A stretch of DNA of 64,000 nt, from positions 9,903 to 73,902 of the forward strand of contig MEZX01000003.1 in NCBI GenBank assembly GCA_001774395.1. Reading direction: 5' to 3'. The stretch comes from Candidatus Berkelbacteria bacterium RIFCSPLOWO2_01_FULL_50_28. Its GTDB lineage: Bacteria; Patescibacteriota; UBA1384; 2-12-FULL-50-11. Made by a program: the position numbers and the translations under genes. Positions 1 to 64,000 of the stretch are shown piece by piece. A model generated the notes under the pieces. The model worked only from the letters and a program-made list of their open reading frames with translations, was not told the DNA's origin and did not search any database. Each line of letters opens with the position of its first letter. The first letter of the stretch is position 1.

Positions 1-37
1 CTTGACAAGACCCGTATAAAAGCCGAACAATCAATAC

Positions 38-892
38 ATGGGCGACGAACTAAATAAAATTGCGATCTTCCAGAAAAAGGAAGTCCGGAAGGTTATTCAT
101 AAAAACGAATGGTGGTTTGTTATTAATGACATTATTGTGGCGCTTACCGATTCCGCCAATCCAGCCCAGTATTTAAAAAATATTCGCAATCGAGATATCG
201 AACTGAATTCGCTTTTTGAGCCGGTGGAAAAAGGGGGGGTTCAAATTGAACCCCCCCTTGCTTTGTCATTCGATACACCGGGTGGCAAGCAAAAACTTTT
301 ATGTTGGCACACCGAGGGTATCTTTCGCCTGGTTCAGTCGATTCCATCACCCAAAGCCGAGCCGTTCAAGCGATGGCTGGCGAAAGTCGGTTATGAACGG
401 GTTCAAGAGATCGAAGACCCAGAGCTCGCCCAAAAACGGATGAAAGCACTGTATAAAGCCAAAGGCTATTCCGACGGCTGGATCGAAAAACGGGTCCGGG
501 GTATTGTTGTGCGGGGAGAGCTAACCGACGAGTGGCAGAAACGGGGAGTGCAAGAAGGCAGAGAATATTCAATTTTGACGGCGGAGATTTCCAGGGCAGC
601 GTTTGGAGTGACACCGTCAGAATACAAAAAACTCAAAGGTTTGGAACGAGAGAACCTGCGTGACCACATGACTGACCTCGAGCTAATCTTTAGTATGCTT
701 GGCGAAGCTTCTACGACTGAAATTGCCCGCGAAGACGACGCTCAAGGGTTCGACCAAAATAAGGACGCCGCCATCCGTGGCGGTGGTGTGGCCGGCCAAG
801 GCCGCAAACAACTGGAGAAAGAAACGAACAAAAAAGTCATCAGCCCGGCTAATTTCAAAGAGGAAACCAGGAAATTGGAGGATAATGCATAA
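38..892 (+). CDS. Bro-N domain protein, DNA-damage-inducible protein D (DinD)-like / phage antirepressor-like
   Basis: 284-aa ORF. The N-terminus (FQKKEVRKVIHKNEWWFVINDIIVAL...NPAQYL) matches the Bro-N pattern, and the C-terminal region (FKRWLAKVGYERVQEIEDPE...EYSILTAEISRAAFG) resembles the DinD family. Confidence 0.55.
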   Translation: MGDELNKIAIFQKKEVRKVIHKNEWWFVINDIIVALTDSANPAQYLKNIRNRDIELNSLFEPVEKGGVQIEPPLALSFDTPGGKQKLLCWHTEGIFRLVQSIPSPKAEPFKRWLAKVGYERVQEIEDPELAQKRMKALYKAKGYSDGWIEKRVRGIVVRGELTDEWQKRGVQEGREYSILTAEISRAAFGVTPSEYKKLKGLERENLRDHMTDLELIFSMLGEASTTEIAREDDAQGFDQNKDAAIRGGGVAGQGRKQLEKETNKKVISPANFKEETRKLEDNA

Positions 893-1570
893 ACTTTCCC
901 CATCTGATTTCGCGTATTTGTACGAGGAGTGCAAGCTTTGCTACTGCTTGAAAGTCAAAGAAAAAATTGGCCAGCCGAGCATGTCGATGCCGGGGGTATT
1001 TTTGACGATGAATTCACTGATGCAAAACAGCGTCGTCGGTAAAAACCTGCGATCGATCTCTGCCGATCTGCCAGATGGCGAAGTAATTAAACAGGAAGGT
1101 TTTGTTAAGTCTCAGCCAATCCCTGGTACTTCTGTGTTTATCGGCGGCAAATACGACTTACTCGTTAAAATTCGGACGGAACGCACACGCTGGTGGATCT
1201 GAAAATCTCTAAACCCAGCGACGGAAAAGCCCAGATGTATCAAAGCCAGCTCTGGGCGTATCAATACGCCCTGGAAAACCCGGACGAAGGCGATCCGTTG
1301 AAAATATCTAAACTGGCGCTGCTAATTTTCTATCCAGAAAGTGTCTTGTTCGAAAACGGTCAGGCCAACCTAACTTTCCCACCGCAGTGGCTGGAAGTGG
1401 AATATAACCACGACGGTTTTATGAATTTTATGAAAGAAGTGAACACCCTACTGGTCGGCCCGTTGCCGGACGAAGGCGAAACCTGCAAATGGTGCGCCTA
1501 CCGCCACAAAGGCGAAGAGATTGCTCACCACCTCCAGTCTTTGCCAACCGGCGACGAGCCACCGTTTTAG
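885..1570 (+). pseudogene. PD-(D/E)XK (Cas4/RecB-like) nuclease with N- and C-terminal Cys clusters, split by an apparent frameshift near 1166-1200
   Basis: GGAGG sits 4 nt upstream of the ATG at 885. Frame A ends ...GGKYDLLVKIRTERTRWWI* at 1202, and frame B from 1169 reads NSDGTHTLVDLKISKP. The composite GGKYDLLVKIRTDGTHTLVDLKISK matches nuclease motifs II-III (D...D-x-K). Cys clusters CKLCYC and CKWC are present. There is a homopolymer aaaa at 1167-1170. Confidence 0.5.
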
Positions 1571-1656
1571 CAAAAATTATTAAAGAAGGATGTGACGAAT
1601 GCGTCTATCACTCGGGCCGAAGCGAAATTTTGAGTGAGTAGTATAATCAAGGCAGA

Positions 1657-2220
1657 ATGAAAAGAAAAAATTTACTATTTGGTGGAGTGCTAGTTCTTCT
1701 TTTAGCTGTTGGGTATATTCTCTACTCACCAAATCAGGCAAGCGAACAAAACACTAGCGTTTCTTCGGCTGAAGAAACTTTTACAGAACTTGATTTTTCT
1801 GCTGAGCAGCTCAAGGATTACTATATCGTCTATGAAAATCCATTCGTGATTGCCATACGAACTTCATTGAACAATTACTTGGACGGGAATATTGATACTG
1901 GATTCGGAGATACCACAACAGCAATCGATTCAAGCACGGGTGATGACGGTACGGTTTACGGCCTAGATTCATTTGACAAGGAATACTATCAAAGTAAATT
2001 CATTGTCTTTGCGAGGAATGAATACAATTGGGGTGGTGAACTGATCAATATCGTATTTGTTGATAAACCGGACAAACTCTTTACTGCATGGATGTACAAG
2101 GGTGCTAGCGGATATGAGATGAGAGGATTCTCGCAAAATACTACTTTCGGTGCTCCTGAAATGAAAAAATTCAATCAACAATACGCAAAATTCTTTAGAG
2201 ATACCGAGCACAGTTTGTAA
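1657..2220 (+). CDS. hypothetical secreted/membrane-anchored protein
   Basis: 187-aa ORF with an N-terminal hydrophobic segment (LLFGGVLVLLLAVGYILY). It lies in an AT-rich segment. Confidence 0.45.
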   Translation: MKRKNLLFGGVLVLLLAVGYILYSPNQASEQNTSVSSAEETFTELDFSAEQLKDYYIVYENPFVIAIRTSLNNYLDGNIDTGFGDTTTAIDSSTGDDGTVYGLDSFDKEYYQSKFIVFARNEYNWGGELINIVFVDKPDKLFTAWMYKGASGYEMRGFSQNTTFGAPEMKKFNQQYAKFFRDTEHSL

Positions 2221-2304
2221 AGAATTAATTCCAACAATCTTAGGTCGCCGGCGGAATCAACCAACCAATCCGCAAATTATGCTGTCCGATAAACTCGCAA
2301 TCAA

Positions 2305-2335
2305 TCCCGGGCTCTGGATTTTCGTGCAATTCTCT
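2305..2335 (+). repeat. copy A of an intergenic ~30-nt motif (cccgggCTCTGGATTTTCGTGCAATT)
   Basis: Shares the core TCTGGAT(T/A)TT..CAATT with the copies at 2709, 3283 and 4391, all on the same strand. Confidence 0.6.
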
Positions 2336-2437
2336 CCCCAACACCTTGACCTTACAGGGGAAATATGAAATAATTCCGACCGTGTTGAGGGGTAATAACA
2401 ACGCAAGTCACATTGCGCTCAATACAGGGAGACAGTA

Positions 2438-2629
2438 ATGCCAGACATGATAACGTTCAGATGGGGAGACAAGCAGTACACTGCTCCCCGGGTAGTACAG
2501 ACCGACGATCTGTTGATCCGGCTTCCCGACGGCACGATCCTCAAGGTTCTGGAGTGGACGAAGGATGATCCGCCCCAGCCCATGTCAATTGGAAATCTGA
2601 GGATCGAAGACGCGACGCAGTCAAGCTAA
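2438..2629 (+). CDS. hypothetical small protein (63 aa)
   Basis: ORF preceded by GGGAGA 5 nt upstream of the ATG. No recognisable domain. Confidence 0.3.
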   Translation: MPDMITFRWGDKQYTAPRVVQTDDLLIRLPDGTILKVLEWTKDDPPQPMSIGNLRIEDATQSS

Positions 2630-2708
2630 AACTCGCACGGTTCTTGCCAGGCGCTCAGCCCCAGTCTACAAGCTGGAGCTGGGCGCCATTTTCATACCCC
2701 AAACTTCC

Positions 2709-2750
2709 ACCCGGGCTCTGGATATTTGCTCAATTTTTCGGTACAATTTG
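2709..2750 (+). repeat. copy B of the intergenic motif (cccgggCTCTGGATATTTGCTCAATTtttcggtacaattt)
   Basis: Same core as copy A, including the preceding cccggg. It lies upstream of the likely TTG start of the next gene. Confidence 0.6.
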
Positions 2751-2784
2751 GCGGCTGGAATATGTTTTCAGCGGGAGGCTCGTG

Positions 2785-3240
2785 TTGCGTACATTTATTG
2801 ATTACTCACACTCCATTTTCAGTTTGGAGCCCGTGGGGGGCGTGTCTAGACAAGACCTGAGTGCGATAGTCGATGCTTTCAAAGCCAAGGGCATTAACCC
2901 CCATGATGAGACCTTCGATAGCGAACAGCATCGAGGAAGAAGGATCTTACTTTCAAGAGAGTGGACACTTAGCGATTTTTCAACCATTGCGACTTGTGAC
3001 TTTCTCTTTGTCCTTCAGGAAGGTGTCCTGACCGAGAAGATGCTACTGGACATAGGTTATTGTCTCAGCGAGACAATCCCAATTGTTGTCGCCGCCAAGT
3101 ACGATATCTACGGTTCATGCATACCACACATCGGTGAGTTTTGTTTGCGTTGGCGGAGAGTTTCCGAGTTAGTCGAGCAAATAGCCGTTGCCGACTTTGC
3201 TAAGCTAAGTCGTAAAATCGCAAAACGAAATCCGACGTGA
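2785..3240 (+). CDS. nucleoside 2-deoxyribosyltransferase-like protein (start uncertain; the six-frame ORF begins at 2644)
   Basis: The C-terminal LQEGVLTEKMLLDIGYCLSETIPIVVAAKYD resembles the NDT-fold signature (D-x-G-T-x-x-E-x-G-Y...kP-v-v). GGGAGG precedes the TTG at 2785. A hairpin follows the stop codon. Confidence 0.4.
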   Translation: MRTFIDYSHSIFSLEPVGGVSRQDLSAIVDAFKAKGINPHDETFDSEQHRGRRILLSREWTLSDFSTIATCDFLFVLQEGVLTEKMLLDIGYCLSETIPIVVAAKYDIYGSCIPHIGEFCLRWRRVSELVEQIAVADFAKLSRKIAKRNPT

Positions 3241-3269
3241 GGGACTTGTTCCCTCACGTCATCCTTTTG
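3235..3269 (+). terminator. rho-independent terminator candidate
   Basis: Perfect 10-bp stem acgtgaggga/tccctcacgt with loop cttgt, followed by catccttttg. Confidence 0.5.
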
Positions 3270-3282
3270 CCCAAACCCCTCA

Positions 3283-3312
3283 CCCAAACTCTGGATTTTT
3301 ACTACAAATTAC
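3283..3312 (+). repeat. copy C of the intergenic motif (aaaCTCTGGATTTTTACTACAAATT)
   Basis: Shared TCTGGATTTTT core and CAAATT tail. Confidence 0.55.
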
Positions 3313-3369
3313 TAAAGAAAAACTGGCTCGGTCGAAACAAGTTCAACCGAGCCGATCCGGGAGTTCCGC

Positions 3370-3579
3370 TTATGTGAGCGGTTCAAGGTTCTCGCAACGC
3401 GGAGTGGGGCAGCGCAGTTCCCCTGGTACGGCCCTGACCGCATTGTGGCAGCTCGGGCAGATGAGGGTTTGCTGGTTCTCCACCAGCTGGCGAACTCCGG
3501 AGTCTGAGTGCAGAACTCCATCCACGCGATTCCACGAATGTTCATCGGCGGGAATTGTCATAAGAACTTTTTGGGGCAT
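3370..3579 (-). CDS. small zinc-ribbon protein (about 69 aa)
   Basis: On the minus strand, GGAGGAAGGAAGTA precedes ATG (MPQKVLM...). The C-terminus has CPSCHNAV...CPTPRC, a 4-Cys ribbon. Confidence 0.4.
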   Translation of the reverse strand: MPQKVLMTIPADEHSWNRVDGVLHSDSGVRQLVENQQTLICPSCHNAVRAVPGELRCPTPRCENLEPLT

Positions 3580-3687
3580 TACTTCCTTCCTCCGTGCGAG
3601 TTTGCACGCTGGGGTAACTATAGACACAGTTACCAAAAAGTCAACGATCCGGTTGGATTACCGCAATATATAAGTTCTAGGAGGAAA

Positions 3688-4356
3688 TCATTTAATGACA
3701 GAACCAGAAATTTGTGAAATTAATGTCGTTTTATCTTGTTGATAATTAGTTGAGTCGGTATGTAATCTGTACTCAATTGAAGAAGCTGGTTGACTATAAA
3801 GGAGAACACACCCAATTTGTACTGATTCGTCAACTCGATCTTCAAGGCAACGATATTTGCCTGTAGAGATGCTCGTTGTTGGAATGATGACAGTTGGTTT
3901 TCTGTTAATTGGGTTTAAGGTTAAGGGGTAGTCCTCAATGTTTTTTGGTACTGCAGCCCCAGATAATTTTAGGTACACAATTAATGATCTAGGGAAGCCA
4001 GTATAGAAATAATCTGTGTAAGCCAGCGTACTGCTATCTACTACATCTTTGTTATCAGCAGCTTGTGAATCTGCAAGGGCTTTTGATTTCTCGTCAGGGA
4101 AAGCCACAGCATTTACGCCTTTCCCGAAAGGCCAGCCAGCTTCACTCATCCAATCATTTTGATTGGGAATAGCTACTTTAGTTTTACCCCCATCGACATT
4201 AATTTTTATTGAGTTGTCAATTGATTCTTCTGTCGTAGATTTTTCTATCCCAGAGCTTTCCTTATCTGGTTGAAGATAGGCGTAAGTTGCGACTACGGCA
4301 ATAAAAATGAATAAGAGCAATACCACTAAAACAAAGATTTTGCGCTGGGAGTTCAT
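3688..4356 (-). CDS. hypothetical membrane-anchored protein
   Basis: An internal Met (MNSQRKIFVLVVLLLFIFIAVV) gives a TM anchor. The rest is Ser/Thr/Asn-rich and the gene is AT-rich. Confidence 0.45.
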   Translation of the reverse strand: MNSQRKIFVLVVLLLFIFIAVVATYAYLQPDKESSGIEKSTTEESIDNSIKINVDGGKTKVAIPNQNDWMSEAGWPFGKGVNAVAFPDEKSKALADSQAADNKDVVDSSTLAYTDYFYTGFPRSLIVYLKLSGAAVPKNIEDYPLTLNPINRKPTVIIPTTSISTGKYRCLEDRVDESVQIGCVLLYSQPASSIEYRLHTDSTNYQQDKTTLISQISGSVIK

Positions 4357-4390
4357 GAATAAATGATAACAATTTTTGCTAAATGTCGCA

Positions 4391-4430
4391 TCGGGTTCTG
4401 GATTTTTGTTCAATTTTTTGATACAAATTG
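4391..4430 (+). repeat. copy D of the intergenic motif (gggtTCTGGATTTTTGTTCAATTttttgatacaaattg)
   Basis: Same core and same orientation as copies A-C. Confidence 0.55.
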
Positions 4431-4441
4431 ACGACTTTTTG

Positions 4442-4738
4442 CTAGCGGTTGGCGGCTAGGGCGTAAGGCAGAAAATACGCATCCCAACTCTTTGTGGTTT
4501 CGCCATATTGGTTATCGCTGTAAAACGAATCGGTAAAGACTTCCCGAATACGAGCAATTTCTTTTAAAAACGGTCTGTTATTCGCGTCAGACAAACTCCA
4601 GTCGAGCAGCTCCAGCGCGCGTTCAGCTGCGCCTTCGGCGCGGCTAACATTGATGCCTTTCCATTTCATCGCTCGGCCGATTTCGCTGCCGATATTGCCG
4701 AATTGATAGTAGATATCATGCGACTGCCAGTCTGTCAT
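4442..4738 (-). CDS. conserved hypothetical protein, downstream gene of a 2-gene operon
   Basis: 98-aa ORF overlapping the upstream ORF by 4 nt (translationally coupled). Confidence 0.45.
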   Translation of the reverse strand: MTDWQSHDIYYQFGNIGSEIGRAMKWKGINVSRAEGAAERALELLDWSLSDANNRPFLKEIARIREVFTDSFYSDNQYGETTKSWDAYFLPYALAANR

Positions 4739-5112
4739 TTCACCAGTTCCGCAATGATTTTTCTAATTTTTCCTTGAATTTGTTGGTCTTCGACCGATCG
4801 GGAACGATTATTCTGTGACGGGCGGATATTGATCATCGAGTCGAATTCAATCAAATCGTCATCATTGGGACGGAGATTAATACCCCAAAGATCATTTTGC
4901 TTTGAGCCTCTCTCAAGTAAGAACGCTTCCTCGTCGGCGTGCATCACTCCGCCAATGGCCATAACACCGGAGTCGATGTCAACAACGGTTTTGACGAGTT
5001 CGCCACCAAATTGCTCATTGGCCTTTTTCTGGAGCAGTTCAATTGAAATGCATTTGTCGATTAGTTCTATTGCCATCAAGGATGATATTAGTTCATTCCG
5101 TCGCTTTTTCAT
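4735..5112 (-). CDS. conserved hypothetical protein (possibly DUF5674-like)
   Basis: 125-aa ORF with a GGVMHADEEAFLLERGSKQNDLWGINL motif. The DUF assignment is recalled from memory, not verified. Confidence 0.4.
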   Translation of the reverse strand: MKKRRNELISSLMAIELIDKCISIELLQKKANEQFGGELVKTVVDIDSGVMAIGGVMHADEEAFLLERGSKQNDLWGINLRPNDDDLIEFDSMINIRPSQNNRSRSVEDQQIQGKIRKIIAELVK

Positions 5113-5152
5113 ACCCTAAACTCTTGACTCTAACTGGTTAAGGAGGTATAGT

Positions 5153-5440
5153 TTGGCCTGTCGCGGAGGTTTAAAACCAGTGAGCAACCACGAACTTTGG
5201 ATGTGGATTTCCGGAGTGATCGGATTCAGTTGCTTCGTGGTTATTCACTTCACGAAGCTCTTAAAGAATCCTCTGTATGCAGGACTTGTACAGCTAGCGT
5301 CCAACGTTTTCGTTTTCGTCAGCTGGGGCTCGGCTTACATTAGCACTCGGGGATCATTCGCCCTTTTTGGAGTCATATTCCCGATTGTGACGGGGACCAT
5401 TACCATTCGCACGTTACTGCGAGCACGACGTCAATCATAG
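5153..5440 (+). CDS. small membrane protein (2-3 TM)
   Basis: AGGAGG sits 6 nt upstream of the TTG start. Hydrophobic segments are present, and a terminator follows. Confidence 0.4.
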   Translation: MACRGGLKPVSNHELWMWISGVIGFSCFVVIHFTKLLKNPLYAGLVQLASNVFVFVSWGSAYISTRGSFALFGVIFPIVTGTITIRTLLRARRQS

Positions 5441-5479
5441 GCGCGAAGAGGATTCCCCTTCGCGCCGCTTCTTTTTGCC
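5440..5479 (+). terminator. rho-independent terminator
   Basis: 9-bp stem ggcgcgaag/cttcgcgcc with loop aggattccc, then gcttctttttgcc. Confidence 0.7.
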
Positions 5480-5631
5480 TAGATTTCCCCTTTAAAATAA
5501 AGAACGAGTGTCCTTTCATGCGGCCGTTCCGTGGCCGCCCCATCTAGTTGCATTATTGGTTCTAACCCATAATCATTCCTAATTCACCATATGCTATATA
5601 TGGCATATGAGCCCAGAAGCCGAGCATTCCG

Positions 5632-5649
5632 TATGTGGTATACCACATA
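5632..5649. promoter_or_regulatory. perfect 18-bp palindrome TATGTGGTATACCACATA, candidate operator of the toxin-antitoxin module
   Basis: The sequence is its own reverse complement. It lies about 60 nt upstream of the antitoxin start. A second near-palindrome, CATATGCTATATATGGCATATG, is at 5590-5611. Confidence 0.4.
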
Positions 5650-5708
5650 AAGTGTATTTGGAGGTTTTTGGGTTGATCTTCGTTTGAAAAATCAATAAGA
5701 TTTACTCA

Positions 5709-5885
5709 ATGAGTCCGACACAGGCGAAAAACTTAGAGTCTCGTATTGACCGCTTGGAAAAGCTGGTGGATGTTGTGTTGCGACAAGACGATCAGGATTG
5801 GCTGAGCGACCCCAAACTCGTCGCCAAACTCGATAAAATTGCTGGCGATAAAACTCTAGTCTCCGAAAAAGCCGCCGGTATTTAA
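5709..5885 (+). CDS. putative antitoxin (58 aa)
   Basis: Small ORF below the 60-aa track cutoff, ending 5 nt before the RelE/ParE toxin start. Palindromes lie upstream. Confidence 0.4.
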   Translation: MSPTQAKNLESRIDRLEKLVDVVLRQDDQDWLSDPKLVAKLDKIAGDKTLVSEKAAGI

Positions 5886-5890
5886 ATCCG

Positions 5891-6157
5891 ATGCCGGAGC
5901 TTTTCTACAAGCCCGGCGCTCTGCGGGTTGTCAAAAAGTTTACTGCCGTAGAAATAACTGAATACAAAAATGTGCTGGCCGAAATCAAGCAGTTTCCTGA
6001 CGGCGGGAAATTTCTAAAGGGTTCGCTGAAGGGCTTGAGGAAGTGGAAATACAAAGTCCGGTCGATTCCCTACCGAATAGTTTACCTATTTGAAAATAAC
6101 ACGATTACGATAATCGCTGTTGGCAAACGCAAAGATTTTTACGAGCTGCTAAAGTAA
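5891..6157 (+). CDS. type II toxin, RelE/ParE family
   Basis: 88 aa. The C-terminal YRIVYLFENNTITIIAVGKRKDFY is the typical RelE/ParE signature. Confidence 0.75.
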   Translation: MPELFYKPGALRVVKKFTAVEITEYKNVLAEIKQFPDGGKFLKGSLKGLRKWKYKVRSIPYRIVYLFENNTITIIAVGKRKDFYELLK

Positions 6158-6223
6158 CCCACCCATCCATAATTCCGTCATCCCCAATTTTCCCTCAATC
6201 CTCTCTGCCGGAGGGACTGAGTT

Positions 6224-8041
6224 TTATTTTTTTGATTTGGCGCGCAAGGATGAGTTCAGGATTTTTTTGCGCAAGCGCAGCGACTTTGGCGTTACTTCCA
6301 ATAGCTCGTCGTCTTCCAGAAAATCGATACACTGCTCCAGGCTCATAACAGTCGGCGGCGTTAATATAGTTGGATCTTCCGAACCAGCGGCGCGCATATT
6401 GGTTTTCTGTTTTTCTTTACAGACGTTCATCTCTAAATCGGTGTCGCGCGAATTCAAGCCGACAATCATCCCCTCGTAAACTGGGGTTTGCGGCAGTATG
6501 AAGGTGACGCCGCGCTCTTGCGCGTTATCCAAGCCAAAGACCAGCGCCGTGCCAGTTTCGGAAGCTATTAAGGCACCGTTTCTCATACGATTGATGGCTG
6601 CACTAACCGGCTCAAAGTGCAGGAAGATAGAGTTCATCACGGCCGTGCCGCGAGAGAGCGTAAGTAAAACATTTCGCAACCCTAAAAGACCGCGGGTCGG
6701 AATTTCAAACAGGAGGCGAGTTGTACCGTCCTCGTTCTCGCTTTGCTTGGTAAGTATCCCTTTGCGCCGACCGACTTCGCCGGTGATTGAGCTGGCGTAC
6801 GGACTTTCAACGTCGACGGTTAGCTCTTCAATCGGTTCTTGTACCTTACCGTCAATAACTTTGGTTATAACTTGTGGTTTGCCGATCTGGAGCTCAAATC
6901 CTTCGCGACGCATGGTTTCAATAAAGACCGACAGGTGCAGTTCGCCTCGGCCGGACAAAATATATTCGTTGTTCTCACCCGCTTCCATTCGAAGCGAAAC
7001 GTTCACTTCCAGCTCTTTCAAAATTCGTTCGTGAATTTTTTGGCTAACTAGTTGCGTGCCTTCGCGGCCGATAAACGGTGACGTATTGGCGGAGACGGCC
7101 ATTTTAAGCGTTGGCTCGGCGATGGCGATGGTCGGCAGGGCCTCAGGACTAGCACCGTCAGCGATCGTATCGCCGATGCGGCAGTTCTTCACTCCGGTAA
7201 GGGCAACAATATCGCCGGAAACTGCTTGCTCAACCTGCAGCCGCTTGAGGCCATGATTGACATAAACTCGGTCGATTTTGGCGTTTTCGCGGAAACCCTC
7301 GGGCGTGCCGATGGAAACGGTCAGCCCTGGCTTGGCGACACCGCGCGTAATTTTGCCGATAGCGTATTTGCCCTGGAAACTATCCCAGTCCAGCGCTGAA
7401 ACGAGCATTTGGAACGGCTCGTTATCGGCCTTGGTCGGGGCCGGTGCGTGCTCAAGAATCGCCTCAAAAATTGGATTCAAATTAGCCGGCTCGTGTTGCT
7501 CGGCGACCGTGGGCATATAAGACCAGGCCTTACCCTCGCGGCCGATGGCGTAATAAATTGGAAATTCCAGCTGTGTGACGTCGGTAGCCAAATCCAAAAA
7601 TAAATTCGAAGTTTCGCGGATGACTTTTTCAATTTGCGAATCCGGTTTGTCGATTTTGTTAATAACCACAATTGGCCGGAGCCCCATTTCCAGCGCCTTT
7701 TTCAGGACGAATTTGGTTTGCGGCATCGGACCTTCTTTGGCGTCGATGATTAGAAGCGCGCTGTCGGTCATATTGAGGGTGCGTTCTACTTCACCGCCAA
7801 AGTCGGCGTGACCCGGGGTGTCGACGATATTTATTTTGATGCCGTTGTAAGATACAGCAGTATTTTTGGCCAAAATTGTGATGCCGCGCTCGCGCTCTTG
7901 ATCGTTGGAATCCATAATCAAGTCTTGCGACATCTCGGCCTCGTTGTCGCGGAATGTTTTTGATTGCTTCAGCAAACCGTCCACCAGAGTGGTTTTGCCG
8001 TGATCAACGTGAGCAATTACCGCGACGTTTCGGATAGGCAT
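6224..8041 (-). CDS. typA: translational GTPase TypA/BipA
   Basis: AHVDHGKTTL and DTPGHADF G-domain motifs. 605 aa with EF-G-like domain order. Confidence 0.9.
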   Translation of the reverse strand: MPIRNVAVIAHVDHGKTTLVDGLLKQSKTFRDNEAEMSQDLIMDSNDQERERGITILAKNTAVSYNGIKINIVDTPGHADFGGEVERTLNMTDSALLIIDAKEGPMPQTKFVLKKALEMGLRPIVVINKIDKPDSQIEKVIRETSNLFLDLATDVTQLEFPIYYAIGREGKAWSYMPTVAEQHEPANLNPIFEAILEHAPAPTKADNEPFQMLVSALDWDSFQGKYAIGKITRGVAKPGLTVSIGTPEGFRENAKIDRVYVNHGLKRLQVEQAVSGDIVALTGVKNCRIGDTIADGASPEALPTIAIAEPTLKMAVSANTSPFIGREGTQLVSQKIHERILKELEVNVSLRMEAGENNEYILSGRGELHLSVFIETMRREGFELQIGKPQVITKVIDGKVQEPIEELTVDVESPYASSITGEVGRRKGILTKQSENEDGTTRLLFEIPTRGLLGLRNVLLTLSRGTAVMNSIFLHFEPVSAAINRMRNGALIASETGTALVFGLDNAQERGVTFILPQTPVYEGMIVGLNSRDTDLEMNVCKEKQKTNMRAAGSEDPTILTPPTVMSLEQCIDFLEDDELLEVTPKSLRLRKKILNSSLRAKSKK

Positions 8042-8043
8042 TT

Positions 8044-9237
8044 TTAGGCGCCAATCCCCACGAATGTTAGAGCCTTGCCGGCTTTATTGATGCGGCCAGT
8101 GCGGCCAATGCGGTGAATATAGTCGGCGTAGTTTTCCGGCGTGTCGAAGTTAATAACGTGCGAAACGTCGGGGATGTCCAGGCCGCGGGCGGCCACGTCC
8201 GTGGCAACTAATATTTCTACACGGTCTTCTTTAAAATCTTTCAGAGCGCGCTGGCGCTGGGACTGACTTTTGTTGCCGTGAATTGAAGCCGTGCCAAATC
8301 CTCGCTCCATCAGAGCGTCATTTAACTTTTGAACGCCGTGTTTTGTGCGGCCAAAAATGAGCACTTTCTTCGCGTCTTCTTGAAGCAAGATATTGTGTAG
8401 CAGGGTCATTTTGTGGAAAGTGTCGGTAAATCGAACGATGTCCTGGTCAACGTTTTGCGAAGTTTCACGTTTTTTGACCGAGATAGTTTCGGGGTTTGTG
8501 GTGAAGCTTTGAATCAGAGCCCGGACCTCGGGTGAAATGGTGGCGGAAAAAAACAGTGACTGGCGCACTTGCGGCAGTTTGGAGATGAGCTCCCGCACAT
8601 CATTAATAAAGCCCATGTCTACCATTCGATCGGCTTCGTCTAGGACGAGATTATTGAAATCGTGCAAGCGCAACGACCGTTGCCCAACGTGATCTTTCAG
8701 TCTTCCCGGCGTGCCGATAACAAACTGGGGGTTACGCCGCAGGGCGTTCAACTGAGTGCCGTAGCCGCTACCGCCCAAGCAAAGGGCCGAGTGGATATTC
8801 ATCCCGCGCGAAAAAGCTTTCAGTTCGTCGTCAATCTGAACGGCTAGCTCTCGGGTGGGAACAACTATTAAGGCTTTTTGTAGGCGATCTTTTAGCATCT
8901 TGTCGAGCAACGGCAGTAGAAACGCCGCTGTCTTACCGGTGCCGGTATCGGCAATGCCGATAACGTCTCGTCCGGTCATAACGATCGGGATAGCCTTATC
9001 TTGAATAGGGGTTGGGGTGACGTAGCCTCGAGCGACTACGCGTTCCAAGACAATTGGGGAAAGCACAAAATCCTCAAACCTGTGAGTTATCGGTTCTTGA
9101 GCTTGATCGGGCACGTCAACCGATTTGTTGACGTACATTGAGGAGTGGACACTCGAAAAGCGCGGTTGTCGCGAGCGACTTCCGAAACCTCTAGAGTTGC
9201 CAAAGCCGCGACTGCGACTTCGCATAGTATTATTCAT
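8044..9237 (-). CDS. DEAD-box ATP-dependent RNA helicase with an RGG/RS-rich N-terminus
   Basis: Q-motif, TGTGKTAAF (motif I), DEAD, SAT and HRIGRTGR motifs. Confidence 0.85.
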   Translation of the reverse strand: MNNTMRSRSRGFGNSRGFGSRSRQPRFSSVHSSMYVNKSVDVPDQAQEPITHRFEDFVLSPIVLERVVARGYVTPTPIQDKAIPIVMTGRDVIGIADTGTGKTAAFLLPLLDKMLKDRLQKALIVVPTRELAVQIDDELKAFSRGMNIHSALCLGGSGYGTQLNALRRNPQFVIGTPGRLKDHVGQRSLRLHDFNNLVLDEADRMVDMGFINDVRELISKLPQVRQSLFFSATISPEVRALIQSFTTNPETISVKKRETSQNVDQDIVRFTDTFHKMTLLHNILLQEDAKKVLIFGRTKHGVQKLNDALMERGFGTASIHGNKSQSQRQRALKDFKEDRVEILVATDVAARGLDIPDVSHVINFDTPENYADYIHRIGRTGRINKAGKALTFVGIGA

Positions 9238-9522
9238 TCTTATTACAGCCTTTCTACTGTTGGTTGGTTTTCCAACCGAGCTCCCGAACAGTAGTGCCGC
9301 CTATCTAACGAGTGGGGCAACAATCCGAAAGCAATTTAGCTTTACTTAGTCCTGGATTGAACCCGAGGAGTCACATAAAGTTCTGCAAGCATAACAGTAA
9401 TATCGGCGAATGTCCAGCTTAAAGGGGTTGGGTTGTGATCTTGTGGTCTATTGTAAAGCAAACTTTACCCCCACACCGAAATGAACTTCGGTGCGGGGCA
9501 GGCATTTTTTATCCCGCCTGCT

Positions 9523-9538
9523 AGGAGGCTTTATGTAA
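9523..9538 (+). promoter_or_regulatory. start-stop mini-ORF (AGGAGG-cttt-ATG-TAA) in the leader of the downstream operon
   Basis: A perfect SD is followed by ATG TAA. It is preceded by a hairpin plus T-run at 9474-9512. Confidence 0.3.
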
Positions 9539-9566
9539 AGGACGCTTTACAGTATACTTTTAGGTA

Positions 9567-10220
9567 ATGGACGGCAAAGTGTTGGTGATTTCCGATACCC
9601 ATTTGACTACAAAATTTAACCCGAAGAAATTCGAGTTGCTACGTGGGCTCATAAATTCGTGCGATCAAGTTGTTATTAACGGCGATTTTTACGAAGGGTT
9701 CGTCATTAATTTTTCCCAGTTCGTGACTTCGCCGTGGCAACAATTATTCCCCATACTGAAACAGAAAAAAGCAATCTATCTGCCCGGAAACCATGAGAAG
9801 AACCTTCCGGATCACGGCTACGAGCAGTTTTGCGACCAAGTTATGGAGAAGTATGAATTCGAGCAAAACGGGGTGACATTCCATGTTTTTCACGGGCACG
9901 GTGTGGACCGAACTTTCGACGTCCGGAATCCAAATTTTCCGAGATTCATCTCTGGGGTTGTCTCTCGGTCGGAAAAAATAGTTTGCGCAGTTTTTGGGCG
10001 TCGCTACACTAAAATCTACAAGTATGAAAACCAAATTCTGAAGAGATGGAAACTCAAAAACCTACCTTTGAATGACTGGCTGATCTGCGGTCACACCCAT
10101 TTAGCCGAACTTGACGAAACGGCAAGATTTGCCAATTCAGGCTTGTTTTTGTCAGAGAAGTTGGCGAGTTACTTAACAATTGAAAACGGTAAAATAGACC
10201 TTCACTACATCGATGGCTAG
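9567..10220 (+). CDS. metallophosphoesterase (calcineurin-like)
   Basis: Motifs ISDTHL, NGDF, GNHE and GHTH. Confidence 0.7.
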
Positions 10221-10821
10221 AGATTATTACGAAGTTTTAGGGGTTTCGCGTTCTGCCAGCGAGCAAGAGATAAAAAAGGCTTATCGAAGTAAGGCCCATA
10301 GACTGCATCCCGATAAAGGTGGGGATAAAGCGGCGTTTCAAGAAATAAACGAGGCCTACCAAGTTTTGAGTGATAAAAATAAAAAAGCCCAGTACGACCA
10401 GTTTGGCTCGGTCGGTCGAGGAGCCGGTGGATTTGGCGGCGCTTCACAACAGGGTGGAGGATTCGGTGGTTTTGACGGCTTTAATGTAAATTTTGGCGGC
10501 GGCCAGAGCCAGGGCGGTTTTGGCTCAATTTTTGAAGATTTATTTGAATCGGCTTTTTCGCAGGTTCAAGTCCAGCTCCAAATTTCGATCCCGCAAGCGG
10601 TTCTCGGCGATACTGTCCGTTTTAAAACTAATTTTGGCGACGAGGTCGAGTTAAGAATCCCGCCAGCTACCCAAGAAGGACAGTCCTACAGGTTCAGAGG
10701 TAAAGGTCAACAAACCCGTCGCGGCCGTGGCGATCTGACGGTAGTCATCCACATAGACATCCCCCGCCGCCTATCTCGCGAACAAAAAGAGCTTTACGAG
10801 CAACTGAAAAGAGCCTCCTAA
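10213..10821 (+). CDS. DnaJ-like J-domain protein lacking the zinc-finger domain (CbpA/DnaJ-like)
   Basis: J-domain with HPDK, a G/F-rich linker, and a C-terminal [27 protein letters not shown] that is DnaJ-CTD-like. Confidence 0.75.
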
Positions 10822-11172
10822 GTCAGCGGCCTGGGAGACCGCATCACCAACAGCTTTACGTTCATCGCTGAGATCGAAGGTCGCTTCAACCGCAACCAAC
10901 GGACGAATCGAAAGGATCGAAACGTTCAGAGCCATCCCCCGAAGGCGATAGCAAGACAAGCACTTGAGCGCTTGCCACCGAGTTTACTCGGCGTCGAGAG
11001 CCAGAGCTCTCACTCGGACGAGTTACAGATCGCTGTTTGGCTTAAACGATCCCCAGGCCTTTTGAGCGCGCTCTAGACTTTCCCAGAGGGGCTAGAGCAT
11101 TGTCAGGTACGCTTAAACCAACCGTATCAACGGTGAAATGGAAATCAAGTCTAAAAAGATTGACCACCCCGT

Positions 11173-12144
11173 TCAGGAAGTGGCCAATTTTGGCGAGATG
11201 GTTTGAGCGCAGAGCTGGCGGTACGCGCAGTATCGATCCATTACTCGCTTCTCAGTGGAGTTGGGTCTTCGACGGTAACGCCGACCACCTTTCCGACGAA
11301 CTGAGGGGTCTTGCAGTGAGGCGAGTAGCTGGCTCATCATCCCGCTGATCTGCACCTGAGTCGCCTTGTCACACAGACCTTTTTCGATCGCGTTGTGAAT
11401 AGCACCGCGAATCTTGCCGAGGTAGCTGCGTGGCAGGATGATGCTCCGATTCTGATTGAGTGTGAATCCAGCGATCTTGACTGGCCCGCGGTTCAGGTCA
11501 AGGATTTGGGTCTTACTTTCATGGATCACCAAACCAGCTTCGCGCATCAGGCCGTAGATGGCCTGGCGTTTCTTCTTGCCGATTCTCGTCATTGACGACA
11601 AGGTGATGTCGTCGAGATAACGGGTGTACGTCAGACCGTACTGCTTGCAGAGCTCTATGAGTTTGCTGTCGAGCAGGACTGCCACGTAGAGATTGTAGAG
11701 ATCGGGCGAGGCTGGTGCTCCAGTGAGCAGGCCGCCTTTGTTGTTAAGACAGTAGCGCTGGAGGAACTGTGTGACTACTTCAGATCCAAATAGATCGCGC
11801 GGCAGAGTTGGATCAAGCTCCAACAAGACCTGGACCAACTTCTCTTCGTCAACTGTTCCGTAAGCATCCTTGATGTCTAACAGCAAAAAGTACCTATTGT
11901 TTCGGTGCGGAAAGATGTTGGTGATTGACGAATGGCCTTTCCTGGCGCCGGTGGCCGCGGAAAGATCGGCTGGTAGCGAACGAAGGTAGCTAATCAGTGC
12001 GCTATGAACCTCTCGCATTTGAGCGTTAGGTGCGGAAATGTGACGACGTTTGGTTCTGCCGCCGAGAGGGTTCACATCCTTCAGAAAGAAGTGACGAAAA
12101 GCTGCTCCCTCGACAGGAGCGGCCAATATTGGTTTGTTTGACAT
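11173..12144 (-). CDS. reverse transcriptase, retron-type (putative)
   Basis: 323 aa. RT motifs: NRYFLLLDIKDAYGTV (motif 2), GLLTGAPASPDLYNLYV (motif 4), TYTRYLDDITLSS (YxDD), VIHESKTQIL (motif 6) and KIAGFTL (VTG-like). SITNIFPH is NAxxH-like. No maturase or endonuclease domain. AGGAG is 6 nt upstream of the ATG. Confidence 0.7.
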   Translation of the reverse strand: MSNKPILAAPVEGAAFRHFFLKDVNPLGGRTKRRHISAPNAQMREVHSALISYLRSLPADLSAATGARKGHSSITNIFPHRNNRYFLLLDIKDAYGTVDEEKLVQVLLELDPTLPRDLFGSEVVTQFLQRYCLNNKGGLLTGAPASPDLYNLYVAVLLDSKLIELCKQYGLTYTRYLDDITLSSMTRIGKKKRQAIYGLMREAGLVIHESKTQILDLNRGPVKIAGFTLNQNRSIILPRSYLGKIRGAIHNAIEKGLCDKATQVQISGMMSQLLASLQDPSVRRKGGRRYRRRPNSTEKRVMDRYCAYRQLCAQTISPKLATS

Positions 12145-12239
12145 CTGTTACTCCTGTTGTGGTTGATGTGAAAGGGCGAAGAATTCCAGCGAAGATGGGG
12201 CAGGGAAAGATTACGACTTACTCTTGGTTGAGTCAAGCA

Positions 12240-12326
12240 AAACTTTTTCAAGATGATATTCCCGGCCGGGTTCGTCTCTCTCGTGAACAAAGAGAGCTGT
12301 ACGAACAGCTAAAAAACTTAAGTTAA
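12240..12326 (+). pseudogene. displaced fragment encoding a DnaJ C-terminal tail (KLFQDDIPGRVRLSREQRELYEQLKNLS*)
   Basis: 16/21 residues are identical to the tail of the intact DnaJ-like gene, in frame to a stop. There is no convincing RBS. Confidence 0.4.
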
Positions 12327-13378
12327 CCGGCGTTGGCTTCGAGAAATTCCAGCACCACTTCTTCTTCGGGCAGCAAACCAACGGTATCTACTTCAAGAGT
12401 GCTGATAGTATCGACTTTGGGGCCATTTCCGCTCAAGAAGCTTTCCAAAACAAACGGGTGGACGTAACATTTACGACAAACGGTGGGCGTATTACCAAGC
12501 TCGGCGGCGACGGTTTTAATCGTGGCAGTGATCAACTTTTTGTTCTCGCGTTCGGTTTTGGCGCGCTGACACTCAGAGAGCAGAATCGCCGCCAAAATCG
12601 TCCCTCGCCAGGTACGAAAATCTTTGGCGGTGAACTCTTCGCCAGATGCATCTTGGATATACTCGTTGACATCTGCCGAATCGATACCGTGCAGGTTGTC
12701 ATCCTCGTCAATAAATTGAAATAGCTCTTGCCCGGGCAAGTCTTGGAGCCTGCCGATCAGGCGAGCCAGGCGGCGATCTTCGAACTCGACGGTGTGAAAC
12801 TGGCCGCTTTTACCCTTGAAGTTGATAGTGACTTTAATCGAGCCAACCTCGACGTGACGGTTACGCAAAGTGGTTAGGCCGTACGATTGGTTTTCTTTGG
12901 CGTACTGCTCGTTGCCGACGCGAATCATTGTTTTCTCGAGTAATTTAACGATTGTCGCTAAGACCTTTTCCCGTGGCAGGCCCTGCTTGTTCATGTCTTC
13001 GGACATTTGGGAGCGGATTTTTGGCAGAGCCTTGCCAAATTCGATTGTTTTTTCAAATTTGGACTGATCGCGAAATTTTAACCAGTCGGGATGGTAGCGG
13101 TACTGTTTGCGGCCTTTCTCGTCGGTGCCGATTGCTTGCAGATGGCTGTTAGCAACGGGCGAGATGACGACATTCTCCCAGCCCGGCGGCAGGACGAGCG
13201 AACGAATTCTCTCAAGCGTTTCTGGTTCGGTGATGTTTTCGTCTTCTTTTTTGTAATAGTAAAACTTGTCGCCGCGTTTAGCGCGTTTGATTGTTAGTTG
13301 GTCTTCGCGAAAGTAACGCAACCCGGCCTCTTTGGCCGAAGCGACCGGGTCGCCGGTAAGCTCAATGACGTTTTCCAT
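12323..13378 (-). CDS. DNA topoisomerase IB (poxvirus/eukaryotic-type)
   Basis: 351 aa. GKSGQFH, the catalytic region AELGNTPTVCRKCYVHP (active-site Tyr), and an N-terminal DNA-binding region. Confidence 0.7.
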   Translation of the reverse strand: MENVIELTGDPVASAKEAGLRYFREDQLTIKRAKRGDKFYYYKKEDENITEPETLERIRSLVLPPGWENVVISPVANSHLQAIGTDEKGRKQYRYHPDWLKFRDQSKFEKTIEFGKALPKIRSQMSEDMNKQGLPREKVLATIVKLLEKTMIRVGNEQYAKENQSYGLTTLRNRHVEVGSIKVTINFKGKSGQFHTVEFEDRRLARLIGRLQDLPGQELFQFIDEDDNLHGIDSADVNEYIQDASGEEFTAKDFRTWRGTILAAILLSECQRAKTERENKKLITATIKTVAAELGNTPTVCRKCYVHPFVLESFLSGNGPKVDTISTLEVDTVGLLPEEEVVLEFLEANAG

Positions 13379-13479
13379 TGCGGTTAGTGTAGCACATCAG
13401 ATTCGAGACTCGACTTGGCTGATTGGGGCGGCAGTTCGTTGGACAAACGGTTGCCCGAGCTTGGGGCCCGGGCAATTGG

Positions 13480-14010
13480 TCATTCATCGATGATCTGGCC
13501 GATTACGATCTTTTTTTCGAGGCACTCGTCTTTAGAGGTGAAAAGGAAATAACCGGTCAGGATTTTCCCATCAAGAACTGGTTCAATCCAGCTCTCATCC
13601 TCTTGCCACATCTCGTGGTAGGGGATGTTGTGACGCTTCCACCACTTTGGTGCCATCTCTTCGCTTTCAGCTGGATCGCCCTCCCACTTTTCAGCCTCGT
13701 AGACGTAGCATTTCTGATTCCATCTCTTCTCCGGTGCCACGTCTGAGAAGTAGAAATACAGAATTGCCACCAGCCGAACCTTGATGAGGTCAGTGCCAAG
13801 TTCGTCTCTAGTTTCACGAACAACGCAATCTTCCGGCGATTCGTTCAGCTCTTCCTCGGTTTTTCCACCAGAGAAGTTCCACTTGCCTTCCCCAAAACCT
13901 CGTTTCTTCATTGCCAAGTTCACCAGATCGCCCTTGCGAATGATGCCCAGAGTGGTTTTGCGCAAACTACCAACATGAGCCCTGCGATGCTCTGTAAGGT
14001 TCATAGTCAA
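13480..14010 (-). CDS. NUDIX hydrolase
   Basis: Nudix box GGKTEEELNESPEDCVVRETRDELG. Confidence 0.7.
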   Translation of the reverse strand: MTMNLTEHRRAHVGSLRKTTLGIIRKGDLVNLAMKKRGFGEGKWNFSGGKTEEELNESPEDCVVRETRDELGTDLIKVRLVAILYFYFSDVAPEKRWNQKCYVYEAEKWEGDPAESEEMAPKWWKRHNIPYHEMWQEDESWIEPVLDGKILTGYFLFTSKDECLEKKIVIGQIIDE

Positions 14011-14046
14011 GTTGTAACCAAAAAAACTAAGAGAAACAATATCGGT

Positions 14047-14082
14047 TTATAAAAAATAATGCGCGGCCACCGGGGGCCGCGC
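14047..14082 (-). terminator. rho-independent terminator for the minus-strand gene ending at 14096
   Basis: 8-bp GC stem gcgcggcc/ggccgcgc. On the minus strand it is followed by a U-run (plus strand ataaaaaataat). Confidence 0.65.
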
Positions 14083-14095
14083 AAAGGAGTCGGGC

Positions 14096-15538
14096 TCAGA
14101 CAGTATTGCCAAGCAGGTATTCGATTGCCTGCTTAGCACCGTATGAGTCGTTCGGACCATCCATCAGGAACGGGAGAAAATCCAGATTTCCCGCAGTTAC
14201 GACCGCGGGCTCTCCCTTGTTGCCTAATCTGGCCGTGACCATCAGACCATTACAGAGACATCCCCTGCCGACGGTATCTTCGAGTTTCCCGCCCTTAGCG
14301 GTATACTTCTTCTCCGGTTCGGCGGCGCATCTGTAGCCGATGGAACCGTCTGGCTTCTCGTACAGAGAGACCAGAGCGCACTGATTACAGACGCGATCTC
14401 TCTTCCTGAAGACCTCTGGGTCAGCGATCGTCCCTTCCAGCTCTACAACTTGAAAAGGATATCCTGTTGGAGAGATGTCCATATCAGTACGAACTTTCAA
14501 TGTGCCATTGTACCCCTGCCTCCGAACTTCGCGGCGAATTTCAGGATCCATTCCGGAATCGTCACTGAAAGCAAACATAGAGCCGACTTGGATGCCCATT
14601 GCGCCGACCGACAGTGCCCAGCGGAGTCTTTCCGGTGAGGCGCAAGAACCACCGATATAGAACCGCACACCGAGTGCGACGAGCTTGGCATAGTCGACAA
14701 CATCCTTTTCGCCGTAGACAAGAATTTGTTCGCCGTCAGCGTTTATCGCGGGGGTTCTCGGCGGAGCGTTATGCCCGCCAGCCGTTGGCCCTTCAACGAC
14801 AAGAGCGGCGATATCTCCTTCGATCTTCGTCGCAAAGAGAATGGCAAGGGCGGTCGAGGCAACGATGGGAATGAATCCCGGCTTCTTCATCGGCGGCAAT
14901 TCGCTTCCGAAGAACTTTTTGGGATCAAAACTCATCGCATACTTCTTGGTCTTTCCGTCGATACCGGCGTAATCTACGTCGTAGTGGACTACTCTTCCTT
15001 CGGCGATCGCGTCGATCACGTCAGGGATTTGTCGCGGTATGCCAGCACCCACGGTTACGAAGTCCACACCAGCCATCATCGCACCAAGGATACCGCACAT
15101 CAGTGACATGGAAATTTTCGCCATGTAGTTGATGCTGACCGGATTACTGTGTCCCTCTTTCGCTAAGTAGACAAAGGCGTAGTTAGCGCAAATTGTCAGA
15201 GCGATCAAGCGAGCCGGGGGTTTGACAGTAAAAACTGGTTTACCCTTGTACTTTGCTCCAGCCGGAATCCCGCCTTCGACGAAATACTCGTCAAGCACCC
15301 CTTTGGCCATATTCTGGAACGGAAAAGTTGCCAAAGCGCGTCGAAGGTGTCCACCTAGATCGCCTTCTTGCAAAAGCCGCGCTAGCAGAATATCTGCACC
15401 GACACCCGACACGGTACCAAGTTGGCCAAGCATCGAGACGATTCGTGCTAGCGGCCAGATCGAGATATTGAATCCCATCCCTCCCTGGATAACCCGCGGG
15501 AGGCAGTGGACTTCTGTCGAACTGTTAAGTTTCTTCAA
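14096..15538 (-). CDS. nitronate monooxygenase / FabK-like enoyl-ACP reductase II family (NMO, 2-nitropropane dioxygenase-like)
   Basis: IQGGMG and VVEGPTAGGH motifs. 480 aa. Visibly GC-rich. Confidence 0.65.
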   Translation of the reverse strand: MKKLNSSTEVHCLPRVIQGGMGFNISIWPLARIVSMLGQLGTVSGVGADILLARLLQEGDLGGHLRRALATFPFQNMAKGVLDEYFVEGGIPAGAKYKGKPVFTVKPPARLIALTICANYAFVYLAKEGHSNPVSINYMAKISMSLMCGILGAMMAGVDFVTVGAGIPRQIPDVIDAIAEGRVVHYDVDYAGIDGKTKKYAMSFDPKKFFGSELPPMKKPGFIPIVASTALAILFATKIEGDIAALVVEGPTAGGHNAPPRTPAINADGEQILVYGEKDVVDYAKLVALGVRFYIGGSCASPERLRWALSVGAMGIQVGSMFAFSDDSGMDPEIRREVRRQGYNGTLKVRTDMDISPTGYPFQVVELEGTIADPEVFRKRDRVCNQCALVSLYEKPDGSIGYRCAAEPEKKYTAKGGKLEDTVGRGCLCNGLMVTARLGNKGEPAVVTAGNLDFLPFLMDGPNDSYGAKQAIEYLLGNTV

Positions 15539-15637
15539 CGCATCACCTCCTTTAGGGTATGCGGGATTATTTTAACTGCTGAGGCTGGCAAAAGATATGG
15601 ATTAGAGATTATGCTCTTGCGCTCGCCAATCATCAAT

Positions 15638-15815
15638 AACCGAAAACTGGCGACTGCCACAGCGATTTCAAAGCTTGGCGAGAAATCGGAGCGTAGCGAG
15701 ATCCTTCCGGTGGCGAGGAGCCGGTTTTCACCTCTCCCCGAAGGGAAGCGTGGCCAGGTATGGGGTGTGGGGAGGTAGGGGCGGCCTTCGCAACTACGAG
15801 CCCCTCCTCCCCACA
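15638..15815 (+). ncRNA. structured RNA element, copy A (candidate cis-regulatory leader or ncRNA)
   Basis: Homologous to the minus strand of 26851-27090, with compensatory changes in stems (cgatttc/gaaatcg vs cggctttcg/cgaaagccg; tgtggggagg/cctccccaca vs tgtgggggcc/ggcccccaca). Confidence 0.45.
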
Positions 15816-15919
15816 AAAAAGCTGCGGTGCAGTTGCAAACTCACACCGCTGAAAGCGATAGGAACCATTTGACACTCAACCCAGTTGCTTGGATACTAAT
15901 TTGTAGGAGGAACAAGAGA

Positions 15920-16450
15920 GTGCAAGCTGTACCAAGTTGGGACCTATTCTTAACCATCTTTTTCATTGTTAGCATCGGCTACTCCTTTGTGTTGCAACGC
16001 GACAAGGTGGTGGTGACGTTGTTGGCGATTTATGCTGGAATTGTTGTCGCTACGGTGATTGGGCCGTCGGCTCAGGATTTTTTCCAAGGCAACAAGACTG
16101 TTGGTGACCAGCTATTTGTGAAGGCGAACGCCAGCCCGTTCTCAGTTTCGGCAGGACTGTTTATTCTGACGACAATCGTTGTCTCGGTTCGCTCGGGATT
16201 GGGCCGCGGTGGCTCAAGTTCTAGTTCGAAACTTTCAGCCTTTGAGTTGGCGCTGTTTAGCTTTTTGAATTCGGCTTTAATTCTGACGGCGATCTTCTCG
16301 TTTATGGATAAAGAGGCGGCGACCCAGTTTGCCGCTCACTCACGAATTGCCCGAATTTTCATCGACCGTGAGCTTTGGTGGACAATCGCACCGATTATTG
16401 CTCTGGTGGCCACCGGGGGCTTGGGCAAGAGCCGAAGCTCGGATTACTAA
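15920..16450 (+). CDS. multi-pass membrane protein (hypothetical)
   Basis: AGGAGG sits 9 nt upstream of the GTG. Several hydrophobic helices. The ORF track starts further upstream at 15827. Confidence 0.5.
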   Translation: MQAVPSWDLFLTIFFIVSIGYSFVLQRDKVVVTLLAIYAGIVVATVIGPSAQDFFQGNKTVGDQLFVKANASPFSVSAGLFILTTIVVSVRSGLGRGGSSSSSKLSAFELALFSFLNSALILTAIFSFMDKEAATQFAAHSRIARIFIDRELWWTIAPIIALVATGGLGKSRSSDY

Positions 16451-16501
16451 AATATCGCGCAAAAAACTGCCGGCACTGAGGCCGGCTTTGGATGTGCTTA
16501 A

Positions 16502-17093
16502 CTACGACTTGGACAGATTTCTTCTTTCAGAGTCGTGGCTTTCCGTAGCAATGGCATAGAGCAGGCCGAGGAAGTGCTCACGCTGAACCACCAGCTTCCA
16601 ATACCTCTCTTCATTCAGGGAGCGGTATTTCTGATCAAACTCTCTGTCGACATCGATTGGTTTTCTGTGGTTCACATGCATCAGGTAGTTATGGTGAGCG
16701 ATCATGGCGATGAACTTACGCGTACTGATGACACGTTCGCTTCTCTTCGGGAGATGATCCCAGATTTGGGCAAAACGTCTCAGGGCAAGACTCTCCGTTT
16801 CCTCGAGCAACCTTTTCGGAGGTGCGATCCGGTCAGTATCTGGGTCGTCCTCAAAGCCCAACAAGTTACCTTCCAGTTCCAGCGAACCAATTCTGGTCCG
16901 ACAGCCACTCATCTGGTACCGATAGCCCAGATCGGTCGCCGTCGCCCATTGAAAGAGGTAGAAAACCTCCTGAATCAGGCGCAGATCGTTCGGGCTGAAG
17001 TGATGGTCGGTGTGCCCGGCCAGATGCAAGGGATCCCATAATAGGGTCAAGATTTGCCAAAGCTTTCGATACTCTTTTCTCATATATCTCCTA
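16502..17093 (-). CDS. hypothetical protein (GC-rich, possibly horizontally acquired)
   Basis: AGGAGATAT-ATG at 17093. About 197 aa with no confident domain. The upstream extension of the ORF to 17320 looks spurious. Confidence 0.4.
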
Positions 17094-17473
17094 AAGTGCA
17101 GACGGTGGCCGCCTCGCCCCACACAGCTTCGTGTGACGACGGGCGGCCGGATGACGAACGTCGGCTTACTCTTTGTCGTGCCGAGAGCCCTCGGGCAGCC
17201 GAGCGGGACGGCGATTCTTGGCACCCTGCAACAATCTTCTTGGCAGAATGCTGAACCCTCGTATCTCGGAGCGCCGGGAAATAATCCCCATTGCTCTCTT
17301 GCTCGTTGTATGGTCGACAAAGTCTCTTCCGTGTTTACTCAAGAGTTTCCCTCCAATGGTCTCTTACCTAAGCCGGATGTAAACCCGAGCCTAAGAGTAG
17401 CCATCCTAACAGATTGCGGGGGCAGAGTCAACGCGGGTTCTTTGTTTTTTCACGGTGTGTTAACCTGTGATAA

Positions 17474-18064
17474 ATGGCTATCAGCAAAGAAGAGCAGCGA
17501 ATCATCACGCTCGAGCAAGAGATTGCCCGACTGCGTGAACAGCTAACCACCGACGAGTTAACCAAGATACTCAACCGCAAAGGGTTGATGGAGCTGCTAA
17601 AGCCCTGGGCGCGCGAGGTTGGTTTCCAGCTATCTCACCCAGATCGTCGTAAGGCACTAGTTGTTCGGGCGCTATCGCTGGTTTTTGTCGACGTCGATCA
17701 TTTCAAAAAAGTAAACGATACGTTCGGCCACCAAGCTGGGGATCTGGCGCTAAAAAGTATCGCCAAAGTTTTGAAAGAGAACGTCCGCGAGATTGATATC
17801 GTTGGTCGCTACGGCGGCGAAGAGATTGTGCTGGGGTTAATTGGGGCAAACCTGCAAGACTCCCGAAAAATTGCCGAACATTTACGGGTTAAAATCGCCG
17901 AAAGACCGATCAAATACAAAGACGAAATTATTAAAATTACCGCTAGTTTTGGTGTGTCTGCACTCTCAGCCGATCTGAATTTGGATGCACTGATCAAAAA
18001 AGCCGACGAAGCGCTCTACCGCGCCAAAAATTCCGGCCGCAACAAAGTGGTTACGGCCAATTGA
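17474..18064 (+). CDS. GGDEF-domain diguanylate cyclase
   Basis: RYGGEEI (GGEEF variant) and DVDHFKKVND, with an N-terminal coiled-coil. Confidence 0.8.
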   Translation: MAISKEEQRIITLEQEIARLREQLTTDELTKILNRKGLMELLKPWAREVGFQLSHPDRRKALVVRALSLVFVDVDHFKKVNDTFGHQAGDLALKSIAKVLKENVREIDIVGRYGGEEIVLGLIGANLQDSRKIAEHLRVKIAERPIKYKDEIIKITASFGVSALSADLNLDALIKKADEALYRAKNSGRNKVVTAN

Positions 18065-18206
18065 GTCGAAAGGAGTTTTGAGGTAAAATTTGTACTTAGA
18101 GGAAGCACTCGCAACTGCAAAATGCGGAGAAAATTATCCCATTTTTCGTTGCTTCCGTTCGGCAGTTGCAAAACATTCACCGGATGTTTTGCTTAGGTTG
18201 CCTCAT

Positions 18207-18278
18207 AGGCTCGTAGCTCATTGGTAGAGCGTCTCCCTTTTAAGGAGAGCGTAGCGGGTTCGATTCCCGCCGGGCCTA
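18207..18278 (+). tRNA. tRNA-Lys (anticodon TTT)
   Basis: Acceptor aggctcg/cgggcct, anticodon loop cttttaa, T-arm gcgggttcgattcccgc. Confidence 0.8.
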
Positions 18279-18327
18279 CAACAGAACGAATATCGTTGGA
18301 AGCCCAAGGGAAATGACTGAAAGGAGT

Positions 18328-18412
18328 ATTCCCGCCGGGCCTACAGCAGAATGAAATAACTCTTGGAGGACGGGTGGGAACTGAACGAAGTGAAGATTCC
18401 CGCCGGGCCTAC
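18328..18412 (+). repeat. two tandem degenerate repeats of the tRNA-Lys 3' end (attcccgccgggcctac) with about 67-nt periodicity
   Basis: A 17-nt exact match to the tRNA 3' end occurs at 18328-18345 and 18396-18412. The intervening spacers are also related. Confidence 0.7.
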
Positions 18413-19344
18413 TAATCCTTTGGTTTTTGCAAATAATTAAACGCACTTGTTGCGGCGACGGCGCCCATGGCGGCGGCGGTGATGTCTTGTTTGAAATGGC
18501 CAAAGAAGTTGGTGGAGTCACCGGCGGCATAAATCCCCGGGATGTTGGTTTCCATTTCGTTATTGACCGCGATATAACCGTAATCATCGAGTTTGACATC
18601 CAGTTTCGTTGCCAGTGCCATCTCCGGTACGGCGCCAATTTCCACGAACAAGCCGTCCAAAACAAACTCTTTGCCTTCCTTGGTTCTGACGCCAGTTAGC
18701 CGATCGTTGCCGAGTAGCTCGACGATTTCGGTTTCAAGATGGACCTCCACTTTGCCTGAATTAATAAATGGCTGTAATCGAGCCATATTGACCGGCTCGG
18801 GTTTGAGTGAGTTTGTAATTTCAATAATGTGAATTTTCTCCGCATACTGGACGGCCAAATTTGCTCCTTTGATCGCCGCATCACCGCCGCCAACGATGCC
18901 GATAGTTTTACCTTTATAGAGCGGGCCGTCGCAGGTGGTGCAGTAATGAACGCCTTTGCCCAGGGCAAAATCATCTTCTTTCGGTAGCTTTAATTTGCGC
19001 CTCGCAGCGCCGTGAGCAAAAAGTAAAGTTTTAGCGGCTACAGTCTGACCCGACTCAGTTCCTAGGCTGAATGTTTCGCCTGTTTTGTCTACCGAAATAA
19101 CTTTATCGTGAAGTACTTTGGCACCCAAAGATTCGGCTTGGTCCTTCACTTTCATAATCAAATCGTACCCGTCGATTTCTTTATATCCCGGGTAGTTTTC
19201 AATTGTCCAAGCAGAAGCCGTTGCGCCACCTGGCTCGTCGCCAATTATTACCGTTCTCATCTCGTAACGGCCCGCATAAATTGCGGCCGACAGTCCGGCC
19301 ATGCCGGAACCAATAATCGCGATGTCAAATTGGATGTCACTCAT
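18412..19344 (-). CDS. trxB: thioredoxin-disulfide reductase
   Basis: GSGMAGLSAA FAD motif, CTTCDG redox centre and GGGDAA NADPH motif. Confidence 0.85.
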   Translation of the reverse strand: MSDIQFDIAIIGSGMAGLSAAIYAGRYEMRTVIIGDEPGGATASAWTIENYPGYKEIDGYDLIMKVKDQAESLGAKVLHDKVISVDKTGETFSLGTESGQTVAAKTLLFAHGAARRKLKLPKEDDFALGKGVHYCTTCDGPLYKGKTIGIVGGGDAAIKGANLAVQYAEKIHIIEITNSLKPEPVNMARLQPFINSGKVEVHLETEIVELLGNDRLTGVRTKEGKEFVLDGLFVEIGAVPEMALATKLDVKLDDYGYIAVNNEMETNIPGIYAAGDSTNFFGHFKQDITAAAMGAVAATSAFNYLQKPKD

Positions 19345-19425
19345 CAGTCCATAAAACATACTAGTTTTTCTACACACGTTCAAACCTCGTTGTCTTTGCC
19401 GCGAAGAGCTTGTTACAATGACCCA

Positions 19426-19926
19426 ATGGGTAAGGCCATTCGAAACACCTTTTTCACGGTACTTGTTATTGCCTCAACAGCGGCGGCGGTTGGCTGGGAT
19501 CGTCAGCAGACGCGCAATAATGACCCGATAGTTATTAGCGAGCGAGTGCTAACGTCCCCAGTGACAACAGAGGAATCGCTCAGCTTGCCCCTAACTCTCA
19601 GACTCACTCGTCCTTACGTTAAGCTGGGGCAGATCCAGAGCATTCTTGTAAAAACAGTGCCTTTTGCAAGGTTAAAAGTTGTGGTTATCAATCCCGACGG
19701 TCGGGTCAACAGCACCCAAACTGTTCAAGCAGCCGCCGACGAACTTGGCGAGTACGTCTCCCGTTTCAAGCTCAACGATTTCCATGATCTCGGTGTCTTT
19801 CAAGTTGTTGTCGAGGCTAATCTTGATACCCAGGTGTCGCGGGTGAAAGCCAATTTTGTCCTGCAAAGTTGGACCGACCCGATCGAGCCACAGGACGCTG
19901 GTTACATCTACCCCCTTGTGCCGTAA
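19426..19926 (+). CDS. hypothetical secreted protein
   Basis: Internal Met with a signal/TM segment (FFTVLVIASTAAAV). The upstream part of ORF 19108 overlaps trxB and is likely spurious. Confidence 0.4.
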   Translation: MGKAIRNTFFTVLVIASTAAAVGWDRQQTRNNDPIVISERVLTSPVTTEESLSLPLTLRLTRPYVKLGQIQSILVKTVPFARLKVVVINPDGRVNSTQTVQAAADELGEYVSRFKLNDFHDLGVFQVVVEANLDTQVSRVKANFVLQSWTDPIEPQDAGYIYPLVP

Positions 19927-19961
19927 GCCCAAGTGCGTTAAGAATTACAGGTGTCAATTTG

Positions 19962-20918
19962 ATGAAACATTATCCTAAAGTTGTGGCAATTGGCGGAGGT
20001 ACAGGTTTAGCAACGCTGTTGCGAGGTTTGAAATACTACCCCGTGAGTTTGTCTGGAATTGTCACGATGACCGATAACGGCGCCTCCTCGGGCCGACTCT
20101 CGCGCGAAATGGGCACTCTGCCGCCGGGGGATGTGCGCAAATGCTTGGCGGCACTCTCCAGCGACGAGACGCTGATGACGAAACTCTTTGAGTATCGATT
20201 CGATCGCGGTCGCGGATTGTCGGGGCATTCGTTGGGCAATCTGCTGCTGTTGGCGCTCTCGGACTTAACGGGTGATTTTGAATCCGCCATCGAAGCATGT
20301 GGCAAGATCCTGTCGATCAAAGGAGAGGTTATCCCCTCAACTTACGATCACGTGAGCCTGGTTGCGGAACTGAAGAACGGCCTGCAGGCTCTGGGGGAAG
20401 TTGAGATACCAATTCTCGGACACCGTTTTGGCATAAAGAGCTTGTCACTTCTGCCGCCAGATGCTGGTGCTAACCCAACCGCCTTGCGGTTTATTGAAAG
20501 CGCCGATCTGATCCTAATCGGACCGGGTAGCCTATACACCAGCATTCTACCTAACTTCTTAATCAAAGACCTGCGTCGGTCTTTTAAGAAATCGACGGCC
20601 GTAAAGTACTACATCGCCAACGTCTCTACGGAGCGCGGCGAGACGGAAAAGTTCAGTATCGAAGATCATGTTGCCGCGCTGCGAGAACATATCGGTTCAT
20701 CCCGGCTTGACGGAGTGATTGTTAACACAAAAATTTTAAGTAGCTCAAAATCCGAGGGTAACTTAGGCAGTGTGCGTAACATCACCTCGGAAGGAAAAAC
20801 GGTCGCGGGAGTGCCAGTAATGGCAACTGATATTGTCGACGAGAAAAATCCGCTTCACCACGATCATAAAAAGTTGGCGGCCGCAATCTGGCAGGCTTTT
20901 ATCAGCCAAGACACTTAA
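19962..20918 (+). CDS. YvcK/CofD-like gluconeogenesis factor family protein
   Basis: KVVAIGGGTGL...MTDNGASSGRLR...LPPGDVRKCL signature. Confidence 0.75.
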   Translation: MKHYPKVVAIGGGTGLATLLRGLKYYPVSLSGIVTMTDNGASSGRLSREMGTLPPGDVRKCLAALSSDETLMTKLFEYRFDRGRGLSGHSLGNLLLLALSDLTGDFESAIEACGKILSIKGEVIPSTYDHVSLVAELKNGLQALGEVEIPILGHRFGIKSLSLLPPDAGANPTALRFIESADLILIGPGSLYTSILPNFLIKDLRRSFKKSTAVKYYIANVSTERGETEKFSIEDHVAALREHIGSSRLDGVIVNTKILSSSKSEGNLGSVRNITSEGKTVAGVPVMATDIVDEKNPLHHDHKKLAAAIWQAFISQDT

Positions 20919-21811
20919 CGTTTATCGTCAATTATCGCGCCGGTCTTTGGGTTTATCGACAGCTTAACCGTCAACGGACTAGCCGGAATTCGTTTAATAA
21001 AACCGGTCGTCACGAGCTCTGGCAAGCTGTCGGGAACGCGGGAATTCACCCGACGGAATTTTTTCACCGCGTCCTCTAATTCAAAAACTATCTTCAAGTG
21101 AGCAACGTATTTGGCGGCCCGCTCCTTAACAAAAGCCGAATCGGTCGTTTGATAAACGGTCCTGAATATCTCGTAGGCTAGTTTTCGCTCGTCACCTAGA
21201 TTGTAATATATTCCAACGAATAGCTTGACGATCGGCGGCGCACCCGGCAAGACGGCGGCTTTTTTGAACTCCCGAGCCGCATTGATGTAGTCCTTCTTTT
21301 GCATATGGTAGACGAGCCCGGTGTAGTACGGCATTTCCCAGGATTCGGGCAGGTTTTTCTCGCCCTTTTTGCCAAGAGCAATGGCTTCGTCGACAAATCC
21401 CTCACCGGGCAAAATTATCAGTCCGGTCTGGTAAGCCTGGGTGAATTTCGGCGAGAGATCTGTAACCAGGTTGAAGAGCTCGGCTAGTTTGCGATATTTA
21501 CCGTACGGATCGCCGCCGCCGTAGTACTGAATCGTCTTTAGCCAGTAGTAGTCGGCAACAAACTCGGTAGCGCCGAAACTGACGGCACGGGCCAATACTG
21601 GGGAAAGCGGTTGGGGCTCGATGTACTGATTAAAAGAAACGTTAATTTTTGGGTCGCCGTATCGTCGCCAGGTATCGTAACGAATCTGGACAACGTAAGT
21701 TAGTACTAGCGCTACAATAATTAGTAAGACCGAGAAGCGCTGGAAGGAGAAAAATCGAGACCCTTCGGCTTCGCTCAGGGTAAAAGATCTAGACGATTTT
21801 TTAGAATTCAT
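20915..21811 (-). CDS. membrane-anchored hypothetical protein (TPR-like)
   Basis: N-terminal TM helix. No confident domain. Confidence 0.45.
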   Translation of the reverse strand: MNSKKSSRSFTLSEAEGSRFFSFQRFSVLLIIVALVLTYVVQIRYDTWRRYGDPKINVSFNQYIEPQPLSPVLARAVSFGATEFVADYYWLKTIQYYGGGDPYGKYRKLAELFNLVTDLSPKFTQAYQTGLIILPGEGFVDEAIALGKKGEKNLPESWEMPYYTGLVYHMQKKDYINAAREFKKAAVLPGAPPIVKLFVGIYYNLGDERKLAYEIFRTVYQTTDSAFVKERAAKYVAHLKIVFELEDAVKKFRRVNSRVPDSLPELVTTGFIKRIPASPLTVKLSINPKTGAIIDDKR

Positions 21812-22565
21812 GGCGACGAAACGCAGCCATTCCCAGTAACAGCACGGCGACGGTGTAGGCAACGAAATAGAGTAGAATCATCACCATCTGTCCGGCTTCG
21901 GGCTGAAAGCTAAAGGCCACTTCATTGCGTAGGTTAAACTTTTCTAAGTTCGGGAAAACATAATATACAGACTCCAGAACGTAGCGGACTGCGGGCGTGG
22001 CCTTCTTGGCCATCAGCCAAATTGTTGTACTGGAGTGGCCGATCAGGGCGAGGCAGAAGGTGTAAATTGCACTTGCAAGCGGCGTAGTGAAACTACTGAA
22101 AAGTAGCCCCACGGCCGTTAGCAACCAGGCTTCCAGGATAACTAGAAGGATTGCTAAAGCGGCGATGAAGTTAAAAGCATGGGTTTTGAAGGCCATAATC
22201 GAGAGGAAGATTACGCCCATTATCACTCCCGAAACCAGCAGAGTTAAACATAATCCAAAGAATTTTCCCAGATAAAATGCTTCTCGCGAAACAGGTTTAC
22301 TCAAGACGAGGTAGACTGTTTTACGCTCGATCTCTCGCCACACCAACTGCGTACCGATAAATAGAGTAATAATCAGCTCAAACACCAGAATGGCAGTTAG
22401 GCTGAAATCTCCAATTACTCGGACGTCTTGGCCGAGCGAGACCGACCCGGCCAACAGGCTGGCGGCGACCGTTAGGACCGCAAAGGCAATCAAAGAATAG
22501 AAAATCCGATCGCGAATAGTCTCGCGGAAAGTGTTAAGAGCGATTGTTTTGATGGTTTTAATCAT
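21801..22565 (-). CDS. ABC-2 family transporter permease
   Basis: Six predicted TM helices. It overlaps the upstream ATPase gene. Confidence 0.65.
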   Translation of the reverse strand: MIKTIKTIALNTFRETIRDRIFYSLIAFAVLTVAASLLAGSVSLGQDVRVIGDFSLTAILVFELIITLFIGTQLVWREIERKTVYLVLSKPVSREAFYLGKFFGLCLTLLVSGVIMGVIFLSIMAFKTHAFNFIAALAILLVILEAWLLTAVGLLFSSFTTPLASAIYTFCLALIGHSSTTIWLMAKKATPAVRYVLESVYYVFPNLEKFNLRNEVAFSFQPEAGQMVMILLYFVAYTVAVLLLGMAAFRRHEF

Positions 22566-23283
22566 CGTAGCGAATTGTCTCAACAAACATCTCCTCGAGG
22601 GTTTTGTAGCTACTTCCAATTAGCTTTTTCGGCATCCCTTGGCGGATTATCTTTCCGTTATTCAATATAGCAATCTCATCACAGATCTCTTCGACGTCGG
22701 CAAGAATATGTGAGCTGAAAAATATTGTGGCGCCGCGTCTTTTTAGGTCAAGAAGGAGTTTCTTGAAGTCGAGCCGCCCAAGCGGATCGAGCCCGTCGAG
22801 CGGTTCGTCCAGAACCAGCAGTTTCGGCTCGTTAATCAACGCAACAGCAAACGCCAGGCGCTGAAGCATTCCCTTGGAGAATTTTCTTACCGGCAACTTA
22901 CTGGAAGAACCAAGACCAACTTTCTGCAGCAGGTCTTTGGTGCGCTTTTTGATGATTTTTTCATCTAAATCGAATAAGTTTCCCGCGAAATCCATCACTT
23001 CGGCGGCATTTAAGTGGTTATAAAACTGCGGATTCTCCGGCATAAAACCAATCAAACGCTTGGCTTCGAGGCTATCTGAGGGCAGATTTTGAACTGTCGA
23101 TGTGCCCGAATCAGGAAAAAGCAAGCCGACAATCATTTTTACCGTCGTGGTTTTGCCAGCGCCGTTGGGGCCAAGAAACCCGAAAACCTGTCCTTTTTTC
23201 ACCGTCAGTGAGATGCCGTTAATCACCTTTGTTTCGCTGGTTCGGGTAAAATAGGTTTTGTGGATATTTTCAAGGATTAGCAT
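22558..23283 (-). CDS. ABC transporter ATP-binding protein
   Basis: Walker A GPNGAGKTT, signature LSKGMLQRLAFA, Walker B LLVLDEP. Confidence 0.85.
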   Translation of the reverse strand: MLILENIHKTYFTRTSETKVINGISLTVKKGQVFGFLGPNGAGKTTTVKMIVGLLFPDSGTSTVQNLPSDSLEAKRLIGFMPENPQFYNHLNAAEVMDFAGNLFDLDEKIIKKRTKDLLQKVGLGSSSKLPVRKFSKGMLQRLAFAVALINEPKLLVLDEPLDGLDPLGRLDFKKLLLDLKRRGATIFFSSHILADVEEICDEIAILNNGKIIRQGMPKKLIGSSYKTLEEMFVETIRYDD

Positions 23284-23311
23284 CTTGTAAAACCTACCAT
23301 ATAATTAACCA

Positions 23312-24073
23312 ATGAAGCAAAGCAAGGGTCGGATGGTTGCCGTTGTTGGGCCAACGGGAAGTGGCAAAACAAAATTAGCGATTCACCTGGCCAAGAAGTT
23401 CAATGGGGTGATAATCTCGGCCGACTCGCGGCAGGTTTATCGTGGGCTGGATATTGGCACTAACAAAGAGGGTACACCTGGCAGGTGTGATGACCAACCC
23501 TGCCGAACCATCGACGGAATTGGGCAACTGCTGATCGATATTGTCGATCCGGGCGAGCGCTTCACTCTCCACGACTGGTTATTACAGGCACGTTATTGGT
23601 TAGAACCGATAATGGAAAAGGGACAATTACCAATAATTGTTGGCGGCACCGGGCTGTATGTGACGGCGCTACTGGAGGGCTACAAATTGGGCGGCGGTCG
23701 CGGCGCTAAAAACAATCAAGCGGTCGATTTTGAGTCACTGATACTAATGCCGGACATCGACAGGGTAGTTTTGAATGAGAAGTCTGACAAGCGTTTTGTA
23801 AAAATTTTTGACGATTTAATCGCTGAGACAAAGCGGTTACTAGAAAGCGGCGTTTCGGACGAGTGGCTTGAAAAAATCGGTCTCGACTATCGATACGCCC
23901 ACCGAAATGTCTCCGGACAATTAAGCCGCAAGGAAGCGATTGAGCAATTTCAGACTGCCAGCCGTCAGTACATCCGCCGACAGATAACCTGGTGGCGGCA
24001 TCACGGAAAAGTACACACCCCCGCAAGTGCGGCAGAAGCAAGTAGCCTGGTGTCTCGATTTCTAAAGGGTTGA
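23312..24073 (+). CDS. miaA: tRNA dimethylallyltransferase
   Basis: GPTGSGKT P-loop and ISADSRQVYRGLDIGT. Confidence 0.8.
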   Translation: MKQSKGRMVAVVGPTGSGKTKLAIHLAKKFNGVIISADSRQVYRGLDIGTNKEGTPGRCDDQPCRTIDGIGQLLIDIVDPGERFTLHDWLLQARYWLEPIMEKGQLPIIVGGTGLYVTALLEGYKLGGGRGAKNNQAVDFESLILMPDIDRVVLNEKSDKRFVKIFDDLIAETKRLLESGVSDEWLEKIGLDYRYAHRNVSGQLSRKEAIEQFQTASRQYIRRQITWWRHHGKVHTPASAAEASSLVSRFLKG

Positions 24074-24195
24074 GCCGGCTATCCTTCCCTGGACCACCGG
24101 CTCGTCAGGATGAGGGAATGCCACGGTTGAACACTCCGAATGCATTGTAGCATTTCTTGAAACTGGCCAAATTTAGGCTAAATTGAAGTTATGGA

Positions 24196-24852
24196 TTGGA
24201 GGGGGAATTGAAGTGTCCGGTTTGTGGCGGCGAATTTGACGGCGTAACTTTTCGCTCGCGCTCAGGCTCGTCGATTTACGCTAAACGGTGCAATCAGTGC
24301 AGCGGTTTTTGGTTTGAAAGAGAACCGGCATCCGACCTCGAGCTTTCTTCGGTGTTAGAACAAGATTCTGCTTCCGCAAATTACTCGATGAAAAATACCG
24401 ATCTTGTTTGTCCGCAGGATCAGTCGCTTTTGGAAGAAGTTGACAGCAGTGAGCTGCCGGCGGGCAGTCGCTACTGGCGCTGCAACGACTGCGACGGCAG
24501 TTTTTACCCCAAAGGCCAGCTCGCTACGCTCTCGGAATGGCGCGCTAAAAATTCCGCCCACGTCTCAGGGGGCCCATTGAAACCAAATGTGGCGATTTCG
24601 TCGGTGCTGGTAGTCGCTTTGGTTGGGCTAGTGGGTGCCTCGGCGGGGAAGATTAGCGGTTTTTCTGCCGCGACAGATCAAGTGTTGCCGACCCTTGGAC
24701 CAAGTCTGGGGACACTAATTCTGCTGGCAGTTACCTATGTAGCCGGAACGATCCTGGCAATTTTAGGCCGCAAGGTGGCCGTGGTAGCCATGGGTTGGGG
24801 CGTTATTTCCATCTGTTTGGTTGGTTTTTTCGTGGTAATCTTTGGACCATAG
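24196..24852 (+). CDS. zinc-ribbon domain membrane protein
   Basis: CPVCGG...CNQC and CNDCDG Zn-ribbon pairs, with 2-3 C-terminal TM helices. Confidence 0.5.
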   Translation: MEGELKCPVCGGEFDGVTFRSRSGSSIYAKRCNQCSGFWFEREPASDLELSSVLEQDSASANYSMKNTDLVCPQDQSLLEEVDSSELPAGSRYWRCNDCDGSFYPKGQLATLSEWRAKNSAHVSGGPLKPNVAISSVLVVALVGLVGASAGKISGFSAATDQVLPTLGPSLGTLILLAVTYVAGTILAILGRKVAVVAMGWGVISICLVGFFVVIFGP

Positions 24853-24988
24853 CCATGGGTAATTATCGAATATTCTAATTATCAAATAACCAAAAAATGA
24901 CGAAACCACTAAATCATCAACTTTTGGAGATTAGTACATTTGGAAATTTTTCGATGATTTGGTTATTCGAAAATTTGGTTATTCTGTA

Positions 24989-26506
24989 ATGGCTTTGGCC
25001 AAAATTCGCAGTGCGGTGGTCAGCGGAATTAGTGCTACCGCAGTCGAAGTAGAGGTTGATGTTGCATCCGGTCTGCCGGGGTTTATTATTGTTGGTTTAG
25101 CTGATAAGGCAGTAGAAGAGTCGCGCGAGCGAGTGCGTAGCGCTATCAAACACTCCGGCTTTAGCTTTCCGCTGTCACGTATTACCGTCCATTTGGCGCC
25201 TTCGGAGAAGAAAAAAAGCGGTGTTCATTTTGATCTGCCCATTGCCTTGGCAATTCTTGTGGCCGACGGCCAGCTGAAGACTAAAACCCTTCCTACCAAC
25301 GCCTTGTTCCTTGGGGGTCTGTCGCTCGACGGCCGAACTCAGGCAATCAACGGCACGCTCGTGCTGGTGGAGTGGGCACGGAACAACGGGTTTGATCGAG
25401 TGGTACTGCCAAGTGAGAATTACGAAGAGTCGTTACTTGTTGAGGGCATCGACCTAGTCCCAGTTTCTTCCTTAAACGAGGTAGCCGAGCTGATATTGCA
25501 CGACACCCTACCGCCCAAACCCACTCCGTCTCTGCGACATGCCGAAGAAGATCATTCAACCGACTGGTTGCAAATCCAGGGACAAGAAAAAGCCAAGCGG
25601 GCTGCGGTAATCTCGGCTGCCGGCGGTCACAATCTGCTAATGGAAGGGCCGCCCGGGGCCGGCAAGACGCTGATTGCCAGAGGTATTAGGGCGCTACTAC
25701 CCGCTCTAAATCGGGATGAGAAAATTGAAGTTGTGAAAGTTCACAGCGTTGCCGGCGAGCTTGACCGAAGTGCGCCGGTTGATTCGATCGGTCGGCCGTT
25801 TCGCTCGCCGCATCACACCGCGAGCCATATCTCGATTGTTGGCGGCGGCACACATCCGCGGCCGGGTGAGATATCGCTGGCTCATCACGGAGTCCTGTTT
25901 CTGGATGAGCTACCAGAGTTTAATCGCTTGGTGACGGAATCGTTGCGTCAGCCGTTGGAGGACGCCGAAATTAATGTGGCTCGGGTTAACGAGTCGGTTC
26001 GTTATCCGGCCAATTTTATGCTGGTAGCGACGATGAACCCCTGTCCGTGCGGCTGGTTTGGGTCGGCTACTCACGAATGCATCTGTAGCGCTCACGCGAT
26101 TAGTCAGTATCGCAAGAAAATTTCTGGCCCGATTATGGACCGCATTGATATTTACCTAAACGTGCCGGCTCTGCCGATCGCAAAACTCCAGAATCCCGAG
26201 TCTCATTCGAAGGAGCTCCAGACCTTGCGTCAGCTGATCGCCCAAGCCCAAGATTTGGCTCGCCAACGTAACGGCAAAGTACTTAACGGTCGGATTTCTC
26301 CGGCTAGTATTTCCAAAATCTGCCAGACCGATCCGGCAGCGGCGAAACTCATCGAACAAGCAGGGGATAAATTCGGTCTCACCGGTCGCGGCTATCATAA
26401 ATTACTGCGAGTCGCTCGAACAATTGCCGATTTGAACCACCACGAGAATATCGGAGTTTCGGAAGCCGCCGAGGCGCTGCAGTATCGCTTCAACCGAGCC
26501 AGCTAG
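24989..26506 (+). CDS. comM: YifB/ComM family Mg-chelatase-like AAA ATPase
   Basis: N-terminal Lon-like domain, Walker A GPPGAGKT, and the C-terminal ChlI domain. Confidence 0.8.
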   Translation: MALAKIRSAVVSGISATAVEVEVDVASGLPGFIIVGLADKAVEESRERVRSAIKHSGFSFPLSRITVHLAPSEKKKSGVHFDLPIALAILVADGQLKTKTLPTNALFLGGLSLDGRTQAINGTLVLVEWARNNGFDRVVLPSENYEESLLVEGIDLVPVSSLNEVAELILHDTLPPKPTPSLRHAEEDHSTDWLQIQGQEKAKRAAVISAAGGHNLLMEGPPGAGKTLIARGIRALLPALNRDEKIEVVKVHSVAGELDRSAPVDSIGRPFRSPHHTASHISIVGGGTHPRPGEISLAHHGVLFLDELPEFNRLVTESLRQPLEDAEINVARVNESVRYPANFMLVATMNPCPCGWFGSATHECICSAHAISQYRKKISGPIMDRIDIYLNVPALPIAKLQNPESHSKELQTLRQLIAQAQDLARQRNGKVLNGRISPASISKICQTDPAAAKLIEQAGDKFGLTGRGYHKLLRVARTIADLNHHENIGVSEAAEALQYRFNRAS

Positions 26507-26823
26507 TTGCTAAGACGAAGCGTTTCGTACACCCAGTTACCAAGTTGAGTGTCGTAGGGAGTTGTTCGTTTGGTGATCACTGCTCCGATAAACAGCACGG
26601 CGATTATCGCCACGCAAAACATTGTTCGTTTCAGTCCAGTGACGGCCGGTGTTTTGATCGATACGTCGTCGTGGCTTTCGACAATCGCGGTTTCTGTTTG
26701 AGGCGCTGTAACAATCGCCGCGCTCGGTTCGGCAAAGCTTACCACCGAACCTTGATTGATCTGCTGAAGTTGGATCTTTTTAGCCAACTGCGCTTGGAAT
26801 TTTTTCTTGTTTTTCTTAGACAT
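26503..26823 (-). CDS. small lysine-rich membrane-anchored protein
   Basis: Internal Met MSKKNKKK, with a single C-terminal TM helix. Confidence 0.4.
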   Translation of the reverse strand: MSKKNKKKFQAQLAKKIQLQQINQGSVVSFAEPSAAIVTAPQTETAIVESHDDVSIKTPAVTGLKRTMFCVAIIAVLFIGAVITKRTTPYDTQLGNWVYETLRLSN

Positions 26824-26850
26824 CGAGGATATCTTAGGGTTCTTTTTGTC

Positions 26851-27090
26851 CAAACACAAGGCAATTTTGTGGGGGCCGGGGGCCTAGTTGCCGTTCGACG
26901 CTGCTCACGGTGCCGAGCGAAGTCGAGGCACGAAGCGGCCCCGAGGCCCCCACACCCCCTGCCCCGCACGCTTGCCCCAGGCGGGTGGAGAAAACTGGCT
27001 CCTCGCCACCGGAAGGATCTCGCTATCGCTCCGGCTTTCGCAAAGCGAAAGCCGCTGTGGCAGTCGCCGGTTTTCGGTTGATTTTATAGT
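26851..27090 (-). ncRNA. structured RNA element, copy B (homolog of 15638-15815), sitting as the leader of the minus-strand gene 26823
   Basis: The reverse complement aligns with copy A over about 110 nt at high identity, then with covarying stems. Copy B has a larger loop in the distal hairpin. Confidence 0.45.
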
Positions 27091-27117
27091 TGGTGGAGGG
27101 TAGAATTGTAGGGAACT

Positions 27118-27189
27118 GCGGGAGTAGTTCATCGGTAGAATGTCTCCTTGCCAAGGAGAAGGCAGCGGGTTCAATTCCCGTCTCCCGCT
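27118..27189 (+). tRNA. tRNA-Gly (GCC)
   Basis: Acceptor gcgggag/ctcccgc, anticodon loop ttgccaa. Confidence 0.8.
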
Positions 27190-27248
27190 CAAAATTTCCC
27201 GTTAATTCGTAGAAAAAGGGCTCTACTACAGGTAAAATACAGACGTTC

Positions 27249-27319
27249 GGCCAGGTGCCCGAGTGGTTAGGGAGCGGTCTGCAAAACCGCGTACAGGGGT
27301 TCGATTCCCCTTCTGGCCT
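27249..27319 (+). tRNA. tRNA-Cys (GCA)
   Basis: Acceptor ggccagg/tctggcc, anticodon loop ctgcaaa. Confidence 0.75.
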
Positions 27320-27493
27320 CACTAGCCGCCAAGGCGGCAATCACCGAATAACCAAATAAACTAATAATCAAAATAAATCCTAGTTAGTATCCTGATTTTG
27401 TTATTCGGAAATTCTTTGAAAATTTGATGATTTGGTTATTTTATAATTCCAAATGGTTGACCGATTCATCTTCTTGGTCTACTATTTGTCAGA

Positions 27494-27709
27494 ATGGCAA
27501 ATTTCTTGCAGGTTACGTTAATCGTTTCCGGCATCCTGCTGATCATCTCGATCCTTCTTCAACACCGCGGTAGCGGTCTTGGTGGGGCATTTGGTGGTGA
27601 GAGCACTTCTTACCGCAGCCGTCGTGGAATTGAGAGCTTGCTTTACCGTCTGACGATCCTGTCCGCGGCGGTATTCCTGGTGGCGGCCATCGCCCGCCTC
27701 TTCGTCTGA
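27494..27709 (+). CDS. secG: preprotein translocase subunit SecG
   Basis: 71 aa. LLQHRGSGLGGAFGG motif and two TM helices. Confidence 0.7.
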   Translation: MANFLQVTLIVSGILLIISILLQHRGSGLGGAFGGESTSYRSRRGIESLLYRLTILSAAVFLVAAIARLFV

Positions 27710-27717
27710 ACCCCACG

Positions 27718-29019
27718 ATGAAAATTCCAAATCTACGTCGAATTTTTCAACGATTAAGTCGACTGGTTTGGGAGTATGAAAAAGTGTTATTGGCACTTCT
27801 CTCGATAGTTATCGTCATATCGGGCACGTTTTGGTATCGACAGTTTGCGTCAACCAGGAGCGATGCGCCCTCTGTTGGCGGGACGGTAATTGTTGGGGTG
27901 ATCGGCGGCCAGGAGGAGTTGCGCTTAATTGCTACCCGCCTAACTAAGGCCGGCTTATTCTCCATCGACCGCGATGGCAAATTGCAAAATCTTCTTGTCT
28001 CTTCCTGGAGTGTGAATCGCGCACAGACGGAGTTCAATTTCAAACTACGACCGAGTGTAAATTTAGATGAGATTTCATCGGCGTTGCAAAGTCAAACTGG
28101 AGTACTCGGTCAGGCCATCGTGAGTACAAGAAAAGGACGTCTAGTTATTAAAGTAAGCGAAAGCAACCCAAGCTTGCCGTTGCTCCTAGCACGGCCTTTT
28201 TTTGACTACGGCTCTTACAAAGTTAGCAACAGTAGTAACACCACCGCGGTTTTTGTGCGCAACACTCGCGAGGATGCTCTGCCGGCCTTTATCAATAAAG
28301 TAGTGGTTCATGCCTATGAGCAAACTGAGGATCTGAATAATGCGCTCAAGAGGCGGCGGTTGGATATCGCAACGAGCAGTGAGGGGATTGAACAACCAAG
28401 CGGTTACACTACTTACAACGCCAATCTAAGCCGTTACTACGCTCTCCTGTTTAATACGAATCGTTTCTCACTGCGCGACTCGGCACTCAGGCAGCGTCTT
28501 ATCCAAAAGAAAAAGCCTCTCAATACAGCAATATTCTCGCTCATCTCGCCCGATCAGCAGCCGCAGAGGACATTGGCAGAGGCTTTGGTCTCGCGGTGGA
28601 AACTCCTTGGCGCAAAGGTAAACCTCAGCCTAAAGCCGCAAGATGAGATCGCGACAGGTATCGCTCCGGCTCGCAACTTTGACGCCATGGTTATCGGGCT
28701 CGACTACGGTTTTGAGCTGGATCCGTACTACTTCTGGCATTCCTCGCAGCTTCGCATTATGGGTAATAATTTTTCTGGACTTAACAGCCCCCAGATTGAT
28801 AAGACGCTTGCAAAGATACGCCAGAGTTTGAACGCCAGTACTCGTCGCAACCTCCTCATTCAGCTTCATAGCGAGATTCGTCGCCAGGCCGCCGGGAGAA
28901 TCCTCCAACAAGAGAGCGTGAAATTTGTCGTATCGTCGGGGGTGAGGTTCGTTCCGCCGTTTTTGGCTTCAACGACCGCGGATATCTTCCAAGCCCTGCC
29001 GCTTTGGTCGGTGAAGTAG
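27718..29019 (+). CDS. membrane-anchored protein with a solute-binding-protein family 5-like region (hypothetical)
   Basis: N-terminal TM helix. DYGFELDPYYFWHSSQ is SBP_bac_5-like. Confidence 0.45.
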   Translation: MKIPNLRRIFQRLSRLVWEYEKVLLALLSIVIVISGTFWYRQFASTRSDAPSVGGTVIVGVIGGQEELRLIATRLTKAGLFSIDRDGKLQNLLVSSWSVNRAQTEFNFKLRPSVNLDEISSALQSQTGVLGQAIVSTRKGRLVIKVSESNPSLPLLLARPFFDYGSYKVSNSSNTTAVFVRNTREDALPAFINKVVVHAYEQTEDLNNALKRRRLDIATSSEGIEQPSGYTTYNANLSRYYALLFNTNRFSLRDSALRQRLIQKKKPLNTAIFSLISPDQQPQRTLAEALVSRWKLLGAKVNLSLKPQDEIATGIAPARNFDAMVIGLDYGFELDPYYFWHSSQLRIMGNNFSGLNSPQIDKTLAKIRQSLNASTRRNLLIQLHSEIRRQAAGRILQQESVKFVVSSGVRFVPPFLASTTADIFQALPLWSVK

Positions 29020-29118
29020 TGAAAAACCGTTCTTAACTGGTATAATTAGCTGTGTCCATTGCCCGGATGGCGAAATCTCCCTATTGGTTGAATTCGCCAC
29101 CCGGAAAGAAGAGCCATT

Positions 29119-29201
29119 GCCCGGATGGCGAAATGGTAGACGCGCACGCTTCAGGTGCGTGTGAGCGTAAGCTCATGGAGGTTCAAGTCCTCTTCCGGGC
29201 A
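29119..29201 (+). tRNA. tRNA-Leu (CAG)
   Basis: Acceptor gcccgga/tccgggc, anticodon loop ttcaggt, long variable arm. Confidence 0.8.
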
Positions 29202-29204
29202 CGA

Positions 29205-29288
29205 GCGCGAGTGCTGTAATTGGTAGCCAGGCATCCTTGAGGTGGATGTGGGGGTAACCCCGTGGAGGTTCAAGTCCTCTCTCGCGCA
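29205..29288 (+). tRNA. tRNA-Leu (GAG)
   Basis: Acceptor gcgcgag/ctcgcgc, anticodon loop ttgaggt, long variable arm. It lies 3 nt after the previous tRNA. Confidence 0.75.
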
Positions 29289-29316
29289 CAGATCGAAAAA
29301 ATAGGGCTGTAAAGCC

Positions 29317-29345
29317 TTGAAAAAGTAATCATACTGTAGTAAGAT
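29317..29345 (+). promoter_or_regulatory. sigma70-like promoter candidate (TTGAAA-17-TAAGAT) for the maoC-like gene
   Basis: The hexamers are spaced 17 nt apart, and AGGAG lies upstream of the 29380 ATG. Confidence 0.3.
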
Positions 29346-29379
29346 TCGCCCAGTTCCTTAGGAGCTAAGGAGTAGCATA

Positions 29380-29772
29380 ATGGTTTTCAAAACCGTAACT
29401 CCCGAGATGATTGAGGCATTTGCCGAAATCTCGGGGGATCGCAACCGCCTGCACTTCGATGACGTGTTTGCCAAGAAGACTTTGAACGGAAAGTGCAACG
29501 GTCGGATCGCCCACGGCGCATTGATCTTTGCCTTACTCAGCGGTTACATCGCCCATGAGTTTGGCGATGGCACCACGGTCCGCAAGGCCGAGTGCTGTTT
29601 CAAACTGCCTTTCGAGCCGGGTGACGGTGCGGGCTTCTCTCACACCATTGTTGCTTCCCGAACAGTAGGATCGGCCGTGCTCGCTGACGTTGAGGTAAGC
29701 GTCGTCAGACAGCGCGGTGGAGTTGAAGAGGTTGTTGGCAAGACGGCACTCGTGCTCTTGCAGCCTCTCTAG
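29380..29772 (+). CDS. MaoC-like (R)-specific enoyl-CoA hydratase / hot-dog fold dehydratase
   Basis: NRLHFDDVFAK...GRIAHG hydratase motif. Confidence 0.7.
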   Translation: MVFKTVTPEMIEAFAEISGDRNRLHFDDVFAKKTLNGKCNGRIAHGALIFALLSGYIAHEFGDGTTVRKAECCFKLPFEPGDGAGFSHTIVASRTVGSAVLADVEVSVVRQRGGVEEVVGKTALVLLQPL

Positions 29773-29791
29773 CCCCCGGCAGCTTCCAATC

Positions 29792-29832
29792 AGTGCCGCG
29801 GTGGATGTTCCACCTCGGCACTTCTTTATATA
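29792..29832 (+). terminator. rho-independent terminator
   Basis: 14-bp imperfect stem agtgccgcggtgga/tccacctcggcact, then ttctttatata. Confidence 0.6.
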
Positions 29833-29865
29833 CCAAGAAAAATTAGCTAAAATACTTTAGTAGTT

Positions 29866-29937
29866 ACGCCGAAGTAGCTCAGTGGTAGAGCACGCCCCTG
29901 AAGAGGGTGGTGTCGTCAGTTCGATTCTGACCTTCGG
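29866..29937 (+). tRNA. tRNA-Phe (GAA)
   Basis: Acceptor gccgaag/cttcggc, anticodon loop ctgaaga. Confidence 0.8.
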
Positions 29938-29954
29938 CACGACATAATCAAAAA

Positions 29955-30509
29955 ATGTATAAAGAAGTTGAGATAAAAGCAAAATTAACCGATCCAGCCA
30001 AAACCCTAAAACTTTTAGCGAATTTTGGCATTGAGTTTGGCCCGCCTATCCACCAACACGATAAAATATTTTCTCCTCGCGATCTTGAAGACTTCGGAGC
30101 ATTTCATCAAGGCATAAGTTTTCTCCGTGTTCGACGACAAGACGACGACGCCTTTTTCACCCTCAAGAAATCTGAATTAAATGAGCTGGAAAGTACAGAA
30201 ATCGAGACGAAAGTTAGTGACCCCGAAGCAACCGAGAATATTATCCGCGAAGTTGGGTATGTGTTCTCGACAGAAGTTCGCAAAACTCGCCGCAAAGCCA
30301 AGCACAACGACACCGAGCTATGCTATGACGAGGTGGAGGATCTGGGTACGTTCATCGAACTGGAGCGGATTATGGAAATGGGCAGCGACGTCGAGAAAGC
30401 CCAAGGCGAGTTGTTCGAATTCTTGAAACAATTTGGGGTGGACGAGGCCGATAGAGTCACCAAGGGCTACGACACACTAATGCTTACTCTGGCCGACAGC
30501 AAACAATGA
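29955..30509 (+). CDS. cyaB: CYTH-domain protein / class IV adenylyl cyclase (CyaB-like)
   Basis: N-terminal EVEIKAKL (E-x-E-x-K), CYTH fold length. Confidence 0.65.
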   Translation: MYKEVEIKAKLTDPAKTLKLLANFGIEFGPPIHQHDKIFSPRDLEDFGAFHQGISFLRVRRQDDDAFFTLKKSELNELESTEIETKVSDPEATENIIREVGYVFSTEVRKTRRKAKHNDTELCYDEVEDLGTFIELERIMEMGSDVEKAQGELFEFLKQFGVDEADRVTKGYDTLMLTLADSKQ

Positions 30510-30829
30510 TCACTATCGAAGACTTTCAAAAATTAGACATTCGCATCGGCACGATAAAAAGCGCCGAGCGGCTTGAGGACTCAAAAAGACTCCTGAAGCT
30601 AACTGTCGACTTTGGCGATGAGACACGAACGATTCTAGCCGGCATTAGCAAAACCGTGGAAGACCCTGAAACGCTGGTCGGTAAACAGTCACCTTTTCTC
30701 TTTAATCTTGAACCGAAAGAATTAGCTGGCGTCACCAGCGAAGGAATGATGCTCTGCGCTTCCAGCGATGATGCCCCCGTTATGCTGTCTCCAGTAACCG
30801 AAGTGAAACCAGGCAGTCAAATTTCATGA
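30506..30829 (+). CDS. tRNA-binding protein (CsaA/Trbp111-like, EMAP/Myf domain)
   Basis: LDIRIGTI...ETRTILAGI...EGMML motif. Confidence 0.7.
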   Translation: MITIEDFQKLDIRIGTIKSAERLEDSKRLLKLTVDFGDETRTILAGISKTVEDPETLVGKQSPFLFNLEPKELAGVTSEGMMLCASSDDAPVMLSPVTEVKPGSQIS

Positions 30830-31314
30830 CAGAATTTTTCACGAGCCGATTTGCTACTATCGATAACTATTTCCAAACCCAGCATTTTTGGGACACGGGC
30901 TGGAAGAATCTCTTTTCGTGGAGTTTTTGGAGCGAAGGCGCTCCATCGCCAGATTCGCAGTACTATCTATTCACCGCGATACTACTGGTGCTCTCAGTTG
31001 GATTACTTATTTTTTGGCGAGTAAGAATAAAAAAAGCCCACAAAATTACCCCCGTTTTCCAGCTTCCGTTAGCCCAATTGGCCAACATTATCGCGTTCGT
31101 GATAATTATCGGCATTACCTATTACTTCTTTCGCTCTCAGGGCATCGTTTACCTGTCGAGCCGCTTGGTAGTCCTACTCTCGCTGATTGTTGCAGCCCTG
31201 TGGTTAGGCTGGGTGGCAATCTATTTGAAGAGGGTCGCTCCGCGCAAACAATCTCAGTACCTTGAACAAGAGCGCTTTTTCAGGTATATTCCATCAAAGA
31301 GGAAGAATAAATGA
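30826..31314 (+). CDS. hypothetical membrane protein
   Basis: 3-4 TM helices. Confidence 0.45.
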   Translation: MTEFFTSRFATIDNYFQTQHFWDTGWKNLFSWSFWSEGAPSPDSQYYLFTAILLVLSVGLLIFWRVRIKKAHKITPVFQLPLAQLANIIAFVIIIGITYYFFRSQGIVYLSSRLVVLLSLIVAALWLGWVAIYLKRVAPRKQSQYLEQERFFRYIPSKRKNK

Positions 31315-32426
31315 GCAGCCCAACATCCACAACTAAAACCCCCACAACCATGGCCGAGCTCGTCGAGCTACTCGGCGACAAGCTAATTCCATTTACTGAT
31401 GGCGATGTCATCGACGTTATCATTCTTTCCACTTCTAAAGATTCAATTATGGTTGATGTTGCCGGCCTGGCGACAGGCATCATTCCCGAAAAAGAGTTCT
31501 CCGCCGAAGCCACCCGTTTGAAAGCCGGCGACAAGGTACGAGCCTACGTAATGACGGCTGAAAATGATAAGGGTTACGCCATTCTCTCGTTGAAACGCGC
31601 CGAAAAAGAAAAGCTGTGGAACATGCTCGAAGCCCGCAATACGACCGGTGAGATTATCGCCGTCAAAATTGTTCAAGCCAATAAGGGTGGGCTGGTTGCT
31701 GAGTACGGCAACATGCAAGGCTTCATTCCGGTAAGCCAGCTTTCCGCCAAACACTACCCTCGTGTGAACGGCGACCGCGCTAAGATTAAAGAAAAGCTTG
31801 AAGAACTCATCGGCCAAAGCATTGAAGTAAAAATTATGAGTTACGACCGTGGCAGTAACAAGATCGTATTTTCAGAGAAAGCCGTCGGCGACGCCGATCA
31901 AGAAGAGAAGGCGAAACAGTTCACGATCGGCCAACACGTTAAAGGTAAAGTAACCGGCATCGTAGATTTCGGTCTCTTTGTCGACATCGGCGAGATGGAA
32001 GCCTTGGTTCACATCTCTCAGGTTTCCTGGCAGCGCGTTACCAACCTTAAAGAAAACTTCCAGGTTGGCCAGGAAATCGAAGCAGAAGTAGTTAATGTAG
32101 AAGGCAGCCGTGTTTCACTTTCAATCAAAAAGCTTCAGGCCGACCCATGGCAGAGCGAAGTGAAGAACTTTGAAGCCGGTACACTAGTGAAAGGCGAGAT
32201 TGTGACCGTGACGCCGTACGGGGCGTTTGTAAAATTGTCAGAAAATATGGTCGGACTTTTCCGCACGACAGCGCCAGCTGAGGGCGAAGAGGCGCAAGCG
32301 CCTGTTGTAGAAGGTAAAACCTACGACTTCGAAATTGTCTCTATCGAGCCGGAGCTGCGGAAGATCTCCCTGAAGTTGGCTGAGAGTAAAGCAAAACCGC
32401 AGAAAAATGCTAAATCTAAAAAGTAA
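31311..32426 (+). CDS. rpsA: 30S ribosomal protein S1 (four S1 domains)
   Basis: Repeated S1 motifs (G.V..I...G.FV.....G..H.S). Confidence 0.8.
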   Translation: MSSPTSTTKTPTTMAELVELLGDKLIPFTDGDVIDVIILSTSKDSIMVDVAGLATGIIPEKEFSAEATRLKAGDKVRAYVMTAENDKGYAILSLKRAEKEKLWNMLEARNTTGEIIAVKIVQANKGGLVAEYGNMQGFIPVSQLSAKHYPRVNGDRAKIKEKLEELIGQSIEVKIMSYDRGSNKIVFSEKAVGDADQEEKAKQFTIGQHVKGKVTGIVDFGLFVDIGEMEALVHISQVSWQRVTNLKENFQVGQEIEAEVVNVEGSRVSLSIKKLQADPWQSEVKNFEAGTLVKGEIVTVTPYGAFVKLSENMVGLFRTTAPAEGEEAQAPVVEGKTYDFEIVSIEPELRKISLKLAESKAKPQKNAKSKK

Positions 32427-32862
32427 CTCGAACGGTTTCGAAATAAAGGGTACGGAAAAACTGCTTTTGACTGGCTCGAAACTTTCTCTGGGCGATCTAG
32501 AAGTTTCTTCTCCCGGCGAATACGAACGTGGCGGCGTGGAGATTATTTACGGTCAGTCAGCGTCTTTAATTGTTTGGGAGCGCCTGGAAATAGTTTATGT
32601 TTTTTCAGGAGATAAACCATCAGGTTTTGAAAAGGGACAGTTTTCGCCCTGCGATATTTTAATTATTGACGGTGAAGCAACAAAAATGGAAAAGGCTCAG
32701 GTGAACGAGCTGCTCGAGACGTACGACCCAAATATGGTAGTTTTCCGCGCCTCGCACGTACCTACCGGAATCGACGCAAGCAAAAGCGAACCAGTTGAAT
32801 TACTGAAGCTAAGCGCTCAAACGCTTCCTTCGGAGGGGAGAGAGATCGTTGTTCTGACATGA
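32407..32862 (+). CDS. hypothetical protein
   Basis: 151 aa, coupled to rpsA. No confident domain. Confidence 0.35.
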   Translation: MLNLKSNSNGFEIKGTEKLLLTGSKLSLGDLEVSSPGEYERGGVEIIYGQSASLIVWERLEIVYVFSGDKPSGFEKGQFSPCDILIIDGEATKMEKAQVNELLETYDPNMVVFRASHVPTGIDASKSEPVELLKLSAQTLPSEGREIVVLT

Positions 32863-33800
32863 GCCCGGAAGCCGACGTTTCACGGCTTGTCAGTAGCGCC
32901 CGCCAAATCAATATAATTGTCCACCGTAATCCCGACGGTGATTCGCTTGGCTCCGCTCTTGCCCTGAAGCAAGCCTTCCCAAAAAAGAATATTCGATTGT
33001 TCTGTAAAAGTCCGATACCTTCCGTATTCACTGCAATCTTGGGCCCAATTGAGACAGCCGAACGGCTGGAAAACGCTGACCTGATAATGGTCGTGGACTG
33101 TTCGGAGTTGCATCACACCGGTTACGCCCAAGAGCTACCAAACGCCACCAAATCTGGCTCGCCGCTGGTTGTGATTGATCATCATCGGCAAGGGAACTTA
33201 GTTAAATTAGCCGCGTTTAACTGGTGCGACAGCACCGCATCGACAACAGCCGAACTGGTTAGTCAGCTCCTAGGTAATATGCGTATCGCTTTAAACGCCG
33301 AAATTGCGACTTCCTTGCTACTTGGACTCTACACTGACACCGGCGGTTTCCAGCACCCAAACACCAACAGCGCCACATTACGTCTGGCGGGTCACCTGAT
33401 CGGATGCGGGGCAAAATTACAACAGATCACTGAAAGCCTGGCCGCAAGGCGTAGCTTAATTCAAACAAAACTTTGGGGATATGCCATGAATACCGTTGAA
33501 ATCGATAAAAAAGGGCTGGCCTCGGCAAGGATAAGCCGTCAAACCATGAAAGACCTTGGCGCTGGCGCTGAGGATGCGGCAGGATTGGCCAACTTACTCT
33601 GCCTAACTAACGAGGCACGAGCATCGTTAGTCTTGGTGGAAACCGACTCCGGCTGGCGGGGAACGTTACGGACACGACACAAAGATATGAATATGCACGA
33701 GCTGGCGACGCTCTTCAACGGCAAGGGAACACGGCGAAGTGCCGGTTTCTTAGCGACAAACGAGCTAATTTTAGGTAAAATATTGGACGAGCCAGTGTAA
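32859..33800 (+). CDS. DHH-family phosphoesterase (NrnA-like)
   Basis: HRNPDGDSLGS, DHH and GGH motifs. Confidence 0.75.
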   Translation: MSPEADVSRLVSSARQINIIVHRNPDGDSLGSALALKQAFPKKNIRLFCKSPIPSVFTAILGPIETAERLENADLIMVVDCSELHHTGYAQELPNATKSGSPLVVIDHHRQGNLVKLAAFNWCDSTASTTAELVSQLLGNMRIALNAEIATSLLLGLYTDTGGFQHPNTNSATLRLAGHLIGCGAKLQQITESLAARRSLIQTKLWGYAMNTVEIDKKGLASARISRQTMKDLGAGAEDAAGLANLLCLTNEARASLVLVETDSGWRGTLRTRHKDMNMHELATLFNGKGTRRSAGFLATNELILGKILDEPV

Positions 33801-33806
33801 AAATTG

Positions 33807-33889
33807 GCCGGGGTGTTGGAATGGTAGACAATAGTGACTTAAAATCACTTGCTCGTAAGAGCGTGCGGGTTCGAGTCCCGCCCCCGGCA
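33807..33889 (+). tRNA. tRNA-Leu (TAA)
   Basis: Acceptor gccgggg/ccccggc, anticodon loop cttaaaa, long variable arm. Confidence 0.8.
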
Positions 33890-33981
33890 CGACCGATTGG
33901 GGTTCGACTGCGAGCCGTCCTAGGCGGCGAGAAGTTGGAGTTCACTGAAAGTGGACGGAAAATCCCCACCTCGGGCACAGA

Positions 33982-34053
33982 GGGCAGTTAGCTCAGTGGT
34001 AGAGCGTCTCGTTTACACCGAGAGGGTCGTAGGTTCGAATCCTACACTGCCCA
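33982..34053 (+). tRNA. tRNA-Val (TAC)
   Basis: Acceptor gggcagt/actgccc, anticodon loop tttacac. Confidence 0.8.
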
Positions 34054-34063
34054 CTTTTTTCAC

Positions 34064-35212
34064 TCACGGACTTCCATCCGAGCGAACCAGTTTCTCGAAT
34101 ACCGATATCTGGCGGTTGAGCATTAGCTTGATGGAAAAATTATCTTCGACGAATTTTTTGGCTTTGACGGCGAACCTCTTTTTCGCCGATTCGTTGGCTA
34201 AAGCATCTTCCAGCTCGACGGCATACTTGTTTTCGTCACGCACCACAACTGCCAAACTGTCCGGATAAACTTCCGGCTGAATCGGGGAGTCGAGCGCCAC
34301 CACCGGAGTTCCGGCCAACATAGCCTCGCCGATCACCAGACCCTGCGTTTCGGTTTGCGAAGCAAAGACAAACGCATCACTCCCGCCGTAAATACGCTGG
34401 GTATCTTCTTTTGGTAGCGGGCCGGTGCAAATTACTTGGTTCTCAACGCCAAGCGATTTCGCATCCGCCATCGCTTCGTCCAAATCACCGGGTCCCACCA
34501 ATAACAAAACTGCGGTTTTTTGCCGCAATACCGGCGCACACATCGTTAACAACTTGGTGATATTCTTTTCTTTCGAAACCCGACCGACATAAAGCAAGAT
34601 TTTTGACGCCGGGCTGAAATGAAACCGCGCCGCCAGTTCCAAGCGAGAAAAATTATTACTTGGCATCGAAATGCCCGTAGGAATAACATAAATCTGTTTT
34701 TTGACGCCGTAAGCCGCTAGTCGTTTCGCAATAACTTTGCTTGGGGTAATTACAGCGTTCATCGCGTTAGCGACAGTTTTGGAGCGATGCGCCATCACCC
34801 GAGCACCAGCCTCGCCAGCGTAAAGTCGGCCGTACTCCTCAACCATAGTATGATAGGTAAGAACTCTCGCCTTCTTAGAGCGTTTCATCAGTCGTTCAAA
34901 AGCATTCTCCGACCAGGTAAGGGTGTGTAACCAGAAAGCGTCCGGCTCAAAACGAGAGATGAGGTCTGCAAACTCACCCGCCGCGGCAGCGCCAAACATC
35001 CGTTCCTTCTTATGCATCGCCGAGAGAAACCAGCGACTAATCGGCGAGGCAACGATAGGATGGTGCTCTGGCCGGACTTGGCCCATAGCGTAGCGTGGCG
35101 CGACGATCGCTATCTCATGTCCGGCACGAACGAATCCATCGACACTTGTGTTGATTGACGTTGTAACGCCGTTTGCCAGCGGATAGGTTAACGACCCCAC
35201 CAGAATTTTCAT
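34064..35212 (-). CDS. glycosyltransferase family 4
   Basis: The C-terminal E-x7-E region (GLVIGEAMLAGTPVVA) is typical of GT4. Confidence 0.75.
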   Translation of the reverse strand: MKILVGSLTYPLANGVTTSINTSVDGFVRAGHEIAIVAPRYAMGQVRPEHHPIVASPISRWFLSAMHKKERMFGAAAAGEFADLISRFEPDAFWLHTLTWSENAFERLMKRSKKARVLTYHTMVEEYGRLYAGEAGARVMAHRSKTVANAMNAVITPSKVIAKRLAAYGVKKQIYVIPTGISMPSNNFSRLELAARFHFSPASKILLYVGRVSKEKNITKLLTMCAPVLRQKTAVLLLVGPGDLDEAMADAKSLGVENQVICTGPLPKEDTQRIYGGSDAFVFASQTETQGLVIGEAMLAGTPVVALDSPIQPEVYPDSLAVVVRDENKYAVELEDALANESAKKRFAVKAKKFVEDNFSIKLMLNRQISVFEKLVRSDGSP

Positions 35213-35218
35213 ATCTTT

Positions 35219-36241
35219 TTAGGACTTTCGCGAGGAGCCGAACGTGTGACGAATAACTTGCCAATCTTCAGCAATCACGGAGATTACTGCCGCCATCGGT
35301 ACACCGAGCAAGATACCCATTAAGCCGTAGAGCTTGCCGCCAACCAGAATCGCCAGAATAACGATAAATGGATTTAGGCCAACGGCTTTGGACATGACTT
35401 TCGGAACGATAATATTACCTTCAAGCTGTTGCACGATAATGTACACTATCAAAACCAAAAACCCCTGGAGCGGTGAGGCCACCAAACCGACAATTACACC
35501 CGGAATTGCGCCGAGCCACGGACCCAGAATTGGCACAACTTCGGTTAATCCAGCCCAAACGCCAAGGGAGAGAGCGTAATCTGACCCAACAATAAGCAAA
35601 CCAAGCGTGATTAATACCCCGACAATTAGCATTAGTAGCAGCTGTCCCCGTACCCACGAGCCGAGTTTTCCGGTAATTTTACGCGTTGTCTCGGCTAGCG
35701 CTCCGTGCCATTCGGCTGGCAGAATTCCCTTGTAAATTCTCCTCAGGCCGTCCTCTTCCAGCAACAGGTAGAAACTCAGGACAATCACTGTAATTACCGC
35801 CACTACACCGCTCACAACTCCCACAGTTCTCGTGAAAAGGAATTCGCCGATATTGCTTAAGTAACTCGAGATTTGGTTGATGTTTCTTACGGCCACGTCA
35901 GCCATCGACGACAGGAAACCAGACGGCTGTTGCGATAGCTTCTCGGTATAGGCTGGCAAATTAGCGCTGAATTGCTGCAACTGATCGATAAACGGCGGAA
36001 TAATCAGCGAGAAAATCATCCCGAGCAGGACGAAAATAATTACAAAAACGGAAACGACTGCTCCAGGACGGGTGATGGTTTTGGCCCATCGATCAACGGT
36101 GGGAGACAGACCGGCAACGATGATTAGGACCAAGAATAACAGCACCAACACATCGCGAATGGCAAAGAGAAACCAAACGCCTAGTAAAAACAGGGCTATT
36201 CGAACCAGAGTCGAAGTGGATATCTCTATTTTCGTTGTCAT
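35219..36241 (-). CDS. AI-2E family transporter (PerM/UPF0118)
   Basis: 340 aa with 7-8 TM helices and the family topology. Confidence 0.7.
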   Translation of the reverse strand: MTTKIEISTSTLVRIALFLLGVWFLFAIRDVLVLLFLVLIIVAGLSPTVDRWAKTITRPGAVVSVFVIIFVLLGMIFSLIIPPFIDQLQQFSANLPAYTEKLSQQPSGFLSSMADVAVRNINQISSYLSNIGEFLFTRTVGVVSGVVAVITVIVLSFYLLLEEDGLRRIYKGILPAEWHGALAETTRKITGKLGSWVRGQLLLMLIVGVLITLGLLIVGSDYALSLGVWAGLTEVVPILGPWLGAIPGVIVGLVASPLQGFLVLIVYIIVQQLEGNIIVPKVMSKAVGLNPFIVILAILVGGKLYGLMGILLGVPMAAVISVIAEDWQVIRHTFGSSRKS

Positions 36242-36299
36242 TAGCTTTAGTGTAGAAGAAAACGCGTTGCAGTCAAACTACTGTCGGGTCCTGTGAGCT

Positions 36300-36375
36300 T
36301 GGTCGGGGATGCCAGACTCGAACTGGCGGCCTCCGCGTCCCAAACGCGGCGCGCTACCAACTGCGCCAATCCCCG
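36300..36375 (-). tRNA. tRNA-Pro (TGG), CCA encoded
   Basis: Reverse complement: acceptor cggggat/atccccg, anticodon loop tttggga, T-arm gccagttcgagtctggc, 3' CCA. Confidence 0.8.
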
Positions 36376-36607
36376 GCCAAGCTCACGATCATCAGCAGGC
36401 GCGCTTCCTGGGCTCGACCGTCGTAAGTATACGACAGGGTCTCGCCCGCCTCAACGAATCGAAGCAAAGCAGTTTGCTTCTTATTACCGTTTCGGCCCAA
36501 CTGCCCGCCCGCAACGCCAGCAAGCTTGTCTTGCGTGGCGGGCGCGGCGCCACACCCCGAAGAGCTCTATCTTACCTGAATTCAAGAGAAAATGGAGGGG
36601 CTAGACT

Positions 36608-37015
36608 CTACAAATACAGCCGTCCGATCGCGACAATGACAACGAAAGCGACCAGCGAGGCCCAGGTTAGAACCGGCAAGCCTTTAAGCGCTTCAGAATT
36701 ACCAGCAATGCCCGATGAGACTTTAGCATCGATCAAACGCACCGCCACCAGATAATCAAGGACTATTAATCCCATTTTTACCCAAAACCAAGGATTGGTG
36801 CCGGTATCCTCCCACTCCACATAGGCCATGTAAACACCGGTGATAACAAGCACCGACATGCCGTAGATGCCGAACCGACGGACAAACTTAATCGCTTTTA
36901 GTTTAAACCCGTCAAGCGGCCTAGAAACGGAAAATGCCAGCGAAAAAAAGACTACACCAACTACAACGCAGGCACCGAGAATGTGAAGCAGTAAGACAAT
37001 ATCGTGCAATTCCAT
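36608..37015 (-). CDS. hypothetical membrane protein
   Basis: 4 TM helices. Confidence 0.45.
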   Translation of the reverse strand: MELHDIVLLLHILGACVVVGVVFFSLAFSVSRPLDGFKLKAIKFVRRFGIYGMSVLVITGVYMAYVEWEDTGTNPWFWVKMGLIVLDYLVAVRLIDAKVSSGIAGNSEALKGLPVLTWASLVAFVVIVAIGRLYL

Positions 37016-37669
37016 CTAACCTCCTTGTAATGTTAACTCGTCCGTCAGAGCATTTTTGATCTCCGTGGAAGAGCTTTGGTCAGAGCGGAAAGTGAAAATC
37101 ACCCACGGGTTGATTCCAGCTGGTTGGTACAGTTTGAAAGCGTATTTTAGCCATTTTTGGGTAACCGTACTTCTGAAAATATAGGCATTTCTGTAGCCGT
37201 AGTACGGCTCGTCGAGCAGGGTGATTGTCTGGCTCGTCACACCAGTATCCCTAACAATATATTTTGGGAATATTTTGGTTGAGCCGTTGGTCTGAACCAA
37301 CCGCATTTCTAAATCAGCCGGCTCGTCGCTAGTGGTGCCGCTCAATCTCCAATCAATTTTGGCGCCGTTACTGGTGTCAATTGTCCACGAGCCGGGGAAA
37401 TCGAACGTAATACCGAAGCTCTCAACCGTCAAGATAGTGTTTTCATCGTCGATCTTTACCACCACGCCGCCTTCTAGCTCAGCTGCTTCGGCAACGTCGG
37501 CGGCCCGGTTGCCAGCGTGTTCAACCGTTAAAGTTTCCACTTTTTCGTGCACGGTAAGCTTGGCGTACAGATAGCCGTACGCTAAGTAGAACAGTCCAAG
37601 CGCAATGGCAATAACGAGCACAACAAGTAGCCAGCGGCGCCGGTTTTTTGGTTCTTGGTTATCTTCCAT
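37016..37669 (-). CDS. hypothetical membrane-anchored protein
   Basis: N-terminal TM helix. Confidence 0.45.
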   Translation of the reverse strand: MEDNQEPKNRRRWLLVVLVIAIALGLFYLAYGYLYAKLTVHEKVETLTVEHAGNRAADVAEAAELEGGVVVKIDDENTILTVESFGITFDFPGSWTIDTSNGAKIDWRLSGTTSDEPADLEMRLVQTNGSTKIFPKYIVRDTGVTSQTITLLDEPYYGYRNAYIFRSTVTQKWLKYAFKLYQPAGINPWVIFTFRSDQSSSTEIKNALTDELTLQGG

Positions 37670-37719
37670 ACCCTAACGATACACGAGTCCGTCGCCCAGG
37701 GCGACGTTGCGGCTCGAGG

Positions 37720-38355
37720 TTAGTCCGCGATCTTGAAGGTAGCGACGACGTTTTTGGAATCAGCGTAAACGGCTGTTAGATCGTCAGGAATGGCCTGGGC
37801 TTGGCTCCAGCCCCAGTAGTAGCTAGCGTTGTGGCCAAGTTCAGTTGGTATGTTAGCCTCCTGCTGAGACAGAGTCCATTGGGCTGGCGTATAAACTGAT
37901 ACCGCAAAAGCACTGGCGTACTTAGCGTCGTGGGTTGAATCAGCGTTCACCCAAGTGTCTTCCGTTGAAGTTGTGGGCATCTCAAAGTAACAGGTGACCA
38001 CAGCGTACCCCGGCTGCGGGTCCATATCCGCTTGCAGAATTTGTTTCACTTTGTGACCGGTCCATTTGGCACCAAATGTCAGATCAAAACCGTATGCGGC
38101 TGTATCGCCGCAAGCCACAAGGTTTTCATCAGCTGCGGTAATTGATGTGGTGGCCGGGGTTTTGGTGGTTTCCGGCGGATTCGTATTCGCAGTTTTCTTA
38201 GGCACTATGGAGTCGGATGTTTCGTCGGGCGCGGTGTTCTGCTGGTAAACCAAGTAACCCAAGACTCCTACCAATACTAAAGCAAACACCAATAGGAGCG
38301 TCTTCAAGCTCGTGCTGGCGTGATCGTGATTGGGCAGTTCGTCGTTCAGAAGCAT
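37720..38355 (-). CDS. surface protein paralog 1 (conserved TM anchor HASTSLKTLLLVFALVLVGVLGYLV)
   Basis: The N-terminal 45 aa are nearly identical to those of the next gene. Confidence 0.5.
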   Translation of the reverse strand: MLLNDELPNHDHASTSLKTLLLVFALVLVGVLGYLVYQQNTAPDETSDSIVPKKTANTNPPETTKTPATTSITAADENLVACGDTAAYGFDLTFGAKWTGHKVKQILQADMDPQPGYAVVTCYFEMPTTSTEDTWVNADSTHDAKYASAFAVSVYTPAQWTLSQQEANIPTELGHNASYYWGWSQAQAIPDDLTAVYADSKNVVATFKIAD

Positions 38356-38358
38356 TTT

Positions 38359-38913
38359 TTAGTTAGTAAGTTTGAAGGTAGCTGCAACGGTGTCAATCTT
38401 CAGGTTCACGGCTTTTGTCTCCCAACTCACCGGAAACGCCTGCGCGTGAGAGTATCCAAACACGTAGGTATCATTGGCTGCCAATCTAGTCGGTGTTGGA
38501 CCTTCATCATTCTGGAAAGCATTCCAAATTTTTGTCGGATATGCGCCGACAACCATCACCGTCGTATAACCAGCGATCGTCCTGGTCGTTCCGTCCGAAG
38601 TGCAGTTATCGCTTGCCGCACACGGCACAAAGAACTCGACATTTTTTATTGTCGGTTGGTCAGGATCGCTCCAAGTAGATGTCTTATACCCCGTCCAGGT
38701 ACTATTCAACTTCATGGTGTATCCGTGGGTAGTGTTGGTGTAGGTTAGGACGCTGGCGGTGCTCTGCGTGCTATTATCCACCTCCTCCGGCGCAGTGTTC
38801 TGCTGCCAAACAAGGTAACCTAAGACTCCTACCAGCACTAATGCAAATACCAGCAGCAACGCCTTCAAACTCGTACTAGCGTGTTCGTGATTTTCTATTC
38901 CGTTTAATTCCAT
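38359..38913 (-). CDS. surface protein paralog 2
   Basis: MELNGIENHEHASTSLKALLLVFALVLVGVLGYLVWQQNTAPEE. The C-terminal ATFKLTN tail is shared with paralog 1. Confidence 0.5.
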   Translation of the reverse strand: MELNGIENHEHASTSLKALLLVFALVLVGVLGYLVWQQNTAPEEVDNSTQSTASVLTYTNTTHGYTMKLNSTWTGYKTSTWSDPDQPTIKNVEFFVPCAASDNCTSDGTTRTIAGYTTVMVVGAYPTKIWNAFQNDEGPTPTRLAANDTYVFGYSHAQAFPVSWETKAVNLKIDTVAATFKLTN

Positions 38914-38935
38914 AAATTCCCCCTTCGACTCCACG

Positions 38936-39127
38936 CTAGTGTGTTTGAGGTACGACGTCAACTCCTGGGGCAGCCGCTTGCTGATCTACTTCGTCATAGA
39001 TTAGTTTAATTTCGCTTTTTTGACTAACAACAAGATACCCCAGGGCTCCGATTAGAATTAAGGCAAACACCAGCAGCCACAGCTTGAGCCCTGCTCCTAC
39101 TTCGTTTTCACCCATTGAAAACATCAT
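38936..39127 (-). CDS. surface protein paralog 3 (short, possibly a fragment)
   Basis: LKLWLLVFALILIGALGYLV is the same anchor family. Confidence 0.35.
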   Translation of the reverse strand: MMFSMGENEVGAGLKLWLLVFALILIGALGYLVVSQKSEIKLIYDEVDQQAAAPGVDVVPQTH

Positions 39128-39233
39128 ACTAAAACGTGTTTCTCAGAAAAGCGTTAATTGACTACAAAGCCCCTGGAGAATATACTGCCAGATGAAAGTA
39201 GAAAAATGACCAACAAGATAACGAAAGGACAGT

Positions 39234-40721
39234 ATGAATTCAACAACTATCGCGATACTCGCGGCCGTAGGGGGTATAGTCGGGGGCTTTATTGTGCGCC
39301 AAATACTCTTAACACGCTCGCAGGAGGATTTAGAGAGTAAGTCGAAGGAAATCATTTTAGAGGCCAAAGAAGAGGCTCTAAAAATACGCGAGGAAGCCAA
39401 GAAGGGCGACGCGGACCACAAGAAGGAGTTAGACAAAGTCGAAAGCCAGCTGCGAGAGCGGGAGGCTTCTTTGGAGCGCCGGATGGAAAAAATCGAGAGT
39501 GAAAAAAGCCAACTCGAAGCCGAGTCAGAACACTTGGACTTGGCCAAAAAGGACATCACCAAACTGCACGAGGATCAAGAGAAGGAGCTGGCCAGTATCG
39601 CTAAAATGACGCGCGACGAAGCAAAGGATCGCTTGTTGAAAGAAGTGGAAAAAGACTATTCCGAGGATATTATTCGCAAGATCCGCTCGATGAAAGAGCA
39701 GATGAAATCCACCTGGGATGCCGAAGCCAAAGAGATTATTGCTACCGCCATCGAACGGCTCGCTACCGAGCAAACTGCCGAAATGACGGTGTACTCCGTT
39801 CACCTGCCAAGCGACGAGATAAAAGGCAAGATCATCGGCAAAGAGGGCCGCAACATTCAGGCGTTTGAAAAAGCGACAGGGGTAGATTTGGTTGTGGACG
39901 AAACGCCCGAGACAGTTACCGTGTCGAGCTTTGATCCGATCCGCCGAGCAGTGGCCGTAAAATCCTTGCAGATGCTCATTAAGGACGGCCGCATTCAGCC
40001 AGCCAAAATTGAAGAGTTTGTGAAAAAAGCCCAAAGCCAAACCGAAGACGAAATTAAAGAAGCTGGCGAACAGGCCGTGGCCGAAGTTGGACTGGGAGGC
40101 ATTCACCCAGAGTTGGTAAGGTTGCTCGGCTCGATGAAATTTCGCACTTCTTACGGCCAAAACCAACTTGCTCACGCCATCGAAGTTACCCACATTGCCG
40201 GACAGCTAGCCGAAGAAATTGGGGCTGATGTGAATATCTCCAAAAAAGGCGCGCTGTTGCATGATATTGGTAAAGCCGTCTCACACGAGCTGCCTGGTAG
40301 TCACGTTGATGTTGGCGTAGAGCTAGCTCGTAAGTACGGGATGAGCGAAGCGGTAATCCACTGTATCGAAGCCAGCCACGAGGACATTGATGCCAAGAGC
40401 GTTGAGGCGATTCTCTCGCGAGTGGCCGACGCTATATCGTCGGCTCGTCCGGGAGCGCGACGCGAATCTACCGAGCAGTACATCAAGCGCATGACCGATT
40501 TAGAAAACGTCGCCAATGCCTTCACTGGAGTGGAAAAATCATTCGCCATTCAGGCTGGTCGCGAAGTACGAATACTAGTTAAGCCCGAATTGATTGACGA
40601 TTTAACCGCGATGAAACTGGCTCGCGATATTGCCAATAAGATTGAGGCGGATCTGCAGTATCCTGGCACGGTGAAAGTTAACGTCATCCGCGAAACACGG
40701 TTTGCAGAGATCGCGAGGTAA
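39234..40721 (+). CDS. rny: ribonuclease Y
   Basis: N-terminal TM helix, a coiled-coil, a KH domain and an HD domain (LLHDIGK). Confidence 0.85.
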   Translation: MNSTTIAILAAVGGIVGGFIVRQILLTRSQEDLESKSKEIILEAKEEALKIREEAKKGDADHKKELDKVESQLREREASLERRMEKIESEKSQLEAESEHLDLAKKDITKLHEDQEKELASIAKMTRDEAKDRLLKEVEKDYSEDIIRKIRSMKEQMKSTWDAEAKEIIATAIERLATEQTAEMTVYSVHLPSDEIKGKIIGKEGRNIQAFEKATGVDLVVDETPETVTVSSFDPIRRAVAVKSLQMLIKDGRIQPAKIEEFVKKAQSQTEDEIKEAGEQAVAEVGLGGIHPELVRLLGSMKFRTSYGQNQLAHAIEVTHIAGQLAEEIGADVNISKKGALLHDIGKAVSHELPGSHVDVGVELARKYGMSEAVIHCIEASHEDIDAKSVEAILSRVADAISSARPGARRESTEQYIKRMTDLENVANAFTGVEKSFAIQAGREVRILVKPELIDDLTAMKLARDIANKIEADLQYPGTVKVNVIRETRFAEIAR

Positions 40722-40739
40722 ACCTCGGCTTCACCGCAA

Positions 40740-41096
40740 TCAGCTGTCGGCTCTCAGCTTTTTTGAGAAAGATCCAAGCTGCTTTCTTAAGGCGTAGTGC
40801 CTGACCATCAGTGACTCATAATTGAGTCGGGTGAGATCTTTAGCTACATCTAAGCACGCCGTAACCTCGTAAACTGACCCAAGGGCGTTGTGAATATATC
40901 GATTAAAATCCTTGTCAGAATTTTTACCAGAACCCTCGGCAATATTCAGGACGACCGATAGTGACGCCCGTCTAATTTGATTAACTAAGTATTCAAGTTC
41001 ACGAGGAAATTTCTTAGTGAACTCGAATATCTCTTTATGAAGCTCTTTGGCTAGCTGGTAGACACGGAACTCATTAAATCGAAAATCTTCGGTCAT
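40740..41096 (-). CDS. four-helix-bundle protein (23S rRNA IVS-associated family)
   Basis: 118 aa with VYQLAKEL...LNIAEGSG motifs. Confidence 0.55.
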   Translation of the reverse strand: MTEDFRFNEFRVYQLAKELHKEIFEFTKKFPRELEYLVNQIRRASLSVVLNIAEGSGKNSDKDFNRYIHNALGSVYEVTACLDVAKDLTRLNYESLMVRHYALRKQLGSFSKKLRADS

Positions 41097-41163
41097 ATTA
41101 CTATCCTAGCTGAAAGCTGACAGCCGCTTGCTGATAGCTACTAAAAGCCTTACGCTTTTAGTA

Positions 41164-41379
41164 ATGGACAAAGCGGGTTTGGCAAAAAAATTAGCGTCGG
41201 CTAGCCAGCTATCTGACGCGGAGGCTACTAAGTTTATCGATAGCTTCTGCGCTACTCTTGCTGAAAACTTTCGCCAGGGCGAGAAAGTGGTAATTGCCGA
41301 TTTTGGTAGCTTTTTCGTCCGCGAAGATAAATCTGTGCAGTTCAATCCCAGCGCCAAACTCAAAGAAAAAATCGGCTAG
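41164..41379 (+). CDS. hup: HU/IHF-family DNA-binding protein
   Basis: MDKAGLAKKLA...VADFGSF...FNPSAKLK. Confidence 0.75.
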   Translation: MDKAGLAKKLASASQLSDAEATKFIDSFCATLAENFRQGEKVVIADFGSFFVREDKSVQFNPSAKLKEKIG

Positions 41380-41470
41380 TCGCCTCTCGACTCACTTTGT
41401 TCGCTCGAGGTTTTTCGGCAGTCTCTCGTAAGATACGAGCTTACTTCGAGCCTGTCGAGAAGTGCCCCCC

Positions 41471-41513
41471 GCAGGAGTTGCACCTGCGACCATTTCAAGC
41501 TTTTCTTTGGCGG
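41471..41513 (+). repeat. 43-bp direct repeat R1 (gcaggagttgcacctgcgaccatttcaagcttttctttggcgg)
   Basis: Identical 43-mer to 42632-42674. Both resemble the complement of the tRNA-Arg 3' end (ggcgccccc/tggcaggaNNNNgacctgc). Confidence 0.8.
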
Positions 41514-41647
41514 AGTTCGGATGTACTGAAATTTTAGCGAATTTCGGTCTTGTAGGTAGAGCCTTTGTTCTTTGAATTATCAAATAGAAAAACGCGCCAA
41601 AGGTCTAAAGACATGGCGCGTTTGGCTGGCGGGAGATGCGAGGTGGA

Positions 41648-42316
41648 TCAGCCGGTGAGGTACGCGAGAAGCGCAGCCCAGTTCTTGGCGCGGACCGTGT
41701 CGGACCGCTTGCTGTACTCCTCGTACTCCAACGCCTTCGAGAGATCCTGCGGGTCGAATCGATCGACCCAGTTCCTCGTGTTGGAGAGGAGTACCTTGCT
41801 ACCCTCGACCGTGAAGGCCGTGGGGGCACTCTCGCCACCGTCGTAGTTGAAGGCATCGAAGCAGGCAGAGGCGGGATGCGAGTGGTGGCTGCAGTCGGTG
41901 AAGACGGCGACATACTTCGCACCGGCTCTGACCGCGGCCAGCAACCCGATGAAGATGCCGACGGACATCTCCTGTCCCATGAACTGCGCCCCATCCGGAC
42001 CTTGCGCCTGCTGTGAAGCGGGCACGAGGAGATCTGTCAGAACGACATCGAAGTTCGGGTAGGTGGTCGCCTGCTCGTTCGCCGCTTCCACGGAGGTAAA
42101 GTATTCGGCCTTCTTTGCCTCATCGTCGGATCGATAGGGGTCGAAGTCGCCGAACTGCAGTTTGAGAGCAACCGAGGCCTTCTGGTAGTCGCACTGTGGT
42201 GTGAGCAGCCTTTGCGCCTCGTCGTAGGTGTCGACGACCGTGAGGTCGTGGTTCTTGAGTTGGGCTTGGGCGGCTGCGAGATGGATCCTGTTGTCATCGA
42301 ACAATAGAATACGCAT
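41648..42316 (-). CDS. response-regulator receiver (REC)-like protein, GC-rich cassette
   Basis: N-terminal MRILLFDDN...VLTDLLVP is REC-like. It is markedly GC-richer than its surroundings. Confidence 0.45.
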   Translation of the reverse strand: MRILLFDDNRIHLAAAQAQLKNHDLTVVDTYDEAQRLLTPQCDYQKASVALKLQFGDFDPYRSDDEAKKAEYFTSVEAANEQATTYPNFDVVLTDLLVPASQQAQGPDGAQFMGQEMSVGIFIGLLAAVRAGAKYVAVFTDCSHHSHPASACFDAFNYDGGESAPTAFTVEGSKVLLSNTRNWVDRFDPQDLSKALEYEEYSKRSDTVRAKNWAALLAYLTG

Positions 42317-42631
42317 GGCTTAATCCTCCATTCGGTTGGATTTGTGATCCCGTCCACTCGACATGAGTAGCGCGTCAGATACCTGAATCAGATGTCCAAT
42401 GTGCTACTCACAGAGTAAACTAAAAAGGATTTCCCACTTTTTCTCCCGCTTTATCAAAGAGCTATCTGTAATTTAAGGGGAAATTCATCGCCTCAAATTA
42501 TGTGTGAGTATAGCGTATGGTGTCTATCCTGTAAAGCCCGACTGACTACGATTTGATCTCTGCTAATAACCAACTAAAAAGCCCTATTTCAGGAAATCCT
42601 TCACTATTAACTCCTTTAACGTGGCGCCCTC

Positions 42632-42674
42632 GGCAGGAGTTGCACCTGCGACCATTTCAAGCTTTTCTTTGGCG
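42632..42674 (+). repeat. 43-bp direct repeat R2
   Basis: Exact copy of R1, preceded by ggcgccctcg, which matches the complement of the tRNA-Arg 3' end. Confidence 0.8.
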
Positions 42675-42677
42675 GCG

Positions 42678-43580
42678 CTAAAATCGTGATTTACTCAATT
42701 TCCTATCCAAATCTTCTAAATAATAATATGGCGCCGATTGTAATTCAATCGCTCGTTTTACCTCTTCCAAGGTTTGCTTTTTGTTCCTCTTCGCGATTTT
42801 CAACAAGAGTGCAAAGAAAGTGCAGTTTTCATGTTTTCCAGTTTCTTGCACATTCAACATTTGAATCAAAATCGGCACTAAAGTTCTTGATGGAATTTTT
42901 AAAACTCTTGCAACAAATACTTTATCGTCAAAGATTTTATCTCCAACCTGTTCGATTTTTTGTAACACGATTTGCAGTTTCTTTGCTTCCAGTTGGGGTA
43001 ATTTTTCAAGATAAGGTTTTATGTTTATCTTCTTTTGATCAATCAGCTCTTTTTCCAAAAGTGCCACCACCCACTCATTAGAAACATTTATCAAACTATG
43101 AAAATTACCCAAACCATTTTCTTTAACGACATAAAACCAGTTTTTCCAAGATTTAAGCTGGCTTTTACAATATTTTTCAGAAAACTTGGCATAAGCCGAT
43201 GTCTTCTCCGTTGGTACATTTCGAGTAAGAGAAAAATCAAATTTCATTTCTCCTACAAGCGGCTTAAATCCTTTCTTCGTGGGGTTGATTTTGCCAAGAA
43301 TCTTTACCCTCGCTCTTCTAACTTCGGGGTGTGGATTCAGCAAACTGACCTCGTCGCCAGTAAAGCCGTGCGGAGGAAATACGATAATTCTCTTTACAAA
43401 TCTCGCATCCTCGCTTTTCAAACGAACAAAAAAGCAAGCTGGTCTTGTAATTACTTCTGCTTCTCTGTTGCCAAGAACTTTCTTGAAAGTTTTTTGGAAA
43501 AGCGAAGATGTATAAATTTCATAGAAATTGGATTGCATAGCATGATTAAAGAGTTTTCTTCCCCCAAAATTGAATACCAA
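42678..43580 (-). CDS. hypothetical basic protein (AT-rich, tRNA-Arg-adjacent island cargo)
   Basis: 300 aa with no recognised domain. Its 3' end overlaps R2. Confidence 0.4.
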   Translation of the reverse strand: MVFNFGGRKLFNHAMQSNFYEIYTSSLFQKTFKKVLGNREAEVITRPACFFVRLKSEDARFVKRIIVFPPHGFTGDEVSLLNPHPEVRRARVKILGKINPTKKGFKPLVGEMKFDFSLTRNVPTEKTSAYAKFSEKYCKSQLKSWKNWFYVVKENGLGNFHSLINVSNEWVVALLEKELIDQKKINIKPYLEKLPQLEAKKLQIVLQKIEQVGDKIFDDKVFVARVLKIPSRTLVPILIQMLNVQETGKHENCTFFALLLKIAKRNKKQTLEEVKRAIELQSAPYYYLEDLDRKLSKSRF

Positions 43581-43631
43581 TTAGTTGTCGAGCGAAGCGA
43601 GGCGAACCAAAACTCTTTGACTTTTCCTTTC

Positions 43632-43706
43632 TGGCGCCCCCGGCAGGAATCGGACCTGCATCTACAGCTTAGGAGTCTGTAGCTCTGTCCATTGAGCTAC
43701 GGGGGC
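43632..43706 (-). tRNA. tRNA-Arg (CCT), CCA encoded
   Basis: Reverse complement: acceptor gcccccg/cgggggc, anticodon loop ctcctaa, T-arm gcaggtccgattcctgc, 3' CCA. Confidence 0.75.
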
Positions 43707-44209
43707 GTAATTACTTACTATTATACTTTTACGGCGGTAGGTAGCACGCTACCCACCGCCGCGGTCAGAGGAGAAGCCAGTCGTCCGGATTATCCGAATC
43801 CGATCCGGTCCAGGGCCCAAGCCCCAGAAGCAATACCCCACAGGGTCGATCATAAGACTGTGAGTGACCAGGAGTTGCCTCACGCGTCGTTTGAGTGACT
43901 GGTGCTGGAGTCTGCTTTGTGATCGGTTTCGTATGGAACCGTTCGTACCAACTCCTTCTAAGTTGCGATAGGCTCGTTAAAAGAGCCATTTTCCCCTCCT
44001 TGGGAATCCCGTAGGATGTGAACAATCCTAGTCTTTCAGGTAAAATATGTCAAGCTTCGACTTTGCTCTCGTTCGAGTCTGAGCCTGAGGGCTCATCCCT
44101 CACCCTTCGACTCTGCTCGGGGTGCCCTGAGTGATATTGAATGGGCAGAGTCAAAGACAGCTTGACTCTGAGCCAGTCGAACGAGTCAAGCAAGCGGAGT
44201 TTCCGCTAT

Positions 44210-44282
44210 CGGGCTGTGGCGCAGTTGGTAGCGCGCGTCGTTCGGGACGACGAGGTCGTGGGTTCAAGTCCCGCCAGCCCGA
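44210..44282 (+). tRNA. tRNA-Pro (CGG)
   Basis: Acceptor cgggctg/cagcccg, anticodon loop ttcggga. Confidence 0.75.
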
Positions 44283-44284
44283 CA

Positions 44285-44779
44285 ATGAGAGAGAAGATTA
44301 TAGCGCTGGTAATTCTAGCCCTGCTCACCGCAGGTGGTGGGGTGGTTATCGGTGCGGCAAAAAGTGATCGGGCCACACTAAAAGCCAGTAGCGAGCTCCA
44401 GCAGGCAACCATAAAAGTCGGCAAAAAAACTTTCACGGCCGAACTGGCACTAAGTGTGGCCGAGCAAGCGCAGGGTCTTTCGAACCGCCCATCAATGCCA
44501 AAAGATCACGGCATGCTTTTTGTCTTTACTCGCCCCACGTCGCCCCCGTTTTGGATGAAAGATATGCAGTTCTCGATTGACATCGTCTGGATTCTGCGCG
44601 ATAGGGTTGTCGGCATCTCGCCTAATTTACCGATCCCCAAACCGGGCACAAAACCAGAAAAACTACCAATCTACTCGCCGCCATCGCCGGTTGATTACGT
44701 GCTCGAGCTACGAGCAGGCCAGTCGAGGGGTGTCCGGATCGACGACATCGTGACAATTCTCAACCCTCAAGCAATCTAG
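44285..44779 (+). CDS. DUF192 domain protein
   Basis: MPKDHGMLFVF...PFWMKDMQFSIDIVWI...VLELRAG. The ORF-track start at 44141 overlaps the tRNA. Confidence 0.6.
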   Translation: MREKIIALVILALLTAGGGVVIGAAKSDRATLKASSELQQATIKVGKKTFTAELALSVAEQAQGLSNRPSMPKDHGMLFVFTRPTSPPFWMKDMQFSIDIVWILRDRVVGISPNLPIPKPGTKPEKLPIYSPPSPVDYVLELRAGQSRGVRIDDIVTILNPQAI

Positions 44780-45169
44780 ATGACTTTCTCGGAAACCGTG
44801 ATCGGGATTATCCGCAACATCCCGCGCGGGAAAGTTGCCACCTACGGTCAGGTTGCGGCCTTAGCTGGCAGCCCAAGAGCAGCTTTGATGGTTGGTCGAA
44901 TCTTGCGATACGCAAGCGAGCGCGAGCAATTTACCTCGAGCCCACCTGTCCCGAGCCGAGTCGAGGGAGTCGAGAGGCTGCCGTGGCAAAGAGTGATTAA
45001 CTCGCAAGGTCGGATTTCAATTATCAACATCAGTTATCCAGCCGAACTTCAGGCCAAACTTCTGCAAGAAGAGGGGGTAAGGGTAACTATGCGCTCGAAT
45101 AGCTACTTCGTCGACCTGGGAGAATATTTGGTTGCGCTTGACCGATTGGAGTTTACGCCTAAGATTTAA
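44780..45169 (+). CDS. alkyltransferase-like (MGMT DNA-binding domain) protein
   Basis: GKVATYGQVAALAGSPRAA...PWQRVINSQG, and it lacks the PCHR cysteine. Confidence 0.6.
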   Translation: MTFSETVIGIIRNIPRGKVATYGQVAALAGSPRAALMVGRILRYASEREQFTSSPPVPSRVEGVERLPWQRVINSQGRISIINISYPAELQAKLLQEEGVRVTMRSNSYFVDLGEYLVALDRLEFTPKI

Positions 45170-45180
45170 TTAGGAGGACT

Positions 45181-45525
45181 ATGGAAAAACAACAACGAGC
45201 GTGGGGCGAGTGGGCGTTTGTGCTGGGACTGCTATTTGCGATCTTTTTGGCATTTTTCCCGAATTTGCTTGAATCGGGAACTTCGGGCGTTGTCTTGGTG
45301 ATTCTGGGAGCAATTGTTGGACTTTGGAACATCACCTCTAAAGAGCGGGCAGAATTTCTGGTTGCCGCCATCGCCTTGATGCTTATTGGATCGGGCGGTC
45401 TGCAACAGATTCCGACCGTTGGACCGGCCTTGCGAGACTTCGCCGTAAATCTGTTTGCCTTTGTGGCGCCAGCAACGTTCGTGGTGGCAATAAAAGCGAT
45501 CATCGACCTTGGCCGACGCGCGTAG
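45181..45525 (+). CDS. hypothetical membrane protein
   Basis: 3 TM helices. Confidence 0.45.
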   Translation: MEKQQRAWGEWAFVLGLLFAIFLAFFPNLLESGTSGVVLVILGAIVGLWNITSKERAEFLVAAIALMLIGSGGLQQIPTVGPALRDFAVNLFAFVAPATFVVAIKAIIDLGRRA

Positions 45526-45609
45526 ACATTCGAAAGTTGACGGTATTTCGGGTAGAATCACCTTACCGCGGGTGTCATATCTCCCCAAGGGTCATATGAA
45601 CCTCGCTTT

Positions 45610-45681
45610 GCGGGTGTCATATAGCGGTTATTATGTCAGTTTTCCAAACTGAAAACGGCGGTTCGACTCCGCTCACCCGCT
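45610..45681 (+). tRNA. tRNA-Gly (TCC)
   Basis: Acceptor gcgggtg/cacccgc, anticodon arm tcagt-tttccaa-actga, T-arm ggcggttcgactccgct. Confidence 0.7.
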
Positions 45682-45685
45682 CAAG

Positions 45686-46141
45686 ATGAGAAACTGTGAA
45701 GTTTGTGAGGTGCTCAAAAAAGATTTGGACGTAATTTTTGATAGCAAACATTGGCGCGTGTCACTGGATGCAACCGACCAGTATTACCTTGGTCGATCGT
45801 TTGTAACAGCTAAGCGGCACGTTGATGATTTGGCCGAGTTATCAAAGGAAGAATGGGAGGACCTGCGAAGCGTGATGAAAAAGTTTGAAACGGCGGTTCG
45901 CGGTGCTTTCGGCGCAATCTTATTCAACTGGAGCTGCTTAATGAATGGTTCGTGCCAAGAGAAACCGTACAATCCGCACGTCCACTGGCACGTTCGGCCG
46001 CGATACGACAAAAAAGTTATAGTTGCAGGCGAAGAGTTTGCTGATAACGAGTTCGGCCATCACTACGCCCGCAGTACCAGCCGCACCGTTGAGCCCAAAA
46101 CAAAAGCCGAAATAATCAAATCTATCCAGAAGTTTTTGTAA
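45686..46141 (+). CDS. HIT-family protein
   Basis: Histidine triad NPHVHWHVRPR. Confidence 0.7.
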   Translation: MRNCEVCEVLKKDLDVIFDSKHWRVSLDATDQYYLGRSFVTAKRHVDDLAELSKEEWEDLRSVMKKFETAVRGAFGAILFNWSCLMNGSCQEKPYNPHVHWHVRPRYDKKVIVAGEEFADNEFGHHYARSTSRTVEPKTKAEIIKSIQKFL

Positions 46142-46159
46142 TCAAACGTGTGATGGCTT

Positions 46160-48157
46160 TTATTTTTTTAAAATCCTCACGATACCATTATCAGCATCTA
46201 CCTCAATCTCGTTCCCATCTCTGAGTAATTTTGTGGCGACTTTGGTACCGACGATACAAGGCTTGTTCATTTCTCTTGAAACAATCGCAGCATGAGAAGT
46301 TAAGCCGCCTTCGTCTGTAATAAATGCCGCTGCTTTTTTCATCGCCGGCAAATACTTAGGCATAGTCATCGCTGCGACCAAAATATCTCCCTCCTTAACT
46401 TTCGGAAGGTCTCGTGTGCTTGAAACGATTCTTACGATACCCTTGGCTTGGCCTTTGTTTGCTACCTGTCCTTTTATTTCATTCTCTGTTACTTCTGCTT
46501 TTCCAGATATCACAGATTCTTCTTCCTCTAGAATTATTCCTAATTTTTCAAGATTATCGTCTAAATTGCCAGTAAAGATTTCGTTTTTGTAAAATATGAA
46601 TCCTCGTTTCCTCTCTTCTATTTTGGAGATGATATCTTCACTCTCTATCTCACCGCTCCATATTTCTTCTGGTAAAACGAAACGTGCACTATCTTTGATT
46701 TGGGGGAAGCTTGCTTCCATAAATTCTTTGAAAACCGCTTCTGGCGTTTCGTTATATTCTTGAGTTTGGCTTCTTGCTGCATAGGCCAGATGCTTTAACT
46801 CCTCATCTACCGGCAAAGCCGGAATCATAAAAACTACTCCGATATAAGCCCAAATTGAAGCATATCTTTCTTGAAATTGTCTTAGTTCCTCAACATTTTC
46901 TAGGAGTTTTTCTCCAGTGAAATATTTTTTTAACTCTTTGAAGCTAGAAATAAAACTTTCAATTTTTTCTGACATCCTGTTCTTATCACTACTGTTTTGT
47001 ATCACTGCGCCAAAAAGCCTTTTTAGCTCTATTGGCTCATAGTAAATCTCCACCAGATCCTCACCGCGATACACTGCACACGCTTCCTCCACTGACTCCC
47101 CTATGATTTTAGGAAGCTCTTGATTCATCGCCCGATACCACGTCGCCACACGGAACAGGGAGTACTCCCTTGCATGTTCTTTGGTAAATTTTCTTTTCAA
47201 GCGGGGCTCGGTTTTCCTGAGAGTGGTTATGGGTCTACTTTGGACAATATAGAATTTGCCTTGCTCAAATGCCCATTCAACGTCAACGGGAAAGCCGTAG
47301 TGCTTTTCAATGCTAATTACTTTTTCCGAAAGCTCTAGGATTTCCTTATCGGACAAAGCTTGTTTTTTTCCTTTTTCTTTTGGAATATCGTGCCATTCAT
47401 TGCCTCCGCTTTTGGCGCGATAAAATCCTCGTGATTGTGTTTGAATATTTTTGTCTATAATCCGTAGAGGTTGTTTTTCTACAACATAACTATCGGGCGT
47501 AATTTGTCCTGAAACGATTGCTTCGCCAAGCCCGAACCCTGCTTCAATAATGAGCTGGTTTCTGTCCTGTGTTACTGGATGAACGGAAAAAGCGATGCCC
47601 GATTTTTCGCTCTCAACCATTTTTTGTACAACAACGGCGACGGATATTTTTTGCTTGTGTAATTTTTTTTCAAAGCGGTAGAAAATGGCACGTGACGTGA
47701 ATAATGAAGCCCAACAGCTTTTCACATTATCAAGTAAATTTTCTTCCGTAGTATTGAGGTAACTCTCCAGCTGTCCCGCCCACGCCGCATTGGCAGAATC
47801 TTCTGCAGTAGCCGAAGACCTAACCGCCACATATTTTGCACCGAGGTTATCGAAGAATTTTTGGATTTCGCTTGTTAAATCCTCTGATATCTTTGCCCCG
47901 AGAATAAGCGCTTCGATTTTTTCCGAAGCGTTTTCAACACTATGAAGTTCTTTGTGATTGACCGAATCTAGAATTGACTCAATTTCAATATCTAGATTTG
48001 ATTCTTCTAAGAATTTTTCAAATGCGTTAGCAAGGATTACAAAACCCGGCGGCACAAGGATGCCCGACTGTGTCATTTCGCCAAGCGAAGCTCCTTTCCC
48101 TCCAGCTAGAGAAACATCATTCTTGTTGATCTTATTGAAATTACGTAGGAATCCCAT
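46160..48157 (-). CDS. PEP-utilizing enzyme family (pyruvate, water dikinase-like)
   Basis: N-terminal PPDK-N-like ATP-grasp region and C-terminal mobile-domain motif GGLTSHAAIVSREMNKPCIVG. Confidence 0.7.
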   Translation of the reverse strand: MGFLRNFNKINKNDVSLAGGKGASLGEMTQSGILVPPGFVILANAFEKFLEESNLDIEIESILDSVNHKELHSVENASEKIEALILGAKISEDLTSEIQKFFDNLGAKYVAVRSSATAEDSANAAWAGQLESYLNTTEENLLDNVKSCWASLFTSRAIFYRFEKKLHKQKISVAVVVQKMVESEKSGIAFSVHPVTQDRNQLIIEAGFGLGEAIVSGQITPDSYVVEKQPLRIIDKNIQTQSRGFYRAKSGGNEWHDIPKEKGKKQALSDKEILELSEKVISIEKHYGFPVDVEWAFEQGKFYIVQSRPITTLRKTEPRLKRKFTKEHAREYSLFRVATWYRAMNQELPKIIGESVEEACAVYRGEDLVEIYYEPIELKRLFGAVIQNSSDKNRMSEKIESFISSFKELKKYFTGEKLLENVEELRQFQERYASIWAYIGVVFMIPALPVDEELKHLAYAARSQTQEYNETPEAVFKEFMEASFPQIKDSARFVLPEEIWSGEIESEDIISKIEERKRGFIFYKNEIFTGNLDDNLEKLGIILEEEESVISGKAEVTENEIKGQVANKGQAKGIVRIVSSTRDLPKVKEGDILVAAMTMPKYLPAMKKAAAFITDEGGLTSHAAIVSREMNKPCIVGTKVATKLLRDGNEIEVDADNGIVRILKK

Positions 48158-48282
48158 TTGATTGACATTCTATCAGTTTTTCGCCGCCACACATTCTGGC
48201 GAGCGGGCAAAACTCTGTGGCAATGTTTATCACGGTAGATAACCCTAGAACATCCCGAAAAAATCGGTATACTGATTTCACG

Positions 48283-48660
48283 ATGCCGCGGCCGATTAGA
48301 ATCATTTTATTAGTCGCCTTTCTGCTCCTCGTTGGTGGAATAATTTGGGGCGTCGTTGCTAGTCGCGACAGCAAAAAAGCTGCAATGACAAACACATCAA
48401 AAGACAAAAACCTCATCGGTACGCCGGTGACGAGAACCACAGAACCTAAGACCACGAAAAACAAAAACAAGACCGTGTCCAAAAAGCCCATTCGATCCCT
48501 CGACCTTGCTCGCGGTAAACAGGATAAACAGGTCGCGAAACGGTTTGTCTGGATTATTACTACTTACGAAGAAATCTACGAAGTGTCGTTTAGCGAAGCC
48601 TCGGCTTCCGCCGGAGTAAGCTCCGATGGTTCAGCCTGGGCCGTAGCCCAAGCTTGGTAG
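48283..48660 (+). CDS. hypothetical membrane-anchored lysine/threonine-rich protein
   Basis: Internal Met with a TM helix. Confidence 0.35.
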   Translation: MPRPIRIILLVAFLLLVGGIIWGVVASRDSKKAAMTNTSKDKNLIGTPVTRTTEPKTTKNKNKTVSKKPIRSLDLARGKQDKQVAKRFVWIITTYEEIYEVSFSEASASAGVSSDGSAWAVAQAW

Positions 48661-48699
48661 ATCCTTTTTGTTCTTCACACACCCAACAGGAGGCCCAAC

Positions 48700-49305
48700 A
48701 TGGCCCGTCCCGCATTAAAGCAGATTCTTACCGGTACAATGACAGTTCTGCGCTCCGTGGTAAGCAAACCGTTCGACTTGGGAGACAAGACTTCAGCCCT
48801 TGAGTCTCTATCGCGCAAATACGTCCGATTGGTGCTGACGCGAAAGAAGATCGAGGGATACGAGGAGGAAGCCAAGAAGGAGATGATCGCGCTGCTTGGA
48901 CCGCTTGCCGACCACGTTGTTGAGATTTCCCTCATATACCGCCGAAAGCGGATAAGCCGCGTCGCCTGGTGGATGAATCGCTTCAAGTACAATATCGATG
49001 CGCTTTGGGATCGCCTCAAGTATGGGCACGAAGAAGCTTTCTATGACAACGTCAAGGAGGGTACAGCTTTCCGGATCGTTGTCCCGACGACACAACGAAC
49101 GAGAAAGCTAACCATCCAACGGTTTGAGCAGTTTATTCGGCAAGGCTTTCCCGGGGCCGACATAACGGCCTTTGCCCACTCCGACTTGGAAGTGATCGTC
49201 GATGAAGCAGGTCTTACCAATTACGCCGCAGAGCACAACATATCACTTTCGGGCACACGCAAGGCGGTCTACAACCTTTCCGTCAGCACCGACAAGCTCG
49301 AGTGA
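48700..49305 (+). CDS. hypothetical protein
   Basis: 201 aa with no recognised domain. Confidence 0.4.
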   Translation: MARPALKQILTGTMTVLRSVVSKPFDLGDKTSALESLSRKYVRLVLTRKKIEGYEEEAKKEMIALLGPLADHVVEISLIYRRKRISRVAWWMNRFKYNIDALWDRLKYGHEEAFYDNVKEGTAFRIVVPTTQRTRKLTIQRFEQFIRQGFPGADITAFAHSDLEVIVDEAGLTNYAAEHNISLSGTRKAVYNLSVSTDKLE

Positions 49306-49352
49306 ACAGCCAATCTCCGCTTCCGTCCCAGCCTCGCGGCTGGGACACTATG

Positions 49353-51149
49353 TTATCTGCGCAATAGTTCCACAAACACGTTAGACGGGACTTCGACGCG
49401 GCCGAGCAGGCGCATTTTTTTCTTACCTTTTTTCTGTTTATCGAGCAGTTTGTTTTTGCGCGTAACATCGCCGCCGTAGAGCTTGGCAGTCACGTCTTTG
49501 CGCAGGGCCGAAATATCGGCCCGAGCCAAAATTTTAGCGCCGATGGCCGCCTGAATTGAAACTTCGAAGCTCTGACGAGGAACTAGCTCTTTCAAGCGAC
49601 TGACCATATGGCGACCGAACGCCAATGATTTTTCGCGAATTACCTGATGCGATAGAGCGTCCACTGTTTCGCCACCGATTAGCAGATCGACGGTGACCAA
49701 ATCCGCTGGCCGATACTCTTTGAACTGATAATCCATTGAGGCGTAGCCGCTGGTAGTGCCCTTTAACCGATCATAAAAATCAACGATGATTTCAGACAGT
49801 GGCGCATCAAAATAGGCGATAAGCTGTTCGCCAACGTACTCAACGTTTAGAAAAACACAGCGGCTCTGCGCAGCCAGCTCCGAAACCGGGCCGAAGTAAT
49901 TTTTCGGCGCCACAATTTCTAAGCCCACCCACGGCTCGAGCGACGTTTCACCATCTTTTTGGTAGGCGACAGTGGGAGTGGTAACTAGAACGGTAATATC
50001 AAACTCGCGCTCCAAACGCTCTTTAATAATTTCCAAATGGAGCAGCCCCAAAAAACCGATCGTGTAGCCCGGTCCAAGAGCTTTGGAATATATCGGTTCG
50101 TAAGTTAGCGAGGCATCGGTCAGCTTCAGTTTGCCAAGTGCCACCCCTAGCAAAGATTCTTTTTCCGGCTCGGGAAAGAACGATGCGTAGACCATCGAGC
50201 GGACGGTTTTGTAACCCGGCAGTGGCCCAACGTCGCTATTTTGCGCGACGATTGTGTCACCGACGCGGCAATCAGCGACTTTCTTTAATCCGGTGGCGAC
50301 GTAGCCAATTTCGCCGTTGGCCATTCTTGGAGTTTCAACCCGTTTAAGCTGCAGATAACCCACCTGCTCCGCTTTAAAATCGACGCCGGCAACGCCCATT
50401 TTCAACATCTCGCCCTTGTTAAGAGAGCCATCGACTACTTTGACGTAGGCGACCACGCCCAAGAATTGATCAAAAAACGAATCGAATACTAACGCGCGGG
50501 TCGGCTTATCGGCATTGTTGGCCGGTGCGGGAACTCGTCTGACGATCTCCTCCAACAGCTCGTCCACCCCTTCGCCGGTTTTGCCGGAAACGAATATAAT
50601 CTCCTCCAAATCGCAGCCAAGCAGGTCCATTAAGGCTTTAGCGGTGTCTTCGGTCTGTGCCGTCGGTAGATCAATCTTGTTAACTACTGGAATAACTTTT
50701 AGGCCCAAGTCACGCACCAAGTTCAAATTAGTAATCGTTTGGGCCTGGACTCCCTGGCTGGCGTCAACCAGCAAAATTACTCCTTCAACCGCGGCGAGCG
50801 AGCGGGAAACTTCGTAACCGAAATCGACGTGGCCGGGAGTATCAATCAGATTCAACTGATAACCAGTCGAATCCGCAGTTTTCAATTCACAATTTTCAAT
50901 TTTCATATTTTGAGAATTGTTTAGGATTTCGGATTTAGGATTTAGAGTTTGCGTATGTTTTGCTTTGTAAAACATACGCGCCGGGTTTAGTTTGATCGTG
51001 ATGCCGCGCTCGCGCTCTAACTCCATTGTGTCGAGTAGCTGCTCACCCGAGCCAACTTTAACCGCACCAGTTTTTTCTAGCAGTCGATCGGCAAGGGTAG
51101 ATTTTCCGTGGTCCACATGGGCAACGATACAGAAGTTCCTTACTTGCAT
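49353..51149 (-). CDS. lepA: elongation factor 4 (LepA), with an about 25-aa in-frame insertion in the G domain
   Basis: NFCIVAHVDHGKSTL and DTPGHVDF motifs and the LepA C-terminal domain. There is an extra segment KAKHTQTLNPKSEILNNSQNMKIENCELKTADSTG. Confidence 0.9.
   Translation of the reverse strand: MQVRNFCIVAHVDHGKSTLADRLLEKTGAVKVGSGEQLLDTMELERERGITIKLNPARMFYKAKHTQTLNPKSEILNNSQNMKIENCELKTADSTGYQLNLIDTPGHVDFGYEVSRSLAAVEGVILLVDASQGVQAQTITNLNLVRDLGLKVIPVVNKIDLPTAQTEDTAKALMDLLGCDLEEIIFVSGKTGEGVDELLEEIVRRVPAPANNADKPTRALVFDSFFDQFLGVVAYVKVVDGSLNKGEMLKMGVAGVDFKAEQVGYLQLKRVETPRMANGEIGYVATGLKKVADCRVGDTIVAQNSDVGPLPGYKTVRSMVYASFFPEPEKESLLGVALGKLKLTDASLTYEPIYSKALGPGYTIGFLGLLHLEIIKERLEREFDITVLVTTPTVAYQKDGETSLEPWVGLEIVAPKNYFGPVSELAAQSRCVFLNVEYVGEQLIAYFDAPLSEIIVDFYDRLKGTTSGYASMDYQFKEYRPADLVTVDLLIGGETVDALSHQVIREKSLAFGRHMVSRLKELVPRQSFEVSIQAAIGAKILARADISALRKDVTAKLYGGDVTRKNKLLDKQKKGKKKMRLLGRVEVPSNVFVELLRR
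50885..50985. repeat. AT-rich low-complexity insertion with an 11-bp perfect hairpin and 8-nt tandem repeats inside lepA
   Basis: ggatttcggatttaggatttagagttt, then gcgtatgtttt-gctttgt-aaaacatacgc. It encodes the extra LepA loop. Confidence 0.5.
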
Positions 51150-51955
51150 CGTTGTTGAATGTTTGCCAAGCAAAGTTCTACTTGACGTTTTCTAGTTTGA
51201 TGTAGGAGATGGGGATTGATCATATCAATAAATAGTTTTAGAGAGGCTGCCTCATTAACGTTAATTCGCCACAAGTCTTGATTGATGGGTTTTCCGCCAG
51301 GCCACTTAGATCCCGCTACGGCGATTCTTCGCAGTATAGAACTAACCCCCCTCCTTATCAAGAAGTCATGGATATTCATCAGAATCTTTTTGTCGTAAGA
51401 ATCAATCTTGAATCGGGCACGCCCCTGGTTGAGAATGAAATTTCCTTCGGCGTCAGTATAGCCCGCGATGTACGACTGAAAAGTCTTGTTTGATGATAGG
51501 AGCCAGCACGGCATTTGCTTCTTCTCGGTAACTAAAAAAAGGAAAGTCCGGTTCAAGTAACAGTTGACGTGAAAACCGTTGGATTCTGATCTAGAAACAC
51601 TTACCCTTCCGTAGCGTGAAAAGACTTCTTCCAGAATTACTACTTGCACTTCTTGGGTAGTATGACAACGGGCAACCACGGTTTGCTCTCCGGGAAGTGT
51701 GTAAGTGTTCAAATCTCCATCGGTCAGTCCGAGCATATAAGCTTTCTCGGTTACATTTCCAGAGAAGTTAGCCCTGGGGAATCTTATCCTCGCCTGGCTC
51801 GCTGATTTACGAGGTATTGCCAATTCCCTAATTCGGTTGATTACGGTCATTGGGTCACAACTATAAATCCTGGCAATTTTTATTGTTGACAGACCCTCCT
51901 CCCAGTAAAGTTTTTCTAGAACCCTTTTTGGGATATTGATTTTGGTTCTGCTCAT
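51140..51955 (-). CDS. LAGLIDADG-family homing endonuclease (free-standing) with an N-terminal HTH
   Basis: Two LAGLIDADG motifs, YMLGLTDGDLN and IAGYTDAEGNF. 271 aa. Its end overlaps the lepA start by about 10 nt. Confidence 0.65.
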   Translation of the reverse strand: MSRTKINIPKRVLEKLYWEEGLSTIKIARIYSCDPMTVINRIRELAIPRKSASQARIRFPRANFSGNVTEKAYMLGLTDGDLNTYTLPGEQTVVARCHTTQEVQVVILEEVFSRYGRVSVSRSESNGFHVNCYLNRTFLFLVTEKKQMPCWLLSSNKTFQSYIAGYTDAEGNFILNQGRARFKIDSYDKKILMNIHDFLIRRGVSSILRRIAVAGSKWPGGKPINQDLWRINVNEAASLKLFIDMINPHLLHQTRKRQVELCLANIQQRCK

Positions 51956-52118
51956 TTATATATCTATATGATAGCACAATTCATGGCAGAAACTTCACAG
52001 TATTTCACTCAGCACTAGTTAGTGCGAGTTAGGACCCACCAAAAAACGCCGAGAACTAACGCCAATAGTAAAAACAGCCCGACCAAACAGCCCCAGCTGT
52101 TGCGATGCCGATAACGAT

Positions 52119-53732
52119 CTACTTCGGTATAGAAGCCGCCCGGTTGGGATGAATTATTCGCCATTGTTCCAGTTTAAACACCTTACTCCACACAAAATAG
52201 AAAGCCAGTCCTACACTCAGAGCGAAGATGATTTCAACTAAGTTCTGCGCTGACGCTTTCGGCGTTAAGCTGTGCGAAAGCGTGGGGGCAAGGAGGTAGG
52301 TAACGCGAATAACCAACGCAAAAATTATCGAGCCCAACGCTACCAACGGGAAGTTAACCCGCCCCTCTTCATCGGACCAGATCAAGCTTATCGGAAGCTT
52401 CAAGCTAACCCACAACGCGACGGCGTTAACGGTAGAGCCAACGGAAAACGCCAGCGCCAGTCCGGCGGCACCAAGATCGGTCTGCCGAGCGAGCAACAAT
52501 GCCAGAGCCCAGGCAACGGCAATCGAAAACAGGCTGATAACCGTCGGGCGAACGGTATTACCCCGAGCAAAATATACTCGCGCCAGCAAGAGAATACAGC
52601 CCTGGAAGAATAGTGAGACGACGAAGAATTGAAATGTTCGAGTTGCCAGAGCTAGTTCGTGTGAACCGATACTGTGCCCAACACTAATGTAGAGATCGAT
52701 AACCTGTCCGCTGGAAAACAGCAGGAATATTGTTACCGGTAAAAATATAAAGAGGATTAACCGTAGGGCCTTGCCGATAAGCTGGCGAAATTCTGAGTCT
52801 TTGCCCAGCGAAACATGGCGAGCGAAATCTGGCAGCACCGCCATCGCCAACGTATTGGCAAGAAGCAGAACTGGCGCTGTCTGCAGGTCGTCGGTTAGCC
52901 GATAAATTGCGATAGATCCCGCTTCAAAGTGAGACGCAATGCGGTAAAACGCCAACAGCAGCATTTGATTGCCGGTCAGCGACAGAGCCCGCGGTATCAT
53001 CAAACGGATCACCCGCCGAACGTGAGCATCGACTATCGAGAGCTGAAAACGGAACTTCCAACCCAGGCCGATGAGCGTTGGCAGCTGCACCAGAACGTGA
53101 GCCACGGCACCCAAAATAACCCCCAAAACTAACGCCGGTAATCCAAAGCGCGGGATGAGCATTGCTCCAGCAATAATGGCGATGTTATAAATCAACGGGG
53201 ACAGAGCTGAGGCCAAAAAATAGCGCTTCGCCTGCAGGGCCGAACTAATCAGCTGCGAAACGGTAAAAAGTAACGGACTTAAGAGAAGAATCTTTGCCAG
53301 GCTTGTTGTCGCGGCAACGTCGGCGTTGGCAAACCCAGGCAAGATGGCATTCACAAAGAAGGGCATGGCCGCAAATAGAACCACCATCGCGATAGTGATT
53401 GCGACAAATCCCGTCGAAATTAAAGTGTTAAAGGCCCGCCAAAATTTTTCCTGGTCTCCCTTTGTGTCGAGCTCCACCAGTAACGGCACGACGGCCGAAG
53501 ATAGGGCACCGACGATAATAAAGTTGTAGAAAAGATCCGGCAAGGCAAATGCAGCGTAGTAACTGTCAAGCGGCCCGATAGTGCCGTAAGTTACACCAAC
53601 CCGGTTGGCTATAACAATGTTTCGCACAAGACCCAACACACTACCAACAAGCGAGGTAACAAACAGTATCCCCACCGCCTGTTTCAGGCCATTACTGCGG
53701 TGCATCAGGCTCGTGAGGCTACGAACGCTCAT
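52119..53732 (-). CDS. murJ: lipid II flippase MurJ (MviN)
   Basis: 537 aa with 14 TM helices and MurJ-like conserved Arg/Asp positions. Confidence 0.8.
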   Translation of the reverse strand: MSVRSLTSLMHRSNGLKQAVGILFVTSLVGSVLGLVRNIVIANRVGVTYGTIGPLDSYYAAFALPDLFYNFIIVGALSSAVVPLLVELDTKGDQEKFWRAFNTLISTGFVAITIAMVVLFAAMPFFVNAILPGFANADVAATTSLAKILLLSPLLFTVSQLISSALQAKRYFLASALSPLIYNIAIIAGAMLIPRFGLPALVLGVILGAVAHVLVQLPTLIGLGWKFRFQLSIVDAHVRRVIRLMIPRALSLTGNQMLLLAFYRIASHFEAGSIAIYRLTDDLQTAPVLLLANTLAMAVLPDFARHVSLGKDSEFRQLIGKALRLILFIFLPVTIFLLFSSGQVIDLYISVGHSIGSHELALATRTFQFFVVSLFFQGCILLLARVYFARGNTVRPTVISLFSIAVAWALALLLARQTDLGAAGLALAFSVGSTVNAVALWVSLKLPISLIWSDEEGRVNFPLVALGSIIFALVIRVTYLLAPTLSHSLTPKASAQNLVEIIFALSVGLAFYFVWSKVFKLEQWRIIHPNRAASIPK

Positions 53733-55066
53733 CAGCGGCTACGCGCTAATTTCCATAACAACGCCGTCAAGACAGCCAGAAGAGCCAGCAGACCGATCAG
53801 AGTTGCCACTACGTTTTCACTTAAGCTTAGGATGAATTGATTACCGCTGGTCGCTTCTTTGGCGATTAGGTCAGGATCGAATATCACCGCTTGGCTGCCT
53901 ACTTCCTGGTTACCGTTGGTTGCAGAGATAACAACGGCATGGCGATTCGTCCCAGTGTACTCAACCGTTGCCTGATACAACCCATCCACTTCCGAGAGCG
54001 GTAGAATTTTTACCTCCCCACGCGAGGCTTTTAGCGATAAGGTTTTTTGCAGATTTCCGAGCAGATTGCCCTCATCGTCCTTGGCCGTAATATAGACCTT
54101 CACTTGATCCCTGGCGGTGGCCGGAAAAACTTGAAACGAGTACTGATCGACATTGAGGTTCCGACTGATCGCCACCGTCTGAAAGCTCTTTACCGCTCCC
54201 AGCAGCTTACTGCTTCCCTGCGAATCGGTTGTCGCAACCTGATAGTAATATGTTTTAGCGCTCTCCAGGCCGGAGAGCTTCAAGGCATGATACATCGAGG
54301 AAGAGCTACTTTCGACAGAACCAGAGAGCGATGAAGTCAAGCCAAAGTTTACGACCACCCTGCCAGAAAACTGTAATTTCACCAGAACGATAGCCGCCTG
54401 CGGTAGGGCAATCTCATCGGTTGAGACCAAACGCTGCAGACCAAAGCCCGAGTTTGTCGGGGTCGGCTCGGTGCTCTCACTTGCTACGATCGGACTGGCA
54501 CCCGACGGTGCAATCGTTAGCACCGAATTCTGAACCGAATTAAGCGCGTTATAGACCGCTGTGGCGTCGCTGGTCATCAATGCAATTGCACTCCGCGTTG
54601 GGTCAATCTTGATCTCGGCCGGACCGTTCTTTAAAGGTCGGAAAACAAATGTGGCGAAGACTGAGCGCGTAGATAAGCTTGATACTGCCGCACCGCTAGG
54701 AACAGCTACCCAAAAGACCGTGCCCGGACTTTTATCAATTTTGGCAGTCGTCCAGCCCGAGGACGGTTTGACTGAATCTAATGATAGGGCGGTGGGGTCG
54801 TAGTCGATGCTGACTTGAATGCCCGCCCCCAAGGAAGAGGCATCAAAATCTGACTGCAACACAAGAGAGAGCGGTTTGCCGAGCGGGGCAACTAACGTTG
54901 TTGGAGTAAAGTGCAGAGCGCCGTTCACAGACTCCGCCTTGAAGACAATTCGTTGCAGAATCGCTGAGCCAACAAGTAAAATCACGGTGATTATAACGAC
55001 GATCGTAAAAACCAGTCGCTCCGACCGGAGAGGTGTCCGGGCTTTCATAAAACGTTCTCCGCCCAA
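53732..55066 (-). CDS. cell-surface protein with a cohesin-like domain and Ig-like repeats, plus a C-terminal TM anchor
   Basis: N-terminal TM helix, cohesin-like segment FTPTTLVAPLGKPLSLVLQSDFDASSLGAGIQVSIDYDP, C-terminal hydrophobic anchor. Confidence 0.45.
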   Translation of the reverse strand: MGGERFMKARTPLRSERLVFTIVVIITVILLVGSAILQRIVFKAESVNGALHFTPTTLVAPLGKPLSLVLQSDFDASSLGAGIQVSIDYDPTALSLDSVKPSSGWTTAKIDKSPGTVFWVAVPSGAAVSSLSTRSVFATFVFRPLKNGPAEIKIDPTRSAIALMTSDATAVYNALNSVQNSVLTIAPSGASPIVASESTEPTPTNSGFGLQRLVSTDEIALPQAAIVLVKLQFSGRVVVNFGLTSSLSGSVESSSSSMYHALKLSGLESAKTYYYQVATTDSQGSSKLLGAVKSFQTVAISRNLNVDQYSFQVFPATARDQVKVYITAKDDEGNLLGNLQKTLSLKASRGEVKILPLSEVDGLYQATVEYTGTNRHAVVISATNGNQEVGSQAVIFDPDLIAKEATSGNQFILSLSENVVATLIGLLALLAVLTALLWKLARSR

Positions 55067-55590
55067 GGTTGACCATCCGGCCGCGTTTCGCCCACTTTTT
55101 TACCAATTCTTACCAGCGCCAGATCGATTACATCAATCCGACCATCGGCATTGATATCCGTTGCACTGTTGGAATCTGGCGGTAGAGCAAGCCGGCTACG
55201 AACTATCTTTTCGTCGCGTCCATCGATTGAATTATCACCCGTCACGTCGCCCACAGTAATTGCCAGTCGATTCGCTTCGTCAACACGGAGGGCTAGTTTG
55301 CCGGCGAGGACGCGGGCAACTTTAATAGTAACTGTTTGAGCTTCTAACCCAACCAAACTATCGGCTGCGATAAACCGGCAGGCGTTAACTTGTTGCATGG
55401 CGTCAAGCACTACTCTGTTATCGTTATCGGTAGCAACTATCCACGCCTCTTTCGGGCAGAACTGTCCGGGCAGATTTGTTAGCTCTACCGTAGTTGCTAC
55501 ATCGTCGTCCCTCGTCCAGAACAAAATCCCGCCGACCAACGCCAAGACAGCAACTAACAGCACCGCCCCAGTCAATCTGTTGCCTTTCAT
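55045..55590 (-). CDS. dockerin-repeat-containing secreted protein
   Basis: Paired Ca-binding dockerin repeats GDVTGDNSIDGRDEKIV and DINADGRIDVIDLALV. Confidence 0.5.
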   Translation of the reverse strand: MKGNRLTGAVLLVAVLALVGGILFWTRDDDVATTVELTNLPGQFCPKEAWIVATDNDNRVVLDAMQQVNACRFIAADSLVGLEAQTVTIKVARVLAGKLALRVDEANRLAITVGDVTGDNSIDGRDEKIVRSRLALPPDSNSATDINADGRIDVIDLALVRIGKKVGETRPDGQPWAENVL

Positions 55591-55667
55591 AAGCTAAGCC
55601 TACCACAGGAGCGGCCAAGGCGTCACTGACGGTGACGGATTGATACATTTCAGGCTACGATGGAAAG

Positions 55668-57263
55668 ATGAGGAGACTCTTAATACTGTTCCCGTTCGCT
55701 ATTCTAGGGGCGCTCCTCTTTTCTGGCCCGGCGTACGCCGGAGACACGCCGGTAATAGATTTACGGGTTGAAATCGAGCTCCAAGCCAGTGGGTACGTCA
55801 ACGTTAACCAATCGCTGAGCTATTCAGCAGAGACCCCGCTCAACTGGAAGATCTTCTCACACGCCCGAGACGTTTCTGTCGTTGCCGACACAAAAGAGTT
55901 GGGACGCGCCGACTGGAAGCTCTCAAGTAAAAATGGGGCAAATGAGTTGACCACCACAGAAAGCTCTTCCCAGTGGACAGTTCGCTACTCGGTAAGCTCC
56001 AACCTCATCCGTCAGCAAGATCGCGATCAGTTTTTTCTGAAAATCGTCGAAAATCCCGGAGTGCCAATCTACTCCAGCGAGATTCTTTTTCTCTTGCCAC
56101 CGGGGGTAACCAGCGAGTCACTGAGCGGTAACCTATACGCGATAGGCGGGGTAAGCGGAGCGACTTTCACCAAAATTGATGGGGGAAAGCTCCGTTACCA
56201 AACTGAGTTTGCGGGCCCGCAGGCGCTTCTTACAATCAACGCCAGTTGGCCCAAGTCAGTTCTTAAGCTCAGCCTCTTTCAGGAGCTCCGTCTGGGCTGG
56301 CTTAACCTTGATTTCTTGCCGTGGATTATCCTTGGCTTAGCGCTGCCTCTGGCGAGCCTGATTCTCTTGGCCCGCTTATTCATCAAACAAAGGCGAGACG
56401 AGACAACCCCGCCTAGTTTGCCAACGACCGACAGCCCCCCCAGCGCCCTGTCACCGGTTATTGTTGGGGTGTTAATTCATAAGAAAATCTACCCCGAAGT
56501 AATCGCCAGCTTACTCGTGGATTTCTGCGTCCGCGGCTACGCCGTTATCGTCAGAAAGGGAGGCGAGTACTACCTCGGTCGCCGCAAAGCCGCTGACAGC
56601 CGCCTGGAAGATTGGGAGAGCCACATTTTTGATGAGTTATTTCCGACGCTCCAACTAACAACTTCCAGCGACGACTTGAGGCAGCTCAATAAGCAAACGC
56701 TCTTCAGCCCGCGGATTCGCGCTGCTTTTTCCCAGATCTATCAGGTAATCACGGAAAAACAGTTTTTCGCCGAAAATCCGCACGTTACCCGAGTACGTTA
56801 CAAGCTTTTGGCCTTGGGTTTCTATTTTGCCGCTCTAATTGGCCTGGCGTGGGTCGCCGTAACCGACGCCTCGCCGTACTTGACCGTTCCCCTCGTTGGA
56901 ACGCTGATAGCTTCTTGGCTAATAATTAAGCTGACCCCCAAGCTCATCCGTTACACCGACTCCGGCAAACAGGCCCGGCTGGCATGGCTCTCGTTCGCTG
57001 GGTATTTGGGCACCAAGAACCGTTCGGGCATTGAGACGGCCCGAAATCAGACTTTCGAAAAATACTTGCCGTACGCCGTGGCCCTGCACAGCACCGAACC
57101 GTGGGCGGAGCGTTTTGCCCATTCAAGCACTGCCTTAATACAGCCCGACTGGCTGATCACATATCAAGACACCGCGCCGGAACAGCTCACTGAGGAAATT
57201 ACCAAATTTACCAAGGCCATTTCAAAAAAAATCGCCACGCTACGCGGACCGTTAGTAAACTAG
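55668..57263 (+). CDS. DUF2207-family membrane protein
   Basis: Signal peptide, a large extracellular domain, a TM helix, a cytoplasmic segment and C-terminal TM helices. Confidence 0.55.
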   Translation: MRRLLILFPFAILGALLFSGPAYAGDTPVIDLRVEIELQASGYVNVNQSLSYSAETPLNWKIFSHARDVSVVADTKELGRADWKLSSKNGANELTTTESSSQWTVRYSVSSNLIRQQDRDQFFLKIVENPGVPIYSSEILFLLPPGVTSESLSGNLYAIGGVSGATFTKIDGGKLRYQTEFAGPQALLTINASWPKSVLKLSLFQELRLGWLNLDFLPWIILGLALPLASLILLARLFIKQRRDETTPPSLPTTDSPPSALSPVIVGVLIHKKIYPEVIASLLVDFCVRGYAVIVRKGGEYYLGRRKAADSRLEDWESHIFDELFPTLQLTTSSDDLRQLNKQTLFSPRIRAAFSQIYQVITEKQFFAENPHVTRVRYKLLALGFYFAALIGLAWVAVTDASPYLTVPLVGTLIASWLIIKLTPKLIRYTDSGKQARLAWLSFAGYLGTKNRSGIETARNQTFEKYLPYAVALHSTEPWAERFAHSSTALIQPDWLITYQDTAPEQLTEEITKFTKAISKKIATLRGPLVN

Positions 57264-57799
57264 CGCGCCGGCAGCCGAAACAGCGGATTATTGCCTACCT
57301 TACCGATAATATACGAACGCGGCACCGCTCCCCAAGCCCGGGAGTCCGAGCTCACAAAACGATTGTCCCCTAGCACAAAATATTCGTTACTCGTCAGCCG
57401 TCGCTTTAGGTCCGGTCCGGTCGTGATGCTCTGATCAAGATAGTTTTCGTCCAGAGTCCAGCCATCAATCGCAACGCGTCCGCTTCTTATCTCCACTTTC
57501 TCGCCCGGCAGGGCGATGATTCTTTTGATGAACCGTTTTTCGGTTTCACCGGGAAAGTACATTGCAATGACGTCAAAACGCTCGGGAGGTTTCAGTCGGT
57601 AGCTTATTTTATCTATCAACAATACCTCGCCGTCGAAGTAATTCGGATCCATGCTTGTTCCGCGAACGACCAGGGCCGAGTAGAAAAAGTAGTGCGTTAA
57701 TAACCCCAGTACCAAAATAACGGTCGCCAGCTTGGAAAAATCATAGACCCAGCCCAGGCGCCAAAACAACTTCTCTGCGGTTTGAGGATGTAAATTCAC
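57260..57799 (-). CDS. lepB: signal peptidase I
   Basis: GTSMDP (Ser box) and GDNRFVSSDSR motifs. Confidence 0.8.
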   Translation of the reverse strand: MNLHPQTAEKLFWRLGWVYDFSKLATVILVLGLLTHYFFYSALVVRGTSMDPNYFDGEVLLIDKISYRLKPPERFDVIAMYFPGETEKRFIKRIIALPGEKVEIRSGRVAIDGWTLDENYLDQSITTGPDLKRRLTSNEYFVLGDNRFVSSDSRAWGAVPRSYIIGKVGNNPLFRLPAR

Positions 57800-59598
57800 A
57801 CTTTCAGTGTAGCAAAGAGCTCTCGCAACGGCTCGTCCTCAAGCGTCTCAACCTCAAGTAATTTCTTGGCAATAGCGTGAAGACCAGTAAGATGTTTTGT
57901 GAGCAATTTCTGCGCCTTCACCCATGCTGTGGTGATCATCTTGTGAATCTGGTCGTCAACTTGCGCAGCCAATTTTTCGGAGTAAATCTTGTGCGAGCCA
58001 AACTCCCTGCCCAAAAACACCATCTCCTCTCGCTCACCGAGTTTGATCGGGCCGATCTCGCTCATGCCGAATATCGTCACCATCTCGCGAGCGATTTTGG
58101 TCGCTCGTTCAAGATCGTTAGCGGCACCAGTTGTGATATCTTTGAAAATCAACTGCTCGGCCGCGCGGCCGGCAAGCAGTGCCACCAACTCTTGCTCAAA
58201 TTTTGACTTCGGAATAAGGTGACGCTCCTCCTGGGGCAGACTCAAAGTGTAACCCAAGGCCATCCCTCGCGAGACGATCGAAACCTTATGAACGTCGTCC
58301 AGTTCTGGTAGTAGGTGGCCGACAACCGCGTGGCCAGCTTCGTGGTAAGCCACAATCTCCCTTTCCCGTTTCTTCAAAAGATGACTGGTGCGCTCCGGGC
58401 CCAACATCGTCTTGTCGATCGAAGCGCGCAGATCGCGTTGCTCAATTTTCTTCCTATTTGCCCGCGCCGCCAGGATCGCCGCCTCGTTAACAACGTTACG
58501 CAAATCAGCGCCTGAAAGGCCTGGTGTGGACTTAGCTATCTCGCCAAACTCGACGGCTTTATCGATCGGCTTGTTTCGAGCATGGATTCGCAGGATTTCT
58601 GTGCGCTCCTCACGATCGGGTAAGTCAAGTACAACTTTGCGATCGAATCGGCCCGGACGCAGTAGGGCCGGGTCCAAAACGTCGGGGCGGTTCGTAGCAG
58701 CCAAAACAATTACATTGGCTTCGGTATCAAAACCGTCCATCTCCACTAGAATTTGATTTAGCGTCTGCTCACGTTCGTCGTGCGAGCCGCCCAAACCGGT
58801 GCCGCGCTGGCGTCCAACGGCGTCAAGCTCGTCAATAAAAATAACCGTTGGGGCGGATTTCTTGGCCTTGGTGAAAAGATCCCGCACTCGGCTAGCTCCA
58901 ACGCCGACAAACATCTCGACAAATTCCGAGGCCGAGATCGAGAAGAAGGGAACTCCGGCCTCACCGGCAACAGCTTTAGCAAGCAACGTTTTACCTACCC
59001 CAGCTGGCCCGACGAGTAGCACCCCGTGCGGGATCTCCGCCCCCAACGCTCGAAATTTGGCTGGATGCTTGAGAAACTCCACAATTTCCTCCAACTCTTG
59101 TTTGACGTGTTTTAGCCCCGCCACGTCTTTAAAGCTGACTGGCTTTTTACCGGCGTACATTCGCGCGGTGGTTTTGCCAAACGACATCGCCTGCATATTG
59201 CCGCTTCTGGCTTGTCGGGCGATAAAGAAAAGGAAAAGCCCGAGCAAGAGAAATGGCACGAAGATGGAAAGTACAGTTGTCCAAACTGCCCCCGAAGTTC
59301 CAGAACGAACGTTGATAATCACATGTTCCGGCGTAATGCCATAGTCTTTTAGCCCCTGGCTGGTTTCTTTTATAGCAACCTGCTTGGTACCGTCCTTGAG
59401 CGTAGCGGTAATTTTATCGCCATCAACCGTAACTTCTTTTACTTGTTTGGCCGCGACTTCATCAGCCAACTGTGAGATCGGTATTTCCTTTATGTCGCTT
59501 GAACGGGAAAAATTAAATAAACTCCAAAGAACCAACATCAAAAAGACGAAGGTTAGGACGGTAAAAGTTTGGCGCCAGAAGCGGTTTCGATTAGTCAT
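57796..59598 (-). CDS. ftsH: ATP-dependent zinc metalloprotease FtsH
   Basis: AAA Walker [12 protein letters not shown] motif, HEAGHA zinc site. Confidence 0.9.
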
Positions 59599-59730
59599 GG
59601 TAATTGACTAACACTACTTGCGATTTGTGATTCATGCTCCAAGTATTTTAGCTAAATTTGAACAATAATTCAAAGGCAACGCCGTCGGTCAACCTAGATT
59701 TTGCCGTTACGGTAAGATATAATCTTCCCT

Positions 59731-59803
59731 AGCGGGGTGGAGCAGTGGTCAGCTCGCGTGGCTCATAACCACGAGGTCGTTAGTTCGAATCTAACCCCCG
59801 CTA
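59731..59803 (+). tRNA. tRNA with CAT anticodon (elongator Met or Ile2)
   Basis: Acceptor agcgggg/ccccgct with the 1-72 pair intact (not initiator-like). Anticodon loop ctcataa. Confidence 0.7.
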
Positions 59804-59809
59804 CAAAGA

Positions 59810-59846
59810 CAATAGTCCGCCGAAAAAGCGGGCTATTGTTTTTTAG
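59810..59846 (+). terminator. rho-independent terminator
   Basis: 11-bp stem caatagtccgc/gcgggctattg (one G-U), then tttttt. Confidence 0.75.
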
Positions 59847-59889
59847 CAGATAAAATGAAGGCCCGGCGCGTGCCGGACCTCTTTGTGGG

Positions 59890-60459
59890 CTATGAAGGCC
59901 CGATGAACATCGATCTGTCGATGAGTTGCAGCGATTCCCGGACTTTCTGGGTGATCGCTTGGCGACTCTCCAGCTCCCGAACGAGCTCGGGAGGAAGCTC
60001 GAACTTGATCTTGTAACCCGCGTAGGATGCGATGTAACGTTTGCCAGTCTCAAAGTGCCAACTCGCAACTCGCATCAACTCGCGCTCCACGGGGTGAAAA
60101 ACAAATCGCAATAGCTCGTAAGCCTCACACCCGCTTATGGTCCAGTGCGGTGAGTCCGTGATGCTACAAATCCGCCGTAAATCCGTTAAGGAGAATACCG
60201 GATGCACTGACAGCATATAGCGCCAACGCGGCGTTAGCCTAAGGTAGAACTTGCCCTTAGCACCGTTTTCCACCAGCGTGTAGGCGTAGCTCCACCTTCT
60301 GGTAAGCTTTCTCACCTCGTCATCGCTTAACTCCGAATATTCTTCGCTGGATACCTCCAGACACGGGTACTCTCCCCGAAGCTCGGTCGGCTTTGGCGTG
60401 CCGCTGTGCCAATGGTCAACAACGATATCTTTCACAATAGTAAGAATCAAAGCAGTCAC
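59890..60459 (-). CDS. hypothetical protein between two CAT-anticodon tRNAs
   Basis: 189 aa with no recognised domain. Confidence 0.4.
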   Translation of the reverse strand: MTALILTIVKDIVVDHWHSGTPKPTELRGEYPCLEVSSEEYSELSDDEVRKLTRRWSYAYTLVENGAKGKFYLRLTPRWRYMLSVHPVFSLTDLRRICSITDSPHWTISGCEAYELLRFVFHPVERELMRVASWHFETGKRYIASYAGYKIKFELPPELVRELESRQAITQKVRESLQLIDRSMFIGPS

Positions 60460-60594
60460 CTCCTAAGAGGACTTACAAGCGATGCTTGCAGGGCAATAGT
60501 AGCGATTTTCTTTCAGTTTATCAAGTGGAATGGGGGATAATTTGCCCAAGCTACTTCATCAAATGGGTGATTATTGGTAAAATTAACAGGATTT

Positions 60595-60668
60595 GCCGGG
60601 GTAGCTCAGTTGGTTAGAGCACAACACTCATAAAGTTGAGGTCGCGAGTTCGATCCTCGCCCCCGGCA
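60595..60668 (+). tRNA. tRNA with CAT anticodon (Met/Ile2/other)
   Basis: Acceptor gccgggg/ccccggc, anticodon loop ctcataa (A31-A39 mismatch), T-arm gcgagttcgatcctcgc. Confidence 0.65.
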
Positions 60669-61064
60669 CTACGAACCGAAAAAGTACTTCCACCACTTAG
60701 AAAGACTGCTCTCTGGTTTTTCCCTCACGGGGGCAGCGTCGTGATAGATCTGGTCGCTCACTATCGAACCAGAAGATGGTTCTTTTGGTAGCCCTTTGAC
60801 GAGAAGAACTTTTTCGTTGGTTTTTCTTAATCCTAAACGACGCCTGGCCTCAAGCTCTTTGTAGGTGGCCGTCTTGTAGTAATCGATCAGTAGCTCGAGT
60901 TTTTTCTTTTGGGTTTCCAGCTCGGCCGTTTTTTGTTTGGCCGAATCTAACCTGGAACCTATCTCGTGGTTGCGAATGATGAGCCTAGCGTTCGAATAAA
61001 CGGCAAAAACAAAGAAGACTGCCAGGGCTAAACGGGCTAAGTTGTGACGTAAGAATGCAGCCAT
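60669..61064 (-). CDS. FtsB/DivIC-like septum formation initiator (putative)
   Basis: N-terminal TM helix followed by a coiled-coil (AKQKTAELETQKKKLELLIDYYK). Confidence 0.45.
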   Translation of the reverse strand: MAAFLRHNLARLALAVFFVFAVYSNARLIIRNHEIGSRLDSAKQKTAELETQKKKLELLIDYYKTATYKELEARRRLGLRKTNEKVLLVKGLPKEPSSGSIVSDQIYHDAAPVREKPESSLSKWWKYFFGS

Positions 61065-61115
61065 CGGTAATAAGTCTAACATAACAAAAACGACCCCGTT
61101 GGGGTCGTTTTTGTT

Positions 61116-63317
61116 TTAACGTCGGCGCTTTCGGCGCCCGGAACGTTTTGCCGTTACCGGCTTAGTCCGTCCCCTCGTCTGGTCGAACGATTCTTCGGCC
61201 GTTGGCTGTAGTGAACGCGAAAGCGCGTAGAACGTCGCGGCGATCACCAACAACAGAACCACTACCACAAACACTCGCGGCCAGTCTTGACTGTTGGTCG
61301 CGTCAACCTTAGTCGGCTGAGGCTTGGCGGGATCTTCCGGAGAGGGCGTTTCCGCCGCGTGCGCTTTTGGTACCAACACAGCCTTTGCGGTTGCTGGAGG
61401 CGCTTCAATTACTTCCCTCGCGCCGTCAATCGCACTTGTCTGCGTTACCTGATGGCCGTTTACCCACCCGGCAGTAACGTTGACGCCTTCAACCAAAGCC
61501 AGAGTAAAGACATTACTCTTGGAGGCAGGGTTACCGTACTTATCGAAGGCATAAACCGCAAACTCGTACGTATGTCCGACCGGCAAGTCGAGCCGCACTG
61601 TCGTGGCTGTTAGGTCGAATGTTTTCGTTTCAATACCGCCCTCAGCGCGATAGCCAACCTGGTAATAAGCTGAGTCGGCTGAACCTAAGCCCCAACTAAT
61701 CGTTGTGCGACAGAATTGATTTGGACAGCTGGCTGCGATCTTTTGGAGCGTGGCTGAATTGGGCCCAACAGTATCGTTGAAGGCCTGCACCGCGCTACTT
61801 GAGTTATTACCAGCGTCAATTGCTTGAACGTTGACGACGCCGTACAGATTGTCGCCGATAGAGACCGCCGGAAAACTACCATCGGGGTTTGACGCCACCG
61901 AGCCAAGCAGTATCACTCCCGGATCGGCCGGATTGCGATCAAGGACGTTGATCGTCGAGGTTTCCGAAACTGCTCCGGAGAGCCCGTACACGGTATCAAC
62001 AGTCCCCGGTTTGTTCTGGTTCGTCTTTATCTTCGTCAGAATAAGAATCGGCGCCAAGTTGTCTAGCGCCTGGCCGTTAACTGGTCCGACCGGGGCAGAT
62101 TCAAGGCCGCTGAAGTCAATCGCCACAGCCTTAAACTCGTAAGTCGCTGGGACGTTATTCAAGCCGTTTACCACCGCGCTTGTTAACAGCGCGGTATTTA
62201 GCGGCGTCCAATCAACTTCGCCAACTTCGCGATAGTTAAGCTCGTAGTTAGTTACGTCTAAGGACACTGAGGCGTCCCAAGAAGCGTTTACGGCACCGCC
62301 GTTGTCGCTCGGCACGTCAGTTACAGCCAGGTTGGTGGGCGGCTGTGGAACAGCGATGTCTACCGTGAAGCCGTCGCTTGCGGCAACACTTCCCGTTAAA
62401 CCGGCTCCGTTTGTCGCGCGTACTAGACTGTAGTACTTCACGCCGCTTATAGCACTGAAGTTGAGTGTGGTTGCAGTGACCGAACCAACGTCGGTGAACC
62501 CGACCACATCTGCTGTACTCGTCGTCAGGCCAAGGCCGGCTTCATAGCGAGCTACTCCCGATTCTGGGTCAACGAACCCGCTCCAATTCATGCTGATACT
62601 GGTAAGGTTGTTGCTCCAGTCGATGTCTACACCGGTGCCGTCGTTAACGATACCGCCGAGCGGTGCAGTTACATCGCTATCGTTATTTGCCCTGGGCGAA
62701 GCGTTGTCGATCGCTCCCAAATCTAAATTGATTTGAGACGCCGAATCGTGCCAGCTTGTTTCAAGTAACCCATCAGTAATGACGATGTTGCGTTCCATCG
62801 CCTTCTTGATCGCTAGGTTACTGCCCTTGAGCGGACTACCGCCCGAGCCGTCACAACCAGCCTGATCGATCACGGTTGGTGGGTCAGTCGGGAACGGGTT
62901 TTGCAATTCCATATAGACACTCGACCCGGCTTGGCAGGTGTTACTAAGAGAAACACTGGTCGTAACCCAATCAGACGCAACATTGAGAACCGAATTCTCG
63001 TGATTCAAATCGTAGTTGCTGATCAGGAAATAGCCGTTCCCTTCGATACTGTTGCCAGCCGGAATTGTCAGAGTTCCATTACTGGGTGCAGCATGGGTCA
63101 ACTGCCAGCCAGACAAGTCAATCGCATCGCTGGTGGTGTTACGCAGTTCAATCCATTCGTCAGCTGTACTTGCCGCTGAGCCCATCCACATCACTTCATT
63201 TATCACTACTGTCTCGCCCGCCGCGTAAGCGCGCGAGATGTTCATCGTTTCGGCAATGATTGCTCCTTGCAGGACAAGCAAAAGTACCAAGAAACGAATG
63301 AATATTTTCTTAAACAT
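61116..63317 (-). CDS. large cell-surface protein with a lamin-tail domain, Ig/FN3-like repeats, and a C-terminal TM anchor plus basic tail
   Basis: LTD motif VVINEVMWMGS...DEWIELRN. AGGAG precedes the ATG at 63317. C-terminal FVVVVLLLVIAATF then RRKRRR. Confidence 0.6.
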   Translation of the reverse strand: MFKKIFIRFLVLLLVLQGAIIAETMNISRAYAAGETVVINEVMWMGSAASTADEWIELRNTTSDAIDLSGWQLTHAAPSNGTLTIPAGNSIEGNGYFLISNYDLNHENSVLNVASDWVTTSVSLSNTCQAGSSVYMELQNPFPTDPPTVIDQAGCDGSGGSPLKGSNLAIKKAMERNIVITDGLLETSWHDSASQINLDLGAIDNASPRANNDSDVTAPLGGIVNDGTGVDIDWSNNLTSISMNWSGFVDPESGVARYEAGLGLTTSTADVVGFTDVGSVTATTLNFSAISGVKYYSLVRATNGAGLTGSVAASDGFTVDIAVPQPPTNLAVTDVPSDNGGAVNASWDASVSLDVTNYELNYREVGEVDWTPLNTALLTSAVVNGLNNVPATYEFKAVAIDFSGLESAPVGPVNGQALDNLAPILILTKIKTNQNKPGTVDTVYGLSGAVSETSTINVLDRNPADPGVILLGSVASNPDGSFPAVSIGDNLYGVVNVQAIDAGNNSSSAVQAFNDTVGPNSATLQKIAASCPNQFCRTTISWGLGSADSAYYQVGYRAEGGIETKTFDLTATTVRLDLPVGHTYEFAVYAFDKYGNPASKSNVFTLALVEGVNVTAGWVNGHQVTQTSAIDGAREVIEAPPATAKAVLVPKAHAAETPSPEDPAKPQPTKVDATNSQDWPRVFVVVVLLLVIAATFYALSRSLQPTAEESFDQTRGRTKPVTAKRSGRRKRRR

Positions 63318-63503
63318 ATTTCTCCTTCTAGTTGTTAAGGGACCAATCCCTCCAACCTTCAACAAGTTCAGGTTGACCCTGAGCCGAGTCGAAGGGTTTA
63401 TCCTGAGCCCTGTCGAAGGGCAATACAACCCTAGAAGTTCACCCCTAAGACGTAGCCTTAAAATAGCGAATATCCGCTCCTTGTCAAACAGTTACCGGTA
63501 ATC

Positions 63504-64000
63504 CTACGTCGCCCTGGTCGAAAGAAAATTGAGGAAGTTCCGTACGGTCGTTATGAATTCCCCTGAGAGCTTATCGTAGCTGCTTTGAGCGAACGTGAAA
63601 TTAAGATAGATGGCCTGATTTTGGGTAGGAACAATTACCATCAGATGGTCCATTGTTGCGTTGTTGTTAACCGTTGTCTGCTGGTAGTGAACTTCAACGA
63701 CGTTGAATCCCGCCCGCCTAACAGTTTTGTTACTAATAAGCGTGAATCCTTTCAATTTTTGCGCCAACGAACCAGCGATGGTCTTGGAGAGAGTGCGAAT
63801 GTCAGACCCCTCGGTGAATGTTCCTTCCACAATCCGAACAAAGTACGAGGCGCTTGGGTTGGAGCGCGACGCAACCGCTATAATCCCGGCCTTGCTATCT
63901 GCCTTGGTGAGCTCTTGTTTCTTCCACGACTGTGGATAGCTACTGCTGATTGTCGTCAGGTGCTGATACGACTTCAGATTGGCCTTGGCCTTAACGTAAC
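63504..64000 (-). CDS. hypothetical protein (5' end beyond the window edge)
   Basis: The open frame continues to the window boundary. Confidence 0.35.
   Translation of the reverse strand, partial: YVKAKANLKSYQHLTTISSSYPQSWKKQELTKADSKAGIIAVASRSNPSASYFVRIVEGTFTEGSDIRTLSKTIAGSLAQKLKGFTLISNKTVRRAGFNVVEVHYQQTTVNNNATMDHLMVIVPTQNQAIYLNFTFAQSSYDKLSGEFITTVRNFLNFLSTRAT

Follow-up and report, generated by a model that had tools for sequence, protein, structure and literature searches.

A probable tandem array of single-gene cassettes without an integrase at the 3' end of tRNA-Arg(CCT) in a Candidatus Berkelbacteria genome

The interval between the HU gene and tRNA-Arg(CCT) in Candidatus Berkelbacteria bacterium RIFCSPLOWO2_01_FULL_50_28 is probably an insertion hot spot at the tRNA 3' end, holding att-bounded cassettes of one gene each, arranged in tandem, which carry no integrase and would be moved in trans by a candidate recombinase, or joined by RecA acting on the repeat that bounds them. 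Positions below are those of the window (the whole 64,000-nt stretch analyzed), and comparison loci are denoted by L and a number. Read in tRNA orientation, the order is tRNA-Arg-GCCA, the leader, cupin gene and trailer of cassette 2, repeat R2, the promoter, CheY-like gene and terminator of cassette 1, repeat R1, and host flank, with 2,252 nt between HU and the tRNA. The features are as follows:

43632..43706, minus strand: tRNA-Arg(CCT), intact, "type B" allele, on the attL side of the array (ARAGORN; Rfam tRNA, 63 bits)
43539..43631, minus strand: cassette 2 leader (P' arm), CCA-GAA-AGGAAAAGTCAAAGAGTTTTGGTTCGCCTCGCTTCGCTCGACAAC...TTTAATCATG
42678..43538, minus strand: cargo gene 2 (ORF300, 286 aa), predicted N-terminal cupin domain and C-terminal helical domain, 36% GC
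42622..42675, minus strand: R2, internal junction (P-O-P', attP-like), trailer plus tRNA-Arg 3' half plus G+CCA
Parts of R2, minus strand: 17-nt trailer CCGCCAAAGAAAAGCTT (42659-42675); tRNA half GAAATGGTC GCAGG TGCAACT CCTGC CGAGGGC (42626-42658); G+CCA (42622-42625)
42317..42621, minus strand: cassette 1 upstream region, promoter-like site and 5' UTR with a long imperfect hairpin (promoter scan)
42535-42507, minus strand: promoter-like site TTTACA-17-TATACT (promoter scan)
41648..42316, minus strand: cargo gene 1 (222 aa), predicted divergent CheY/receiver-like fold, invariant TDSDHHSHPASACFD motif, 60% GC
41585..41623, minus strand: terminator-like hairpin after cargo gene 1, AAACGCGCCA, 14 nt, TGGCGCGTTT, then TTTTTCTATTT (read from the sequence)
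41514..42675, minus strand: 1,162-bp unit made up of the REC-like cassette and one copy of the repeat, variably present in the population
41462..41513, minus strand: R1, distal junction (P-O-B', attR), 43-mer, then GGGGGGC-AC, then host flank
41380..41461, no strand assigned: native flank of the host (B'), lying between HU and the original end of the tRNA (match to L065)

The target tRNA stays intact, insertion being at its 3' part (ARAGORN, Rfam); its CCA is genome encoded (43632-43634), the inserts begin directly after it, and its sequence shares 96-98% identity with the tRNA found at the empty or cut sites in L063 and L064. The gene order RNase Y-HU-tRNA-Arg-tRNA-Pro is kept in related genomes, five of which are empty sites with 5-14 nt between HU and the tRNA (L060, L063, L070, L113 and L122). 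Short gaps were found in L071 (41 nt), L066 (48 nt), L065 (82 nt) and L074 (124 nt, holding just an inverted trailer fragment), and other inserts in L061 (317 nt), L072 (519 nt), L062 (552 nt), L069 (793 nt) and L068 (1,250 nt); these inserts of 41-1,250 nt are unrelated. The earlier note had named related genomes as the place to look for an empty site, and there it was found, five times over and again, for cassette 1, in a contig of the same strain (L138); rather than being identical among relatives, the content of the interval is not common to them. The tRNA-Arg ends in GCCA or ACCA in the window, L068 and L074, and CCA is not encoded at the five empty sites, at three of the four short-gap sites (41-82 nt) or at four occupied sites (L061, L062, L069 and L072). 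On the far side of the array, the host flank TTCTCGACAGGCTCGAAGTAAGC agrees with the sequence that immediately follows tRNA-Arg in L065 (TTCTCGACAAGCTCGAAGTAAGC). A fully empty joint of this locus would read tRNA end -> TTCTCGAC. The composition of the two cargo genes is foreign, deviating from that of the window (49.6% GC) in opposite directions (60.2% for the REC-like coding sequence, 35.9% for that of ORF300).

A repeat search of the window returned a 50-nt direct repeat with 96% identity (41464-41513 and 42626-42675), of which 43 nt are exact (41471-41513 = 42633-42675) at a spacing of 1,162 bp. R1 and R2 had been described as identical 43-mers; the identity and the R1 coordinates stand, whereas R2 lies at 42633-42675 and not, one base off, at 42632-42674. 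The 40-nt core occurs only twice in the window, even with up to 3 mismatches (shuffles expect 0), and the 43-mer is not dispersed as a widespread genomic repeat would be. Outside the repeat, the two cassettes show no similarity above shuffled controls, the shared part being 43-50 nt. Searches of Rfam at E<=10 in and around the repeats returned only tRNAs and antisense-tRNA noise and no other known RNA. A phage or plasmid origin was rejected on the lack, among IMG/VR viral contigs, of any exact match to the 43-mer, tRNA half, trailer, leader or GC-rich trailer element.

The 43-mer is composed of the 17-nt cassette trailer followed by 26 nt from a tRNA-Arg(CCT) 3' half. In tRNA orientation the live tRNA reads ..GCAGG TCCGATT CCTGC CGGGGGC G CCA, R2 reads ..GCAGG TGCAACT CCTGC CGAGGGC G CCA, and R1 reads ..GCAGG TGCAACT CCTGC GGGGGGC A C before the host flank; both repeats thus run on into the T-arm and acceptor 3' strand, as the resemblance of their flanks to a tRNA 3' end had suggested. 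That the 43-mers mimic the tRNA 3' end is accurate as to the tRNA-Arg 3' half but not as to the resident tRNA being its source, since a sister-lineage allele matches: R2 with the acceptor strand (33 nt, 42626-42658) matches the last 33 nt of the tRNA-Arg(CCT) of L069, L070 and L071 with 100% identity, and R1 (41462-41496) shares 94-97% identity with the 3' ends of type A tRNA-Arg. The type A 5' half was not found elsewhere in the window. Because the live tRNA is type B and the repeats carry a type A T-loop, the history of the locus requires either that the donor came from another lineage or that the allele was replaced later. At position 68 and the discriminator/CCA, the joints read CGGGGGC-GCCA (attL), CGAGGGC-GCCA (R2) and GGGGGGC-AC (R1), and five empty and three short-gap sites read GG[CT]AC; the R1 end, GGGC-AC without CCA, agrees with all empty sites. 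This is the partition that the cassette model predicts and was counted in its favor.

The two-cassette arrangement is the majority form in the population, and L138 lacks exactly the 1,162-bp REC-like unit and retains a single hybrid repeat. It aligns to window positions 45794-42626 (99.94%) joined to 41513-39269 (100%), with an overlap of 50 nt that is the repeat, and the break can lie anywhere inside it. Such presence and absence of the REC-like cassette between near-identical strains is direct evidence that, in these very small genomes, a tRNA hot spot gains or loses genes. However, a perfect repeat of 43 bp has the length that RecA needs for deleting or inserting the unit, so that L138 is no proof of site-specific recombination and is compatible with gain or loss by either a recombinase or RecA. 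Logan contigs of 1.17 kb end at the repeat; they were rejected as circular forms, such ends being an assembly break. Together with the empty sites and the native flank after R1, L138 upholds the proposal that the three-site arrangement (tRNA 3' end, R2, R1) arose by insertion at tRNA-Arg, although the two serial integrations proposed with it are matched equally well by one integration of a pre-formed tandem. The notion that nothing here is mobile, R1 and R2 being decayed tandem tRNA-Arg duplicates with old resident genes between them, would account for tRNA-derived repeats and for a majority arrangement, but we regard it as extremely improbable: both fragments are cut at the same position with the same 17 non-tRNA nt before each, the cargo stands at 60% and 36% GC against 50% for the window, MAGs that bear the labels of other CPR phyla have the same cargo at other tRNAs, and the relatives' empty sites and a 99.9%-identical strain precisely without one unit contradict it.

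The product of cargo gene 1 had no match in Pfam, and PF00072 is carried by two distant members of its family (194 homologs with up to 84% identity, in MAGs labelled with several CPR phyla). Foldseek searches of its AlphaFold2 model (pLDDT 93) against the PDB placed receiver domains on top with weak matches (E 0.02-0.3), a profile search against PDB sequences gave receiver domains at a weak E of 0.2, and D7/D8 and D95 are conserved. The product would be only a distant receiver-fold relative; of the GC-rich REC-like gene described earlier, the GC richness is confirmed and the likeness to receivers is remote. Upstream, 42317-42465 is 83% conserved with L007 and in part also with L021, and the terminator-like hairpin downstream is not listed by the scan tool, whose loop limit is 8 nt. 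Related genes lie 3' of tRNA-Pro(GGG) in L007, with an exact 17-nt repeat of the tRNA end, 3' of tRNA-Glu in L004-6 and L019, and in L021 inside a 5.1-kb island at tRNA-Arg(TCT) that is bounded by 14-nt tRNA-end repeats and carries a large serine recombinase. A general tRNA linkage of the CheY-like family was not supported, with a tRNA within about 1.5 kb at about 5 of 42 loci, no better than chance; linkage is seen only in the close, GC-rich clade.

In cassette 2, the leader is 97% identical over 68 nt to positions 5-72 of L001, the adjoining coding sequence only 84%, and L130, cut at its 5' end, retains part of the leader there. ORF300 most likely starts at Met15 of the 300-aa frame, giving 286 aa (43538..42678), the length on all public contigs. 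The AT-rich, basic protein of 300 aa reported earlier is thus AT-rich (36% GC) and basic (calculated pI 9.8), but most likely 286 aa long. While Pfam and NCBIfam gave no match, Foldseek searches of its AlphaFold2 model (pLDDT 94) against the PDB returned cupins (TM1459, cysteine dioxygenase) at E of about 1e-5, and the best 50 of 145 PDB matches at E<=0.001 were all cupin-fold proteins. The family (61 homologs, nearly all in CPR bacteria) has the invariant motifs NPHPE..R, GxGNFHxxxN and ETGKHExC and the invariant residues H70, E72, H147 and N151. From its modeled fold, ORF300 is predicted to be a cupin-domain protein with classic metal-binding motifs, and would for that reason be cargo.

Judged by its ends, the cupin cassette appears to belong to a recurring conserved-end family, members of which immediately follow several tRNA genes in other CPR genomes. 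Flanked by the same leader and trailer, it stands directly after tRNA-Arg(TCT) in L125 and tRNA-Arg(TCG) in L127 and in the HU hot spot in L130, has two copies in L001, and gives way to other cargo between the same ends in L057 (tRNA-Leu) and L068. Leader motifs come after a tRNA end in L057 and L068 and after a CCA-ended trailer in L001; the R2 trailer is kept behind ORF300 in L001, L125 and L130, and in L057 it follows another cargo gene. Across three tRNA-Arg isoacceptors and tRNA-Leu, the joints lie exactly at the tRNA 3' terminus with 4-8 nt of identity. Homologs of ORF300 at 54-67% identity also occur in ordinary operon-like contexts with no tRNA within 4 kb (L131-L133), and one sits inside a copper-resistance operon 3.9 kb from a tRNA-Asn (L002). 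An integrase hidden in ORF300 was rejected on the cupin fold, the same ends around other cargo and these operon-like contexts. The same facts, with the classic metal-binding motifs, make it highly unlikely that the cupin protein is the mobility enzyme of a minimal one-gene element homing to tRNA-Arg 3' ends, even though the same frame and ends lie directly behind tRNA-Arg(CCT), (TCT) and (TCG) with no other candidate gene nearby, and twice in L001.

The ends carry hairpins, TCGCC..GGCGA in the leader and GCCGCC-loop-GGCGGC or a T-arm hairpin about 9 nt from the right end; as in the target, the last letters of the right end are always (G/A)(C/T)AC. Read as its reverse complement, the GC-rich trailer element resembles RNase P RNA P3-P4, a likeness that had no Rfam support. 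IS200/IS605-type PATE elements insert 3' of a short target, have subterminal hairpins and depend on a transposase in trans. A non-autonomous transposon-like family such as this, with its transposase encoded elsewhere and GCAC/GTAC/CACCA at tRNA ends as its target, would fit the hairpin-bearing ends, the target-like right end, the single-gene size and the two copies in L001. We nonetheless consider it very unlikely, as no Y1 transposase or TnpB was seen, the ends fold weakly (z -0.6 to -2.3), the window attL is GCCA and not the host's CAC, and the 14-43-nt tRNA-derived direct repeats and a 22-nt flank duplication in L127 are unexpected for that family. More tentatively, and as a possibility short of an expectation, CPR "tRNA-tail cassettes" might form a new family of ~1-kb units with a single exchangeable gene and no recombinase, which insert exactly at tRNA 3' termini (Arg-CCT, Arg-TCT, Arg-TCG, Leu-CAA), stack, are partly read-through-expressed from the tRNA promoter, and are captured in integron-like fashion by a trans-acting enzyme. 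Their leader may read CCA-nnn-AGGAAAAGTCAA..GGTTCGCCTCGCTTCGCTCGGCGA..TTTAATCATG, and their trailer may be CCGCCAAAGAAAARCTTGAAAT, then a ~105-nt GC-rich element ending in GCAC(CA) or a tRNA 3' half.

As the earlier note had said, no integrase is present in the inserts, which hold just the CheY-like and cupin genes, neither of them a recombinase. A Pfam scan of 52 window ORFs listed 25 of 60 families; because such a listing alone cannot exclude an integrase, two direct probes were added, on which the integrase negative rests and which would miss very divergent enzymes. Across the 64-kb window, tblastn with the L021 serine recombinase gave no match, and phmmer with an approximate XerD probe, which did find recombinases in control loci, gave no Xer-like tyrosine recombinase. 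For the cupin cassettes of L125 and L127, gene tables list no recombinase out to 5 kb, nor do they for that of L130 over roughly 5 kb on one side, and L057 and L068, searched by tblastn with the L021 recombinase only, gave no match. Homologs of the L021 recombinase were, in turn, found within 5 kb of the CheY-like gene in L048, L058, L031 and L024.

It is also conceivable, if rather unlikely, that no dedicated recombinase is involved and that, once DNA has been taken up, the host's own homologous recombination adds and removes the cassettes, the tRNA-half repeats being by-products of earlier joints. This could proceed by Campbell-type insertion and deletion through 33-50 nt of tRNA-like homology, or by homology-facilitated illegitimate recombination, in which the conserved tRNA would serve as the anchor and the joint would form at microhomology, for instance GAAAT(G/T)GTC or GCAC. 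The perfect 43-bp repeat, with the L138 break anywhere inside it, is consistent with such a process, as are the lack of an integrase in the window and near the cupin cassettes in the stretches of L125, L127 and L130 that were examined, and the placing of the trailer/tRNA-half junction within 9 nt, GAAATGGTC, similar to the GAAATTGTC that the trailer itself has in L001, L068 and L125. The tRNA-Arg alleles A and B are moreover mixed among close relatives, as allele replacement would give. However, the 4-8 nt of identity at which the same ends recur, at three tRNA-Arg isoacceptors and tRNA-Leu, is too short for RecA and the joints are too regular for illegitimate joining. Encoded CCA at the leader-carrying cassette-side joints (window attL, R2, L001, L057, L068) and in L125, though not in L127, also speaks against host recombination.

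Under the model of cassettes moved in trans, each cassette would be closed by a common arm, in which the 17-nt trailer is joined to a tRNA-Arg 3' half from the sister-lineage allele, with the exchange point in or near the acceptor 3' strand; attL and R2 would represent the cassette-type end (G-CCA) and R1 the host-type end (A-C plus native flank). We infer that cassettes enter, and can leave, as circles, by recombination between the tRNA-like site of the circle and the chromosomal tRNA end or the site of an earlier cassette. The catalyst would be a recombinase acting in trans, candidates for which are the large serine recombinases that accompany the same cargo elsewhere in CPR islands, and the CheY-like and cupin genes would be accessory functions rather than mobility genes. 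The link to a serine recombinase is circumstantial, consisting of the same cargo in the recombinase islands of L021, L048 and L058. The 14-43-nt tRNA-derived repeats fit poorly with such enzymes, since the identity left by a large serine recombinase is normally just about 2 bp. It is also worth noting, against the model, that no recombinase is tied to these sites, that the cassettes share nothing beyond 43-50 nt, and that the tRNA linkage of the CheY-like family is at chance.

The structure of the locus is of a known type, in a form that is minimal and unusual. It has the intact tRNA, far-boundary tRNA-end repeats and empty sites of an autonomous tRNA-targeting element, but not an integrase of its own. 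CIMEs are cis-mobilizable elements, and tandem accretion at tRNA 3' ends is known from Streptococcus ICESt1/ICESt3 and tRNA-Lys elements. As in CIMEs, att-type direct repeats from the 3' end of the target gene are the bounds, recombination genes including the integrase are absent from the element, and units stack in tandem at one site with an internal attP-like junction and possible excision by a related element's enzyme. The locus departs from them in that each unit spans about 1 kb and holds a single gene, neither an ICE nor an IME partner is seen, the arm common to the units derives from the tRNA half of an allele of another lineage, and mobilization in trans is a proposal. In SCCmec and pseudo-SCC at rlmH (orfX), a large serine recombinase integrates at the 3' end of a conserved gene; there too short direct repeats bound the units and tandem composites include recombinase-less ones, but the SCCmec target is a protein-coding gene, the units are tens of kb, and the serine recombinase link at our locus is circumstantial. 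Tycheposons of Prochlorococcus are islands adjoining tRNA genes, defined by their own tyrosine or large serine recombinase and a replication module; a partial tRNA copy alone separates adjacent elements, newer arrivals push older ones outward, degenerate remnants and extra partial tRNAs occur, and subpopulations differ by excision (bioRxiv 10.1101/2020.12.28.424599). Streamlined genomes, tRNA-adjacent elements split by a partial tRNA copy and presence/absence differences between subpopulations are common to both, whereas neither a recombinase nor a replication module is present here, nor does either adjoin the related cassettes. Integron cassettes resemble those described here as ~1-kb single-gene units with a 3'-end recombination site, in tandem at one entry point, with exchangeable cargo and no recombinase inside. 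An integron array was rejected, however, as the window has no tyrosine recombinase (phmmer XerD probe) and the array starts at a tRNA; there is no intI, attI or Pc, and cassette 1 has its own promoter-like site and terminator. Likewise, the repeat is a tRNA half and not an attC palindrome with GTTRRRY cores: it has no RYYYAAC/GTTRRRY cores, its only GTT heptamer (GTTGCAC) is a misfit, and its single-strand folding is weak (z -0.6 to -0.9).

Genomes of the CPR (Patescibacteria) are about 1 Mb, and the routes by which they gain accessory genes are poorly understood. One such route is visible at this locus, in empty, one-cassette and two-cassette states at species and strain level, with joints readable to the base. 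Its cargo genes occur among MAGs labelled with different CPR phyla, with up to 84% protein identity and, for the closest copies, 77-84% DNA identity. If confirmed, the conserved-end family would be a compact, integrase-less gene-capture system tied to tRNA ends, and would provide a defined DNA substrate for finding the recombinase.

The two cassettes behind tRNA-Arg(CCT) are accompanied by a direct repeat (internal copy R2, distal copy R1), which a repeat search of the window placed at 41464-41513 and 42626-42675 (50 nt, 96% identity). The exact core is 43 nt (41471-41513 = 42633-42675), in agreement with the identical 43-mers of the earlier note except that R2 is shifted by one base; a 40-nt core occurs twice in the 64 kb with up to three mismatches tolerated (chance expectation, none). 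The 222-aa protein of cassette 1 is 100% identical to the RIFCSPLOWO2_01_FULL_50_28 database entry, and the arrangement is the same in GCA_001776175.1.

Features of the array (window coordinates) and its repeat ends (tRNA orientation)
43632-43706, minus strand: tRNA-Arg(CCT)
42535-42507: promoter-like site of cassette 1
41585-41623: terminator-like hairpin of cassette 1
Live tRNA end: ..GCAGG TCCGATT CCTGC CGGGGGC G CCA, then GAAAGGAAAAGTC..
R2: CCGCCAAAGAAAAGCTT GAAATGGTC GCAGG TGCAACT CCTGC CGAGGGC G CCA, then CGTTAAAGGAG..
R1: CCGCCAAAGAAAAGCTT GAAATGGTC GCAGG TGCAACT CCTGC GGGGGGC A C, then TTCTCGACAGG..

The proposed resemblance of the repeats to the tRNA 3' end was borne out, as both continue into the T-arm and acceptor strand. 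The tRNA-Arg(CCT) genes of three comparison loci (L069, L070, and L071) end in ..CCTAAGGAAATGGTCGCAGGTGCAACTCCTGCCGAGGGCAC; R2 (42626-42658) is 100% identical to their last 33 nt before AC and R1 is 94-97% identical to the same ends, so the 43-mer comprises 17 nt of non-tRNA sequence and 26 nt from the 3' half of a tRNA-Arg allele termed “type A”. The 17-nt part is the conserved trailer behind the cassette 2 gene, ORF300, in contigs L001, L125, and L130, and in L057 it comes after a different cargo gene.

The resident tRNA-Arg is a “type B” allele, unlike the type A half in the repeats, and shares 96-98% identity with the tRNAs in L063 (an empty site) and L064. Encoded CCA is present in the window, L068 and L074, and absent from five empty sites, three of four short-gap sites and the occupied sites L061, L062, L069, and L072. 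The live tRNA side of the array (attL) and R2 terminate in G-CCA, while R1 terminates in A-C, an ending shared by five empty and three short-gap sites. At position 68, R2 has A (the cassette type), and R1 and the live tRNA have G, which in the tRNA pairs with C5. These small base differences are distributed as a tandem-integration model would predict. A 15-nt stretch, TCCTGCCGAGGGCAC, is identical in type A and type B 3' ends, so that crossing over within the T-stem or acceptor strand explains the host T-loop at attL and the cassette T-loop in R1 and R2. Given L063, L064, and L065, a host tRNA that was type B throughout is the simpler reading. Differing tRNA-Arg(CCT) alleles occupy the same locus in the window (43632-43706) and L060-L074, despite RNase Y being about 75-84% identical. 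U55 is near-universal in tRNA T-loops; both main alleles lack it (type B, GGTCCGATTCC; type A, GGTGCAACTCC).

Genes were mapped in 65 loci encoding relatives of the neighboring RNase Y. Gene order was conserved as RNase Y-(IVP)-HU-tRNA-Arg(CCT)-tRNA-Pro(CGG), and the gap from the stop codon of HU to the 3' end of the tRNA varied widely.

Gap from HU stop codon to tRNA 3' end, by locus
L113: 5 nt
L122: 11 nt
L063: 12 nt
L060: 14 nt
L070: 14 nt
L071: 41 nt
L066: 48 nt
L065: 82 nt
L074: 124 nt
L061: 317 nt
L072: 519 nt
L062: 552 nt
L069: 793 nt
L068: 1250 nt
window: 2252 nt

The comparison with relatives suggested in the earlier note therefore yielded empty sites, with 5-14 nt between HU and tRNA in five loci, and the HU-tRNA-Arg interval is an insertion hot spot. 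Larger inserts there encode unrelated proteins: L068 has a nucleoside 2-deoxyribosyltransferase and L069 a guanylate-kinase-like protein. The sequence after R1, CAC-TTCTCGACAGGCTCGAAGTAAGC, is native sequence directly behind tRNA-Arg in L065, identifying R1 as the distal host junction. Between RNase Y and HU lies a 23S_rRNA_IVP (four-helix-bundle) gene (40740-41096, minus strand), found in the window, L065, L072 and, in opposite orientation, L062, and absent from L060, L061, L063, L070, and L071; it, too, resembles a one-gene insert next to the hot spot that some genomes have and others lack.

An exact look-up of the 286-aa ORF300 protein returned 21 contigs, including L138 (ERZ27254842), the same genome as the window at 99.94-100% identity. 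This contig aligns to window positions 45794-42626 and then 41513-39269, the alignments overlapping by 50 nt (the repeat), and lacks exactly the 1162-bp CheY-like cassette; its single hybrid repeat consists of the ORF300 trailer, the 43-mer, then GGGGGGCAC and host flank. All other sufficiently long contigs of the set carry both cassettes, and in a more distant genome (L130; GCA_964356235.1) the ORF300 cassette stands alone beside HU and RNase Y. L138 either predates the insertion or has undergone a precise deletion; whichever its origin, the boundaries of the 1162-bp unit lie inside the repeat. The main rival to site-specific movement, RecA-type recombination after DNA uptake, would be permitted by a 43-bp repeat and is compatible with L138, and we consider it possible but doubtful. 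With a tandem array in which one unit is precisely present or absent, a non-mobile origin is unlikely. The two cassettes arrived either serially or jointly as a pre-formed tandem.

Base composition of the inserts is foreign. ORF300 (36% GC) encodes a basic protein, as described earlier, although of 286 aa rather than 300. The model (pLDDT 94) shows a cupin domain at the N-terminus (Foldseek E about 1e-5), with invariant metal-type motifs, and a helical domain at the C-terminus. Homologs at 54-56% identity occupy ordinary operon-like settings that lack a tRNA within 4 kb, and a homolog in L002 lies inside a copper-resistance operon. By its cupin fold and these settings, ORF300 is cargo and not an integrase; a role in mobility is unlikely. 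The cassette, with the same leader and trailer (its conserved ends), lies directly behind tRNA-Arg(TCT) in L125 and tRNA-Arg(TCG) in L127, where it is flanked by a 22-nt repeat (the last 4 nt of the tRNA plus 18 nt of flank); it also occurs in the L130 HU hot spot and twice in L001. The same ends surround different genes in L068 and, behind tRNA-Leu(CAA) with repeats CCAGCGGCACCA/GGCACCA, in L057. In these other copies the trailer closes with a ∼105-nt GC-rich element, ..GGTGCGGCTCCGCCGCCTTTCCGAATTTTCGCGGGGGGACTTCCTCGCCGCCGCAGGCGGCGAAATGCGTTCGGACTAATTCAAGAATACTGCAC(CA), whose last bases (GCAC, GTAC, or GGCACCA) equal the target tRNA end; in the window, the type A tRNA half replaces this element, with the junction within GAAAT(G/T)GTC.

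Positions of the ∼105-nt element, by contig
L001: 76-170, 1151-1247
L057: 10040-10137
L068: about 8765-8870
L074: 2082-2116
L125: about 5300-5395
L130: about 1010-1100

The element had no Rfam match and a modest folding signal (z -1.6 to -2.3); its reverse complement looks somewhat like RNase P RNA P3-P4. In L001, inverted copies of the element flank the gene. Cassettes with conserved ends could also be transposon-like (PATE-type), which we consider unlikely. Many CPR tRNA genes in the fetched loci have a 15-35-nt copy of their own 3' end 27-280 nt downstream (L007, L020, L048, L049, L052, L054, L055, and L061; in L061 a 17-nt copy after 26 nt, in L055 a 35-nt copy after 27 nt), suggestive of footprints or of very small insertions at tRNA ends.

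As a unit, the ORF300 cassette is more sharply defined than the CheY-like cassette. The latter was rightly called GC-rich (60%), and for its acidic 222-aa product 194 homologs were found, up to 84% identical, in MAGs labeled Nomurabacteria, Taylorbacteria, Moraniibacteria, Saccharibacteria, and others. The “REC-like” label is acceptable at the level of fold (model pLDDT 93; weak receiver-domain likeness at Foldseek E 0.02-0.3 and PDB profile E 0.2) but not beyond it, with no Pfam or NCBIfam match; DD and D95 are retained and motif TDSDHHSHPASACFD is invariant. The gene lies 3' of tRNA-Glu(TTC) in L004-6 and L019, and 3' of tRNA-Pro(GGG) in L007, with an exact 17-nt tRNA-end copy before it and a degenerate one after. 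In L021, the CheY-like gene comes last in a 5.1-kb island that runs from tRNA-Arg(TCT) to a 14-nt copy of the tRNA end and encodes a large serine recombinase, homologs of which lie within 5 kb of the CheY-like gene in L048, L058, L031, and L024. Across the family overall, tRNA proximity was not above chance. The 5' untranslated region holds a long imperfect hairpin (GAGTAGCACATTGGACATCTGATTCAGGTATCTGACGCGCTACTC; 42340-42420, minus strand) without an Rfam match, with counterparts in L007 (3895-3960) and L021 (4955-5010), 83-86% conserved across genomes of different hosts.

The inserts carry no recombinase, consistent with the absence of an integrase in the earlier note, their two genes being CheY-like and cupin cargo. 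The 64-kb window had no tblastn match to the L021 serine recombinase and no phmmer match to an XerD probe (control loci E 1e-37 to 1e-45); very divergent enzymes would escape such probes. Gene tables for L125 and L127 listed no recombinase up to 5 kb from the cupin cassette, and none appeared on roughly 5 kb of one side in L130; L057 and L068, covered solely by tblastn, had no match to the L021 recombinase. Insertion occurred at the tRNA 3' end, with att-like junctions B-O-P', P-O-P', and P-O-B'. The cassettes would have moved as circles through the tRNA-like site by a recombinase supplied in trans, a mechanism that we regard as somewhat probable.

In a minus-strand stretch elsewhere in the window (11176-13378), a 323-aa retron-type reverse transcriptase (Pfam RVT_1 8e-18; PADLOC RT_II-A 2.5e-33) adjoins a type IB topoisomerase of bacterial type (12326-13378; Topoisom_I 3e-41 plus Top1B_N_bact), and the next ORF (13483-14010) matches PADLOC candidate family PDC-S07. 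No TR/VR-like repeat of at least 40 nt was found in 8500-16500, and thus the locus is not an obvious DGR; it could be a retron-like locus for defence whose partner is unusual. The left-edge ORF (38-889) encodes a BRO-N domain (Pfam 5e-12), a type often seen in proteins of phages and mobile elements. A PEP-utilising (PPDK_N) gene (46160-48157), two genes past tRNA-Gly(TCC), lies in the stretch of lowest GC (39-43% versus about 50%) and may be another acquired gene.

An integron was ruled out (no intI, no attC), and the array does not belong among autonomous integrative elements, which require their own integrase. Searching the literature for elements like the window array in Patescibacteria gave no relevant result. 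CIMEs are comparable, being att-flanked without an integrase, with the window array likewise stacked at a tRNA gene, as are pseudo-SCC units and the remnants in tycheposon islands (bioRxiv 10.1101/2020.12.28.424599). The window array departs from these usual cases in its small units, each of about 1 kb with a single gene. Its cupin cassette is a member of a family whose ends are conserved and whose cargo is exchangeable, with no linked recombinase seen, and the arm for recombination is a tRNA half that was copied from the allele of another lineage.
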